From NCBI GenBank assembly GCA_002451855.1, contig DKDS01000048.1, positions 18,535-67,226 of the forward strand: a stretch of 48,692 nucleotides of DNA, in the 5' to 3' direction. The translations under genes were made by a program, and so were the position numbers. This document shows positions 1 to 48,692 of this stretch, piece after piece; position 1 is the first letter of the stretch, and each line of letters starts with the position of its first letter. The notes under the pieces are model-generated. The model did no database searches. It saw only the letters and a list, made by a program, of their open reading frames with translations, and was not told the origin of the DNA. Origin of the DNA: Ruminococcaceae bacterium UBA6842 (GTDB lineage Bacteria; Bacillota; Clostridia; Oscillospirales; Acutalibacteraceae).

Positions 1-2527
1 ATTTTAAAAACTCGAACGATTCATCAGCAAGACCGCGTTTTTCAGCACTCTTAAGTATTATGGCACCGGATACTGTACTTGAAACAGTAACATTTGTCCC
101 TTTTTCAGTTACTGTAGCAGGCATAGAGGCTATGGTCCACCGTCCGGACAGTTCAGGTGCAACAGTAGCCAAGGTTTGATAATAAGAATAACTCGTTATA
201 AGTATCGGCATCTCTCCGGAACGGAAACGAGAAGTCAAGTCAAAGTCAGTGTCCAATCCATAGTCTCGGTAAAGACTTACCCAATTCATAAATGCAGATT
301 TTGCACCGGTGCTGTTAAAATTAACTTCTGTCAAATCATCATTAAAATATTTATCTCCGGTTTGCAAAAGTAAAGTTTCAAAGAAACTTATTCCTGTTGA
401 AATACCCGCGTTTGTACTATCGCTCTCCCTAATACCTACAGTAAAATTGTTCTTCTGAAGCTCACAAAGCACCTTGTAAAATTCATTCCATGTTCTCGGC
501 ACGCTAAGACCCAACTTTGCTAAGATGTCTGTGCGATAAAACATCATTTGAAAGTCCTGCGTTACCGGCATAGCATATATTTTGTTCTTATAAGTGAATG
601 GTATCCATGAAGATTCCGAGAACTGTTCGAAGAATTCATTATCCTGTGAATACAGATAATCCGTCAGGTCAAGCACCTGTCCTCTCAAAGCAAGATCAAT
701 CGGAACATCTTGAGTAACAGATACCGAAACATCCGGTTCACAACCCGCCAAAATCGCTTCTGTGAGTGTGGTTGTTGAAATTTTAAAATCCACCGCTATA
801 CCGGATTGCGGAACAAACGAATTATCAATTATCTGTTTCACAGATTGGGCTTGGTCTCTTCCTAAAGTGCACCAAACGGTTATAGCCTTTTGGCTTGTGT
901 CAGTGAAATTGTAATCATTGGAAAATGATGAAACAAATCTTTTGAATTCAAATGACAGGGACTTAAAAAAGCCACAATTTGCTTTCGGCTCTTCGCTTGC
1001 GGGAGACATTAAATAAATACTGTCCAATTCAAGCGGCAGATTGTTAAAATCATAAGTTTCGCCCGCATAAGACTCAATATAGCTTTTAAAAGTAGAAAGT
1101 TCGGAAACTATAAGGCGCGGGTTCGCTGTAAAGCTATCAATCAGTCTCACAAATTTTTGTATAAAGAATATTTTTGGATTTTCTTCCCCCATTATATTTG
1201 ATATACCCTCAGATATTCCCGACATTAATTTGCGGGCAGCAGATAATTGATCAATCAAATCGGGAATTTCTTTTTGTATATTGTAATCTCTCTCGGAATC
1301 CGGCGTAGCACTTGTGACCATTATTATCGATTGATATATATCATTAAGATTGTTTACCGAACTGTATATATCACTCAATATCGTAGCCATCGGACCCGTA
1401 GTAGCCTTTAAGGTAATAATGTCACCCGGCTTCAAGAAAATACGGTAAGGTTCGTTGTCCCCGAAGGTTGATATTTGCCAATCCCCGTCATATTTAAATC
1501 CGATACTTTTTGCTTCTTTAAAAGGCAATTCGTTGTTTATGTATAAAGTACGGTAAGTAGTGGTTCCAACCGTACCGTTCTGTTTTGCCCTAAAGCGAAG
1601 AATATATAAACCCGCCTCAGCATCATCCGGCACCTTCCATGACGCCCACTGACCGTTAGTCTGCCAATAATCTTTTCCGAAGGAATTTACTACCCTTCTT
1701 GAAGGATCGGACGGTGACATTCCCGCATTAGTACTGTCGATAGTAGCGGCTAATGTACTCTCACTTTTTTCAAATGCGTCCTCCGCCTCAATAATGCAGT
1801 TTTCATCAACATCGTTATATGAACTGTTGGATTCTAAGTATGTCTCATAATTCTGAACAGAGGAATCATATCTCCCCAAAACAATTTTGCTTACATAAAG
1901 CGATTCTGCCACCCGTTTAATCTTAAGAGTATGAGAACCTTTTTCCAAATACACACGATACGGCTCCTCATATAGTCCTATGCTATTTTCTGCCCAGTCA
2001 AAGCGTTCATGAAACGCCTCTGTCTGTTCATCTCTTATTTCATCGCCGTTTTCATCTTTAACTCTTTCGCTGTATTTGTTGACCCATATGCGCGAGAATG
2101 ATACTTCATCCAGTTCCTCATAGGGTAATTCATCATCAAAATTAAAGGAGAGTCTTATGGTTGACGAAGATTCGGCAATCGGTTCATAATTCAATCCAAT
2201 ATTATAAAATCCGGACTCAGAAACATCAAATTTAAAGTCGCAATAAGAATTATTTTTATCAACAGCCACTCTTTTATCGTTTATGCTTTTAGATATATCC
2301 TCGGATTTTTCCTGAAGTATTAAATTTTCGGTTGTAATATCTATACTATCTTGCGAAAAATGAGCATCTTTGTGCTCAGATAAATACGCCGAGTAATTTT
2401 TACCCGACTCATATGTAACTGCGGTGTAAGCCGTTTTTTCATTTTCTGCCTTGACATTTAAGCATGAAAATGCAGACACAGTCATCAGGGCAGCAATTAA
2501 AACAGCCGAAATTTTCTTATTATACAA
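1..2527 (-). CDS. Partial large secreted lipoprotein-type ABC extracellular solute-binding protein with a long N-terminal extension; the 3' end runs off the window
   Basis: It is absent from the ORF track because no stop codon lies inside the window. My translation of the minus strand stays open in one frame from TTG at 2527 (GGTGGG 6 nt upstream) to position 2. I checked the frame at three places. The N-terminus, (M)YNKKISAVLIAALMTVSAFSC, is a signal peptide with a lipobox-like cysteine. The last part, FRSGEMPILITSYSYYQTLATVAPELSGRWTIASMP, resembles family-1 solute-binding proteins. Confidence 0.6.
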   Translation of the reverse strand, partial: MYNKKISAVLIAALMTVSAFSCLNVKAENEKTAYTAVTYESGKNYSAYLSEHKDAHFSQDSIDITTENLILQEKSEDISKSINDKRVAVDKNNSYCDFKFDVSESGFYNIGLNYEPIAESSSTIRLSFNFDDELPYEELDEVSFSRIWVNKYSERVKDENGDEIRDEQTEAFHERFDWAENSIGLYEEPYRVYLEKGSHTLKIKRVAESLYVSKIVLGRYDSSVQNYETYLESNSSYNDVDENCIIEAEDAFEKSESTLAATIDSTNAGMSPSDPSRRVVNSFGKDYWQTNGQWASWKVPDDAEAGLYILRFRAKQNGTVGTTTYRTLYINNELPFKEAKSIGFKYDGDWQISTFGDNEPYRIFLKPGDIITLKATTGPMATILSDIYSSVNNLNDIYQSIIMVTSATPDSERDYNIQKEIPDLIDQLSAARKLMSGISEGISNIMGEENPKIFFIQKFVRLIDSFTANPRLIVSELSTFKSYIESYAGETYDFNNLPLELDSIYLMSPASEEPKANCGFFKSLSFEFKRFVSSFSNDYNFTDTSQKAITVWCTLGRDQAQSVKQIIDNSFVPQSGIAVDFKISTTTLTEAILAGCEPDVSVSVTQDVPIDLALRGQVLDLTDYLYSQDNEFFEQFSESSWIPFTYKNKIYAMPVTQDFQMMFYRTDILAKLGLSVPRTWNEFYKVLCELQKNNFTVGIRESDSTNAGISTGISFFETLLLQTGDKYFNDDLTEVNFNSTGAKSAFMNWVSLYRDYGLDTDFDLTSRFRSGEMPILITSYSYYQTLATVAPELSGRWTIASMPATVTEKGTNVTVSSTVSGAIILKSAEKRGLADESFEFLK

Positions 2528-2844
2528 AATGAACCCACCTACCGATTTCATACAATTAAAACTCAGACTAACAAGGGAAATTTCCTCTTTTGCATAAGCA
2601 AGAAACACTAACCAATTTTTGCCTTTTAATAGTCGAAACGCTTAAAATATTGCTTATGCAAATCGTTTTGCTTAATGTATATTATACATATCTATTGCAA
2701 ATTTGTCAATGTTTTTATTATAAAAAATGTGTATTTTTATGGTTTTTAAATTTCTTTGCTGTGTTTTTATAAATATATATTGTTTTTTATTTGGCGGTGT
2801 GTTATTATCTTGTAAATTTAATATTATATTCAGGGGGAAATAAA

Positions 2845-4515
2845 ATGGAGAATTTTTATAATATACCGACATTAAATCCCGCAAAGGGAGCCGGTGAAGA
2901 AAATTTGTCAATTATAAGGCGGGCAATTAATATCGCCAAACTCAACTCATTCAACGGAATTAAGCTTCCGTCCGGCGAATATGAAATATACAGCAATGAA
3001 TCACTAAAACTATACAAAGATATGCTTGACGGTAAATTTTCTCCGCTTGATTACGATAGAATTAAAGATTTAGCCACCGAAAATATTGCTTTCAAGCTTA
3101 ACGGTTTCGAGGACTTTATTTTCAGCGGAGATAACACTATACTGAAATTTGATGGCCTTATAGCCCCATTTGATATAGATAATTGCAAAAGAATGCGTTT
3201 AAGAAGAATAACGATCGACTGGTTGCATATCCCGTATTTTACTGCAAATATTTTGTCGATAATTGAAAACAACATTCAAATTATGCCTATCGACAGCCGA
3301 ATTTCCGGCAATGAACCGATAGTCTCTATTCAAAACACAGATATTAATAGCGGCGTTCCCGGCGGCAATGCAGTCTTTGAAAATGTTTCCAATATTAAGA
3401 ATTACGATGGAAAATACAGTCTTTCGTGCGATGCGGCAGAACAATTTGCCACTTCAGATACACTGATATTAAGACATATTTATAATTTTGCTCCCGCAAT
3501 ACATATATATCGCTCTACAAATATCACGATTGAAGATGTGACTGTGAAAGCAGCCGCTGGTATGGGTATAATAGGTCAAAAAGTCAACAATTTAAACTTG
3601 TACAGAGTAGCTGTAAAACCGGGTAAAGGAAGGGCTATGTCCACAAACACAGATGCTGTACATCTAATAAACTGCAGTGGCTTAATAAATATAAACACTT
3701 GTCATTTTGAGAGTTCTGGAGACGATGCGTTAAATATTCACGGATTCTACCATATTGTAGAAAAAATCGCAAATTCCCGCATTTATACAAAGCAACCTCA
3801 AAATTCACAAGATTATATTGATGTGGTTTTTGACAAAGACCACGAAATCGAATTTGTAAATTCGACCACCCTTATCCCACATTATAAGGCAAAAATTATT
3901 AACAGCGGTTTCGACAAGAATGAAGATATGTATTTTATAGAATTATCTCCCGATGATATAAAACATATTAAAATCGGAGAATATATTTCAAGTGCCACCG
4001 AAATTGCCGCATTGAATTTTGAAAACTGCGTTGTAAAAAATCTAAGAGGTCGAGGTATGCTTATTCAAACCCGTAATGTAAAGGTAAGAAATAACTTATT
4101 CGACTCTTGCACCGGAGAAGCCATACATATATGCACTGAAGCCGGTTGGTATGAAAGCGGCTCAACAGAAAACATAAAGATTTATGAAAACCGATTTATA
4201 AATTGCGGCTTCGGAAAAACAAAATACTGCGATGCCGTTGCAGTTGTCACTTCAACAGATGCACCGATTCAAACCCCCGGTGTGCATAAAGACATAAAGA
4301 TTTTTGGAAACAAGATTATTGGTAAAAGCAAGCCTTTCCTCATCACATGTGCGGACGGAGTAGAAATTATTAACAATGAAATAGCATGTACAAAAGAATG
4401 CGAGGTAAAAGAAAGCATAAACATCGTAATAAAGAACAATAAAAAATTAAAATATGACGATGCGAATTCGCACAGTTTTATTAAAAAATCTATTGATGTA
4501 TCCGAAAAAAGATAA
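2845..4515 (+). CDS. Right-handed parallel beta-helix (pectin-lyase fold) protein, possibly a glycoside hydrolase; no signal peptide
   Basis: This is the track ORF 2791..4515. I prefer the ATG at 2845 because it follows a GGGGGA RBS. Motifs STNTDAVHLINC and SSGDDALNIHG, plus repeated ~25-aa beta-helix turns, resemble the NTDG/GDD signatures of GH28-like enzymes. Confidence 0.55.
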   Translation: MENFYNIPTLNPAKGAGEENLSIIRRAINIAKLNSFNGIKLPSGEYEIYSNESLKLYKDMLDGKFSPLDYDRIKDLATENIAFKLNGFEDFIFSGDNTILKFDGLIAPFDIDNCKRMRLRRITIDWLHIPYFTANILSIIENNIQIMPIDSRISGNEPIVSIQNTDINSGVPGGNAVFENVSNIKNYDGKYSLSCDAAEQFATSDTLILRHIYNFAPAIHIYRSTNITIEDVTVKAAAGMGIIGQKVNNLNLYRVAVKPGKGRAMSTNTDAVHLINCSGLININTCHFESSGDDALNIHGFYHIVEKIANSRIYTKQPQNSQDYIDVVFDKDHEIEFVNSTTLIPHYKAKIINSGFDKNEDMYFIELSPDDIKHIKIGEYISSATEIAALNFENCVVKNLRGRGMLIQTRNVKVRNNLFDSCTGEAIHICTEAGWYESGSTENIKIYENRFINCGFGKTKYCDAVAVVTSTDAPIQTPGVHKDIKIFGNKIIGKSKPFLITCADGVEIINNEIACTKECEVKESINIVIKNNKKLKYDDANSHSFIKKSIDVSEKR

Positions 4516-4587
4516 AGCTAATGCTGTTTAAAAAACAAATAGTTTTTTATGCTATTTAAAATTATAAGATAAAAATTTTTTCAGCAC

Positions 4588-4627
4588 CTCAAAAGCCCTT
4601 AAATAAAGGCTTTGGGGCGCTTTTTTG
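4588..4627 (+). terminator. Probable intrinsic terminator after the beta-helix gene
   Basis: An imperfect stem, CCTCAAAAGCCC...GGGCTTTGGGG, is followed by CGCTTTTTTG. Confidence 0.35.
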
Positions 4628-4660
4628 TTGCCCGAATCCAAAAAAATCCCCAAAATTTAC

Positions 4661-4688
4661 TTGACGGAATTTTGTTAATAAATATAAT
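4661..4688 (+). promoter_or_regulatory. Sigma-A-type promoter for the radical-SAM gene
   Basis: TTGACG (4661-4666), a 16-nt spacer, then TATAAT (4683-4688). Confidence 0.45.
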
Positions 4689-4807
4689 TTCAAGGCAAAG
4701 TTAAGAACCGCTGAATTTTCGATGTGGGAGGTGATGTATTTCAATGCGTCACGGCGTTTTTTACTATGAAAAATATGAAAAAATTTATTTATAAAGGAGG
4801 TCATAGT

Positions 4808-5947
4808 ATGACTATTAAAAAATTTAATACGCCTACGGTTTCAAGCAAGATAGGTATATGCGGTCTACCTTTAAGGGTAGATACCTATTCGGTATGCTCA
4901 TTCGGTTGCACATACTGTTTTGCTAATAACAGAGAAATTATGAAAGCCTCGGATTTTAAGGTAGCAAACTTAAATCACCTTAGGAAAACTCTCGAGCGTA
5001 TACTGGACAAACACGAAATTGATGAAAACAGTCTTTTGGATAAGCTCATTTCGGAAGGTATTACCTGGCACTGCGGAGGTCTGTGCGACCCGTTTATGCC
5101 ATGCGAGGAAAAATATCATATAACCTCGCAGATGATAGATATTTGCAACAGGTACGGTATATCAATACTCTTCTCAACTAAGGGAAACAGCGTTTACGGT
5201 GCAGACATCCGACCTGATTTACACAGCTTTCAATTAAGCGTATCCAATATATCCGACAATAAGCAGTGGGAGCCTAATGTTCCGAGTATGGAAAGCAGGT
5301 ATAGGTTTTACCGCGAATTAAAATCCAAAGGCTTTAAGGTGGGTATCCGAATACAGCCGTTTATACCTGGTATAACCGATACGGATATTATAGACCTGTT
5401 CCACGACGCTGACTTTTTTACAATAGAATCCGTTAAAATAGTTCCGCAGGATAAGGAGTACAGGCAAAAGCTTACAGAGCTGCTTAATATACCTATAAGC
5501 GACTTTAAGTTTTCGGGACTTTACAACCTAAAGTCCGAATTAAAGCTTAAGTATTATAAGCCCTTTATTGAAAAGCTTGAGCTTTACAATATCCCGTTCA
5601 GCATTGCGGATAATGACTTAAGGAGTATAAGCAAATCCAAATGCTGCTGCGGAGATGTACTTATTAAAAAATCAACGGACTTCAATACAACGGCGTTGCT
5701 TAAAAAATACGGCAGTGATTACAGCTTACAAAATGTTTATGATGAAATAGGCTGTTACGGAAATTGCAGTTGTAAAAGCTTATTTGCAAGCAACAGGCAA
5801 AAGGATGTTATAACCGTTTTGGACTTTTTTAAGTCAAACATAAACAGTATTAAAAACCCTGCCGGAAAACCTTTTCAGTACATACCCGAAAACGACAGCT
5901 TTTATAAGGGTTACATTCATACCAATCCTGAGAGTATACCTCAGTAA
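4808..5947 (+). CDS. Radical SAM protein of the SplB / DNA-photolyase-like type (COG1533-like)
   Basis: CSFGCTYCFAN is a CxxxCxxC cluster motif preceded by LRVDTYSV. The later GGLCDPFMP, FSTKG and IQPFIPGITD segments match the layout of that family. I prefer the ATG at 4808 after AAAGGAGG; the track start at 4724 is upstream and in frame. Confidence 0.65.
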   Translation: MTIKKFNTPTVSSKIGICGLPLRVDTYSVCSFGCTYCFANNREIMKASDFKVANLNHLRKTLERILDKHEIDENSLLDKLISEGITWHCGGLCDPFMPCEEKYHITSQMIDICNRYGISILFSTKGNSVYGADIRPDLHSFQLSVSNISDNKQWEPNVPSMESRYRFYRELKSKGFKVGIRIQPFIPGITDTDIIDLFHDADFFTIESVKIVPQDKEYRQKLTELLNIPISDFKFSGLYNLKSELKLKYYKPFIEKLELYNIPFSIADNDLRSISKSKCCCGDVLIKKSTDFNTTALLKKYGSDYSLQNVYDEIGCYGNCSCKSLFASNRQKDVITVLDFFKSNINSIKNPAGKPFQYIPENDSFYKGYIHTNPESIPQ

Positions 5948-6165
5948 ACCTATTCTCGGGCAGACATGAAAAAAGCTTAAAGTAGTTATTGTTTAAGACG
6001 GCTTCATTTTGTTTACACAAAATAAATCCGTTCAATAAAGATTACAGAGGACCGGAAAGCAAAAATGCCGCAAGCCCCTTAAACAGCGGATTTGCGGAAC
6101 TGCGGGATTTCAAAAATTTAAACAAACTCGTAGCAAAATTTAAACAAAGAAGGGTGGTGACAGCG

Positions 6166-6606
6166 ATGAAACAGGAAACCACATATGGAAAGAAGGTGCA
6201 TTTTGAAACCAAAAAATACAGTGTTCTTGATAAAGCTTCGGGTGAAATAACAGAGCGTAATTTTATAGAGAAGGTAATATCTCCCGACCTGATTGACATA
6301 GGCTTTGTAAAGCTATGGAAGGGTTATCTTACCGAATTTCTTAATAACTGCAACAGGCAGGACTGTAAGATACTTGCTTTTCTTTTATCTAACACAAACA
6401 GAAGCAACTGCATAGAAATAACCCAGCGTGAAATAGCAAGGCTGCTGGGGCTATCCCTGCCGACTGTAAACAAATCCTTAGCCCGTCTTAAAAACCTCAA
6501 CATAATCCGCAATTCAAGGCAGCTTATAATGTTAAACCCAAACTTTATAGCCTACGGTAAATACAAAACAAGGAGCAGACTGCTTGAAATTTATGAAAAA
6601 TTATAA
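6166..6606 (+). CDS. RepL-like winged-helix replication/maintenance protein
   Basis: KILAFLLSNTNRSNCIEITQREIARLLGLSLPTVNKSLARLKNLNIIR...LNPNFIAYGK has the typical wHTH layout of Firmicute plasmid RepL. I prefer the ATG at 6166, which is in frame with the track ORF 5989..6606. Confidence 0.5.
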   Translation: MKQETTYGKKVHFETKKYSVLDKASGEITERNFIEKVISPDLIDIGFVKLWKGYLTEFLNNCNRQDCKILAFLLSNTNRSNCIEITQREIARLLGLSLPTVNKSLARLKNLNIIRNSRQLIMLNPNFIAYGKYKTRSRLLEIYEKL

Positions 6607-6617
6607 TCCGATATGTG

Positions 6618-6659
6618 AAGCAAGGCAACCGCATTTTTGCGGTTGCCTTGCTTGGTTTT
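6618..6659 (+). terminator. Strong intrinsic terminator between convergent genes
   Basis: A perfect 15-bp stem, AAGCAAGGCAACCGC (6618-6632) pairing with GCGGTTGCCTTGCTT (6639-6653), has a 6-nt loop and is followed by GGTTTTA. Confidence 0.7.
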
Positions 6660-6681
6660 AAAAAACGAATAAAACAAAATA

Positions 6682-7527
6682 TTATTTATTAAACCTTTGT
6701 CTTTCGAGAATACACTCGGTAACACGGTCTGCAATCAGCCCTCTGTCGCGCTCGGCGTAAAATTCAAGCATCGGTTTAAGCTCTGCCGTAATTTCCTTCT
6801 CGGTAAACTGCGGAATTTTCAGTTGTTTGCCGAAAAGCGCTCTCGCAGTGTTCATCTGACGGTTAAATGTTGTACCGAACGGACGGGCAATTACCGACTT
6901 GATAAGTCCTTTAGGCTCAATATCCATAGGCGAAAACTGCGTGTTAGAAAGCAATCCCGCACCGTTATCAAATATCGGGCAGTAATCAAAGCTGCCGTTT
7001 TTTTCAAGCACAGCAATATTGTTAAGGTGTCGGTCGTCATTAAGAAACAGCGCGTCCGCTTCAAACAAAAGGGTCAAATATTCGGGGAATTCCTTAAGAC
7101 CCGTAAACTCCGCCGTTGCCGTTGCCAAGTATTCTATCCGCTTTTTATCGCTCGGCAGACTTGTCAATTTATCTTTAAGGGAAACTCCGAGCCGTCTTGA
7201 AAAAAGATGGCTCAGCGTAATTATCGACTGACCGCTTTTTAAAAAGCTCTCGCTTGAACATCCGGTTCTGTCTCTGCCGTGAACATTAAGTCTTTCCATT
7301 TGATATTTCGCGAAAGAAAACGGTGTGTCATCACTTATATTACTTTTTTCAAGCAGTTTTGAAATAAAGGTCTCGGCAAGCGCCTCGTAACCGAATTGAT
7401 CTAATTTGTACCATTTATTCGTCTCTTTATCGAACCATTTTTCCTGATTTCCCTTCGAGGAGGTTTCCGCTACCTTTTCATTGCTTACAAGCTTTACGGT
7501 CATTTTATTACCTCTGTTTTTATCCAT
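6682..7527 (-). CDS. HipA_C-type serine/threonine kinase with the kinase core only (HipT-like)
   Basis: It carries a SKGNQEKW P-loop-like motif, the catalytic LNDDRHLNNIAV motif and a PIFDNGAGL Mg-binding motif. An alternative ATG at 7503 forms an ATGA overlap with the upstream stop (7500-7502) and has an AGAGG RBS. Confidence 0.7.
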   Translation of the reverse strand: MDKNRGNKMTVKLVSNEKVAETSSKGNQEKWFDKETNKWYKLDQFGYEALAETFISKLLEKSNISDDTPFSFAKYQMERLNVHGRDRTGCSSESFLKSGQSIITLSHLFSRRLGVSLKDKLTSLPSDKKRIEYLATATAEFTGLKEFPEYLTLLFEADALFLNDDRHLNNIAVLEKNGSFDYCPIFDNGAGLLSNTQFSPMDIEPKGLIKSVIARPFGTTFNRQMNTARALFGKQLKIPQFTEKEITAELKPMLEFYAERDRGLIADRVTECILERQRFNK

Positions 7528-8033
7528 TGCTCATCCTCCGCCATTCTGCCGCCTGTTTTCTTTATTATTTCAAGCGGCTCGTACCTGTCAAGTCCCAATG
7601 CCTCCAGATATTCTCTTATACCGCTGCGGTTCTTAGGAACACAGCGTTCCTCTAAAAAGCCCTCAAAATCCCTCCAATCGGGAAATAAATTATTTCCAAA
7701 TGCGGTTTTTACTATATTATCGGTATAATTCTTTACGGAAAGGGACTTATCGCTTAAATCTGCGCATATTTCCGTACACAGTACATTTTTGTCATAAAAC
7801 GCCATATGCAAAAGCTTATGACCCATCGCCTTTTTCTTAACCGAAAATTCTTTAAACGAAAGGTGAGGTGAGATTACGATTTTTTCTCCGTCATAACAAA
7901 GCTCTGCTCCGTTATCGTTAAGCTTTAATTCCGTCACCCACCTTGTAGGCAGTGAAATCTTATATGTTTTGGCGTTTCCTCCGGCAGTGCCGCCGGCTGT
8001 CCCGACAATAATTTTCGCGTTTCGTTTTTCCAT
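7500..8033 (-). CDS. Fusion of an AbrB/SpoVT-type DNA-binding domain with a HipA-N-terminal-like (HipS-like) domain
   Basis: The N-terminal YKISLPTRWVTELKLNDNGAELCYDGEKIVISP looks like a swapped-hairpin AbrB fold. The C-terminal FLEERCVPKNRSGIREYLEALGLDRYEPLEIIKKTGGRMAEDEQWIK resembles the N-terminal region of single-chain Firmicute HipA-like proteins (R.iP..R ... D.yWI). Confidence 0.55.
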   Translation of the reverse strand: MEKRNAKIIVGTAGGTAGGNAKTYKISLPTRWVTELKLNDNGAELCYDGEKIVISPHLSFKEFSVKKKAMGHKLLHMAFYDKNVLCTEICADLSDKSLSVKNYTDNIVKTAFGNNLFPDWRDFEGFLEERCVPKNRSGIREYLEALGLDRYEPLEIIKKTGGRMAEDEQWIKTEVIK

Positions 8034-8042
8034 ACCATCACC

Positions 8043-8086
8043 ACGAATATATTACCATATTCGTAACGAATAGTCAATGTTTTAAA
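8043..8086 (-). promoter_or_regulatory. Promoter with overlapping operator half-sites for the AbrB-HipS/HipT-like operon
   Basis: On the minus strand: TTGACT (8077-8072), a 17-nt spacer, then TGG-TAATAT (-10 at 8054-8049). Three ATTCGT/ACGAAT half-sites interleave with it, including the 8-bp-arm palindrome ACGAATAT-N6-ATATTCGT (8043-8064). Confidence 0.5.
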
Positions 8087-8136
8087 AGCTGTCCCGCGTC
8101 ATCAGGCGGTTCTGTTCAGTCTATGTAATAAATTTT

Positions 8137-8232
8137 TTAATAACACTCGGGAACACCAAGGTCGTTAGCGGCTTCCATCTTAAAACGGTTAAGGGCTTCG
8201 CGAGCCTCAGGTACTGCATTCTTGTTTGCCAT
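8137..8232 (-). pseudogene. Truncated alpha/beta-type small acid-soluble spore protein (N-terminal 31 codons only)
   Basis: It is below the ORF-track size cutoff. A GGAGAG RBS precedes MANKNAVPEAREALNRFKMEAANDLGVPECY*. This matches the first conserved SASP block of clostridial SASPs (LVPEAK..L..FK.EVA.E.GVP). The second block (GSVGGEM..R) is missing in every frame downstream. Confidence 0.45.
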
Positions 8233-8460
8233 GATTTTTTCTCTCCTATAAAAATTTCTCTTTGCGTTTGCATTAGTATTTTGCGTTGCAAAACAAATAA
8301 TATTATAGGTAAATTATGCGTTTTTTGTAATTTTTTATAAATTCGGAGGCCTCATAGCTTCGGGAGTCACACTCGGACACATTCTGCGCAAACTCAACCG
8401 CAGATTTCGATTAAATTTCTAATTTTTATAACATAAATTTTCACCACCTTAGAATATTAA

Positions 8461-8502
8461 AAATAAAAAAATCCTGTCCTTATTTCAAAATAAAAACAGG
8501 AT
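8461..8502 (-). terminator. Intrinsic terminator of the FAD-dehydrogenase operon
   Basis: On the minus strand, the stem ATCCTGT/ACAGGAT (8471-8502) is followed by a run of U (A-run at 8461-8470 on the plus strand). Confidence 0.5.
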
Positions 8503-8579
8503 AAAAATATTATGCCGTTATTATATTTTAAAAATCCAAAATGTCAAACAATTCGGAATGATAAGACCTTAAAACAAAC

Positions 8580-8927
8580 CTACTCTATATTCTTTGTTGC
8601 AATAATATCAGTTCCGAATACATTTTCTATTACCGTATCGCCTATATGTATCGGAGCGGCAACACTTTTCGCGCGAATAAGCTTCATAGCGTCAAAAATT
8701 TTATCTTTAGGTATCGGATTTTCCGTCTTGACGCTTACCATAATATCCTCACGGTTATCCACCCTGACTGATGAAGTTACGGTACGGGTAGGGTTGGTAC
8801 ATTCGTCTATGGCGTATTGCTTGCCTTTAGGGCAGCTGTTGCCCGTAACGGTTATATTATTGCCGTTAATTTCCACTTTGAGCGCACAGCCGCGCGGACA
8901 AATTATACAGGTCATATCTCTTGTCAT
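8580..8927 (-). CDS. DUF1667 domain protein, the small subunit-like partner of the FAD oxidoreductases
   Basis: MTCIICPRGCALKVE...GNSCPKGKQYA is the cysteine pattern typical of DUF1667. The start forms an ATGA overlap with the upstream gene's stop. Confidence 0.7.
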   Translation of the reverse strand: MTRDMTCIICPRGCALKVEINGNNITVTGNSCPKGKQYAIDECTNPTRTVTSSVRVDNREDIMVSVKTENPIPKDKIFDAMKLIRAKSVAAPIHIGDTVIENVFGTDIIATKNIE

Positions 8928-10174
8928 TTTACTTCCTCCAAGCTGACTGTTATTTCTTCATTTGCCAAAGCCAATTTTTCCGGTTTCAATACTATCTTTT
9001 CCAGTTCTCCGGGCGCCGCTTTCAGCCGCACGGCGGTTGCAAGAACTTTGTTTCCCGAGCTTACGGTATATTTAACCTTTCCGAACGGCTGCGATACCCG
9101 CAGGAACAATGCTACATCATTTTTTTCGTCTGCGTTTATCCGTTGCGGCAGAACATAACGCACGCCGTTACCTGCCCTTGTGATTACCGTTTTGCCGCCA
9201 TTTGCACCGTTCAGTACATAGCTTGCGGCGCCTTTGCCCGCAATTTCAGCCTCGTCCGACACATAATCCACAAGGTCATGCACCTGCAAAACATTACCGC
9301 AGGCGAAAATACCCTCTGTCTCGGTCTGACGGTTTTCGTCAACCTTAGCCCCGCTTGTTATATTATCTATCGGAATTTCGGTATTTCGGGTCAATTCGTT
9401 TTCGGGAATAAGACCGACGGAAAGCAACAGAGTATCGCACGGTATGTAACGCTTTGTTTCCTCAATTATATTGCGTCTTTCATCCACCTTTGCAACAGTT
9501 ACTCCCTCTACTCTGTCTTTACCGTGAATTTCCGCCACGGTAGTGGATAAATAAAGCGGTATACCGAAATCCTCAAGACACTGAACAATATTTCTTTTAA
9601 GTCCGCCGGAATACGGCATAAGCTCGCATACCGCCTCAACCTTTGCGCCCTCAAGCGACATACGGCGTGCCATAATAAGTCCTATATCTCCCGAACCTAA
9701 TATAACGACCCTCTTACCGACCGCATAACCCTCGCAGTTCATCAGCTTTTGCGCCGTGCCCGCGCTGTAAACTCCTGCCGGACGGGTTCCGGCAGTGTTG
9801 AGCGCACCGCGGCTGCGCTCGCGGCAGCCCATCGCAAGAATTATAGCCTTTGCCTTAATTTTAAGCAGACCTGCGGTGCTTTGCGCCGTTACAATTTTAT
9901 CGGGTGAAATATCCGTTACCATGGTTTCGCAGTACGTCTTTATTCCGCGCTCCGCCACCTTTTCAGCGTAGACCGCCGCGTATTCGGGACCTGTAAGCTC
10001 TTTCCCCAACTTATGAAGTCCAAAGCCGTTGTGAATACACTGCTTTAAAATTCCGCCGGGCATTTCCTCTCGCTCTAAAATGCAAACATCGGTTACGCCG
10101 CTGTCATATGCCGCGGCTGCCGCCGCCATTCCCGCGGGTCCGCCGCCTATTACTACTATATCGTGATTTATCAT
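8924..10174 (-). CDS. NAD(P)/FAD-dependent oxidoreductase of the pyridine nucleotide-disulfide oxidoreductase type
   Basis: It has two Rossmann motifs, VVIGGGPAGMAAA and VVILGSGDIGLIMA. It sits in the usual three-gene arrangement with a GlpA-like gene and DUF1667. Confidence 0.7.
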   Translation of the reverse strand: MINHDIVVIGGGPAGMAAAAAAYDSGVTDVCILEREEMPGGILKQCIHNGFGLHKLGKELTGPEYAAVYAEKVAERGIKTYCETMVTDISPDKIVTAQSTAGLLKIKAKAIILAMGCRERSRGALNTAGTRPAGVYSAGTAQKLMNCEGYAVGKRVVILGSGDIGLIMARRMSLEGAKVEAVCELMPYSGGLKRNIVQCLEDFGIPLYLSTTVAEIHGKDRVEGVTVAKVDERRNIIEETKRYIPCDTLLLSVGLIPENELTRNTEIPIDNITSGAKVDENRQTETEGIFACGNVLQVHDLVDYVSDEAEIAGKGAASYVLNGANGGKTVITRAGNGVRYVLPQRINADEKNDVALFLRVSQPFGKVKYTVSSGNKVLATAVRLKAAPGELEKIVLKPEKLALANEEITVSLEEVK

Positions 10175-10184
10175 TTCTTTTCCC

Positions 10185-11615
10185 TCACAGTCTGCCTGTC
10201 ACAGTATTCGATTTTCCGCCTTTTTTGGTTATCTCGGTCATAGGTTTGCCCGTTTCATTTTCAATAAGCCGCATTACATAAGGCATACAGAAGCCGCCCT
10301 GACATCTTCCCATTCCCGAACGGGTACGGCGTTTTACCCCATCAACATCAGTTGCAGCAGGGTTGCGGTGCAGTACGTCCAATATTTCACCCTCACTCAC
10401 CGTCTCGCAGCGGCATATAATTCTGCCGTATGCGGGATTTTTCTTTATATATTCATCCTTTTCTTCATCACTCATTTTTCTGAAAGCGTGAGTATCCTCG
10501 CGATTACCGTTAAAATCGGGGTTCTCGGTCAATTTAAGTCCGCTTTTTTCAAGCAGCTCCACAATATATTCCGCAATAGCGGCAGAAGAGGAAAGTCCCG
10601 GCGAATCTATCGCCGCGGCGTGTATAAGTCCCTTTACCTTGTTCGATTCCTTTATAATAAAATCGCCGTTTTTCTCTGACGCACGCACGCCTGAAAAAGA
10701 GGTTATTACCGCACGGGTGTTAACGCTCGGTACGCTTTTCTTTGCAAGCTCGGCAACAGTCTTAAGCCCATCCGCCGTAGTTTCGGTATTATCGGGTGTT
10801 TCCACCCTTTCGGCAGTAGGTCCTAAAAGAAGATTGCCGTCTGCCGTGGGAGTTACCAAAATGCCCTTACCGTTGGCAGTCGGCACTTGGAATATCGTGT
10901 GCGATACAGTCTTGCCTTCATTTTTATCAAGCAACATATATTCGCCGGCGCGGGGTATTATTTCAAAGAATTTATCCCCTGCCATTTCGGCTATTTTATC
11001 CGCAAATCCGCCGGCGCAGTTTACAAGATACCGCGCGGTTACTTGTCTGCCGTCCGCTGAGCATATTCTGAAGCCGTTCTCTGCCCTTACTATTGCCGTA
11101 ACCTCGTAATTCGTCCGAAGCTCGGCGCCGTTATCCATAGCATTGCCCATAGCCGCAATAGTCAGAGCATAGGGGCAGATTATTCCGGCATTAGTCACAA
11201 GCAGCGCTTTTGTAACCTTCTCCGACAAATTGCTTTCAAGCCGCCTTGCTTCTGTTCCGGAAAGAATATCCATACCCTTTATTCCGTTTTTCAGTCCGCG
11301 CGCATAAAGCTCATCTATAACCGCGTCCTCTTCTTTATTAAACGCAAGCACCATTGAACCGTTGTTTTTGCAAGGCACATTAAGCTCCTTCGCCGCCTTA
11401 TATAAAAGCGGCACACCCTTCGCATTCAGTTCCGCCTTAAGTGTTCCCGGTTCGGGGTCAAAGCCACCGTGAATTATTCCGCTGTTTGCTTTGCCGGCAC
11501 CCATTGCAACATCGTTTTCCTTTTCAAGCACACACACGGAAAGATTATACCTCGCAAGTTCCCTTGCGGTTAATGCGCCCACAACACCTGCTCCTATAAT
11601 TACTACATCAAACAT
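10185..11615 (-). CDS. FAD-dependent glycerol-3-phosphate dehydrogenase/oxidase-type oxidoreductase with a BFD-like [2Fe-2S] domain
   Basis: VVIIGAGVVGALTAREL is a dinucleotide fold. The C-terminal ICRCETVSEGEI...GMGRCQGGFC is a BFD-like motif. The glpP context supports the call. Confidence 0.7.
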   Translation of the reverse strand: MFDVVIIGAGVVGALTARELARYNLSVCVLEKENDVAMGAGKANSGIIHGGFDPEPGTLKAELNAKGVPLLYKAAKELNVPCKNNGSMVLAFNKEEDAVIDELYARGLKNGIKGMDILSGTEARRLESNLSEKVTKALLVTNAGIICPYALTIAAMGNAMDNGAELRTNYEVTAIVRAENGFRICSADGRQVTARYLVNCAGGFADKIAEMAGDKFFEIIPRAGEYMLLDKNEGKTVSHTIFQVPTANGKGILVTPTADGNLLLGPTAERVETPDNTETTADGLKTVAELAKKSVPSVNTRAVITSFSGVRASEKNGDFIIKESNKVKGLIHAAAIDSPGLSSSAAIAEYIVELLEKSGLKLTENPDFNGNREDTHAFRKMSDEEKDEYIKKNPAYGRIICRCETVSEGEILDVLHRNPAATDVDGVKRRTRSGMGRCQGGFCMPYVMRLIENETGKPMTEITKKGGKSNTVTGRL

Positions 11616-11618
11616 TTT

Positions 11619-12258
11619 TTACTCCTCCACAGCAAAAACTATATTTTCAATCTCCGAAAGCCCCGATACATCCATATCTATTCGTTTATCTATTACAACA
11701 TTAAGCCCCACGTTGCCCTGATTTCCGCTTTTCGGTGCGAAAATCTGGTATGTAAAACTCTCAGGAATCGTTTTTTCAAGTTCTTTTAAGACCTCGTTCA
11801 CCTTATATGCGTTATCTATTTCAATGTAAATGACCTCAGCCGATTTACGCTTGCGCTCAAATCTTGCAAACAAAACTATTGTGGATAAAAACAGTGCCGT
11901 AACCGCTACCGCTCCCACATAATAGCCGTAACCGAGCGCCACGCCTATTGTGGCGGTTGTCCAAACTCCGGCGGCGGTTGTAAGACCGGTTATCATATTG
12001 TTGTTTTTAAGTATTATCATACCTGCGCCCAAAAAGCCTATGCCGGATATCACCTGAGCAGGTATCCTGAACACATCTCCGCTGTTGCCTATCATATCGG
12101 CTACGAACATACTTGTCATACTTGTCATACAAGAACCGAGACAAACAAGAATATGAGTTCTCATTCCTGCCGTGTCTTGCCCGTTCGCTCCCGATAATTC
12201 CGCCGATTATAACAGCGGCAAGCGACCTTAAAACCGTGCTCAAAATCATTTGTTGCAT
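11619..12258 (-). pseudogene. MgtC/SapB-family membrane protein interrupted by a frameshift
   Basis: The N-terminal part, MQQMILSTVLRSLAAVIIGGIIGSERARH (ATG 12258, GGAGGG RBS), is in one frame. The rest, (AG)MRTHILVCLGS...RIPAQVISGIGFLGAGMI, is in another frame (track ORF 11619..12164). The switch lies within about 12160-12175, at CACGGCAGGAATGAGA. Confidence 0.6.
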
Positions 12259-12269
12259 AAAATCCCTCC

Positions 12270-12355
12270 AAAAAATAAAAGCGGGAAACAAACGGTTGTT
12301 TTTTTGCAACCCTTTGTTTTCCGCTCTCTTTGACTCCGCAGATATATTATATTCT
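12270..12355 (-). promoter_or_regulatory. Leader/intercistronic terminator upstream of the MgtC-dehydrogenase genes, carrying a conserved CGGAG..AGAG motif
   Basis: Minus-strand RNA reads TATAAT-ATATCTG-CGGAGUCAAAGAGAG. A 17/19-bp hairpin follows (plus-strand 12280-12298 pairing with 12307-12325), then UUUAUUUUUU and the RBS. Confidence 0.5.
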
Positions 12356-12914
12356 AAATTTCATTCCACAATTCTCTTTTGCCCGTTGAGACCGCAACGG
12401 CTCCGCTTGACAATGCTTTCGTTACTTCCTGCTTTGTTTCAACAAGTCCGCCGGCTATAACGGGTATTTCCTGTCCGGAAAAAAATTTTAACGCTTTCGG
12501 TATTACCCCGGGCATTATTTCAATCAAATCGGGATCTGCGGTTTCAATCGTCTCGGAAATTGAATGCATACCCTTTGAATCGAGAATGAAAAAGCGTTGA
12601 ACCGCAAGCAGTCCGCTGTCGTGCGCCGCTCTTATAAGCTGTGTACGGGTAGAAATAATACCGTCCGCGCCTAATTTCTTAAGCCAATTTATTCCGGATT
12701 TGTCTTTTCCTATTCCGTCAGCCAAATCGATATGTATAAAAACAAATTTTTCGTTTCTTTTTGCCTCGGCTATATCATCGGCAACAGTCATAATGTCCGC
12801 CCCGAGATGAAACAGAACCTCCGTATCGGATAAAACCGCATTTTTCCACCCGTGACGGTCGGTTGCCGCTATAATAGGTGTTCTTTCAAGCGCGTCTGTA
12901 ACCGACTTATTCAA
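12354..12914 (-). CDS. glpP: Glycerol-3-phosphate-responsive antiterminator GlpP
   Basis: The whole length follows the G3P_antiterm layout (PIIAA..., FIHIDLADGIGKD, GIISTR, IEIMPGVIP, PVIAGGL). I prefer the TTG at 12914, 8 nt after AAGGAGG. The track start at 12950 lies inside the leader hairpin. Confidence 0.75.
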   Translation of the reverse strand: MNKSVTDALERTPIIAATDRHGWKNAVLSDTEVLFHLGADIMTVADDIAEAKRNEKFVFIHIDLADGIGKDKSGINWLKKLGADGIISTRTQLIRAAHDSGLLAVQRFFILDSKGMHSISETIETADPDLIEIMPGVIPKALKFFSGQEIPVIAGGLVETKQEVTKALSSGAVAVSTGKRELWNEI

Positions 12915-12935
12915 TTCCTCAACCTCCTTTAAAGA

Positions 12936-13016
12936 ACAAAAAAGACGCAAAGCAATAAGGTACTTTACATCTCTGATCTCCGACAGATATTATATCACAA
13001 ATTTAAAAAGTATCAA
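12936..13016 (-). promoter_or_regulatory. glpP promoter plus leader terminator (repeat copy 1)
   Basis: On the minus strand: TTGATA (13016-13011), a 16-nt spacer, then TGA-TATAAT (12994-12989). The leader continues CGGAGAUCAGAG. A hairpin follows, AGAUGUAAAG / 10-nt loop / CUUUGCGUCU (12972-12943). It has two G-U pairs, so it forms only in the minus-sense RNA. UUUUUUG follows the hairpin. Confidence 0.6.
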
Positions 13017-13049
13017 GAGATCGGTTATAATAAAGTTTAAAATTATCTG

Positions 13050-13844
13050 TCATATATAATATGTCATTTCGCCAGCGTTTTCAAGCACCGCATCAGGCTT
13101 ATCCTTTGAATATTTAAGAATTTCAGGCGTTGTTTCACCGCTCATAACAAGCACCGACAACACACCTGCGTTCAGTCCGCTTTTAATATCGGTATAAATT
13201 CTGTCGCCTATAACCGCAGTTTCGTTAGGTAAACAGCCTTCCTTCTCCATAGCAAGCCGTATCATAAGCGGTGAAGGCTTACCGATAACAAACGGTCTTT
13301 TCCCCGTAGCGTTATAGATCATATCGCACATACTGCCGCAATCCGGAACACTTCCGTATTCGGTAGGGCACACATAATCGGGATTGGTAGCAATATACGG
13401 CAAATCCTTGGTGCAAAGCATTTTAGATATATCGTCAAGCTTTTTAAAGGTAAGCTCGGTATCAAACCCCATAACTATACATTCGGTTTTTTCGGTATCC
13501 TCGGTTATTTCAAAGTCATTTTCTCTAAGCTCCGCTTTTAATGACTCCGTTCCGCAGACATAAAGCCTTTTACCGTAATAATTCTTTTTAAGATACCAAG
13601 CGGTTGCCTGCGACGATGTGAGAAAGTCCTCAGCCGTTACCTTAACGCCGAGCCGATAAAGCTTTTCAACATAAGCATTAACACTTTTTGATGAATTATT
13701 GGTTATAAAAAGGTACTTCTTCCCTGCCTTTCTTATTGAAGAAAGCAGCTCCCCGGTAAAATCGAAAAGCTTATCACCTATATACAGTGTGCCGTCCATA
13801 TCAAAAAGAAAAAGTCTTATATTTTCAAAACGCTTATCTAACAT
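13050..13844 (-). CDS. HAD-IIA family sugar phosphatase (NagD/AraL-like)
   Basis: FLFDMDGTLY, ITNNSS and GDRIYTDI are the HAD motifs I-IV. Its start overlaps the upstream gene by 7 nt. Confidence 0.7.
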   Translation of the reverse strand: MLDKRFENIRLFLFDMDGTLYIGDKLFDFTGELLSSIRKAGKKYLFITNNSSKSVNAYVEKLYRLGVKVTAEDFLTSSQATAWYLKKNYYGKRLYVCGTESLKAELRENDFEITEDTEKTECIVMGFDTELTFKKLDDISKMLCTKDLPYIATNPDYVCPTEYGSVPDCGSMCDMIYNATGKRPFVIGKPSPLMIRLAMEKEGCLPNETAVIGDRIYTDIKSGLNAGVLSVLVMSGETTPEILKYSKDKPDAVLENAGEMTYYI

Positions 13845-15157
13845 TCGGCGATTTCCTCAAAAAATTCCGATATTCCGAGATCCCAGCAAAGCCGTGACAA
13901 AACATATTTATCCCTGATATCCTTAGTAGCCGCAAATGTCATAGGAAGAATTTCAGGGTCAATTCCGATTTCCTCTGCTGTCTTGGGGCAGTGAATTTTA
14001 TCAAGTATGCTTTCTATAAGCTGCGGTTCGGGTATTTCCTCATTTATAACGGCAACTATTTTTTCCCAGTTGTCAATTATAATTCCGAGCCTTTTTAAAT
14101 GAGCCCTTGCATCATATTTCTTTTCTTTCTTTTCAAGAGCAATCATAGTGTCTGCGCCCTTTCCCAAAAACGCCCTTAATTTTTCTTTGTAGGTTTCATA
14201 ATCGAAATCGGATACATACCGTAATGCCTTTTCTCTATCGGGTTTAACGGTCTTTATCCTGTTATACAGCCTTGCCGCGCAAAGCGTGCCTACGGCGCAC
14301 TGAATACCGTGGGTTGAAACGGGTGTGCCAAACTCCAATCCGCGCATATCCCAAATATGAGAGAAATAATGCTCAACTCCGGACGCGGGGCGGGACAAAC
14401 CCGCATAGGTCATTGCAACGCCGCCGATAACAAGTCCCTCAAAAACGGCTTTAACGGCAGCGTCATCACGCTTTAAAAGCCCATCCGCATTCTGGACACA
14501 TTTTTTAACGGCGCCGCGTATCATCTGAGCAATTTTCTCACAGTAATACTCTCCGGTAATAATATTGCTTATACGCCATTCGGCAATCGAGATATACTTT
14601 GCAAGCATATCTCCAAGTCCTGATATAAGCGCCTTTTCAGGGGAATTTTTAAGTATATCTATATCACCTATTATAGTGTCCGCGCATTTATCAGGCAAAG
14701 AAACCTTTAAGCCGTCCATCGACATAGACGAGGTGGCGGAGGCGTAACCGTCCATTGACGGTGCGGTTGCCACTATGATATACGGTATTTTACTGCGAAA
14801 GCTTAATATTTTGCATATATCGTTAATAACACCGGAGCCGGCTCCTATCAGAATATCACAGGAATTGTCAAAGTGCATAACAGCAGAGCCTACCGCAAAC
14901 TCATCAGGTTCAAGCGCGGTATTTTGAAAAATATACGAAGAAAAAGAAACAGAATTTTCACGGAGGATTGAAACGACCTTTTCACCTGCCGCTTTATATG
15001 TATTTACATCTGCCAAAACAAATGTCCTTTTCGCGCCGTAGTCCTTTATGATCTCAGGCAGTCGCTTTATTGCCCCGTTTTCGACTATTATATCGTCAAT
15101 GTCCGCTATGTGCTTTTTACCGCACGGGCAGTTTGAAATTTCAAATTTATTTTTCAT
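13838..15157 (-). CDS. Iron-containing alcohol dehydrogenase-fold enzyme, sn-glycerol-1-phosphate dehydrogenase-like (AraM/EgsA-like)
   Basis: GAGSGVINDICK and the later metal-binding histidines (HYFSHIWD, STHG) fit the family. The pairing with a HAD-IIA gene mirrors B. subtilis araL/araM. The ATG at 15157 follows AAGGAGG. Confidence 0.6.
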   Translation of the reverse strand: MKNKFEISNCPCGKKHIADIDDIIVENGAIKRLPEIIKDYGAKRTFVLADVNTYKAAGEKVVSILRENSVSFSSYIFQNTALEPDEFAVGSAVMHFDNSCDILIGAGSGVINDICKILSFRSKIPYIIVATAPSMDGYASATSSMSMDGLKVSLPDKCADTIIGDIDILKNSPEKALISGLGDMLAKYISIAEWRISNIITGEYYCEKIAQMIRGAVKKCVQNADGLLKRDDAAVKAVFEGLVIGGVAMTYAGLSRPASGVEHYFSHIWDMRGLEFGTPVSTHGIQCAVGTLCAARLYNRIKTVKPDREKALRYVSDFDYETYKEKLRAFLGKGADTMIALEKKEKKYDARAHLKRLGIIIDNWEKIVAVINEEIPEPQLIESILDKIHCPKTAEEIGIDPEILPMTFAATKDIRDKYVLSRLCWDLGISEFFEEIAEC

Positions 15158-15306
15158 ACCCTTGATCCTCCTTAACAATTACAGCAAACCAAGTTCGACC
15201 TGATTAAAAAGGCGTTTCTTCGGCAACAGCCGATCAGCGCAATAACAGCTGTCTTCCGAAATGCATCATAACAGATTTGTCCGCTCACTAAATTTACCCC
15301 GAAAAA

Positions 15307-15386
15307 ACAAAAAAGACGCAAAGCAACAAGGTACTTTACATCTCTAATCTCCGAGTTTATTATAGCATACGGTTATGAAAAGTCAA
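15307..15386 (-). promoter_or_regulatory. Promoter plus leader terminator of the AraM-like operon (repeat copy 2)
   Basis: On the minus strand: TTGACT (15386-15381), a 16-nt spacer, then TGC-TATAAT (15364-15359), then CGGAGAUUAGAG. The stem is identical to copy 1, AGAUGUAAAG/CUUUGCGUCU (15343-15314), and is followed by UUUUUUG. Confidence 0.6.
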
Positions 15387-15439
15387 TAGCCAAAAATTAT
15401 TTCACTCACAAAATTTGCGCTTTTTTCAATGATGTGTTG

Positions 15440-15740
15440 CAAGAATCAGAAAACCTCGCCTAAGGATAAAAATAAACGGCAGGAGATTTTCAATCAAGAG
15501 GGCGCATAGGGGGATTATTGTACTTTGTGTTTTGTTGCACACTGTTTGAGGCGAACCTCAAACGGAATGGTCGTCAGCTTTTCGGTATTCCTAAGCCTTC
15601 GGTAAATTCCGCATCGTTATCGATTTGAACACATTGTATCTTAAATGAGAGCTTCTTTACCAGGCGTTCATATTGCGCTTTCACATAACAGGAAACTCCA
15701 TTCGTCACTTTTTTCTATCCTTTATAAAACATCTGTTGTA
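15440..15740 (-). mobile_element. Degraded fragment of a DDE (rve-type) transposase gene; an IS remnant
   Basis: Minus-strand translation gives ...YERLVKKLSFKIQCVQIDNDAEFTEGLGIPKS*. That resembles the l.F.i..iqTDNGsEF block. After stops and frame changes it continues KHKVQ*SPYAPS*LKISCRLF, which resembles H..irPY.PqTNGKiERf. No intact ORF or terminal repeats were recognised. Confidence 0.4.
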
Positions 15741-15779
15741 AACCCACACAGTCACTTTCGGAGATATTTTTCGGTTTGG

Positions 15780-15808
15780 TTGACAAAAGAAAATCCCTGT
15801 GCTACAAT
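15780..15808 (+). promoter_or_regulatory. Near-consensus sigma-A promoter for the deacetylase/O-antigen-ligase genes
   Basis: TTGACA (15780-15785), a 17-nt spacer, then TGC-TACAAT (-10 at 15803-15808). Confidence 0.55.
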
Positions 15809-15876
15809 CAAGCGTAGCAGGCTTTTGCGCCTTATATGCCGCAGACGCCGCGTTTTTAAGAAAGCAGGTAATAATT

Positions 15877-16680
15877 ATGCTTCAATATCACATTTATCCC
15901 GGCGGTTTAAAACGGATACTCACCTTCAGCTTTGACGACGGTGCTGAAAATGACGCCCGTCTTATATCGCTTTTCGACAAATATAATCTCAAAGCCACAT
16001 TCCATCTTAACGGCATCAGTTATCTCGGAAAAAACGCCGCCGAGAAGGAAAAAGTAAAGAATGTATACCGCAGCCACGAAATCGCCTGTCATACGCTTTC
16101 ACACGGCTGGCCGTCGAGGATGCCCGCCGCGTCGCTTGTAACCGAAACGATGAGGGACAGAGAAATTCTTGAAGAAATTGCGGGATACCCCGTAACCGGT
16201 ATGTCTTATCCGAGCGGCTCTTACAACGGCGAAGTGATTTCGGTTATGCGCGCTTGCGGAATTGAATACTCGCGGACTGTAAAATCAACAAACGATTTTT
16301 GCCTCCCCGACAATTTCCTTGAATGGCATCCGTCCTGCCATTTTAAAAACGCTATGCCCCTTGCGGAAAGATTTTTGAGGGATATTGATACTCAGTGGAC
16401 AAATCCTCTTTTCTATATTTGGGGTCACAGCCACGAAATACGCTCCGAGGAAGAATGGGAGCAAACGGAAAAGCTGCTTGCGCTTTTATCCGAAAACGAT
16501 AAAATCTGGTATGCGACCAATATTGATATTTACAATTATATTTCCGCGCAAAGGATGCTTAAAATATCCGCCGACGAAAAGGTCTTTTATAACCCCACCG
16601 CCACCGATGTGTGGGTCGAGAGAGACAAAAAGGATATTATTAAAATTCCCGCGGGACAGAAAATAATTATTCCCCGTTAG
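15877..16680 (+). CDS. Polysaccharide deacetylase (NodB homology domain) family protein
   Basis: LTFSFDDGAENDARL, ATFHLNG, HEIACHTLSH and IWGHSHE are NodB-type motifs. I prefer the ATG at 15877, in frame with the track ORF 15799..16680. Confidence 0.7.
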   Translation: MLQYHIYPGGLKRILTFSFDDGAENDARLISLFDKYNLKATFHLNGISYLGKNAAEKEKVKNVYRSHEIACHTLSHGWPSRMPAASLVTETMRDREILEEIAGYPVTGMSYPSGSYNGEVISVMRACGIEYSRTVKSTNDFCLPDNFLEWHPSCHFKNAMPLAERFLRDIDTQWTNPLFYIWGHSHEIRSEEEWEQTEKLLALLSENDKIWYATNIDIYNYISAQRMLKISADEKVFYNPTATDVWVERDKKDIIKIPAGQKIIIPR

Positions 16681-16702
16681 ACAAAAATTATATCGGTTTG
16701 AG

Positions 16703-18388
16703 GTGAGCGGTACGAACGAAAAAATCAAAAAACTCGGATTTGCCGAAATTATTACGGCTGTTTCTCTGCTTTGCGTGGGAACCTTTCACGAATATATCTC
16801 CTGTTTTTTGAGCGTGGCTATGCTTATATATATAATTGTAAGGGCTGCGACAAAGAAAAGTATGCGGTTATTTATCAATATTACATCCGTTTCCGTATTT
16901 TGCATCCCGCTTTTTTATGCCCTCAGCATATTTTGGGCGATAGATGGCGGTATGGCGGCAATAGGCGTGTTTAAATATCTGCCGGTATTGCTTTATCTTT
17001 TGATATTGATGCAGACGGAAAGCTCGGACAGTATAATATCCGCTCTGCCTGTTTTGGCTGCGGTAACTACCGTGATTTCCGCAATTTGTATGTATATTCC
17101 TGTTCTTAAGGATTATTTTTCGGTTTCGGGGCGGCTCTGCGGTTTTTTTGAATACCCGAATACATACGCGGTTTTCGCGCTTGCCTGCGAGCTTATTGTA
17201 ATTTCAAGGGAAAAATACCGAATATGGGATATCGTAATGCTTGCCGTAACGGTTCTTGGGATTTTGCTTTCGCAAAGCAGAACGGTTTTTGTGATTTTTG
17301 TAATTTCCAATTTGGTATTGATACTCGTCACAAAAAGCAAAAAAATCAAAATCATCACCGTTTCGGCGGCGGGAGCCATAGCCCTCTCATTAACGCTTTA
17401 TATCACGGTTTCGGGCAATTCCGCAATTTTGGGAAGATTTGCGGGCATATCGCTTGGTTCAAGCACATTTTCGGGCAGACTTTTATATTTCAGAGACGCT
17501 TTGCCGCTTATTTTAAAGCACCCGTTCGGGCTTGGCTATATGGGCTACTATTATGTCCAGCGTTCGGTTCAGACCGGCGTGTACTCGGTTATGTATGTAC
17601 ATAACGATTTTTTGCAGATTTTGCTTGATATAGGCTGGGTTCCGGGACTTCTGTTTATTGCGGCGGTGTTTAAAGCGATTTTCTTCGGCAAAAAGCCCTT
17701 TTGCAATCGGGTAATTCTGTGTTCGATAGCTATGCACTGCTGTTTCGATTTTGATTTGCAGTACATTTCGGTATTTATGATAATGCTGCTGTTTACCGAC
17801 TTCCGAGGCGGTAAGGAAATAACCCTTAAAAAAACAGATATTATATCGGGAGTTTGCTTTTTAACCTCTGCCGCGTGTATTTATTTCGGTATTGCGCTTG
17901 CGCTTTCTCACTTTAACCTCCATAAAGCGGCGCTTTCAATGTATCCCTTTAATACGCAAAGCGAGCTTCAGCTTCTTACGGAGGAGAAAAACAAAACCGC
18001 AGCCGAGAATATGGCAGACGATATTTTAAGCCGTAATAAATACGCCGCCCTTGCGTATACGGTAAAGGCACGAAACGCCTTTGCAAAGGGTGACTTTAAA
18101 AAGGTTATGGAATATAAAAACGCAGTGCTTTTGGTAGCGCCGTTTTCCTATTCGGAGTACAGGGAATACTGCAATATGCTTGTTACGGGCGTTACGCTTT
18201 ACAAAAAGGCAGGAGACGCGGAAAGCGCAAAAATATGCTTTAACGAGCTTAAAAGGGTAGCCGACGAGGTTCATAATATAAAGGACAGGCAAAGCCCGCT
18301 CGGACTTAAAATTGCAAGCCAGCCCGTGACCCGTCTTTCGGAGAAAATGGAAAGCTATATCGCAAACGGCGGAGCTGTAAGCGATTAA
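16703..18388 (+). CDS. O-antigen ligase/polymerase (Wzy_C) family membrane protein with a TPR-like C-terminal tail
   Basis: It is a multi-TM protein with GLGYMGYYYVQ...YVHNDFLQILLDIGWVPGLLF (the Wzy_C signature H-N-x-[FY]-L). The GTG start has a weak RBS. Confidence 0.65.
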   Translation: MSGTNEKIKKLGFAEIITAVSLLCVGTFHEYISCFLSVAMLIYIIVRAATKKSMRLFINITSVSVFCIPLFYALSIFWAIDGGMAAIGVFKYLPVLLYLLILMQTESSDSIISALPVLAAVTTVISAICMYIPVLKDYFSVSGRLCGFFEYPNTYAVFALACELIVISREKYRIWDIVMLAVTVLGILLSQSRTVFVIFVISNLVLILVTKSKKIKIITVSAAGAIALSLTLYITVSGNSAILGRFAGISLGSSTFSGRLLYFRDALPLILKHPFGLGYMGYYYVQRSVQTGVYSVMYVHNDFLQILLDIGWVPGLLFIAAVFKAIFFGKKPFCNRVILCSIAMHCCFDFDLQYISVFMIMLLFTDFRGGKEITLKKTDIISGVCFLTSAACIYFGIALALSHFNLHKAALSMYPFNTQSELQLLTEEKNKTAAENMADDILSRNKYAALAYTVKARNAFAKGDFKKVMEYKNAVLLVAPFSYSEYREYCNMLVTGVTLYKKAGDAESAKICFNELKRVADEVHNIKDRQSPLGLKIASQPVTRLSEKMESYIANGGAVSD

Positions 18389-18412
18389 AAAAATACAGTA
18401 TGACAGTTTATC

Positions 18413-18446
18413 AAACGCGGACTGCTTTTTTGCGGTCCGCGTTTTA
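18413..18446 (+). terminator. Intrinsic terminator after the O-antigen-ligase gene
   Basis: A 10-bp GC-rich stem, AAACGCGGAC (18413-18422) pairing with GTCCGCGTTT (18435-18444), is followed by a short T tail. Confidence 0.5.
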
Positions 18447-18505
18447 ACATTTAGGCTCCCTCGGAATAAGATAGTAACAGAAGTCTGTCTTGGGGGGAAA
18501 AGCAA

Positions 18506-20647
18506 ATGGGTCTTACAAAAAGCTCGGTAGGATACAGCGCGGTTGATTCGGGGCTTGTTATAAAAAAGCGTTCCGAAAACGATAAGGTAATAGCCCTTGC
18601 AGGCAACCCGAATGTGGGTAAAAGTACGGTTTTCAACGCCCTTACGGGGCTTAATCAGCATACGGGAAACTGGCCCGGAAAGACCGTGGCGAACGCCCAA
18701 GGGTACTGTGCGACCGCAAAGCACGGCTGTGTTTTTGTGGATATACCCGGAACATATTCTTTAATGGCACATTCGGCGGAGGAAGAGGTTGCGAGAAACT
18801 TTATCTGTTTCGGCAAGCCCGACGCGGTAGTTGTGGTATGCGACGCAACCGCGCTTGAAAGAAACCTCAACCTTGTTTTGCAGACAATGGAGGTCTCCGA
18901 CAGGGTAGTGGTGTGCGTAAATCTGATGGACGAAGCCGCACGCAAGGGCATAAGCATAGATTTAAAAAAGCTTTCACGGATACTCGGCGTTCCCGTAGTC
19001 GGGACATCGGCACGCAAAAAGAAGACCCTCGGCGCACTGCTCGACGCCGTAGACTGCGCATTGGAAAAAGAAAGCAAACTTGACTTTAAGATAGATTACC
19101 CCGACGCGGTGGAAAAGGCCGTAAATATCGTTGAAAAGGAAACACGCCTTGCCGTAAAAGACCCTCGAAGGGCAAAATGGCTGGCTTTAAAGCTTCTTGA
19201 AAATGACCCCTCGCTTACAAAGGAGCTTACCGCCCTTGCAGGCGATGAATTTTTAAACAGTCCCGCGCTTTTTTCCGCCCGTTCGCGGGCGGAGGAGCTG
19301 CTTTCTGAAAACGGTATAACAACCGATAAGCTTAAGGACATAATTGTCTCCTCAGCCGTGGAATACGCCGAAAGGATTGCGGATGAAACGGTAACCTTTA
19401 AAAACCCGAAATATGCCGCCTTTGACAGAAAACTTGACCGTTTTCTTACAGGCAAGCTTACAGGCTACGCCGTTATGGTGGTGCTTTTGGCGTTTGTCTT
19501 TTGGCTGACGGTTACGGGGGCTAATTATCCGTCTGAAATTTTGTCCTCGTTTTTCGGAAAAATCGAGATACGCCTTGACGAGCTGTTTATCCGCCTTAAC
19601 TCGCCGGATTGGTTAAGGGGTGCATTGGTATCGGGCGTATGGCGTGTGCTTTCATGGGTGGTTTCGGTAATGCTGCCGCCGATGGCGATATTTTTTCCGC
19701 TTTTCACCCTGCTTGAGGATTCGGGGTATCTGCCGAGAATTGCCTATAACCTTGACCGCCCCTTTAAAAAATGCAATGCCTGCGGAAAACAGGCGCTCAC
19801 GGTTTGTATGGGATTTGGCTGTAACGCCGCGGGGATAGTGGGCTGCCGAATAATAGACTCGAAAAGGGAGCGCCTGCTTGCGATACTTACAAACAATTTT
19901 GTTCCCTGCAACGGCAGGTTTCCGCTTCTTATTTCGGTTATAACTATGTTTTTTATCGGCACCTCGTCGGGCGTTGTTCCGTCCCTGCTTGCCGCCGCGC
20001 TTTTAACAGGCGCCATAGTTTTAAGCCTTGCCGTTTCAATGCTTGTGACCAAGCTTTTGTCACTTACTGTTTTAAAGGGCGTTCCGTCCTCCTACACACT
20101 GGAGCTGCCGCCGTACCGCAAGCCTCAGATAGGAAAGGTCATAGTCCGTTCGGTTTTCGACCGCACGCTGTTCGTTTTGGGGCGTGCCGCCGCCGTTGCC
20201 GCTCCCGCGGGGCTTATAATCTGGATTACGGCGAATGTGTTTATAAACGGTCAGAGCATACTTTCCCTAATGTCGTCGGCGCTTGACCCGATAGGCAGAT
20301 TTATGGGACTTGACGGAGTTATACTGGTTGCGTTTATTTTAGGCTTTCCCGCCAACGAAACGGTAATTCCGCTTATGATAATGGCGTATGCGGCGTCCGG
20401 CACGCTTACCGACCAAACGGGTCTTGCGGAAACATTCAGCTTATTTGCGGCTAACGGCTGGACGCCCGTTACGGCTGTAAATGTAATACTCTTTTCGCTT
20501 ATGCACTGGCCCTGCTCCACGACGCTTATTACAATAAAAAAGGAAACGGGCAGTATAAAATGGACGCTCCTTTCGGTAATTATCCCAACGGTGTGCGGAG
20601 CGGCGCTCTGTATTGCTGTAAATCTGCTCTCTAAGCTCATATTTTAG
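18506..20647 (+). CDS. feoB: Ferrous iron transporter FeoB
   Basis: The G-domain reads ALAGNPNVGKSTVFNALTG...DIPGTYSL...NLMD and is followed by a polytopic gate domain. The ATG follows GGGGGGA. Confidence 0.85.
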   Translation: MGLTKSSVGYSAVDSGLVIKKRSENDKVIALAGNPNVGKSTVFNALTGLNQHTGNWPGKTVANAQGYCATAKHGCVFVDIPGTYSLMAHSAEEEVARNFICFGKPDAVVVVCDATALERNLNLVLQTMEVSDRVVVCVNLMDEAARKGISIDLKKLSRILGVPVVGTSARKKKTLGALLDAVDCALEKESKLDFKIDYPDAVEKAVNIVEKETRLAVKDPRRAKWLALKLLENDPSLTKELTALAGDEFLNSPALFSARSRAEELLSENGITTDKLKDIIVSSAVEYAERIADETVTFKNPKYAAFDRKLDRFLTGKLTGYAVMVVLLAFVFWLTVTGANYPSEILSSFFGKIEIRLDELFIRLNSPDWLRGALVSGVWRVLSWVVSVMLPPMAIFFPLFTLLEDSGYLPRIAYNLDRPFKKCNACGKQALTVCMGFGCNAAGIVGCRIIDSKRERLLAILTNNFVPCNGRFPLLISVITMFFIGTSSGVVPSLLAAALLTGAIVLSLAVSMLVTKLLSLTVLKGVPSSYTLELPPYRKPQIGKVIVRSVFDRTLFVLGRAAAVAAPAGLIIWITANVFINGQSILSLMSSALDPIGRFMGLDGVILVAFILGFPANETVIPLMIMAYAASGTLTDQTGLAETFSLFAANGWTPVTAVNVILFSLMHWPCSTTLITIKKETGSIKWTLLSVIIPTVCGAALCIAVNLLSKLIF

Positions 20648-20716
20648 TCCTTGAAATAAACGGAAAAACAGGTATAATATAATAAGGCAGTTAAAAAGTA
20701 AGGTGATACGCTTTTA

Positions 20717-21523
20717 ATGACGGATAAATTTTTTGTTACCGACGCGCACTGTCATATATACCCCGAAAAAATCGCCGCGCGGGCGATTGCGGGTACGGAC
20801 GGGTTTTATCACGAGCATTCTGTCGGAAAAGGCACTGCGGACGCACTTTTAAAGGCGGAAAGCTCGGGCAGGGTAGACCGTTTTATAGTGCAATCCGTGG
20901 CTACCACGCCGCATCAGGTAAAAAGCATTAACGAATTTATCGCGGGTGAGGTTAAAAAACACCCCGATAAATTTGTGGGGCTCGGCACTCTGCATCCCGA
21001 CAGCGCGGATATAAAGGGCGATACCGAGCATTTGCTCGCTCTCGGTCTTAAGGGCGTAAAGCTGCACCCCGATATTCAGGGGTTTAAGATAGATGATTAC
21101 CGCTGTCTTAAAATATACGAGCTTTGCGAGGAAAACCGCCTGCCGATACTTATGCACACGGGCGACAGCCGTTATGATTTTTCAAACCCGAACCGTCTTT
21201 TGCCCGTGCTTAAAATTTACACGGAACTTACCGTGATAGGCGCACATTTCGGCGGTTGGTCTATCTGGGAGGAGGCAAGCCGCAAGCTGTGCGGCACGCC
21301 CAATCTTTATGTGGACTGTTCTTCCTCGCTTCCTTATCTTAAACGGGAAACGGCAAAAGAAATAATAAGGCGTTACGGTGCGGAGCGTGTGCTTTTCGGA
21401 AGCGACTACCCGATGCGGCCGCCCGAAAGCGAGCTTGACGCATTTTTATCTCTCGGTCTTACGGACGATGAAAATGAAATGATACTTAACAAAAACGCCT
21501 GTAAAATTTTTAATTTGGAGTGA
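20717..21523 (+). CDS. Amidohydrolase-family (TIM-barrel metal-dependent hydrolase) protein
   Basis: The N-terminal DAHCHIYP metal-binding HxH motif, plus later H and D ligands (LMHTGD, GAHFGG, FGSDYP), fit the family. Confidence 0.65.
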   Translation: MTDKFFVTDAHCHIYPEKIAARAIAGTDGFYHEHSVGKGTADALLKAESSGRVDRFIVQSVATTPHQVKSINEFIAGEVKKHPDKFVGLGTLHPDSADIKGDTEHLLALGLKGVKLHPDIQGFKIDDYRCLKIYELCEENRLPILMHTGDSRYDFSNPNRLLPVLKIYTELTVIGAHFGGWSIWEEASRKLCGTPNLYVDCSSSLPYLKRETAKEIIRRYGAERVLFGSDYPMRPPESELDAFLSLGLTDDENEMILNKNACKIFNLE

Positions 21524-21529
21524 CTTTTA

Positions 21530-22813
21530 ATGAACAAGGATACCATTTGCGTACAGGGCGGCTACACCCCCGAAAACGGCGAACCGAGACAGATACCGAT
21601 AATTCAAAGCACAACCTTTAAATACGCCACAAGCGAGGATATGGGCAAGCTATTTGATTTGGAGGCGAGCGGTTATTTTTACTCGCGCCTGCAAAACCCG
21701 ACCTGCGACAGCGTGGCGGCTAAGATCTGTCAGCTTGAGGGCGGCACGGCGGCTATGCTTACCTCCTCGGGTCAGGCGGCTTCCTTTTACGCAATTTTTA
21801 ACATAGCCTCCTGCGGCGACCATATTGTTTCTTCCTCCACAATTTACGGCGGTACATATAATCTCTTTGCCGTAACTATGAAGAGAATGGGTATAGATTT
21901 CACCTTTGTTTCGCCCGACTGCACAAAGGAAGAGCTTGACGCCGCTTTCCGCCCGAACACAAAGGCGGTTTTCGGCGAGACAATAGCCAATCCCGCGCTT
22001 ACCGTGCTTGACTTTGAAAAATTTTCTTCGGCGGCGCACCGTCACGGCGTTCCGCTTATAGTTGACAATACCTTTGCAACGCCCGTAAACTGCCGCCCGT
22101 TTGAATGGGGCGCCGATATTGTCACCCACTCCACCACAAAATATATGGACGGTCACGGCGCCGCGGTAGGCGGCTGTATAGTTGATTCGGGAAAATTCGA
22201 CTGGACGCGTTATCCCGACAAATTCCCGGGACTCTGCACGCCCGACGAAAGCTACCACGGCATAACCTACACCGAGCGCTTCGGTATTGCCGGCGCGTAC
22301 ATAACAAAGGCCACCGTACAGCTTATGCGTGATTTCGGCTCGGTTCAGTCGCCGCAAAGCGCTTTTATACTCAATTTGGGTCTTGAAAGCCTGCATATAA
22401 GAATGGCAAGGCACTGCGAAAACGCCCTTAAGGTTGCAAAGGCGCTTGAAAACGACAGCAGGATAGCAAGGGTGATATATCCGGGACTTGAGGGCGATAA
22501 GTATTACGCCGCCGCCCAAAAATATATGCCGAACGGCACTACCGGCGTTGTAAGCTTTTGCTTAAAGGGCGGCAGAAAAGCGGCGGAAACATTTATGAAA
22601 AATTTAAAGCTTGCCGCTATTGAGACCCATGTTGCGGACGCGAGAACCTGCTGTCTGCACCCCGCGAGCAGTACCCACAGGCAGATGACCGAGGAAGAGC
22701 TTACCGCCGCCGGAGTTCCCGGAGACCTTGTAAGATTTTCCTGCGGACTTGAAAGCGCCGACGACCTGATTGCGGACATAAAGCAGGCGCTTGACTGTAC
22801 GGAAGCAGAGTAA
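21530..22813 (+). CDS. metY: O-acetylhomoserine aminocarboxypropyltransferase / sulfhydrylase (PLP-dependent)
   Basis: It shows the Cys/Met-metabolism PLP fold with the lysine motif HSTTKYMDGHG. The metA neighbour supports the call. Confidence 0.8.
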   Translation: MNKDTICVQGGYTPENGEPRQIPIIQSTTFKYATSEDMGKLFDLEASGYFYSRLQNPTCDSVAAKICQLEGGTAAMLTSSGQAASFYAIFNIASCGDHIVSSSTIYGGTYNLFAVTMKRMGIDFTFVSPDCTKEELDAAFRPNTKAVFGETIANPALTVLDFEKFSSAAHRHGVPLIVDNTFATPVNCRPFEWGADIVTHSTTKYMDGHGAAVGGCIVDSGKFDWTRYPDKFPGLCTPDESYHGITYTERFGIAGAYITKATVQLMRDFGSVQSPQSAFILNLGLESLHIRMARHCENALKVAKALENDSRIARVIYPGLEGDKYYAAAQKYMPNGTTGVVSFCLKGGRKAAETFMKNLKLAAIETHVADARTCCLHPASSTHRQMTEEELTAAGVPGDLVRFSCGLESADDLIADIKQALDCTEAE

Positions 22814-22816
22814 AAG

Positions 22817-23734
22817 ATGCCGATAAAAATACCTAACGATCTGCCTGCGGTAAAAACGCTTAATAACGAAAACATATTCGTTATGACCGAGACCAGAGCC
22901 ATAACGCAGGATATACGGCCGCTTAAAATTCTTTTGCTTAATTTAATGCCTAAGAAGATTGAGACCGAGACCCAAATATCAAGGCTTTTGGGCAACTCTC
23001 CGCTTCAGGTGGACCTTGAATTTTTGCATACAAAAAGCCATATTTCAAAAAACACGCCCGCCGAGCATCTTTTTACCTTTTACAACACCTTTGAGGATAT
23101 AAAGCACCGCACCTTTGACGGTATGATAATCACCGGTGCGCCGGTTGAGAAGCTGCCGTTCGAGGAGGTTGAGTATTGGGACGAGCTGTGCGAGATTATG
23201 GAATGGAGCAAAACCCATGTTCACAGCACCCTGCATATCTGTTGGGGCGCGCAGGCGGCGCTTTATTACCATTTCGGCATAAAAAAATATCCCTTAAGCC
23301 AAAAGCTGTTCGGTGTGTTCGAGCATAGGGCGGACTATAAGAATTCAATACTTTTCCGTGGGTTTGACGATGTATTTATGGCGCCGCACTCACGCCACAC
23401 ATATTTTAAGGCGGAGGATATAAGGGCTGACGGCAGGCTTAAAATACTCGCTTCCTCAAAGGAAGCCGGAGTATACGCCGTTTCCACGGACGGCGGCAGG
23501 CAGATTTTTATTACGGGACATTCGGAGTATGACGCAAACACGCTGGCGGACGAATATTTCCGTGATTTAAGGGCAGGCGAGCCTATCAAAATCCCCGAAA
23601 ACTATTTCCCGGGAAACGACCCGACAAAGCCACCTGTTGTTTCGTGGCGCGCGCACGCAAATCTGCTGTTTTCGAACTGGCTTAACTATTTCGTGTACCA
23701 GACCACGCCGTATGATATTAATGATATAAAATAA
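22817..23734 (+). CDS. metA: Homoserine O-acyltransferase MetA
   Basis: [11 protein letters not shown]...LNLMP.K..TE.Q..RLL and the catalytic ICWGAQA region are typical MetA. Confidence 0.85.
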
Positions 23735-23767
23735 ACGGTATGCCTTACAGCATACCGTTTATTTTTT
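23733..23767. terminator. Bidirectional terminator between metA and the first Arc-like gene
   Basis: A perfect 11-bp stem, AAACGGTATGC (23733-23743) pairing with GCATACCGTTT (23750-23760), has a 6-nt loop and is followed by ATTTTTT. Confidence 0.7.
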
Positions 23768-23962
23768 CTCCGTTTCGTCGGGAACAGCTATTTCACCGTT
23801 GATTTTTTCAAAATCCCTTATACATTTTCTTATCAGATAATTGACCTGACCGTTGGCGGAACGCCCCTCGTATTTTGAGATATAGTGAAGCTTGTAATGT
23901 ATATCCGGATCTATTTCCAAGCCTAAATGCTTATTGTTTTTGTTTCTCACATTATCACCCAA
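23759..23962 (-). CDS. Arc/ribbon-helix-helix DNA-binding protein (paralogue 1)
   Basis: LGLEIDPDIHYKLHYISKYEGRSANGQVNYLIRKCIRDFEKINGEI. A GTG at 23950 after GGGTGA is a plausible alternative start. Confidence 0.6.
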   Translation of the reverse strand: MGDNVRNKNNKHLGLEIDPDIHYKLHYISKYEGRSANGQVNYLIRKCIRDFEKINGEIAVPDETEKK

Positions 23963-24048
23963 ATCTTAATATAAGTTGATTTTAAGATATTATTGTGTTA
24001 TAATGCGAGTAGTATACTTAAACCAAGTATACTAATTGTTACAAGAAA

Positions 24049-24210
24049 TTATATTTCTATCTTCCCGTGCTTTTCTTCATATTTTTCTATTGCGTCCCGT
24101 ATCAGAATTAAAATTTCGCTGTTTGCACTGCGACCCTCATAATCCGCAACAATATGGAGCTTATTAAGCATATTTTCGTCAATTCTGATTGATAGGCTCT
24201 TGATAGCCAC
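24049..24210 (-). CDS. Arc/ribbon-helix-helix DNA-binding protein (paralogue 2, 53 aa)
   Basis: It is below the track size cutoff, so I translated it myself: (M)AIKSLSIRIDENMLNKLHIVADYEGRSANSEILILIRDAIEKYEEKHGKIEI*. The GTG at 24210 follows GGTGAGGTG. Confidence 0.6.
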   Translation of the reverse strand: MAIKSLSIRIDENMLNKLHIVADYEGRSANSEILILIRDAIEKYEEKHGKIEI

Positions 24211-24219
24211 AAAAACACC

Positions 24220-24399
24220 TCACCCTAAATCTATCTTCCCGTGTTCTTCCTCAAATTCCTTTACACGCTTTTTAAGGTACTGTTCGATTTCCTTATTTGC
24301 GCTCCTGCCCTCCGACTCCGCAATATATCGGAATTTCTTAAATAAAATTCTGTCCACCCTGAGTGTATACCGCAATAATTTATCTTCCAAAATACTCAC
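24220..24399 (-). CDS. Arc/ribbon-helix-helix DNA-binding protein (paralogue 3, 59 aa)
   Basis: My translation: (M)SILEDKLLRYTLRVDRILFKKFRYIAESEGRSANKEIEQYLKKRVKEFEEEHGKIDLG*. Its stop codon lies inside the RBS of paralogue 2. The exact start (GTG 24399 or the TTG three codons in) is uncertain. Confidence 0.55.
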   Translation of the reverse strand: MSILEDKLLRYTLRVDRILFKKFRYIAESEGRSANKEIEQYLKKRVKEFEEEHGKIDLG

Positions 24400-24503
24400 C
24401 TTTTTCAGTATGTGCTGTTTTAATTATAAAATAAATATTGCTTTCGTGCGAAAATGGTGGTATAATGGCGTCATTATGACGAACAAAAGATGTTAAAAAT
24501 AGT

Positions 24504-24755
24504 TTATTTGATTTCCTGCTCCAAGCTTTCAAATATTGTATCGTTGAAAAACTCCGATACGGGAATATCCAATCCGTCGCAGAGCTTTTTGACCGTTATT
24601 ACGGATATATCTCTTCTTCTGCCGTCAAGCATACTGTAAACCGTTGACGGCGTAACACCCGAAAGCGTGGCAAGCTCGTTGGGTTTGATTTTGCGCTCCC
24701 TGCACAAATTTTCGAACCGTTTTACTATCGCGTCTTTTATTTGCATTTTTTTCAC
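24504..24755 (-). CDS. XRE-family helix-turn-helix transcriptional regulator
   Basis: IKPNELATLSGVTPSTVYSMLDGRR is a classic HTH_3 segment. Confidence 0.75.
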   Translation of the reverse strand: MKKMQIKDAIVKRFENLCRERKIKPNELATLSGVTPSTVYSMLDGRRRDISVITVKKLCDGLDIPVSEFFNDTIFESLEQEIK

Positions 24756-24786
24756 CCATACAAATACTACAAAATATTCCGCATGG

Positions 24787-24827
24787 GCGTATACGCACTT
24801 GCGTAATTGTAGAAAATTGGTTATAAT
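24787..24827 (+). promoter_or_regulatory. Promoter with a palindromic operator for the DUF2493 gene
   Basis: The 10-bp palindrome GCGTATACGC (24787-24796) abuts TTGCGT (24799-24804). A 17-nt spacer leads to TATAAT (24822-24827). Confidence 0.45.
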
Positions 24828-24866
24828 TAGTATACCAAGCTCAATGCGATAATATAGGAGGAGTAT

Positions 24867-25202
24867 ATGAAAATTGCGGTAATCGGTTCAAGGGGACTTA
24901 AGGTAGATGATTTGGGAAAGTACCTGCCGAAAAATACAACGGAAATAGTATCGGGCGGCGCTAAAGGTGTGGATACAAGCGCTAAGGAATACGCCGAAAG
25001 GCATAATATAAAGCTTACGGAATTTTTGCCCGAATACGAAAAATACGGACGGGGCGCGCCGCTCAGGCGTAATCTTCAGATAATCGGGTATGCGGACGAG
25101 GTTTTGGCTTTTTGGGACGGCTCCTCGCACGGAACAAAATATGTGATAGATAATTGTAAGAAACAGAATAAAAAGGTTACTGTGTATATTGCAAACCGTT
25201 GA
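24867..25202 (+). CDS. DUF2493 / SLOG-superfamily (DprA-like Rossmann) protein
   Basis: MKIAVIGSRGL...IVSGGAKGVDTSAKEYAE...LAFWDGSSHGTKYVI is the typical DUF2493 pattern (GSR ... SGGA.G.D ... W.G.S.GT). Confidence 0.6.
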   Translation: MKIAVIGSRGLKVDDLGKYLPKNTTEIVSGGAKGVDTSAKEYAERHNIKLTEFLPEYEKYGRGAPLRRNLQIIGYADEVLAFWDGSSHGTKYVIDNCKKQNKKVTVYIANR

Positions 25203-25602
25203 TTGTATTTAAAAGGTTTAGGTAGGGAACATCATTTGTGTGTCCCCGACTAAAGTTTTGTACAAGGGGTTTCAAAAGGGGTTTTACCCCTTTGCCATTG
25301 GGCAAGCAGTAAATAGAGACTGTAACTTATGGCTGTGCAATTTCCTGCTTGCCGCAGGGGGGTCTTAGGGGACCCCACCCACGGGTCCCCTAATGTTCTT
25401 TGCATCCTTTCTTTCAATAAAGAAAGGATGTGCCCGCACGGCATGAGTGCAACAGATTAAAGCAAAGCAAAAAGCTATAAACCGGCGTTAGCCGAGCTAA
25501 GGCTTAGAAAAGTACCCTGCGTTAGCAGAGCAAAAGCTTGTTATAAGCAAATTCGCAGTCGTAAAATCTGTTATGTCTGAATTTAAACTATTTACCAAAC
25601 AA

Positions 25603-25638
25603 AAAGCACCGCCGCGGAGTACCCCGTGACGGTGCTTT
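25603..25638 (-). terminator. Intrinsic terminator of pyrP
   Basis: On the minus strand, the stem AAAGCACCG/CGGTGCTTT is followed by TTGTTTGG. Confidence 0.55.
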
Positions 25639-25656
25639 AAAATCAGTTTTAAAAAC

Positions 25657-27003
25657 TTACGCGTTCTTTTCCTCTTTTTTGCCGGATAAAACCACATTGG
25701 TGATTATTCCGAGAATAAGCGCACAGGCTATCGAGGTTATTGTAACCTTTCCGAACGATACGGTAAGACCGCCTATACCGCAGATAAGAATTACGGCTAC
25801 CACAAAGAGGTTTATGTTATCGTTAAGGTCAACCTCCTGTATCATCTTAAGACCGGAAACCGCGATAAAGCCGTAAAGCGTTACGCAAACGCCGCCCATT
25901 ACGCAGTTCGGTATTGTTGAAAGGAATGTTACGAACGGACCGAAGAAGGAAATTACTATTGACAATATGGCAGTAGCAAGTATTGTTACAACGGAAGCGT
26001 TGCCGGTTATCGCAACACAGCCGACCGATTCGCCGTAGGTTGTGTTCGGGCAGCCGCCGAATACAGCGCCTACAATAGAGCCTACGCCGTCTCCGAGGAG
26101 GGTTCTGTGAAGTCCCGGTTCCTCAAGAAGATCCTGTTCGATTACCGAGGAGAGGTTTTTATGGTCGGCGATATGCTCCGCGAATACAACGAACGCAACC
26201 GGAATGTAAGCTACCGCAACCGTAGCTATGTACTGACCGTTGATTTTGCTGAGTCCCTTTGCGGCCTCGAAGAATGTAAAGTCGGGTACCGCTACTATGC
26301 TCATATTCTTGAAAACCTCAAAGTTTATTATCTGAAGCGCCTGATTGTCGGTAGCAATTCCTATAACGGTGAATATCGCCGCTGCGGCATATCCCGCGAG
26401 AATTCCGATAATAAAGGGAATAAGCTTAACCATTTTTTTGCCGTATACCGAGCAGATGGTTACTACCAAAAGGGTTATAAGTCCGCACACAAGGCACACA
26501 AGCGGATTTGCAACCGAATTACCCTTTGCGTCAAGCACCTTACCCTTTGTTATATCGCTTACGGCGTTTGCGGCAAGGGACAAACCGATGATTGAAACTG
26601 TCGGTCCGATAACCACTGCCGGCATGAGCTTATTAACCCAGCCTACTCCGACGAATTTTACCGCTATTGCGATAATAACATATACAAGACCCGCAAAGGC
26701 GGCGCCGAGTATCAAGCCTACATATCCTGCCTGAGTGGACGCGGCACCCGCAAAGGCGGCGAGCATTGAGCCGATAAACGCAAACGACGAGCCTAAGAAT
26801 ACAGGGCTTTTAAATTTAGTGAAAAGCAGATAAACTATTGTTCCCACGCCTGCGCCGAAAAGCGCCGCGGACTGTGACATTCCGTTTTGCACAATAGTAG
26901 GAACAGCTATCGTTGCCGCAAGAATCGCGAGAAGCTGCTGCAAAGCAAAAACTATTACCTTGCCAAAACTCGGTTTGTCTTTAACACCGTAGATTAGTTT
27001 CAT
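25657..27003 (-). CDS. pyrP: Uracil permease (NCS2 family)
   Basis: It is a polytopic NCS2-type protein (N-terminal FALQQLLAILAATIAVPTIV, C-terminal GESVGCVAITG) lying directly downstream of pyrR. Confidence 0.8.
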   Translation of the reverse strand: MKLIYGVKDKPSFGKVIVFALQQLLAILAATIAVPTIVQNGMSQSAALFGAGVGTIVYLLFTKFKSPVFLGSSFAFIGSMLAAFAGAASTQAGYVGLILGAAFAGLVYVIIAIAVKFVGVGWVNKLMPAVVIGPTVSIIGLSLAANAVSDITKGKVLDAKGNSVANPLVCLVCGLITLLVVTICSVYGKKMVKLIPFIIGILAGYAAAAIFTVIGIATDNQALQIINFEVFKNMSIVAVPDFTFFEAAKGLSKINGQYIATVAVAYIPVAFVVFAEHIADHKNLSSVIEQDLLEEPGLHRTLLGDGVGSIVGAVFGGCPNTTYGESVGCVAITGNASVVTILATAILSIVISFFGPFVTFLSTIPNCVMGGVCVTLYGFIAVSGLKMIQEVDLNDNINLFVVAVILICGIGGLTVSFGKVTITSIACALILGIITNVVLSGKKEEKNA

Positions 27004-27080
27004 TTTTACTTCCTCCGTTTTAGCACCATGAGTCTCTCCTCTTTCGGTGCTTTTATTTTATATAAAGGCCGTAAAGCCGT

Positions 27081-27620
27081 TTATACCTCATAAAGCTCCG
27101 CCGCCGTTATTTCGTCATACGGCGGTATTTTAACCGCTATTACCTCAGATTTTGAGGTCGGGATATTCTTTCCTACATAATCGCCCCTGATAGGCAGTTC
27201 CCTGTGTCCTCTGTCTATAAGCACCGCAAGCTGTACCGATGCCGCCCTGCCGCACTCCATAAGAGCGTCAAGCGCCGCGCGCACCGTTCTGCCGGTATAC
27301 AGCACATCGTCCACCAAAACCACACGGCGGTCGGTTACGGAAAAGGGAAGCTCCGCTCCGTGAATTACCGGATCGTCCGATATTACCGACAGGTCGTCCC
27401 TGTAATATGTAATGTCAATCTCTCCGCACGGGACTTTTACGCCCTCTATATTATATATGTTGTCCGCAATGATTTTCGCAAGGGATACCCCTCTGCGCTT
27501 TATGCCTATTATGCAAAGATTTTCGGTTCCGTTGTTCTTTTCAAGAATTTCGTGCGAAATTCTTTTGAGCGCGCGGGTGACCGCCGTTTCGTCCATAAGG
27601 GTTGCCTTGAACTTTTCCAT
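27081..27620 (-). CDS. pyrR: Bifunctional pyr operon regulator / uracil phosphoribosyltransferase PyrR
   Basis: The PRPP-binding motif VVLVDDVLYTGRT and the typical N-terminus LMDETAVTRALKRISHEILEKN are present. The ATG at 27620 follows AGGAGGAG. Confidence 0.85.
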   Translation of the reverse strand: MEKFKATLMDETAVTRALKRISHEILEKNNGTENLCIIGIKRRGVSLAKIIADNIYNIEGVKVPCGEIDITYYRDDLSVISDDPVIHGAELPFSVTDRRVVLVDDVLYTGRTVRAALDALMECGRAASVQLAVLIDRGHRELPIRGDYVGKNIPTSKSEVIAVKIPPYDEITAAELYEV

Positions 27621-27639
27621 AACGCTCCTCCTAAGGCAT

Positions 27640-27745
27640 AAAAAAAGCCTGCACACGGCAGGACATAATGGTATACATATATATACTGTGTTTCACTGTC
27701 CTTGCCGGCATCCCGTACCGTCTTAAAGGTTTCTTCGAACTACTA
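27640..27745 (-). promoter_or_regulatory. PyrR-type transcription attenuator in the pyrR leader
   Basis: Minus-sense RNA contains UUUAAG...GCCGGCAAGGACAG, a PyrR-box-like ...GCAAGG segment. That segment is complementary to the 5' arm of a downstream terminator, GUCCUGCCGUGUGCAGGC, which is followed by UUUUUUU just before the RBS. A second AGAGGAGAGAC-containing hairpin lies in the pyrR-pyrP spacer (27030-27060). Confidence 0.55.
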
Positions 27746-27835
27746 TATCACACTTTACGGCGTTTGTAAAGCCCCAATTTCACAAATATTAATATTTTCT
27801 TAATACACGCTATATTGTGTTTATTTTGGAAGTTT

Positions 27836-27864
27836 TTGAATAAATCCCCCACTTTTGGTATAAA
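27836..27864 (+). promoter_or_regulatory. Orphan sigma-A-type promoter in the pyrR / yabE-like intergenic region
   Basis: TTGAAT (27836-27841), a 17-nt spacer, then TGG-TATAAA (-10 at 27859-27864). Confidence 0.4.
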
Positions 27865-27958
27865 ATAGTATTGTACAAGCTGTATCCCACGCCACTTTGC
27901 GTCATTTTGTAGGATTGCACAAGCTAAATGTTAAAAATTGTCAATTTTTTCGGGCTTT

Positions 27959-27986
27959 AAAAGGTTACACGCTTGTAACCTTTTTG
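27959..27986 (+). terminator. Hairpin plus T-run about 95-125 nt downstream of the orphan promoter
   Basis: A perfect 11-bp stem, AAAAGGTTACA (27959-27969) pairing with TGTAACCTTTT (27974-27984), has a 4-nt loop. It is AU-rich. Confidence 0.4.
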
Positions 27987-28038
27987 TAACCGCCTTGTAA
28001 TTTGTGCGCATTGCACAAAAACTGTGTTTTCAACCGCT

Positions 28039-28067
28039 TTGACATAGTGTGGTTTTTTGTATATAAT
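28039..28067 (+). promoter_or_regulatory. Consensus sigma-A promoter of the yabE-like gene
   Basis: TTGACA (28039-28044), a 17-nt spacer, then TATAAT (28062-28067). Confidence 0.6.
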
Positions 28068-28107
28068 AGCAAACGAATTGAGAAATCAGTTTCAAAGGAG
28101 ACATTTG

Positions 28108-29193
28108 ATGTTAGAAAAAATAAAAATTCGATTGTCCGAAATTTTATTTTCAAAACAAACCCGTGTAAAGTGTATCGCAGTGCTTACCGCCGTAACTGTT
28201 GCGGTGGTTTCCCTGCTCGGACTTTCGATAAACACCGTAAATGTATTTGACGGTGAAAAGAATTATGTTGTCCGCTCGCTTAATCTTAATGTTTCGGGCG
28301 TGCTTTCGGGACTTAACCTTAAGTCGGACAGGTATAAGATATTACAGACCGCCTCCGAGGGTCGTATTACCTCTGTTAAGATAGCCTATACATTTCCTGT
28401 TTTTATAACAAGCGGCGAAAATGTAATTGAGGTTGAGTTTTCGGGCGGAACGGTTGCCGACGCACTCGCTTTGGCCGGCTATACCGCGGATGAATTTGAT
28501 ATGGTACAGCCCTCGCTTGATACCGAAATAACCGAAACCGCTTATATCGACTACACCGATATAGAATATGTAAACGGAACCTATACCGAGGTTATTCCCC
28601 ACGGTGAAGAGACGGTGTATTCCTCCGCTCATGCGGCAGGCGTTACAAAAACCGAGGACGGCGAGGACGGCTTAAAGCAGGTAGCTTATACCGAAAAGCT
28701 TGTAAACGGCGTTTCCTCGGAAAAAACAGTCACGGGCGAAGAGGTTTTAAAGACTGCTGTCAACACCAAAACATTAGTAGGAACAAAAAAGACCGCCGCG
28801 GTAAAAACAGCGGCTAAAACCAGCGCAACCGTTAAATCGGTTTCCACACTCACACCCTCTTCACCGATAGAGCTTGACGAAAACGGCGTTCCGCTTCATT
28901 ACAAATCAAAAATCACCTCACGGGCGACGGCATATACCTACACAGGTCATAACTGCGCCACGGGCGTAGCCCCCCAGCCGGGTTACATTGCGGTCAATCC
29001 CAAGGTTATACCCTACGGAACCAAAATGTATATAAAAACCGCCGACGGCAGTGTTATATACGGCTATGCGGTTGCGGCTGATACCGGCGGATTTATTAAA
29101 AACCACCCGACGGGCGTTGACCTGTTTATGTCAAGCAAAGCCGCCTGCGTAAGCTTCGGCGTGCGCAATGTGGAAATCTATATTCTTGAGTGA
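28108..29193 (+). CDS. yabE: YabE-like cell-wall protein (membrane anchor, DUF348/G5-type region, C-terminal 3D domain)
   Basis: The ATG at 28108 follows AAAGGAG. There is an N-terminal TM segment. The C-terminal ATAYTYTGHNCATGVAPQPGYIAVNPKVIPYGTKMYI...GYAVAADTGG is a 3D (MltA-like) domain. Confidence 0.65.
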   Translation: MLEKIKIRLSEILFSKQTRVKCIAVLTAVTVAVVSLLGLSINTVNVFDGEKNYVVRSLNLNVSGVLSGLNLKSDRYKILQTASEGRITSVKIAYTFPVFITSGENVIEVEFSGGTVADALALAGYTADEFDMVQPSLDTEITETAYIDYTDIEYVNGTYTEVIPHGEETVYSSAHAAGVTKTEDGEDGLKQVAYTEKLVNGVSSEKTVTGEEVLKTAVNTKTLVGTKKTAAVKTAAKTSATVKSVSTLTPSSPIELDENGVPLHYKSKITSRATAYTYTGHNCATGVAPQPGYIAVNPKVIPYGTKMYIKTADGSVIYGYAVAADTGGFIKNHPTGVDLFMSSKAACVSFGVRNVEIYILE

Positions 29194-29411
29194 TGACGGT
29201 ATACAGAAGAATGCGGGACTTAAGAGAAGACAAAGATATAAGCCAAGATAAGATGGGAACGGTTCTGTCCTGCAGTCAGCGTGTTTACAGCAACTATGAA
29301 CGGGGAGACCTTGACATTCCGACCGAGACCCTTATTAAAATTGCGGATTTTCACGGCGTGTCTGTGGATTATCTCTTAAACCGAACCGACAATCCGGAAT
29401 TAAACAAATAA
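29190..29411 (+). CDS. XRE-family HTH regulator, overlapping the yabE-like stop codon
   Basis: ISQDKMGTVLSCSQRVYSNYERG...IADFHGVSVDYLLNRTDNP. Confidence 0.7.
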   Translation: MMTVYRRMRDLREDKDISQDKMGTVLSCSQRVYSNYERGDLDIPTETLIKIADFHGVSVDYLLNRTDNPELNK

Positions 29412-29412
29412 A

Positions 29413-29437
29413 AAGCAGACGGTTTCCCCGTCTGCTT
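29413..29437. terminator. Bidirectional intrinsic terminator
   Basis: A perfect 10-bp stem, AAGCAGACGG/CCGTCTGCTT, has a 5-nt loop, an A-run before it and a T-rich run after it. Confidence 0.7.
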
Positions 29438-29632
29438 TTAAATTTTTACCGTAAAATCAAGTATCCTCAGTCCGTCCTCCTCTATGGCGACGGCCTTTTT
29501 GTACTCGCCGAAGCCTATTCTGCGTGTATTTTCGTAAGCCTTTGCTATTCCGAAAAGTCCCGAAAAAAAGCAAACCGCAACGACAAAGGAAATTGAAAAC
29601 GACCGTATAAACACTCTTTTAATTTTAATCAT
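29438..29632 (-). CDS. Small membrane protein downstream of spoIIP (hypothetical)
   Basis: This 64-aa ORF has one clear TM segment (FSISFVVAVCFFSGLFGIA). It lies in operon position after spoIIP. I recognised no family. Confidence 0.4.
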   Translation of the reverse strand: MIKIKRVFIRSFSISFVVAVCFFSGLFGIAKAYENTRRIGFGEYKKAVAIEEDGLRILDFTVKI

Positions 29633-29644
29633 TCCTTTTTTGTT

Positions 29645-30700
29645 TTATGTAAGCGAGTTCATAAGCTCCGCCAATGCGTCGCCTACCATCTGAGCCGAAT
29701 AATGCGCCTCCTCCACGGTGTTTGCGTCGGTTCCGAATTCTATAAGCAGCGAACCTTTTGTAAGACTTTCGTTATAGTTGTTTGAGGTAAGATTTATCGG
29801 TCTCGCAAGGGTGGGGTATTTTGTTTCCAAAACCCTTTGCAGGCGTACCGCCAGCTTGAAATTTTCCTGCCAATTTGGGAAATTTGTAACGCTTCCGCTT
29901 TGCGAGCCCATTACAAGCATAACCTGCGCCGCCTTTTTTCCGCCTATTTCGGTTACAAGCTTTACCTTGTCGCTCTCACCCGACGCCACGGCGTCGCGGT
30001 GCAAATCGAGAACTATTTTTATGCTCGGATACTTTTTTAAGTATCCGTTTATTGTTTTTGCCGCCCTTGTATAGCTGCCCGTATATTTCGGGTAATCGTG
30101 CTCGGTCGTATCGTGCAAAGTTTTTATGCCTGCGGCGTTAAGCTTGTCAGCCACTATATTTCCGACGCTTACCATATTTTTTTCGGTGTCTCTTGTTCTC
30201 GGGGAAAAGGCGTCGGTATAGCAATCGGCATCCTCGGTCATATAGGTTTCGGTTGTATGCGTGTGCATTATAAGAACCTCGGGAGCGTCCGTTTTTGCTA
30301 TTTTAAAGGAAAGCGGAGCCTCAAGAAACGATTTTATATTGATTTCAAGCCCCGACATATTTTTTACATAAATATTGTCATAAGAAAGCGCCGCTTTATA
30401 GGGCGAAATATAATTGCTTATGATTTTTCCCTTGACATTTCCGGAGGCAGACGCCTCTACCGCCTCGCTTGTTTTCTGTTCGGACGAAACGGGGGCGGAG
30501 GCTTGTTCGGTCTCACGGGCTTCCTCGGGCTTTAACGATTCGGTTTCCGATACCGTGCTTTCCTGCGTATCTTGCGGAAGCGCCGCCGCAATGCTGCCTG
30601 CCGAATTGTTTAAAAACATACCGTAAATATTATATCCCAAAAGCACCGTGCTTATCAAAAAAACGCCGGCAAGCCTTGCTATGCCCAATTTGTTTCGCAT
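29645..30700 (-). CDS. spoIIP: Stage II sporulation protein P
   Basis: There is an N-terminal TM segment. The conserved core is VLIMHTHTTETY...DLHRDA...NLTSNNYN, in the canonical gpr-spoIIP arrangement. Confidence 0.8.
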   Translation of the reverse strand: MRNKLGIARLAGVFLISTVLLGYNIYGMFLNNSAGSIAAALPQDTQESTVSETESLKPEEARETEQASAPVSSEQKTSEAVEASASGNVKGKIISNYISPYKAALSYDNIYVKNMSGLEINIKSFLEAPLSFKIAKTDAPEVLIMHTHTTETYMTEDADCYTDAFSPRTRDTEKNMVSVGNIVADKLNAAGIKTLHDTTEHDYPKYTGSYTRAAKTINGYLKKYPSIKIVLDLHRDAVASGESDKVKLVTEIGGKKAAQVMLVMGSQSGSVTNFPNWQENFKLAVRLQRVLETKYPTLARPINLTSNNYNESLTKGSLLIEFGTDANTVEEAHYSAQMVGDALAELMNSLT

Positions 30701-30741
30701 ATTTTCGCCCCCTATACGAGTTTATGACGGGGGAAAGCTTT

Positions 30742-31587
30742 TTAGACCAGTCCTGCTATTATATCGGGCTCTATTTCGGGCTGTAAAAATTCGTTTAAGG
30801 AAAGCGAAAGTATTTCGCTTATCCTGTCGCACAGCAAATCTACATCCTTCGGTGTAACGAACATTCCGCTCTCGGTTTCGGGCATTTTTCCCGTAAGACT
30901 GTATGCCAGCGAGTCTGCATCCGTAACGGTGGGAACTCCTACCGCCGCAACCGGCACGCCTATCGTTTTTTCGCTTATTTCGCTGCGTGAATTTTTGACC
31001 CCCGAGCCGGGGCGGATCCCCGTATCGCACAGCTGAACCGTTTTAAAAAGACGGTCCGGTTCCTTTGCCGCAAGGGCATCGATTACTATTACCGCCGCGG
31101 GCTTTACCGTGTCCGCGGCACATTTTATAAGCTCCGCCGCCTCAATTCCCGTTTTACCGAGCACATCCGGCGTTATTACCGCCACGCTTTTAAGACCGGA
31201 AAGACCTATGCTTTTCGCAAGTCGACCCGAAATATGCCGTGTCGCGAGTATTTTTTTAGCCGTAAAGGGTCCCACCGAATCGGGCGTTATTTCCGTGTTT
31301 CCGAGCCCCGCGACAAGCACCGTTCCGTTTATACCGTTAAGTAAGCCTGAAAGCGCCTTAATAATTTCTTCCTTAATTCCGCCGAAATCGGCGATTTTAT
31401 TTATATCGGGAAATTCCGCGGTGATGTATGTTCCGCAGGGTCTGCCGAGGATCTCCTCGCCCTTTTTTGAGGTGATTCTTATAACCGTGGTTTTAACATC
31501 GCCGTTTACGGCTTCTTCCTTTTCAATTCCGCTGTCCTTATCCGAAATGTCGGTCTTTATTTCAACCGCAAGGTCTGTCCGTACCGT
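30742..31587 (-). CDS. gpr: Germination protease GPR (spore endopeptidase); the start codon is non-canonical
   Basis: The track shows only the C-terminal 192 aa (GTG at 31320). The frame is open upstream and encodes VRTDLAVE (the universal GPR N-terminus), GLGNTEITPDSVGP, VIDALAA, DTGIRPGSGV and GVPTVTDA. No ATG, GTG or TTG lies in frame between the upstream stop (TAG) and 31320. A strong AAAGGAGGG RBS sits 7 nt before an ACG codon (31587-31585). Confidence 0.7.
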   Translation of the reverse strand, partial: TVRTDLAVEIKTDISDKDSGIEKEEAVNGDVKTTVIRITSKKGEEILGRPCGTYITAEFPDINKIADFGGIKEEIIKALSGLLNGINGTVLVAGLGNTEITPDSVGPFTAKKILATRHISGRLAKSIGLSGLKSVAVITPDVLGKTGIEAAELIKCAADTVKPAAVIVIDALAAKEPDRLFKTVQLCDTGIRPGSGVKNSRSEISEKTIGVPVAAVGVPTVTDADSLAYSLTGKMPETESGMFVTPKDVDLLCDRISEILSLSLNEFLQPEIEPDIIAGLV

Positions 31588-31739
31588 ACCGACGCCCTCC
31601 TTTGTCTTTATTACTATAATTTTTTCCTTTTTCTATCAACTTTATTCTTATGAAAAAGTTGAAAATTTCCTTTAGATGTGTTATACTGTATAAGATTATT
31701 AATATATATATTATACTATATATAAGGGTGGTTTACATA

Positions 31740-33080
31740 ATGCCGATAAGCTCTATTAACGACATATGGTCCGCCGTTTGTGAGGAATGTAAAAAAACCA
31801 TTTCGGAAGTTGCTTTTAACTGCTTTTTAAAGGATCTTGTTCCGGTTTCTCTTAACGGCGGCGAATTTGTTGTCTCTATCAACAACGAATATATGCGAGG
31901 AGTTGTTGAGCAGAACTATACCGAGGTTCTGCAAAAAGCGCTTAAAGCCGTAATGGGAATAGATATGCGCGTTAAGATAATTTACGAGGACGACGAGGAA
32001 AAAATCATAAAGGCCGAGCAGTTCAGCGACGGGCTTACCTTTGAGGATTTCTTTACCTTTTCAAATTTCGTTGTAGGCTCTACAAACAGGTTTGCCCACG
32101 CCGCCGCGCTTGCGGTGTCAAACAATCCTAATATAACCTACAATCCGCTTGTTATATACGGTCCGTCGGGCGTTGGTAAGACCCACCTTATGCTCGCCAT
32201 TAAAAATCAGATAAAGAAGAACTTTCCTTACAGAAAGATTGAATATACACGGGGCGAGGATTTTACAAATCAGCTTATAAAGGCATTGCAGGACGGTAAG
32301 CTGGGACTCGGCACAATAGACGATTTCCGCAACAAGTACAGGGGCGTAGATGTTCTTTTGATAGACGATATTCATTTTATCGCGGGCAAGGAACAAACCC
32401 AGGAGGAATTCTTCAATACCTTCAACACCCTGCTTCAGAACAATAAGCAGATAGTGGTAACGCTCGACCGTCCGCCGAAAGAAATAAAAACCCTTGATAA
32501 CAGAATTCGCTCCCGTTTTGAAAGCGGACTTTTTGCGGATATTACTCCGCCCGATTTTGAGACCCGTGTGGGAATTGTAAAGAAAAAGGCGCTTCAGCTT
32601 GATATGAAGCTGGACGAGCCTATTGTGTTTTACATTGCCGAGCATATCAAGGTAAACACCCGTCAGCTTGAGGGCGTGGTAAAGAAACTTAAAGCATATG
32701 TATCAATTCAGGGCAGACCCCCAACAACCGCGGTGGTGGGCGGATTTATAAGAGATATTATAAACGATACACAGCCCGAACCCATAAAGATTGAAAAGAT
32801 TATTTCCGAGGTTGCGAAAACCTACAATGTATCGGAAAGCGATATTCTTTCAAACAGAAGAACGCAGGCGCTGGCTCTTGCCCGTCAGGTAGCTATGTAC
32901 ATAGCAAGGGAAACTACCGACCTTTCATATAAGGCGATAGGCGAAAGCTTCGGTAAAGACCATACCACCGTTCTTTACAATGTAAACAGGATAGAGGAAT
33001 TTCTAAAGGACAAGCCCTACGAAAAGGAGCTTGTGGACGATATTATAAAAAACCTCACAAGCGAATCCTATTCCTTCTGA
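31740..33080 (+). CDS. dnaA: Chromosomal replication initiator DnaA
   Basis: The AAA+ Walker A motif GPSGVGKTHL, LLIDDIHF, and the C-terminal DNA-binding AMYIARETTDLSYKAIGESFGKDHTTVLY are present. I prefer the ATG at 31740, in frame with the track ORF 31650..33080. Confidence 0.95.
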   Translation: MPISSINDIWSAVCEECKKTISEVAFNCFLKDLVPVSLNGGEFVVSINNEYMRGVVEQNYTEVLQKALKAVMGIDMRVKIIYEDDEEKIIKAEQFSDGLTFEDFFTFSNFVVGSTNRFAHAAALAVSNNPNITYNPLVIYGPSGVGKTHLMLAIKNQIKKNFPYRKIEYTRGEDFTNQLIKALQDGKLGLGTIDDFRNKYRGVDVLLIDDIHFIAGKEQTQEEFFNTFNTLLQNNKQIVVTLDRPPKEIKTLDNRIRSRFESGLFADITPPDFETRVGIVKKKALQLDMKLDEPIVFYIAEHIKVNTRQLEGVVKKLKAYVSIQGRPPTTAVVGGFIRDIINDTQPEPIKIEKIISEVAKTYNVSESDILSNRRTQALALARQVAMYIARETTDLSYKAIGESFGKDHTTVLYNVNRIEEFLKDKPYEKELVDDIIKNLTSESYSF

Positions 33081-33286
33081 GTTATCAACCGTTTTAAACT
33101 TAATTAACAGCGAAGTTATTAAATCGGGTGTTGAAAATCCTTTAAGGCTTAAATTACTAAACTTTTATCCAATTGTGATTTAACAACGAAACTTGTCCTT
33201 ACAAAGCCGTTTTCAGACCTTATTAACCGTTTTAACACCCCTTATTATTACTGTTATTTTATAATTTTCTTTTAGGAGGAAAAAAT
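33081..33286. other. Probable oriC segment (dnaA-dnaN intergenic region) with degenerate DnaA boxes and an AT-rich 3' part
   Basis: TTATCAACC (33082), TGTTGAAAA (33129, reverse orientation), TTATCCAAT (33165) and TTATTAACC (33220) each differ from TTATCCACA at 2-3 positions. A 16-nt direct repeat TTAT(C/T)AACCGTTTTAA occurs at 33082-33097 and 33220-33235. An AT-rich run lies at 33240-33275. Confidence 0.45.
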
Positions 33287-34387
33287 ATGATAATTTCCGT
33301 TGAGCGTTCTTCTTTGCTTGACGCAGTAACACGCTTACAGAGAGTTGTAAGCTCTAAAACCTCAATGCCCGTGCTTGAGGGAATACTTCTTTCGGCCGAA
33401 CAGGGAAAGGTTACACTTATTGCCTACAACCTTGAAATGGGAATGAGAAAGGAGATATACGCCAAATGCGACGAAGCCGGCGATATTGTTATAAACGCAA
33501 GGCTTTTAGGCGATATTTTAAGGCGTATGAATGCTCCGCAGGTCGTTATTTCCTCCAATGAAAAATTAGCGTGCAATATAAAGTGCGGCGAAGCCACATT
33601 TGACATAATGGGAATGGCGGCTGAGGATTTTCCCGAAATGCCGACGGTAGGCTCGGACAGAACTCTTAAAATAGACGGTTCTCTTTTATCCGAAATGGTT
33701 AAGGGCACATTTTTCGCCACCGCGCAGAACGAGGGCGCAAAGCCGATACTTACGGGAATAAATGTTACCGTTAATAATTCGGTTATGCAATTTGTAGCCA
33801 TTGACGGATACAGATTGGCAATTAAAAGAGAGAATGTTGACATTTCGGACGATTTTTCATTTATATTATCGGGTAAAGCGGTAAGCGAGGCTGTAAAGCT
33901 TATAGATGAAAACACCGAAGAGGTTGAAATGAAGGTAGGGGAAAATCTTATCTCCTTTAATATAAACGGATACGATTTCATTTCAAGACTTTTAGAGGGA
34001 GAGTTTGTAAACTATCAGAAGACCATTCCGTCCGCTCATACTCAAAGAGTGGTTGTAAATACCCGTGAGCTTATTGATACCATTGAGCGTGTCTCACTTC
34101 TTATAAGCGAATCGTTTTCAACGCCGGTACGCTGCTATTTTAACGAGCTTAATGTGGTATTTACCTGCGCTACCTCTATGGGAAGAGCGGCGGAAACCTT
34201 TAATACCCAGCTTGAGGGCGACAGCTTTGAAATAGGTCTTAACAGCAGATACCTTTTGGATGCGCTTAAGGCGGTAGGAGACGAAAAGGTTCAGATTCTG
34301 TTTAACGGCGCTAACGCGGGAGTGCTTATTCTGCCGTTAGAGGGCAACAGCTTTACCTATATGATAATGCCGATGAGGTTGAGATAA
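33287..34387 (+). CDS. dnaN: DNA polymerase III beta sliding clamp
   Basis: It has the conserved position after dnaA, the typical three-domain length (366 aa), and the C-terminal YMIMPMRL. Confidence 0.9.
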   Translation: MIISVERSSLLDAVTRLQRVVSSKTSMPVLEGILLSAEQGKVTLIAYNLEMGMRKEIYAKCDEAGDIVINARLLGDILRRMNAPQVVISSNEKLACNIKCGEATFDIMGMAAEDFPEMPTVGSDRTLKIDGSLLSEMVKGTFFATAQNEGAKPILTGINVTVNNSVMQFVAIDGYRLAIKRENVDISDDFSFILSGKAVSEAVKLIDENTEEVEMKVGENLISFNINGYDFISRLLEGEFVNYQKTIPSAHTQRVVVNTRELIDTIERVSLLISESFSTPVRCYFNELNVVFTCATSMGRAAETFNTQLEGDSFEIGLNSRYLLDALKAVGDEKVQILFNGANAGVLILPLEGNSFTYMIMPMRLR

Positions 34388-34599
34388 TGGATTATAAAAA
34401 GCTTTCCGTTAAAGAGGATTTTATAAGGCTTGACAGCGCAATGAAACTTGCGAGCGTTGTTTCAACAGGGGGGCACGCAAAGCTTGTTATACAAAACGGC
34501 GAGGTTAAGGTAAACGGCGAGGTTTGCACTATGAGGGGCAAAAAGCTGCGTTCTGGCGATACCTTTTATTATAACGGAAACGGTTTTGTAATAGAATGA
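34387..34599 (+). CDS. yaaA: S4-domain RNA-binding protein YaaA
   Basis: This 70-aa protein reads IRLDSAMKLASVVSTGGHAKLVIQNGEVKVNGEV. It has the conserved position between dnaN and recF. Confidence 0.8.
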   Translation: MDYKKLSVKEDFIRLDSAMKLASVVSTGGHAKLVIQNGEVKVNGEVCTMRGKKLRSGDTFYYNGNGFVIE

Positions 34600-35654
34600 G
34601 GGTTCTTGACGCTGAATGTAAGAATTTCAGAAACATTGAGTTTTTAAGCTCCGGAAGCTTTGACGAAATGAATGTCATATGCGGAGAAAACGCTCAGGGC
34701 AAAACAAATTTGCTTGAGGCGATATGGCTTTTTACGGGAATGAAAAGCTTCAGAGGCTCAAAGGACTGTGATTTTATCCGTTTCGGAGAAAATGCCGCGG
34801 TCTTAAAACTTAATTTTGAGGCGCAGGGCATAAACGAAGAAGCAAGGCTTGAAATAAAGGAGCACAGAACGGCTTTTTTAAACGGAAAAAAGCTTAAATC
34901 CGTATCTGAGCTTGCGGGAAAATTTAAGGCTATCGTTTTTTCACCCGATGATTTAAGTATTGTAAGCGGCGGACCGTCAAAAAGAAGAAAATTTGCGGAC
35001 ACGGCTATCGGTCAGCTTTATCCGGCATATATAGGAATTTTAAGAAACTATATGCGCGCCGTTACGCAGAGAAACAAAATCATAAAGGATTACAGATATG
35101 ACGGCTCGCTTTCGGTTATGCTTGATGTTTTTGAGGATGAAATAGCCGCAAACGGTGAGAAAATAGTGGCTTTCAGAAAAAGATATTTAACCGCTTTAAA
35201 TGAATTTTTACCGAGTGTATACGGCGGTATTTCGTGTGAAAAGGAAGTCCTTTCAACCGAATATCTTAAAAGCTGTGAAAATTTAAAGGAAGACCTTTTA
35301 AATTCAAGAAAAGAGGATATGTTTTCGGGCGTTACGGCTGTCGGTCCCCACAGGGACGATATTGAGTTTAAAATAAACGGCATTAATGCAAGGGACTTTG
35401 CCTCGCAGGGTCAAAAGCGCAGTGTTGCGCTTTCCTTAAAGCTTGCCGAGGCGGAGGTAATAAACAAAATATCGGGCGAATATCCCGTATTTTTGCTTGA
35501 CGATGTTATGAGCGAGCTTGACCCCGAAAGACAGAATTTTGTTTTAAACCGCATTAAGGGGATACAGTCCTTTATTACCTGCTGTGACCCGTCAAATGTT
35601 AAAAACCTTAAAAAAGGTAAAATCATAAATATAAGAAACGGTAGGATTATTTAA
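34596..35654 (+). CDS. recF: DNA replication/repair protein RecF
   Basis: Walker A GENAQGKTNLLEA, the signature SQGQKRSVALSLKLAE, and Walker B FLLDDVMSELD are present. Confidence 0.9.
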   Translation: MRVLDAECKNFRNIEFLSSGSFDEMNVICGENAQGKTNLLEAIWLFTGMKSFRGSKDCDFIRFGENAAVLKLNFEAQGINEEARLEIKEHRTAFLNGKKLKSVSELAGKFKAIVFSPDDLSIVSGGPSKRRKFADTAIGQLYPAYIGILRNYMRAVTQRNKIIKDYRYDGSLSVMLDVFEDEIAANGEKIVAFRKRYLTALNEFLPSVYGGISCEKEVLSTEYLKSCENLKEDLLNSRKEDMFSGVTAVGPHRDDIEFKINGINARDFASQGQKRSVALSLKLAEAEVINKISGEYPVFLLDDVMSELDPERQNFVLNRIKGIQSFITCCDPSNVKNLKKGKIINIRNGRII

Positions 35655-35917
35655 TGTATATACATTTGGGTCAGGGAACGGTTGTCCGTTCAAGGGATGT
35701 TATCGGAATATTTGACCTTGAAAGCACTACCGTGTCGAAACACTCAAGAAAATTTTTGAATACCGCGGAAAAAAACGGCGATGTAATAACGGTATCGTAC
35801 GAATTGCCGAAATCGTTTGCCGTTGTAAGCGAGGAAAACAAAAAAAGCAGGGTATATATTTCTCAGCTCTCAACTTCTACCCTGCTTAAAAGATCGGGGT
35901 TTATAGATTCTTTATAG
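35654..35917 (+). CDS. remB: DUF370 protein (RemB/YaaB-like)
   Basis: MYIHLGQGTVVRSRDVIGIFDLE...ISQLSTSTLLKR. It has the conserved position between recF and gyrB. Confidence 0.8.
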   Translation: MYIHLGQGTVVRSRDVIGIFDLESTTVSKHSRKFLNTAEKNGDVITVSYELPKSFAVVSEENKKSRVYISQLSTSTLLKRSGFIDSL

Positions 35918-35945
35918 TGTGACAGGTTCGAGTCCTGTCACACTA
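35915..35945 (+). other. tRNA acceptor/T-arm-like minihelix
   Basis: A perfect 12-bp stem, TAGTGTGACAGG (35915-35926) pairing with CCTGTCACACTA (35934-35945), closes the 7-nt loop TTCGAGT. This gives GG-TTCGAGT-CC, the tRNA T-loop consensus, with 7+5 bp geometry. No D arm or anticodon arm is present. Confidence 0.5.
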
Positions 35946-36048
35946 GGCAAGTGAAAATACGCCGAAAATCCGCCGTTTTGGGCGGGTTCGGATTATTCTC
36001 ACTTGCCTAAGATGAACTTCTCATATTATGAAAGGAATGTTTTTTTAA

Positions 36049-37992
36049 ATGAGTAATGACATTACGGCGCCTGTTACGGAAAATTATGATGAAAATTCCA
36101 TACAGGTATTGGAGGGACTCGAGGCGGTGCGAAAGCGCCCCGGTATGTATATCGGCTCTACGGGCGAGAGAGGTCTTCACCATCTGGTTTACGAAATAGT
36201 GGACAACTCGATAGACGAGGCTCTTGCAGGCTATTGCGATAAAATACTTGTTGAATTGCTTGACGACGGCGTGATAAGAGTTACCGATAACGGAAGAGGT
36301 ATACCCGTAGGTATTCATCCTCAAAAGGGAATACCCACAGTAAGCGTTGTATTTACAATTCTGCACGCGGGCGGTAAATTCGGCGGCAGCGGATATAAGG
36401 TTTCGGGCGGTCTTCACGGCGTTGGCGCGTCGGTTGTTAACGCACTGTCAAGCTGGCTTGAAGTAGAAATAGCCGACGGTAAGCATATCTATTTGCAGAG
36501 ATATGAGTGCGGAAACATAAAAACCGATTTAAAGGTAATAGGAGATACCGAAAAAACAGGTACGAAGGTTACCTTTAAGCCGGATCCTACAATATTTACA
36601 GATACTACACGCTATGATTTTGATACCCTTTTATTAAGACTTCGCGAGCAGGCGTTTTTGAATGCCGGCATAAGGGTTGTTTTAAAGGACGAACGCACCG
36701 ACGCGGATATTCCCGGCAGAGAGGAAGACCTGCATTTTGAGGGCGGTATAAAGTCATATGTTGAATTTTTGCTTGAAAAGAGCAAAAAGGACAGATTAAA
36801 TCAGGATGTTATATATTTAAGCGGTTCCTCGGGCGACTCTATGGCGGAAATAGCGCTTCTTTGGAGTACGGGGTACGATACCAAAATTATGTCCTTTGCA
36901 AACACCATTCACACGGTGGACGGCGGTACGCACGAAAGCGCTTTCAAGACAAGTCTTGCCAGAGTTATAAACAAATATGCGAGAACCTTTAAGTTTTTAA
37001 AGGATAACGACGCCAATTTAAAGAGCGAGGATATAAACGAGGGTCTTGTGGCGGTTGTAAGCGTTAAGCTTACGGATGCGCAGTTTGAATCGCAGACCAA
37101 GGCAAAGCTCGGAAATACCGCGATAGGCACGCTTGTAAACAATATAGTTGCCGAAAAGATGATGAACTATCTTGAGGATCATCCGGCAGAGGCAAAAATT
37201 ATTCTTGATAAGTCGATTGCTTCCTCAAACGCCCGTGAGGCGGCACAGAAAGCAAGAGAGCTGCAAAGAAATAAATCGGGCATAGGCGGCAAAACCAGAA
37301 TGCCCGAAAAGCTTACAGACTGTATTTCGAGCGACCCGACAAAGACAGAAATATTTATAGTCGAGGGAGACAGTGCGGGCGGCTCGGCAGTAGAGGGCAG
37401 AAACAGCACCTATCAGGCTATACTCCCTCTTTGGGGTAAAATGCTTAATGTTGAAAAGGCAAGGGTGGACAAGGTATACGGCAACGATAAGCTAACCCCC
37501 GTTATAGTGGCTCTCGGCACGGGAATTGCCGAAAACTTCGATATAACAAAGCTTCGTTACGATAAAATCGTTATTATGGCGGATGCCGATGTCGACGGCT
37601 CGCACATCAGAACGCTTTTGCTTACATTCTTCTTCCGCTATATGCCGCAGCTTATTGAAACAGGGCATATATACTTAGCTCAGCCTCCGCTTTACAGGGT
37701 TGCAAAGGGGAAGAGATATTTTGACGCCTTTACCGATGAGGAAAAGGACAGATATGTAGCGGAACTCGGCGGAGACCCCGATGTTCAGCGGTATAAGGGT
37801 CTTGGTGAAATGAACCCCGAACAGCTGTGGGAGACGACACTTGACCCCGAGCACAGAACAATGCTACGGGTTACTATGGAGGACGCCGAAATCGCCGATC
37901 AAACCTTTACAATGCTTATGGGCGAAGAGGTAGAGCCGAGAAGAAAATTCATTGAAGAAAACGCGGTATTCGCGACAGATTTGGATATATAA
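36049..37992 (+). CDS. gyrB: DNA gyrase subunit B
   Basis: LEGLEAVRKRPGMYIGST, the GHKL ATPase motifs, the Toprim EGDSAGG and PLWGKMLNVE are present. Confidence 0.95.
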   Translation: MSNDITAPVTENYDENSIQVLEGLEAVRKRPGMYIGSTGERGLHHLVYEIVDNSIDEALAGYCDKILVELLDDGVIRVTDNGRGIPVGIHPQKGIPTVSVVFTILHAGGKFGGSGYKVSGGLHGVGASVVNALSSWLEVEIADGKHIYLQRYECGNIKTDLKVIGDTEKTGTKVTFKPDPTIFTDTTRYDFDTLLLRLREQAFLNAGIRVVLKDERTDADIPGREEDLHFEGGIKSYVEFLLEKSKKDRLNQDVIYLSGSSGDSMAEIALLWSTGYDTKIMSFANTIHTVDGGTHESAFKTSLARVINKYARTFKFLKDNDANLKSEDINEGLVAVVSVKLTDAQFESQTKAKLGNTAIGTLVNNIVAEKMMNYLEDHPAEAKIILDKSIASSNAREAAQKARELQRNKSGIGGKTRMPEKLTDCISSDPTKTEIFIVEGDSAGGSAVEGRNSTYQAILPLWGKMLNVEKARVDKVYGNDKLTPVIVALGTGIAENFDITKLRYDKIVIMADADVDGSHIRTLLLTFFFRYMPQLIETGHIYLAQPPLYRVAKGKRYFDAFTDEEKDRYVAELGGDPDVQRYKGLGEMNPEQLWETTLDPEHRTMLRVTMEDAEIADQTFTMLMGEEVEPRRKFIEENAVFATDLDI

Positions 37993-38006
37993 AGGGGTGA
38001 GAAGAA

Positions 38007-40535
38007 ATGGCAAAGCAAGAAAATGTGTATTGGCCGAGCGATGAAGAAACCAAAATCGTTCCGGTTGAAATAGTAGACGAAATAAGGGGCAGTATGCTCC
38101 AGTATTCAATGTCGGTGCTTGTAGGTCGTGCCATACCCGATGTGCGCGACGGTTTAAAGCCCGTTCACAGAAGAATACTTTACACAATGTTTGAAAACGG
38201 ACTGACGCCCGACAAGGCGTACCGTAAATGCGCCGATACCGTAGGTTCGGTACTCGGCCGTTACCATCCGCACGGCGACGCCAGCGTTTACGACGCAATG
38301 GTGCGTATGGCACAGGACTTCTCTCTCCGTTATCCTTTAATTGACGGTCACGGAAACTTCGGTAACATAGACGGTTACCCCGCGGCCGCCTACCGTTATA
38401 CCGAGTCGAGAATGAACAGGTTATCTCTTCATATGCTCGACGATATAAACAAGGAAACGGTTGATTTTCAGCCGAACTACGATAACCGCTTAAACGAGCC
38501 TGAGGTTCTGCCTGTCAGATTTCCGCAGCTCTTAGTTAACGGCTCTTCGGGTATAGCCGTAGGTATGGCTACCGAAATTCCGCCGCATAACTTAGGCGAA
38601 GTAATCGACGGTATGTGCGTCCTTATCGATAACCCCGAGGCTGATTTGCAGGAAATTTGCCAGTATATAAAGGGACCCGATTTCCCGACGGGCGGCATTA
38701 TAATGGGCAGAAGCGGTATCCGCGCGGCTTACGCTACGGGCAGGGGTAAAATAACCCTCAGAGGCAAAGCCGAAATAGAGGAAACCAAAAACGGCAAATA
38801 CCGCATAGTTATAACCGAAATTCCCTACAAGGTACGCAAAAAGGACCTTGTTAAGGCAATTTACGATCAGGCGGCGGACAAGAAAATCGAGGGTATAGAG
38901 GATGTTGTGGACTACTCCTCAAAGCGTGACGGCGGTATCAGAATTATCGTTGATTTAAAGAAGGATGCCAACCCTCAGGTAGTGCTTAACAAGCTTTACA
39001 AAAACACCGCTTTGCAGACCACAATAGGCGCAATTCTGCTTGCTATTGTAAACGGCAAGCCGCAGATATTAACGCTTAAGGATATGCTCCAAAACTGCAT
39101 AGACTTCCAGTGCGATATTATCCGCCGCCGTACCGCTTACGATAAGCGCAAGGCAGAGGAGCGCGCCCACATATTAGAGGGTCTTAAAATAGCGCTTGAC
39201 TTTATCGACGAGGTTATTAAAATAATCCGTTCAAGCAAGACTATACCCGAAAGCAAGCAGGCGCTGTCCGACCGCTTCGGGCTTGACGATATTCAGACCA
39301 CCGCAATCGTACAGATGCAGTTAGGTAAGCTGTCGGGTCTTGAAAAACAAAAAATTCTTGACGAATTGCAGGAAAAGCTGGACTTTATAAAAGAGTGTGA
39401 AGCAATTTTAGCAAGCCATGAGCGTATACTTGATATAGTAAAGACCGAGGCTTTAAATCTCCGTGATAAATTCTCAGACGACCGCCGCACCGAAATTACC
39501 GATGTTGTGGGCGATGTTGATATTGAGGATCTTATCCCCGAGGAGCAGTGCGTGCTTACAAAAACGCAGAACGGCTTTATTAAGCGACTTCCTGCTGATA
39601 CCTATAATGTTCAGCACCGCGGCGGCAGAGGAATCACGGGTATGACCACAAGAGAAGACGACACGGTTGAAAATATGTTTGTCTGCTCCTCGCACGATTA
39701 CATTATGCTGTTCTCAAACCTCGGCAGAATGTACCGTATCAAGGCGTATGAAATACCCGAGGGCAGCCGTACCTCAAAGGGAATGAATATTATAAATATT
39801 CTGCCCCTTATGCCCGAAGAAAAGATAACCATTATTTTGCCTGCCTCCGAGCTTGACGAGGAGCGCTATATTACAATGGTTACAAAGAAGGGTATTATCA
39901 AGCGCACCAAGCTTTCCGAGTTCAGAAACACAAGAAAGAGCGGTATTATCGCAATATCCATAGACGATGACGACGAGCTTACCTTTGTTAAGATGACAAA
40001 CGGGGATAATAACCTGTTTATCGCCACTAAAAAGGGTATGGCTATTCAGTTTAATGAAAATCAGGTAAGAGCTATGGGCAGAGGTGCCAGAGGCGTTAAG
40101 GCTATTACAATGAAGCCCGACGACTATGTGGTTTCAATGGAAATAACCGGTGACGACACCAAGCTTTTAACCATTACCGAGACAGGCTACGGCAGAATAA
40201 GTCCGATAAGCGATTACCGTCTGCAATCCCGCGGCGGTAAGGGTCTTACAAACTATCGTGTTGAAAAATACGGCGATGTTGCGGCATCACTTGCCGTTAC
40301 GGGTGAAGAGGATATTATAATGATAGCCTCAAACGGCATAATAATAAGGATATTCTCGGGCGATATTTCCACCTTTGCCCGTCCTGCCAAAGGCGTTCGC
40401 GTGATGAAGGTGGGAGACGGTGAAAAGATACTTTCCGTCGCCGTTACAGAGCACAGCGACGAGGAACCCACCGTTTTACCCGAAACACCCGACGCGGACG
40501 CGGGTGTGGCAGAGGAAAACGGGGAAGAAGAATAA
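38007..40535 (+). CDS. gyrA: DNA gyrase subunit A
   Basis: The active-site/QRDR region HPHGDASVYDAMVRMAQ, AAAYRYTE, and a C-terminal beta-pinwheel with an acidic tail are present. Confidence 0.95.
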   Translation: MAKQENVYWPSDEETKIVPVEIVDEIRGSMLQYSMSVLVGRAIPDVRDGLKPVHRRILYTMFENGLTPDKAYRKCADTVGSVLGRYHPHGDASVYDAMVRMAQDFSLRYPLIDGHGNFGNIDGYPAAAYRYTESRMNRLSLHMLDDINKETVDFQPNYDNRLNEPEVLPVRFPQLLVNGSSGIAVGMATEIPPHNLGEVIDGMCVLIDNPEADLQEICQYIKGPDFPTGGIIMGRSGIRAAYATGRGKITLRGKAEIEETKNGKYRIVITEIPYKVRKKDLVKAIYDQAADKKIEGIEDVVDYSSKRDGGIRIIVDLKKDANPQVVLNKLYKNTALQTTIGAILLAIVNGKPQILTLKDMLQNCIDFQCDIIRRRTAYDKRKAEERAHILEGLKIALDFIDEVIKIIRSSKTIPESKQALSDRFGLDDIQTTAIVQMQLGKLSGLEKQKILDELQEKLDFIKECEAILASHERILDIVKTEALNLRDKFSDDRRTEITDVVGDVDIEDLIPEEQCVLTKTQNGFIKRLPADTYNVQHRGGRGITGMTTREDDTVENMFVCSSHDYIMLFSNLGRMYRIKAYEIPEGSRTSKGMNIINILPLMPEEKITIILPASELDEERYITMVTKKGIIKRTKLSEFRNTRKSGIIAISIDDDDELTFVKMTNGDNNLFIATKKGMAIQFNENQVRAMGRGARGVKAITMKPDDYVVSMEITGDDTKLLTITETGYGRISPISDYRLQSRGGKGLTNYRVEKYGDVAASLAVTGEEDIIMIASNGIIIRIFSGDISTFARPAKGVRVMKVGDGEKILSVAVTEHSDEEPTVLPETPDADAGVAEENGEEE

Positions 40536-40577
40536 ATATTTAAGGGTACAGAGGATAATTTGAGCGAGGTGTAAAAA

Positions 40578-41651
40578 ATGGAAAATGAAAATTTAAACGG
40601 CAATGAAACCGAAAATCAGACTCCGCAGTATGAAGCACCGGGAGTTTCATATGCTCCGCCCTCCGGCTATGTTACCTTTGTACCCTACGGCTTTACCCCT
40701 AAAACCTACGAAGAAAAAAAGGGTATCAGAAAAAAGGGACTGATGATAGGCCTTTCCTTTATCATTCAGCTTTTTATATCAACCTTTTGGGCGGTCGGGT
40801 ACTATTTTGTTATGAAAAGGCTCGGCTTTACAACCTTGAAGGCACAGCAAATAATAACGGAGCCTGCGGCGCTTCAGGTGGCGCAGATAGTTTTGTCAAT
40901 CTTGCTTTTCACACTGCCGTATATTGTTATTTTTAAATCGTTCGGCGTTAGAATAGGGGAATTGATGTCCTTTAAAAAGCCGGAAAGAAAAACCGCTTTG
41001 CCGCTTTTCTTTTTGGGAACGGCGTTCTGCGCCTTTGCGAATGTCGCAACCTCGCAGGCAAGCCGAATTTTTGAAAGCTTCGGTATAGACTATAATGTCG
41101 ATTTCGGCGAGGACCCGAAGGGCTTTTTCGGGTTTTGCCTTGCTTTTATATCGACCGTGATAGTTCCCGCAATGGTTGAGGAGTTCGCCCTCAGAGGGAT
41201 AGTTTTAGGCTCGCTCAGAAAATTCGGGGACGGCTTTGCGATACTTGCCTCGGCGATACTTTTCGGACTTATGCACGGAAATTTCGAGCAAATGCCCTTT
41301 GCTTTTATAATCGGCATAATTTTGGGATTTGTAACGGTAAAAACAGGCTCGCTCTTGGTTTCAATGGCCATTCACGGCTTTAATAATTTTATTTCGGTCG
41401 CGTTCAGCTATTTTCTGGGTTCGGTTTCACAGTCGGCGCAAAATGTTATCTATACGCTGGTTTTAATGGCGCTTATGCTTGCCGGCATAGTATCAATCCT
41501 GTTCCTTGAAAACCAAAATGAGCTTTTCACTCTAAGACCGTCCGACACCGAAAGCCGCCTTTCAAAGAAAATGAAGTGGTTTTTCACTTCGCCCTGTATT
41601 ATAATTTTCACTGTTTTCTGCCTTTTGGAATCTTTACAGTTTTTTATTTAG
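40578..41651 (+). CDS. CPBP-family intramembrane glutamic endopeptidase (CAAX protease-like)
   Basis: It is a polytopic protein with EEFALRG, FGLMH and HGFNN motifs. Confidence 0.75.
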   Translation: MENENLNGNETENQTPQYEAPGVSYAPPSGYVTFVPYGFTPKTYEEKKGIRKKGLMIGLSFIIQLFISTFWAVGYYFVMKRLGFTTLKAQQIITEPAALQVAQIVLSILLFTLPYIVIFKSFGVRIGELMSFKKPERKTALPLFFLGTAFCAFANVATSQASRIFESFGIDYNVDFGEDPKGFFGFCLAFISTVIVPAMVEEFALRGIVLGSLRKFGDGFAILASAILFGLMHGNFEQMPFAFIIGIILGFVTVKTGSLLVSMAIHGFNNFISVAFSYFLGSVSQSAQNVIYTLVLMALMLAGIVSILFLENQNELFTLRPSDTESRLSKKMKWFFTSPCIIIFTVFCLLESLQFFI

Positions 41652-41662
41652 GTGGTTAAAAT

Positions 41663-42298
41663 ATGTTTAATTTCTATTTCAAACAGGATTTTTCGGGATT
41701 TGACCGCAGCGCCCTTTTGGCTGTAATGACTGCTTTTGTCATTTTTTCGGCTGTCGCGGCGGCGATAGGCATAGTACTTTATATTCTGCGCGCGGTAGGC
41801 ATTTACAAAATGTCAAAAACCGCGGGGCTTGAATACCCGTGGCTTAGCTTTATCCCTGTCGCAAGCTCCTACACGCTTGGCAGACTTGCGGAAAAATACC
41901 GCAAAAGCCCTACGGAAAAGCCCTTTAAATACAGTATTTTACTGCTTGTTATGCATATAATAGAAAAAATTGTTGCGGTAGTATTTTTTGTTTTGTTCTG
42001 TTTTATATCGGTCGAAACGGTACGCACCGTGATAAGCGTTGCGATGTATGACGGCGAGATTGACCCTAATATGGCGCTTGCGCTTATTCCGTTTTTTGTG
42101 CTGTCGATTGCCGTGATTTTTACGGAGCTTGCCTTTGCGGTTATAAAGTACATAGCCTTATGGCGTGTTTATTCGCTGTTTGACGGAAGAAATGCGGTTC
42201 TTTATACAGTTTTGTCGGTGCTTTTCGGTTTCCTTGAGCCTGTATTTATTTTTGTTTTAAGAAATAAACAGCCGGTATATAACCCTTATGAACAGTAA
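41663..42298 (+). CDS. Integral membrane protein of unknown function
   Basis: This 211-aa ORF has about 4-5 hydrophobic segments. I recognised no family motif. It overlaps the tadA start by 11 nt. Confidence 0.45.
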   Translation: MFNFYFKQDFSGFDRSALLAVMTAFVIFSAVAAAIGIVLYILRAVGIYKMSKTAGLEYPWLSFIPVASSYTLGRLAEKYRKSPTEKPFKYSILLLVMHIIEKIVAVVFFVLFCFISVETVRTVISVAMYDGEIDPNMALALIPFFVLSIAVIFTELAFAVIKYIALWRVYSLFDGRNAVLYTVLSVLFGFLEPVFIFVLRNKQPVYNPYEQ

Positions 42299-42746
42299 AT
42301 TTATGTCGGCGGCGATAGAGCTTGCGAAAGAGGCGGCGGCAGAGGGCGAGGTTCCTGTCGGCGCGGTTATAGTTAAGGACGGCGAAATCATAGCCTCCTC
42401 ACGAAATATGAGAGAGGAAAAGCAAAACGCTCTTTCTCACGCTGAAATCGAAGCTATTAACACCGCCTGCGAAAAATTAAATTCATGGCGGCTTGACGGG
42501 TGCGAGCTTTATGTTACGCTTGAGCCGTGTCCGATGTGCGCCGGTGCAATAATCAACGCGAGAATTAAAACTCTTGTTTTCGGAGCGTACGACGGCAAGG
42601 CGGGAAGTATCGACAGCGTGGTAAGGCTTTGCGATTATCCCTATAACCACAAGCCTGAAATTTACGGGGGCATAATGGAAGACGAATGTACCGCCGTAAT
42701 GCAGGATTTTTTTAAAAAAATAAGAGACAAAAACCTTTCTTTTTAA
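42288..42746 (+). CDS. tadA: tRNA adenosine(34) deaminase TadA
   Basis: The zinc motifs HAEIEAI and PCPMCAGAI (CDA fold) are present. The size is 152 aa. Confidence 0.9.
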   Translation: MNSKFMSAAIELAKEAAAEGEVPVGAVIVKDGEIIASSRNMREEKQNALSHAEIEAINTACEKLNSWRLDGCELYVTLEPCPMCAGAIINARIKTLVFGAYDGKAGSIDSVVRLCDYPYNHKPEIYGGIMEDECTAVMQDFFKKIRDKNLSF

Positions 42747-42755
42747 GACGATGGA

Positions 42756-42796
42756 AAATACCCTCCGTGTACACCTGTACGCAGAGGGTATTTTTG
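42756..42796. terminator. Bidirectional terminator between tadA and spoVB
   Basis: The stem ATACCCTC (42758-42765) pairs with GAGGGTAT (42784-42791). An inner GTACA/TGTAC pairing is possible. A-runs and T-runs lie on both sides. Confidence 0.6.
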
Positions 42797-42814
42797 AACG
42801 GCTGAGAGCATTTT

Positions 42815-44341
42815 TCAGTGTTTTTTTGTGAAATTCCGTATATCGTCGGGACTTAAAACCCCGAAAAGCATAAGAAAAACAAGGTATACGGGCAGTGAAA
42901 TCACGCATATAAGTATTATGTAAACCAAATTGCCCGTTACGATTTTTTTAAGCAGAGTTTCCGCAGTAAGGACGATAATAAAGGCACAGCCAAGCGGCAA
43001 GAAAACTTCTTTGACAAAATAAAGCCTTGCACGGCTTACCTTTAAAAGCCTGCCTACATTCAAGCCGCAGGTAAGCGCATTTGAAAAATACATTATCCAT
43101 ATAAATCCCCTGAGACCGAATATCGGCAGTAATATCAAAATTAAAAATATTCTGATTACGGAATCGGAAATTGCGGTGCGGAACGAAAATGCCTGTTGAT
43201 CAAGTCCCTTTAAAATTCCGTCCGAAATGCTGTCGAGATACATAAGCGGCACTATGGGTGAAAGCGCCCTTAAAAGCTCGCCCACGGCAGGGTCCTTATA
43301 AAGCAGCATTCCTATTTCCCTGCCGGCGCAGAAAAAAACGGCGGCGAAGATAAAGGAAACAAGAGCGGTAAGCTTTAAAACATTTTGGGTGGCGCTCCTT
43401 ACAAGTCCCTTTTGATTTTTTGCGCTCGCTTCGGAAATTTCGGGTATAAGCAGGGTAGAGACCGAGTTTAAAAGGGTGGACGGGAAAAACAGTATCGGCA
43501 GAGCCATACCCTTTATCATACCGAACTGCGAAAGGGCGTTACTGCCGCCGAACGGGTATTTTGCGAGATTTTTGGGTACAAGTATATTTTCGGCGGTTCG
43601 AAGCGCCGTGTTAAGGTATCTGCCAGAGGTAATGGGCAGAGCGATATGGAAAATTCTTTTAACCACGGGCTGCGGGGGTCTTGAATTTGCGGCTGTTATT
43701 TTAAGCTTTTTAGTATCGAACAGCCATATTACCCATAAAAGCAGGAAAGAGCATATCTCCGCCGCGCAGTCGGCAAAAAGCACGGCGCCGCAGCACGCCG
43801 CCAGTCCCTTTTTGTAAAAGCTTTTTACCAAAATAACCACAAGAATTATTCTTACCGCCTGTTCGAAAAGCTGTGAAACGGCGTTGGGGGTTATTTTGCG
43901 CCTTGCTATAAAATATCCCCTTAAACAGGAGGTTATTCCCATAAACGGGAGCGACAGCGGCAGAATTTTAAGCGCCGGAACGGCACGGATATCGCCTAAA
44001 AACCGAGACGCTATAAATTCCGCCCCGAAAAATACCGTAATTACCGTAGCTAAAGCAATTATAAGGGTAAGCTCCACCGAACGCCGCATAATTTTGGCGG
44101 CGCCCTTTTTGGTGCCCACCGCAAGCTCCTCGGCAATGAGCCGTGTTACCGCCGTGCAGATTCCGCTTGCCGCAAAGGTGGACGCAAGCATATATACGCT
44201 GAAAACGAGCTGATAAAGTCCTATACCCTCGGAACCGATAAGCTTTGCAAGCCATACCTTGAATATTATTCCCACGAAACGCAGAATAAGGGAAGAAACG
44301 GTCAGTATCAGGGCGTTTTTGATAAATAATGTTTTCTTCAA
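42815..44341 (-). CDS. spoVB: Stage V sporulation protein B (MOP/MurJ-like flippase family)
   Basis: It can be aligned by eye with B. subtilis SpoVB: IGSEGIGLYQL and SCLRGYFIARRKITPNAVSQLFEQAVRI. It has about 14 TM segments. Confidence 0.7.
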   Translation of the reverse strand: MKKTLFIKNALILTVSSLILRFVGIIFKVWLAKLIGSEGIGLYQLVFSVYMLASTFAASGICTAVTRLIAEELAVGTKKGAAKIMRRSVELTLIIALATVITVFFGAEFIASRFLGDIRAVPALKILPLSLPFMGITSCLRGYFIARRKITPNAVSQLFEQAVRIILVVILVKSFYKKGLAACCGAVLFADCAAEICSFLLLWVIWLFDTKKLKITAANSRPPQPVVKRIFHIALPITSGRYLNTALRTAENILVPKNLAKYPFGGSNALSQFGMIKGMALPILFFPSTLLNSVSTLLIPEISEASAKNQKGLVRSATQNVLKLTALVSFIFAAVFFCAGREIGMLLYKDPAVGELLRALSPIVPLMYLDSISDGILKGLDQQAFSFRTAISDSVIRIFLILILLPIFGLRGFIWIMYFSNALTCGLNVGRLLKVSRARLYFVKEVFLPLGCAFIIVLTAETLLKKIVTGNLVYIILICVISLPVYLVFLMLFGVLSPDDIRNFTKKH

Positions 44342-44452
44342 TTAACTTCCACTCCCTTAATTAAAGCTTATGATAACGGGAGCATTTTAATGAGTTGAAA
44401 AAATCGCAAAAGCATAGTATAATGTAATCGAATGAAATTAAGGAGGTGCGGT

Positions 44453-45718
44453 ATGAATTCTCCGTTGGCTGACAGATTAAGACCCCGAAAAATCGAAGAG
44501 GTGGCAGGACAGAAGCACCTTTTGGCAGAGGGTAAGGTACTTCGCCGAATAATCGATTCGGGAAATGTGCCCAACCTTATATTTTACGGCCCGTCGGGAG
44601 TGGGGAAAACCACGGTTGCCAATATAATTGCCGCAACCTGCGGAAAAAAACTGCATTATCTTAACGCCACAACCGCCTCCACCGCCGATATTAAGGAAAT
44701 AATAAATACCATCGGCACGATAGAGGCGCAGGGCGGAATACTCCTTTACCTTGATGAGATACAGTATTTTAATAAAAAACAACAGCAAATATTGCTTTCT
44801 TACATAGAAAACGGGGATATTACACTTATAGCCGCCACTACCGAAAACCCGTATTTTTATGTATACAACGCCATTTTAAGCCGTTCCACCGTTTTTGAGT
44901 TCAAACAGCTCTCGCCCGAGGATGTAAGGACGGCGGTAACACGCGCCGTGGGCGTAATTAAGGACGAAAAGGGAAAGGAGCTTTATATAAGCGATATGTC
45001 CTTAAAAAAGCTCTGCCTTGCGGCGTCGGGCGATGTAAGACGGGCGCTTAATATGCTTGAGCTTTGCGTGCTGACAAGCGAGACGGCGGAAAAAATCGAA
45101 ATATCCGACGAAACGGTTGAGGAAATTTTGGCGTCAGGCTCCGTAAGATACGACCGTGAGGGAGACGAGCATTACGATATTATTTCGGCGTACCAAAAGT
45201 CTATGCGAGGCTCCGACCCCGACGCCGCCGTTTATTATTTGGGCAGGCTTCTTGCCGCGGGCGACCTGCCGAGCGCTTGCAGACGGCTTATGGTCTGCGC
45301 CTGCGAGGATGTGGGGCTTGCCTATCCGCAGATTATCCCGATAGTTAAAGCCGCCGTTGATATTGCCGAGGCTGTGGGACTGCCCGAAGCCCGTTTACCG
45401 CTTGCGGACGCGGTTATTTTGGTTGCTACAAGTCCTAAATCAAACTCGGCGCACAACGCAATCAACGCCGCTATGAGCGATATAGAAAGAGGTATAGGCG
45501 GAAGTATTCCCCGTCAGCTCCAAAACAAGCATTACGACGGCGAGGACGCCGAGGTAAAGGGTCAGAACTATAAGTATCCGCACGATTATCCAAATCATTA
45601 TGTAAACCAACAGTATTTGCCGAGCGCACTCAAAAACAGGCGCTATTATGAGTACGGAGACAATAAAACCGAGCAAAAATACAAGGCGTATTGGGATTTG
45701 ATAAAATCGGAAAAATAA
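44453..45718 (+). CDS. rarA: Replication-associated recombination protein A (RarA/MgsA)
   Basis: PLADRLRP, Walker A GPSGVGKTT, LYLDEIQYFNK and the C-terminal MgsA_C block (ISAYQKSMRGSDPDAAVYYLGRLL) are present. The ATG at 44453 follows AAGGAGG. TTGAAA-17-TATAAT lies upstream (about 44394-44421). Confidence 0.9.
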   Translation: MNSPLADRLRPRKIEEVAGQKHLLAEGKVLRRIIDSGNVPNLIFYGPSGVGKTTVANIIAATCGKKLHYLNATTASTADIKEIINTIGTIEAQGGILLYLDEIQYFNKKQQQILLSYIENGDITLIAATTENPYFYVYNAILSRSTVFEFKQLSPEDVRTAVTRAVGVIKDEKGKELYISDMSLKKLCLAASGDVRRALNMLELCVLTSETAEKIEISDETVEEILASGSVRYDREGDEHYDIISAYQKSMRGSDPDAAVYYLGRLLAAGDLPSACRRLMVCACEDVGLAYPQIIPIVKAAVDIAEAVGLPEARLPLADAVILVATSPKSNSAHNAINAAMSDIERGIGGSIPRQLQNKHYDGEDAEVKGQNYKYPHDYPNHYVNQQYLPSALKNRRYYEYGDNKTEQKYKAYWDLIKSEK

Positions 45719-45748
45719 TATTATGTAAACCAAAAAGGAGGGGAAAGG

Positions 45749-46183
45749 ATGAAAGAAAGCGTGCTTCCGAAAAAAACAAAGCTTTTGTGGCAGATACGGA
45801 TAGCTCTTGTCGGTCTTATACCGTCGGCTGTTCTGCTCGCCCTTTCTTCTGTTTCCCTGTGGTTTACAGCCGCGGGCGGTTTTTTACTGCTCCTTTTAAT
45901 TGCGGCGGTGTTTTGGTATGTCCCTGCCTATTTTGACAGCTACTCTGTCTCGTTCCCTAACGGCGCCATAATAATTAACCGCGGTGTAATTATAAAGACC
46001 TGCCACATAATGCCCTTTTCACGGCTTGTCTATGTGCAGAGCATTTCAACGCCGCTTGCAAAGGCAATGGGTCTTTCCGCTTTAAGCCTTAAGGCGGCAC
46101 GGAGCAGCGTTATAATTCCAGAACTGTCCGTGACGGACGCCGAGCGCTTTATAAACGCCGTAACAGGAGATGAACGGCGATGA
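45749..46183 (+). CDS. Bacterial PH-domain (bPH_2) membrane protein, YdbS-like
   Basis: Two TM segments are followed by IIINRGVIIKTCHIMPFSRLVYVQSISTPLAKAMGLSALSLKAA. It is paired with the downstream YdbT-like gene. Confidence 0.65.
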   Translation: MKESVLPKKTKLLWQIRIALVGLIPSAVLLALSSVSLWFTAAGGFLLLLLIAAVFWYVPAYFDSYSVSFPNGAIIINRGVIIKTCHIMPFSRLVYVQSISTPLAKAMGLSALSLKAARSSVIIPELSVTDAERFINAVTGDERR

Positions 46184-47610
46184 AAAGAGAGTTTAAAGCG
46201 CATCCGCTTATGATTTTAAATTATATGAAGCCGTTTTTGTTTGTGCTTGTAATTCCGCTTTTAAAGGGTATCGTTCAGTATATACTCTATAAGAGGGCGA
46301 CGGGTATTTTGGCGACCGAGGCGGCGGCGCTTGCGGGCATCTTGCTTATCGGCTTTTTAAAATGCCGTTCCTTTTCCATTGTCTGCGGCAAAGGCGGCGT
46401 TAAAATCACAAGCGGCATATTTATAAAGCAGACCTCTTATATTTCGGCGGCGCGGCTTTCTTCGGTACAAACGGTGCAAAATCCGCTTGATGCGGTTTTG
46501 GGCGCCGTTACCTATTGTGTAAATACCGAGGCAGGCAAAAAGGGCGAGACCGATTTTAAATTCAAGCTAAGCGTTAAGGACAGTAAAAAGGCTTCCGAGC
46601 TGCTGTACGGCAAGAGCAATTACACCGCCGTAAGGTTTTCGGCGCTCAAGGTTGCGGTTATGGCGGCGACCTCTTCCTCGGCGGTTACGGGTCTTATAAT
46701 CGGAGTACCTATTATAAATAAGGCAGGCAAACTGCTCGGAATAGCGCTTAACAATATCCTGTTTGACGAGATAAACACGGTTTCGGGTCAGGTAAAATCG
46801 CCTTTTCCGCCTATCGTAAACGCGATAACGCTTATTTTTCTGTTAAGCTATACCTTCAGCTTTATTTATTCCTTTTTAAAGTATATCAATTTCAAGCTTT
46901 TTCTTGAAAAGGATAAAATCGAGGTGCGTTCGGGATTTTTTATTCGGAACAGGACTTCCTTTAAAAAGGAGTCGGTCAATGATGTGACGATTGACCAGAC
47001 GCCGCTTATGCGGATATTCAGGCGCTATGCTATGAAAGTAAGCGTCGGCGGCTACGGCAATTCGAAAAGCGAAACGGCGGTTTTGGTTCCGTCCGAGCGC
47101 AGGGGAATTATAAAACGGCAGTTTCAGGCGTATTTCCCGTTTTTAATGTCGGACGGTAAGCTGCTTCACGCCGATCGTACAAGGCGCACAAGGAACAGGT
47201 TTCTGTTTTTCCCGATGATTTATATTATTTGCGCTACCGCCGCGGCGGCTGTGCCGGCGGTGATTTTTGCCGATTTTACAAGACTGATACTGTTTTTGTA
47301 TTTGGTGCTGGCGGCTGTAATCGCATATTACGCTTATCTTTGTATTTTCGATTACCGCTTCGGTAAGCTGCGGCTCGGCAAGAATATCTACGCGCAGGGG
47401 ATAAAGCGGTTTAAAACCTATGAGTTTTACTGTCCGTTCGAGAATGTGGGAGAAATCAAGGTGATACGCACCATGCCCGACAGAAAGCACGGAACCTGCA
47501 ATGTTTCCGTTGCGATAAGGTCGGAAAGTGCCGACAGTGTGACGGTAAGACACTTAAACTATAAAACGGTCAGGACTTATATAGCGGAAAGCTACGGTAT
47601 TGAGGTATAA
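46180..47610 (+). CDS. Triple bPH_2-domain membrane protein, YdbT-like
   Basis: This 476-aa protein has repeated units of a TM pair plus a PH-like block, for example VNDVTIDQTPLMRIFRRYAMKV. Its start overlaps the upstream gene's stop. Confidence 0.6.
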   Translation: MKREFKAHPLMILNYMKPFLFVLVIPLLKGIVQYILYKRATGILATEAAALAGILLIGFLKCRSFSIVCGKGGVKITSGIFIKQTSYISAARLSSVQTVQNPLDAVLGAVTYCVNTEAGKKGETDFKFKLSVKDSKKASELLYGKSNYTAVRFSALKVAVMAATSSSAVTGLIIGVPIINKAGKLLGIALNNILFDEINTVSGQVKSPFPPIVNAITLIFLLSYTFSFIYSFLKYINFKLFLEKDKIEVRSGFFIRNRTSFKKESVNDVTIDQTPLMRIFRRYAMKVSVGGYGNSKSETAVLVPSERRGIIKRQFQAYFPFLMSDGKLLHADRTRRTRNRFLFFPMIYIICATAAAAVPAVIFADFTRLILFLYLVLAAVIAYYAYLCIFDYRFGKLRLGKNIYAQGIKRFKTYEFYCPFENVGEIKVIRTMPDRKHGTCNVSVAIRSESADSVTVRHLNYKTVRTYIAESYGIEV

Positions 47611-47678
47611 AAAAGACAATTCGGAAAACAATATATAAAAACAATGTTTCATGTGAAACATTTAAGGAGCGTTTTTGT

Positions 47679-48047
47679 ATGCAATGTTTTTTGAATTGTC
47701 TTTATGCTTTTTTGGTCGGCGGAACAATCTGCCTTATAGGGCAAATACTGATTGACTATACAAAGCTTACGCCGGCAAGAATATTGGTTTCGTATGTTGT
47801 GGCAGGCGTAGTGCTTACGGCGATAGGCGTTTATAAACCGATCGTCGATTTTGCGGGCGCGGGCGCCACCGTTCCGCTCACGGGCTTTGGTTACAGCCTT
47901 GCAATGGGCGTTAAAGAGGCGGTCGGCAAATACGGCTTTATGGGAATATTTGCAGGCGGACTTACCGCAACCTCGGCAGGAATTGCCGTGTCCGTTGTTT
48001 CGGGACTGCTTATGGCAAGCCTGTTTAAACCGGGAGACAAGACTTAA
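47679..48047 (+). CDS. spoVAE: Stage V sporulation protein AE (SpoVAEB-type)
   Basis: FLVGGTICLIGQILIDYTKLTPARILV...DFAGAGATVPLTGFGYSL...GGLTATSAGI closely follows B. subtilis SpoVAEB. Confidence 0.8.
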   Translation: MQCFLNCLYAFLVGGTICLIGQILIDYTKLTPARILVSYVVAGVVLTAIGVYKPIVDFAGAGATVPLTGFGYSLAMGVKEAVGKYGFMGIFAGGLTATSAGIAVSVVSGLLMASLFKPGDKT

Positions 48048-48077
48048 TGCGGAATGCGGAATGCGGAATTCGGAATT
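48046..48077. repeat. Tandem heptad array, (AATGCGG)x3 then AATTCGG then AATT; left arm of an inverted pair
   Basis: I read it directly from the sequence. It starts inside the spoVAE stop codon. Confidence 0.8.
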
Positions 48078-48091
48078 ATTTTCGCTTAAAA

Positions 48092-48337
48092 TCAATAATC
48101 CGGGGTATGTTTTACCGTTATTCCTGTCTTTTCAAATTCCATTATTATTTTTTCTATCACGAAAAGCTGTTCACACTTAGATATAAAAGGGTTTTCCAAT
48201 GTATCTTTAATTTTTGAAACAAGCTCATAGCATTTACCCTCAACTATTTCTTTAGCGGAAACAGTAATAGTTTCGGATTGCGGCGAGCCGTCGCTTTCCA
48301 CTAAATAGCGTAATAAAATTTCTTTGTAAATTTCCAT
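48092..48337 (-). CDS. Hypothetical 81-aa protein in the cassette
   Basis: This ORF is divergent from the XRE gene. I recognised no family. The sequence is AT-rich. Confidence 0.35.
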   Translation of the reverse strand: MEIYKEILLRYLVESDGSPQSETITVSAKEIVEGKCYELVSKIKDTLENPFISKCEQLFVIEKIIMEFEKTGITVKHTPDY

Positions 48338-48442
48338 ACTATCATCTCCAAAAAAATATCGCGCACACCAACAATTGTTGGTATATTGAATATTATAATT
48401 CGTTATACTTTTACTGTCAATAACAAATGTAGGTGAAAGTAT

Positions 48443-48661
48443 ATGCGTGAAATTTTGGCGGCAAGATTAAGAGAGTGTCGCAGGCGTAAGGGCGTTACGC
48501 AATGGGAAGTGGCAGTCGGGTGTGATATTACAGAGGGCACATACCAAAACTATGAAAATATGACGAGACTTCCCCGTGCGGATATACTTGCAAGAATTGC
48601 CGATTACTATAATACTTCCACCGATTATTTATTAGGCAGAAAAGACGACCCTACACCTTAA
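48443..48661 (+). CDS. XRE-family HTH regulator in the cassette
   Basis: VTQWEVAVGCDITEGTYQNYENM...IADYYNTSTDYLLGRKDDP. It is a paralogue-like relative of the 29190 gene. Confidence 0.7.
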   Translation: MREILAARLRECRRRKGVTQWEVAVGCDITEGTYQNYENMTRLPRADILARIADYYNTSTDYLLGRKDDPTP

Positions 48662-48664
48662 AAC

Positions 48665-48692
48665 AATTCCGCATTACGCATTCCGAATTCCG
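48665..48692. repeat. Heptad array in inverted orientation (AATTCCG CATTACG CATTCCG AATTCCG); right arm, truncated by the window edge
   Basis: Its reverse complement, CGGAATT CGGAATG CGTAATG CGGAATT, matches the unit of the left array. Confidence 0.8.

Follow-up and report, generated by a model that had tools for sequence, protein, structure and literature searches.

A widespread two-gene module of Clostridia that looks like an unannotated relative of the HipBST toxin-antitoxin system

The window, by which we mean the whole 48,692-nucleotide stretch of DNA analysed here, carries two tightly packed genes on its reverse strand, led by a promoter and followed by a hairpin. We refer to the upstream gene as the partner and to the downstream gene as the kinase. 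Their public names are 'hypothetical protein', and variants with a helix-turn-helix (HTH) head are called 'helix-turn-helix domain-containing protein' or 'putative transcriptional regulator'. The features of the locus are as follows.

8049..8077, minus strand: sigma-70-type promoter, with -35 TTGACT at 8077-8072, a 17-nt spacer and a TG-extended -10 TAATAT at 8054-8049 (TGgTAATAT).
8059..8071, minus strand: predicted operator palindrome ATTCG-TTA-CGAAT, an inverted repeat filling the promoter spacer.
8043..8048, minus strand: third ATTCGT copy, downstream of the -10 and lineage-specific.
8033-7500, minus strand: partner gene, 177 aa plus stop, from the open reading frame (ORF) call.
7860..8033, minus strand: predicted AbrB/MazE/SpoVT-type swapped-hairpin domain, partner residues ~1-58, including the GGT...KTYK segment.
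7503..7820, minus strand: predicted HipS-like domain, partner residues ~72-177, ~100 aa.
7500..7503, minus strand: ATGA stop/start overlap read from the sequence, joining partner stop and kinase start (predicted translational coupling).
7503-6682, minus strand: kinase gene, 273 aa plus stop when started at the ATG within the ATGA junction; another in-frame ATG at 7527 would give 281 aa.
6618..6653, no strand assigned: hairpin with a perfect 16-bp stem, between the convergent kinase and RepL-like genes.

The two genes occur together with great regularity. Both are kept in all 80 related genome loci, which span several Clostridial families at 45-94% identity, and in every one the kinase gene lies directly downstream of the partner. 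The junctions overlap or abut; ATGA or GTGA is commonest, and the rest are mostly TAATG or TGATG. The ATGA overlap of the original prediction is indeed present at 7503-7500, and the survey of homologues that it called for finds the two-gene split conserved throughout. The two ORFs are in different reading frames. In the closest relative (L001), a G>C change has removed the ATGA, and two frames are retained. Downstream, the hairpin folds with a dG of -31.2 kcal/mol (z -6.7; 0 of 200 shuffles as stable) and is likely a terminator shared by the kinase and RepL-like genes. An Rfam search over the window returned no RNA family.

From its modelled fold and its motifs, the 273-aa protein is a predicted HipA-superfamily Ser/Thr kinase core that lacks N-subdomain 1. 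It carries a Gly-rich loop (GxQxK), a catalytic DxHxxN and a Mg-binding Asp, represented by SKGNQEKW at residues 16-23, DRHLNN at 157-162 and FDNG at 178-181. The loop lies near the N-terminus, at residues 14-22 of 273. Across 34 sequences the motifs S15-S16-K17-G-N-Q-E-K22, D156-D157-R-H-L-N-N162 and F178-D179-N-G are invariant, and the kinase as a whole is strongly conserved, with a mean column identity of 79%. The family comprises 3057 clusters (E<=1e-3) with lengths of 268-283 aa. The motif definitions are those used for HipA, in part after Gerdes 2021 (PMC8262856). When the model (pLDDT 82.6) was searched with Foldseek, the top structural match was the HipA-like kinase CtkA (3akk, E 1e-5, TM 0.54-0.58); HipA (4pu5, E 2.7e-4) and HipT (7vkb, 8ezs and 7ab5) were also matched. 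These matches, the invariant motifs and the weak profile similarity agree with the original prediction of a gene that encodes only the kinase core. The anticipated match to Pfam HipA_C (PF07804) was found as a weak similarity, at 13.5 bits and E 0.056, below the gathering threshold of 30.5 bits. Weak HipA_C matches over the catalytic loop were likewise found in 30 of 34 relatives (best E 0.0059, none seen near the threshold). A sequence-profile search of the PDB with the kinase gave chance matches only. We propose that the kinase is the toxin of the pair.

The partner belongs to a family of 991 clusters (E<=1e-3), nearly all 176-192 aa in length. In its AlphaFold2 model (pLDDT 90.1), residues 8-56 form the beta-beta-alpha-beta-beta arrangement of a swapped-hairpin fold. 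Foldseek aligned this head to AbrB (9a4b_A) with an rmsd of 1.4 A over 37 columns, and to SymE/SpoVT/AbrB entries of BFVD with probabilities of 0.99-1.0 and TM of 0.66-0.70. On this modelled fold the partner N-terminus is an AbrB/MazE-fold domain, as had been read from the sequence. The AbrB similarity is visible only in the structure model and at family level: the window protein itself has no Pfam AbrB (PF04014) match at E<=10, and matches appear in 24 of 33 and 30 of 50 relatives, with a best E of 1.8e-6.

Evidence on what this head may bind comes from the DNA upstream. A near-consensus promoter had been predicted, and a scan recovers it as TTGACT-17-TAATAT; TTGNNN and TAnnnT hexamers stand 17 nt apart in 75 of 79 loci. 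The ATTCG-N3-CGAAT palindrome that fills the spacer is exact in 76 of 79, amid flanks that cannot be aligned, a degree of conservation of promoter and palindrome that is beyond chance. ATTCGT/ACGAAT hexamers occur at 8071-8066, 8064-8059 and 8048-8043. Given a total of 24 copies in the 48.7-kb window, three within 29 nt constitute a real cluster. Of the three half-sites originally pointed out, all are present and the two in the spacer are conserved, but the third (8048-8043) occurs in 0 of 79 other loci and in none of the further loci inspected. We rejected it as part of the conserved operator, outside which it probably lies.

Natural variation in the head and in the palindrome goes together. 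Five distinct partners carry Asn at residue 16 or 23, and all five have an ATTGG left arm; the right arm is also changed in four of them (three CCAAT, one CCAAC). ATTGG is found in no locus whose partner is without Asn at these positions. Thr16/Thr23 pairs with ATTCG and Asn16/Asn23 with ATTGG. The ATTCG palindrome is missing upstream of the non-AbrB variants, and those with another head have different palindromes. Because Asn16/Asn23 covary with ATTGG...CCAAT, the comparison argues that the AbrB domain reads the operator, and we predict that the head binds this palindrome at its own promoter. The layout of an autoregulated operon was part of the original prediction, and covariation between protein and operator supports it more strongly than could then be known. 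A probe sequence for the predicted binding is TATTCGTTACGAATA.

The rest of the partner, which ends in ...AEDEQWIKTEVIK, is predicted to fold into three beta strands, three helices and a last strand. It bears an invariant signature, FLExRCxPxxR...YxPxxIIxKTxGxMxxDxxW, and W120 and W170 are conserved. The top real structural matches of the domain are the N-subdomain of HipA (4pu3_A N-terminal region, probability 0.97, rmsd 3.7 A over 90 columns, weak E 0.094) and HipS (7ab3_E, TM 0.64 normalised by HipS, rmsd 3.3 A, weak E 0.76), so that the E-values span only 0.09-0.8. The sequence is less telling. Neither Pfam nor NCBIfam has a family for the domain, the NCBIfam search was empty, and Pfam over 50 relatives gave neither Couple_hipA nor any other family. 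PDB profile searches with the whole partner and with the domain gave chance matches only, and when the domain profile was aligned by hhalign to the N-terminus of E. coli HipA, the result was not significant (probability 0.3%). A HipA-N-like second domain had been predicted. Its structural resemblance to HipA and HipS and one natural fusion are consistent with this; significant sequence similarity, and with it the expected profile match to a HipA N-terminal or couple domain, was not found in these searches. The best structural matches, together with gene context, suggest that the domain is the detached equivalent of HipA N-subdomain 1.

Gene context also shows the domain to be mobile. It occurs alone, behind HTH_7, XRE or AbrB heads, or joined to the kinase, and almost all loci inspected have a kinase homologue next to it. 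Variants with an XRE head, with no head and with the E. eligens HTH head lie directly upstream of kinases 36-37% identical to that of the window, and the HTH_7 (resolvase-type) variant lies upstream of a 272-aa gene that matches PDC-M03A, the kinase models of a candidate defence cassette in PADLOC. Single-chain HipA-like relatives had been invoked in the original prediction, and exactly one was seen: a 374-aa protein (P0317) with the HipS-like domain at its N-terminus followed by the kinase homologue. It comes from a contig of 1.5 kb and is the sole such case among 349 fetched proteins that carry the domain.

At least 490 places in a set of species-representative genomes carry the AbrB-type pair, mostly in gut and rumen Clostridia, and the named hosts belong to Clostridial families. 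Genomic contexts vary, the window's own neighbours being common only to its closest relative. Housekeeping genes are the neighbours at many loci, and several loci lie beside sporulation genes, both spoVA and small acid-soluble protein (SASP) genes. One isolate has kept the partner and lost the kinase in an otherwise identical locus. Relatives of the pair are present on plasmids and phage contigs, and among 2.9 million viral contigs of IMG/VR only 4 were found. Beyond its one copy, the 18-mer at the junction (GTTCCCGAGTGTTATTAA) was found neither elsewhere in the window or the loci nor in the viral contigs, and so gave no boundary for the element. For toxin-antitoxin-like behaviour we counted the varied contexts, the partner-only isolate, the plasmid and phage contigs and a distant similarity to PDC-M03. 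Against the explanation favoured below we counted a kinase below the HipA_C threshold, the HipS-like assignment without significant sequence support and the scarcity of relatives among viral contigs.

The pair is most likely an autoregulated two-gene toxin-antitoxin or defence module, in which the partner is the proposed autorepressor and antitoxin. Its layout is that of a type II system, a compact bicistronic operon with a predicted DNA-binding head and an operator in the promoter. We favour, with reasonable though not strong confidence, a kinase module that follows the logic of HipBST and unites DNA binding and kinase binding on one polypeptide. The enzyme would be a short HipA-superfamily kinase lacking N-subdomain 1, with its Gly-rich loop at residues 14-22. 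The AbrB/MazE head would bind ATTCG-N3-CGAAT as a dimer; as the head would then occupy the -35/-10 spacer, the operon would be repressed. The HipS-like domain, likened to a detached N-subdomain 1 on structural resemblance, gene linkage, modularity and the one natural fusion, would dock on the kinase and keep it inactive. The ATGA overlap may couple translation of the two genes, so that no kinase would be made without its partner. Were the partner lost, titrated or degraded, as when the element is lost or a phage infects, the freed kinase could phosphorylate an essential target and arrest growth. By analogy with HipA and HipT, this target would be an aminoacyl-tRNA synthetase.

The same architecture could instead serve abortive-infection defence against phage rather than addiction or persistence, with a phage product displacing or destroying the partner and so freeing the kinase. 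We regard this role as possible but on the unlikely side; it is an alternative at the level of role and compatible with the mechanism above. Both proteins match PDC-M03, a candidate found inside BREX, DISARM or type I restriction-modification loci. The resolvase-HTH variant sits among SPbeta-like Yom genes, the headless variant adjoins integrases, and Gerdes 2021 (PMC8262856) proposed such a role for other short Hip kinases. Counter to this, PDC-M03 is a candidate only, its similarity is distant and its relative recovered in this analysis has the two genes in reverse order; housekeeping genes surround the AbrB-type loci inspected, where no known defence system was seen; and IMG/VR yielded just the four matches.

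A further reading, which we consider improbable, is that the pair encodes a split but functional regulatory kinase, possibly linked to sporulation, and not a toxin-antitoxin poison. The HipS-like domain would then be the missing N-subdomain, needed for folding, substrate binding or activity, and through the AbrB head the assembled kinase would be anchored at its own promoter, in the way that HipB anchors HipA. An inhibitory function is not required of the domain, because its equivalent in single-chain HipA belongs to the active enzyme (Gerdes 2021, PMC8262856; Baerentsen 2023, PMC10627512) and because one natural fusion joins it to the kinase. A cellular regulatory role also fits the very strong conservation of the kinase and the housekeeping flanks at many loci, and the hosts are Clostridial, with several loci beside spoVA or SASP genes. 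Set against these points, the cassette moves with its own promoter among unrelated contexts, its DNA-binding head is freely swapped, a partner-only remnant exists, and some relatives are plasmid-borne or lie in phage contigs. Detached HipS serves as antitoxin in each of the two HipBST systems that have been studied (PMC10627512, PMC9325769), and the fusion is a single protein from a short contig. The remaining alternative, that a point mutation at 7500-7503 recently broke a single-chain kinase gene, could appeal to the 374-aa fusion but is effectively refuted, because all 80 related loci keep two genes with coupled junctions and none has an uninterrupted ORF, the ORFs differ in frame, family lengths are tight and the closest relative keeps two ORFs despite its mutated ATGA.

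The pair thus looks like a previously unannotated, widespread two-gene relative of the HipBST toxin-antitoxin system. Tentatively, and with somewhat more doubt than belief, we join several observations in one broader reading. It would comprise a Firmicute branch of short CtkA/HipA-like kinases that is large and lacks annotation; a HipS-like universal adaptor, captured by at least three unrelated heads (AbrB, XRE-HTH and resolvase-type HTH) or left bare; a combinatorial system of antitoxins beyond the ten Hip organisations already described; and insertion of the AbrB-type cassette at the tip of a mobile segment, at one precise point of alpha/beta-type SASP genes and in both orientations. Independently of this broader reading, to recognise the pair as a Hip-like kinase module would extend the Hip kinase superfamily into a clade missed by Pfam thresholds, and would show that a predicted HipS-type neutraliser and a DNA-binding autoregulator can be a single protein with exchangeable heads. 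The pairing of Thr16/Thr23 with ATTCG and Asn16/Asn23 with ATTGG offers a ready specificity pair for DNA reading by the AbrB fold. Should the kinase prove toxic, it would be a candidate factor in the persistence, addiction or abortive infection of commensals that are abundant.

Among known systems, the AbrB/MazE/SpoVT antitoxins (MazE, the VapB-AbrB class and the SymE fold) share with the partner a swapped-hairpin DNA-binding fold at the N-terminus. They bind a palindromic operator overlapping the promoter, as comparative evidence suggests the partner does. Unlike MazE-type antitoxins, which neutralise through a short disordered tail, the partner has a folded, ~100-aa HipS-like domain proposed for this purpose, and an additional Gly-rich loop (GTAGGTAGG) separates strands 1 and 2 of its head. 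Its proposed cognate toxin, a kinase, also differs from those of MazE, VapB-AbrB and SymE-type antitoxins.

CtkA of Helicobacter pylori (JHP0940; PDB 3akk/3akj/3akl) resembles the kinase in its HipA-like Ser/Thr kinase fold and in size, whereas identity is only 12-14% and a sequence-profile match was not found. CtkA has been described as a secreted proinflammatory kinase and not as a toxin of a toxin-antitoxin pair. The short Hip kinase modules of Gerdes 2021 (hipJS, hipIN and hipMP; clade XI) likewise have core-only kinases, of ~280-320 aa, whose putative antitoxins are HipS-like or bind DNA, some being a HipS-like domain fused to HIRAN. Their putative antitoxin gene lies downstream of the kinase, in contrast to the upstream partner here, and unlike theirs this kinase is too divergent for the HipA_C threshold. 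AbrB is used in none of the ten Hip organisations described there (PMC8262856). Literature searches on Hip kinases with AbrB/SpoVT antitoxins, on CtkA and on toxin-antitoxins did not return this architecture. The literature and libraries searched agree with the original remark that it was not recognised as a described one, PDC-M03 being distantly related.

The PADLOC candidate PDC-M03 (Payne et al., bioRxiv 10.1101/2024.01.29.577857) is, like this pair, a two-gene cassette. PDC-M03A models match the kinase (8.5e-11), and a PDC-M03B model matches residues 126-168 of the partner, the helical half of its HipS-like domain (9e-5 over 43 residues). These matches are weak and partial; PDC-M03 places the kinase first, whereas the partner comes first here, and it has no AbrB domain. 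A relative on a Bacilli plasmid also has the kinase first, followed by a 134-aa partner that has kept the helical half of the HipS-like domain and no more of it, and that matches none of the PDC-M03B models.

The closest parallel in logic is HipBST of E. coli O127:H6 and Legionella pneumophila. In HipBST, HipS neutralises the kinase with a bulky residue (HipS Trp65) at the Gly-rich loop. HipBST has three genes (hipB, hipS and hipT) and an HTH protein, HipB, as DNA binder, whereas this pair has two genes and, in place of an HTH, an AbrB/MazE-fold head that is part of the same polypeptide as the HipS-like domain. No significant sequence similarity links either protein to HipS or HipT, and the kinase is structurally closer to CtkA. 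The HipBST-like two-gene logic of the original prediction is nonetheless consistent with the modelled structures, the unbroken linkage of the genes and the natural fusion, the likeness to HipS being one of structure and not of sequence. Both systems have a short kinase without N-subdomain 1, a Gly-rich loop near its N-terminus with Ser beside it (S15 and S16, invariant here), a separate upstream polypeptide that, as modelled here, structurally resembles N-subdomain 1, and a DNA-binding component (predicted here) encoded in tightly packed, overlapping genes.

The best-supported reading of the module is an autoregulated two-gene system built on the logic of HipBST, in which a partner protein (ORF-up) with an AbrB-like head and a HipS-like domain precedes a kinase (ORF-down). 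The folds, motifs, gene linkage, domain modularity and an operator that covaries with the protein are observed. From these we infer that the AbrB head would bind and repress the promoter, that translation of partner and kinase would be coupled, that the HipS-like domain would hold the kinase inactive, and that free kinase would phosphorylate an essential target, leading to growth arrest.

Features of the module and its surroundings
2791-4515, plus: 574-aa ORF, no Pfam family
4724-5947, plus: 407-aa ORF, no Pfam family; phrog_13321 match (3e-16)
5989-6606, plus: RepL-like winged-helix protein (Firmicute plasmid replication), convergent with the kinase gene
6618-6653: perfect hairpin between, and common to, the kinase and RepL-like genes; 16-bp stem, dG -31 kcal/mol, z -6.7
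7503..6682, minus: kinase, 273 aa
7503-7500, minus: ATGA, four bases common to both ORFs
8033..7500, minus: partner, 177 aa (AbrB/MazE-fold domain, residues ~1-58; HipS-like domain by structure and context, residues ~72-177)
8054-8049, minus: -10 TAATAT, TG-extended
8077-8072, minus: -35 TTGACT, followed by a 17-nt spacer
8137-8232, minus: truncated alpha/beta-type SASP gene, just upstream of the module promoter

The structure model of the partner is confident (pLDDT 90.1). Its head has the beta-beta-alpha-beta-beta order of the AbrB/MazE swapped hairpin, and the AbrB assignment of the original prediction stands for the fold and at family level, but the window protein itself has no Pfam match for this domain. 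PF04014 is matched by 24 of 33 and 30 of 50 partner relatives (best E 1.8e-6), and in Foldseek the head aligns with AbrB over 37 columns at rmsd 1.4 A, while viral models give SymE, SpoVT and AbrB entries (probability 0.99-1.0). The second domain, predicted to resemble the HipA N-terminal region or HipS, matches no Pfam or NCBIfam family, and sequence methods reveal no similarity. Its best non-spurious Foldseek matches are two. One is Shewanella HipA, aligned in its N-terminal region over 90 columns (probability 0.97, rmsd 3.7 A, with a weak E of 0.094); the other is HipS of E. coli HipBST (rmsd 3.3 A, TM 0.64 when HipS sets the normalisation, E 0.76, also weak). Because the E-values are weak and the sequence methods empty, we treat the label 'HipS-like' as supported by structure and gene context, not proven.

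From its modelled fold, ORF-down is identified as a core-only kinase of the HipA superfamily, as had been proposed. The AlphaFold2 model (pLDDT 82.6) best matches H. pylori CtkA (E 1e-5, TM 0.55-0.58); Shewanella HipA ranks next, followed by the HipT proteins of Legionella and E. coli. Family-wide invariants are the Gly-rich loop S15-S16-K-G-N-Q-E-K, with two adjacent serines, the catalytic D-R-H-L-N-N and the F-D-N-G motif. The Gly-rich loop comes as early as residues 14-22, so the kinase lacks N-subdomain 1 of full-length HipA, which is also absent from HipT and other short Hip kinases (PMC8262856). The match to the Pfam HipA_C family is below threshold (13.5 bits, cut-off 30.5), 30 of 34 relatives likewise match weakly over the catalytic loop, and NCBIfam and a PDB profile search returned nothing.

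Sequence comparisons portray the HipS-like domain as a mobile adaptor. ORF-up, scanned against the full set of 1.84 billion representative proteins, had 709 matches, and a domain-profile search gave 1349. The ~100-aa domain occurs in five settings: alone (102-112 aa), C-terminal to resolvase-type HTH_7, XRE-type HTH_3 or AbrB heads, and, once, fused to a kinase. A kinase homologue adjoins the HipS-like gene in nearly every inspected locus. Its identity to the window kinase is 36% for XRE-headed variants (L082 and L083) and 37% for a head-less variant beside integrases (L084); for an HTH-headed variant on an E. eligens megaplasmid the domain match is 7e-39, and next to an HTH_7-headed variant amid SPbeta-like Yom genes (L085) lies a 272-aa product matching PADLOC PDC-M03A. 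On a Bacilli plasmid the gene order is reversed, and the 134-aa partner retains just the domain's helical half. One Pseudobutyrivibrio isolate is the exception to the pairing: it kept the XRE-type partner, but the kinase has been lost from the same znuA-znuC site. In this genus (L081 compared with L082 and L083) the XRE-headed module has been inserted into an operon for a zinc ABC transporter, where znuA and the gene for the ABC ATPase flank it.

The main rival to inhibition is that the HipS-like domain completes the kinase, like N-subdomain 1 in HipA. High conservation speaks for it, as does a natural fusion, P0317 (374 aa), with the domain N-terminal and 32% identity to the window kinase over the remainder; such a fusion is rare, this being the single case among 349 fetched domain-carrying proteins, and it lies on a 1.5-kb contig. 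A role in abortive-infection defence fits the same mechanism as inhibition and is hinted at by distant similarity to PDC-M03, a two-gene PADLOC candidate. The AbrB-type, however, is weakly phage-associated.

Autoregulation, the other part of the preferred reading, is addressed by the promoter. The near-consensus TTGACT-17-TAATAT of the original prediction is upheld, with a 17-nt spacer in 75 of the 79 loci with upstream sequence, and a GGTGAT ribosome-binding site lies between the -10 and the ORF-up ATG. All three predicted ATTCGT/ACGAAT hexamers are present, in 29 nt upstream of ORF-up; two are conserved as a palindrome, but the third (8048-8043) is conserved in none of the other loci (79 compared). 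TTGNNN-ATTCG-N3-CGAAT-...-TAnnnT is exact in 76 of 79 loci, and the flanks beyond the promoter are unalignable. XRE, HTH_7 and head-less variants lack this palindrome and have others instead. Asn at partner residue 16 and/or 23 (GGT...KTYK segment) accompanies ATTGG in place of ATTCG. First seen in L090 and L035, the rule held again in L097, L098 and L099, fetched afterwards expressly as a test, and no locus whose partner has no Asn at 16/23 showed ATTGG. The right arm is also altered for four of the five Asn proteins (three CCAAT, one CCAAC) and is still CGAAT in L035, the fifth. The split is very unlikely by chance if shared ancestry is ignored; because L090 and L098 are close relatives, there were fewer than five independent events. 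On comparative grounds the covariation argues strongly for symmetrical reading of the palindrome by the AbrB-like head, over the spacer that RNA polymerase has to bind, and agrees with the autoregulatory layout originally proposed.

The predicted motifs are all found (...AEDEQWIK close to the partner's end; SKGNQEKW, DRHLNN and FDNG in the kinase), as is the ATGA linking the ORFs. Starting instead from the in-frame ATG at 7527 would lengthen the kinase to 281 aa, a form that also makes up the largest cluster (P0123, 873 member sequences); most relatives begin at the overlap codon and have 272-274 aa. In the closest relative, an uncultured Ruminococcaceae genome assembly (L001, 4528-4540), the junction reads ATCA, so the partner is longer by two residues and the kinase must begin at the upstream ATG.

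The split is ancient and the pairing near-obligatory. Across species-representative genomes, partner relatives are encoded at 490 or more places, and both families are tight in length (partner, 991 clusters, 176-192 aa; kinase, 3057 clusters, 268-283 aa). The kinase gene directly follows the partner in 80 of 80 fetched loci, with partner identity from 94% down to 45% and hosts including Acutalibacteraceae, Oscillospiraceae, Ruminococcaceae, Lachnospiraceae, Flintibacter and Huintestinicola. Junctions are most commonly ATGA or GTGA, the remainder mostly TAATG or TGATG. A recent pseudogene split by point mutation, which one uninterrupted ORF in close relatives would have indicated, is dismissed because all 80 loci keep two genes, and L001, despite its ATCA, has two ORFs in two frames.

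The window SASP remnant comprises codons 1-28 (MANKNAVPEAREALNRFKMEAANDLGV), then PECY-stop, with no C-terminal part in the window. In at least nine other loci a conserved segment shared with the window (…TGTTCCCGAGTGTTATTAAAA…ATACATAGACTnAAnnGAACCnCT…) abuts SASP codons 25-63 in opposite orientation. The breakpoint is constant, at (D/E)(L/V)GV codons. SASP pieces lie upstream of the module in L006, L013, L015, L016, L017, L021 and L090/L091, and about 1.1 kb upstream in L018; L026 has an intact SASP gene (5487-5675) convergent with the kinase. The constant breakpoint and opposite orientations suggest that the cassette, or an element with the cassette at its tip, inserted at one precise ssp-gene site in both orientations.

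GC content is 29-41% over 1-8500 and 47-52% at 8580-11615, in an operon of glycerol-3-phosphate dehydrogenase type that carries DAO, Pyr_redox and DUF1667 (compared at 9000-11500). The contrast fits an island acquired horizontally and reaching beyond the window start. The left neighbours, the RepL-like protein and proteins without a Pfam family, are shared with L001 only, where the RepL-like protein is 81% identical; its gene points to an integrated or plasmid-derived segment. Neither strand of positions 1-2790 (~2.8 kb) has an ORF of at least 80 aa, and Rfam gave no match there; this may be island DNA that is degraded or non-coding. The 407-aa ORF weakly matches a PHROG labelled 'DNA repair photolyase'; given its CxxxCxxC-like motif, CSFGCTYC, the protein may belong to the radical-SAM enzymes. 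In one lineage (L093-L096), in a spoVA gene neighbourhood, an unrelated 272-aa eukaryotic-like Pkinase (PF00069; 7359-8177) directly follows the module, and GNAT acetyltransferases follow too.

Where public records name these genes, it is as hypothetical or HTH proteins. The view that the architecture was undescribed agrees with our literature search, in which none of the papers covered combined HipS, HipA and AbrB. None of the ten Hip organisations listed by Gerdes et al. 2021 uses AbrB, and their short-kinase modules (hipJS, hipIN, hipMP) have the putative antitoxin downstream (PMC8262856). HipBST has three genes, with HipB an HTH protein, and HipS blocks the Gly-rich loop via Trp65 (PMC10627512). 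With its two genes, its AbrB head and its lack of homology to HipBST in sequence, the window module lies outside that system; the likeness originally drawn would hold for the logic, in a two-gene AbrB version.
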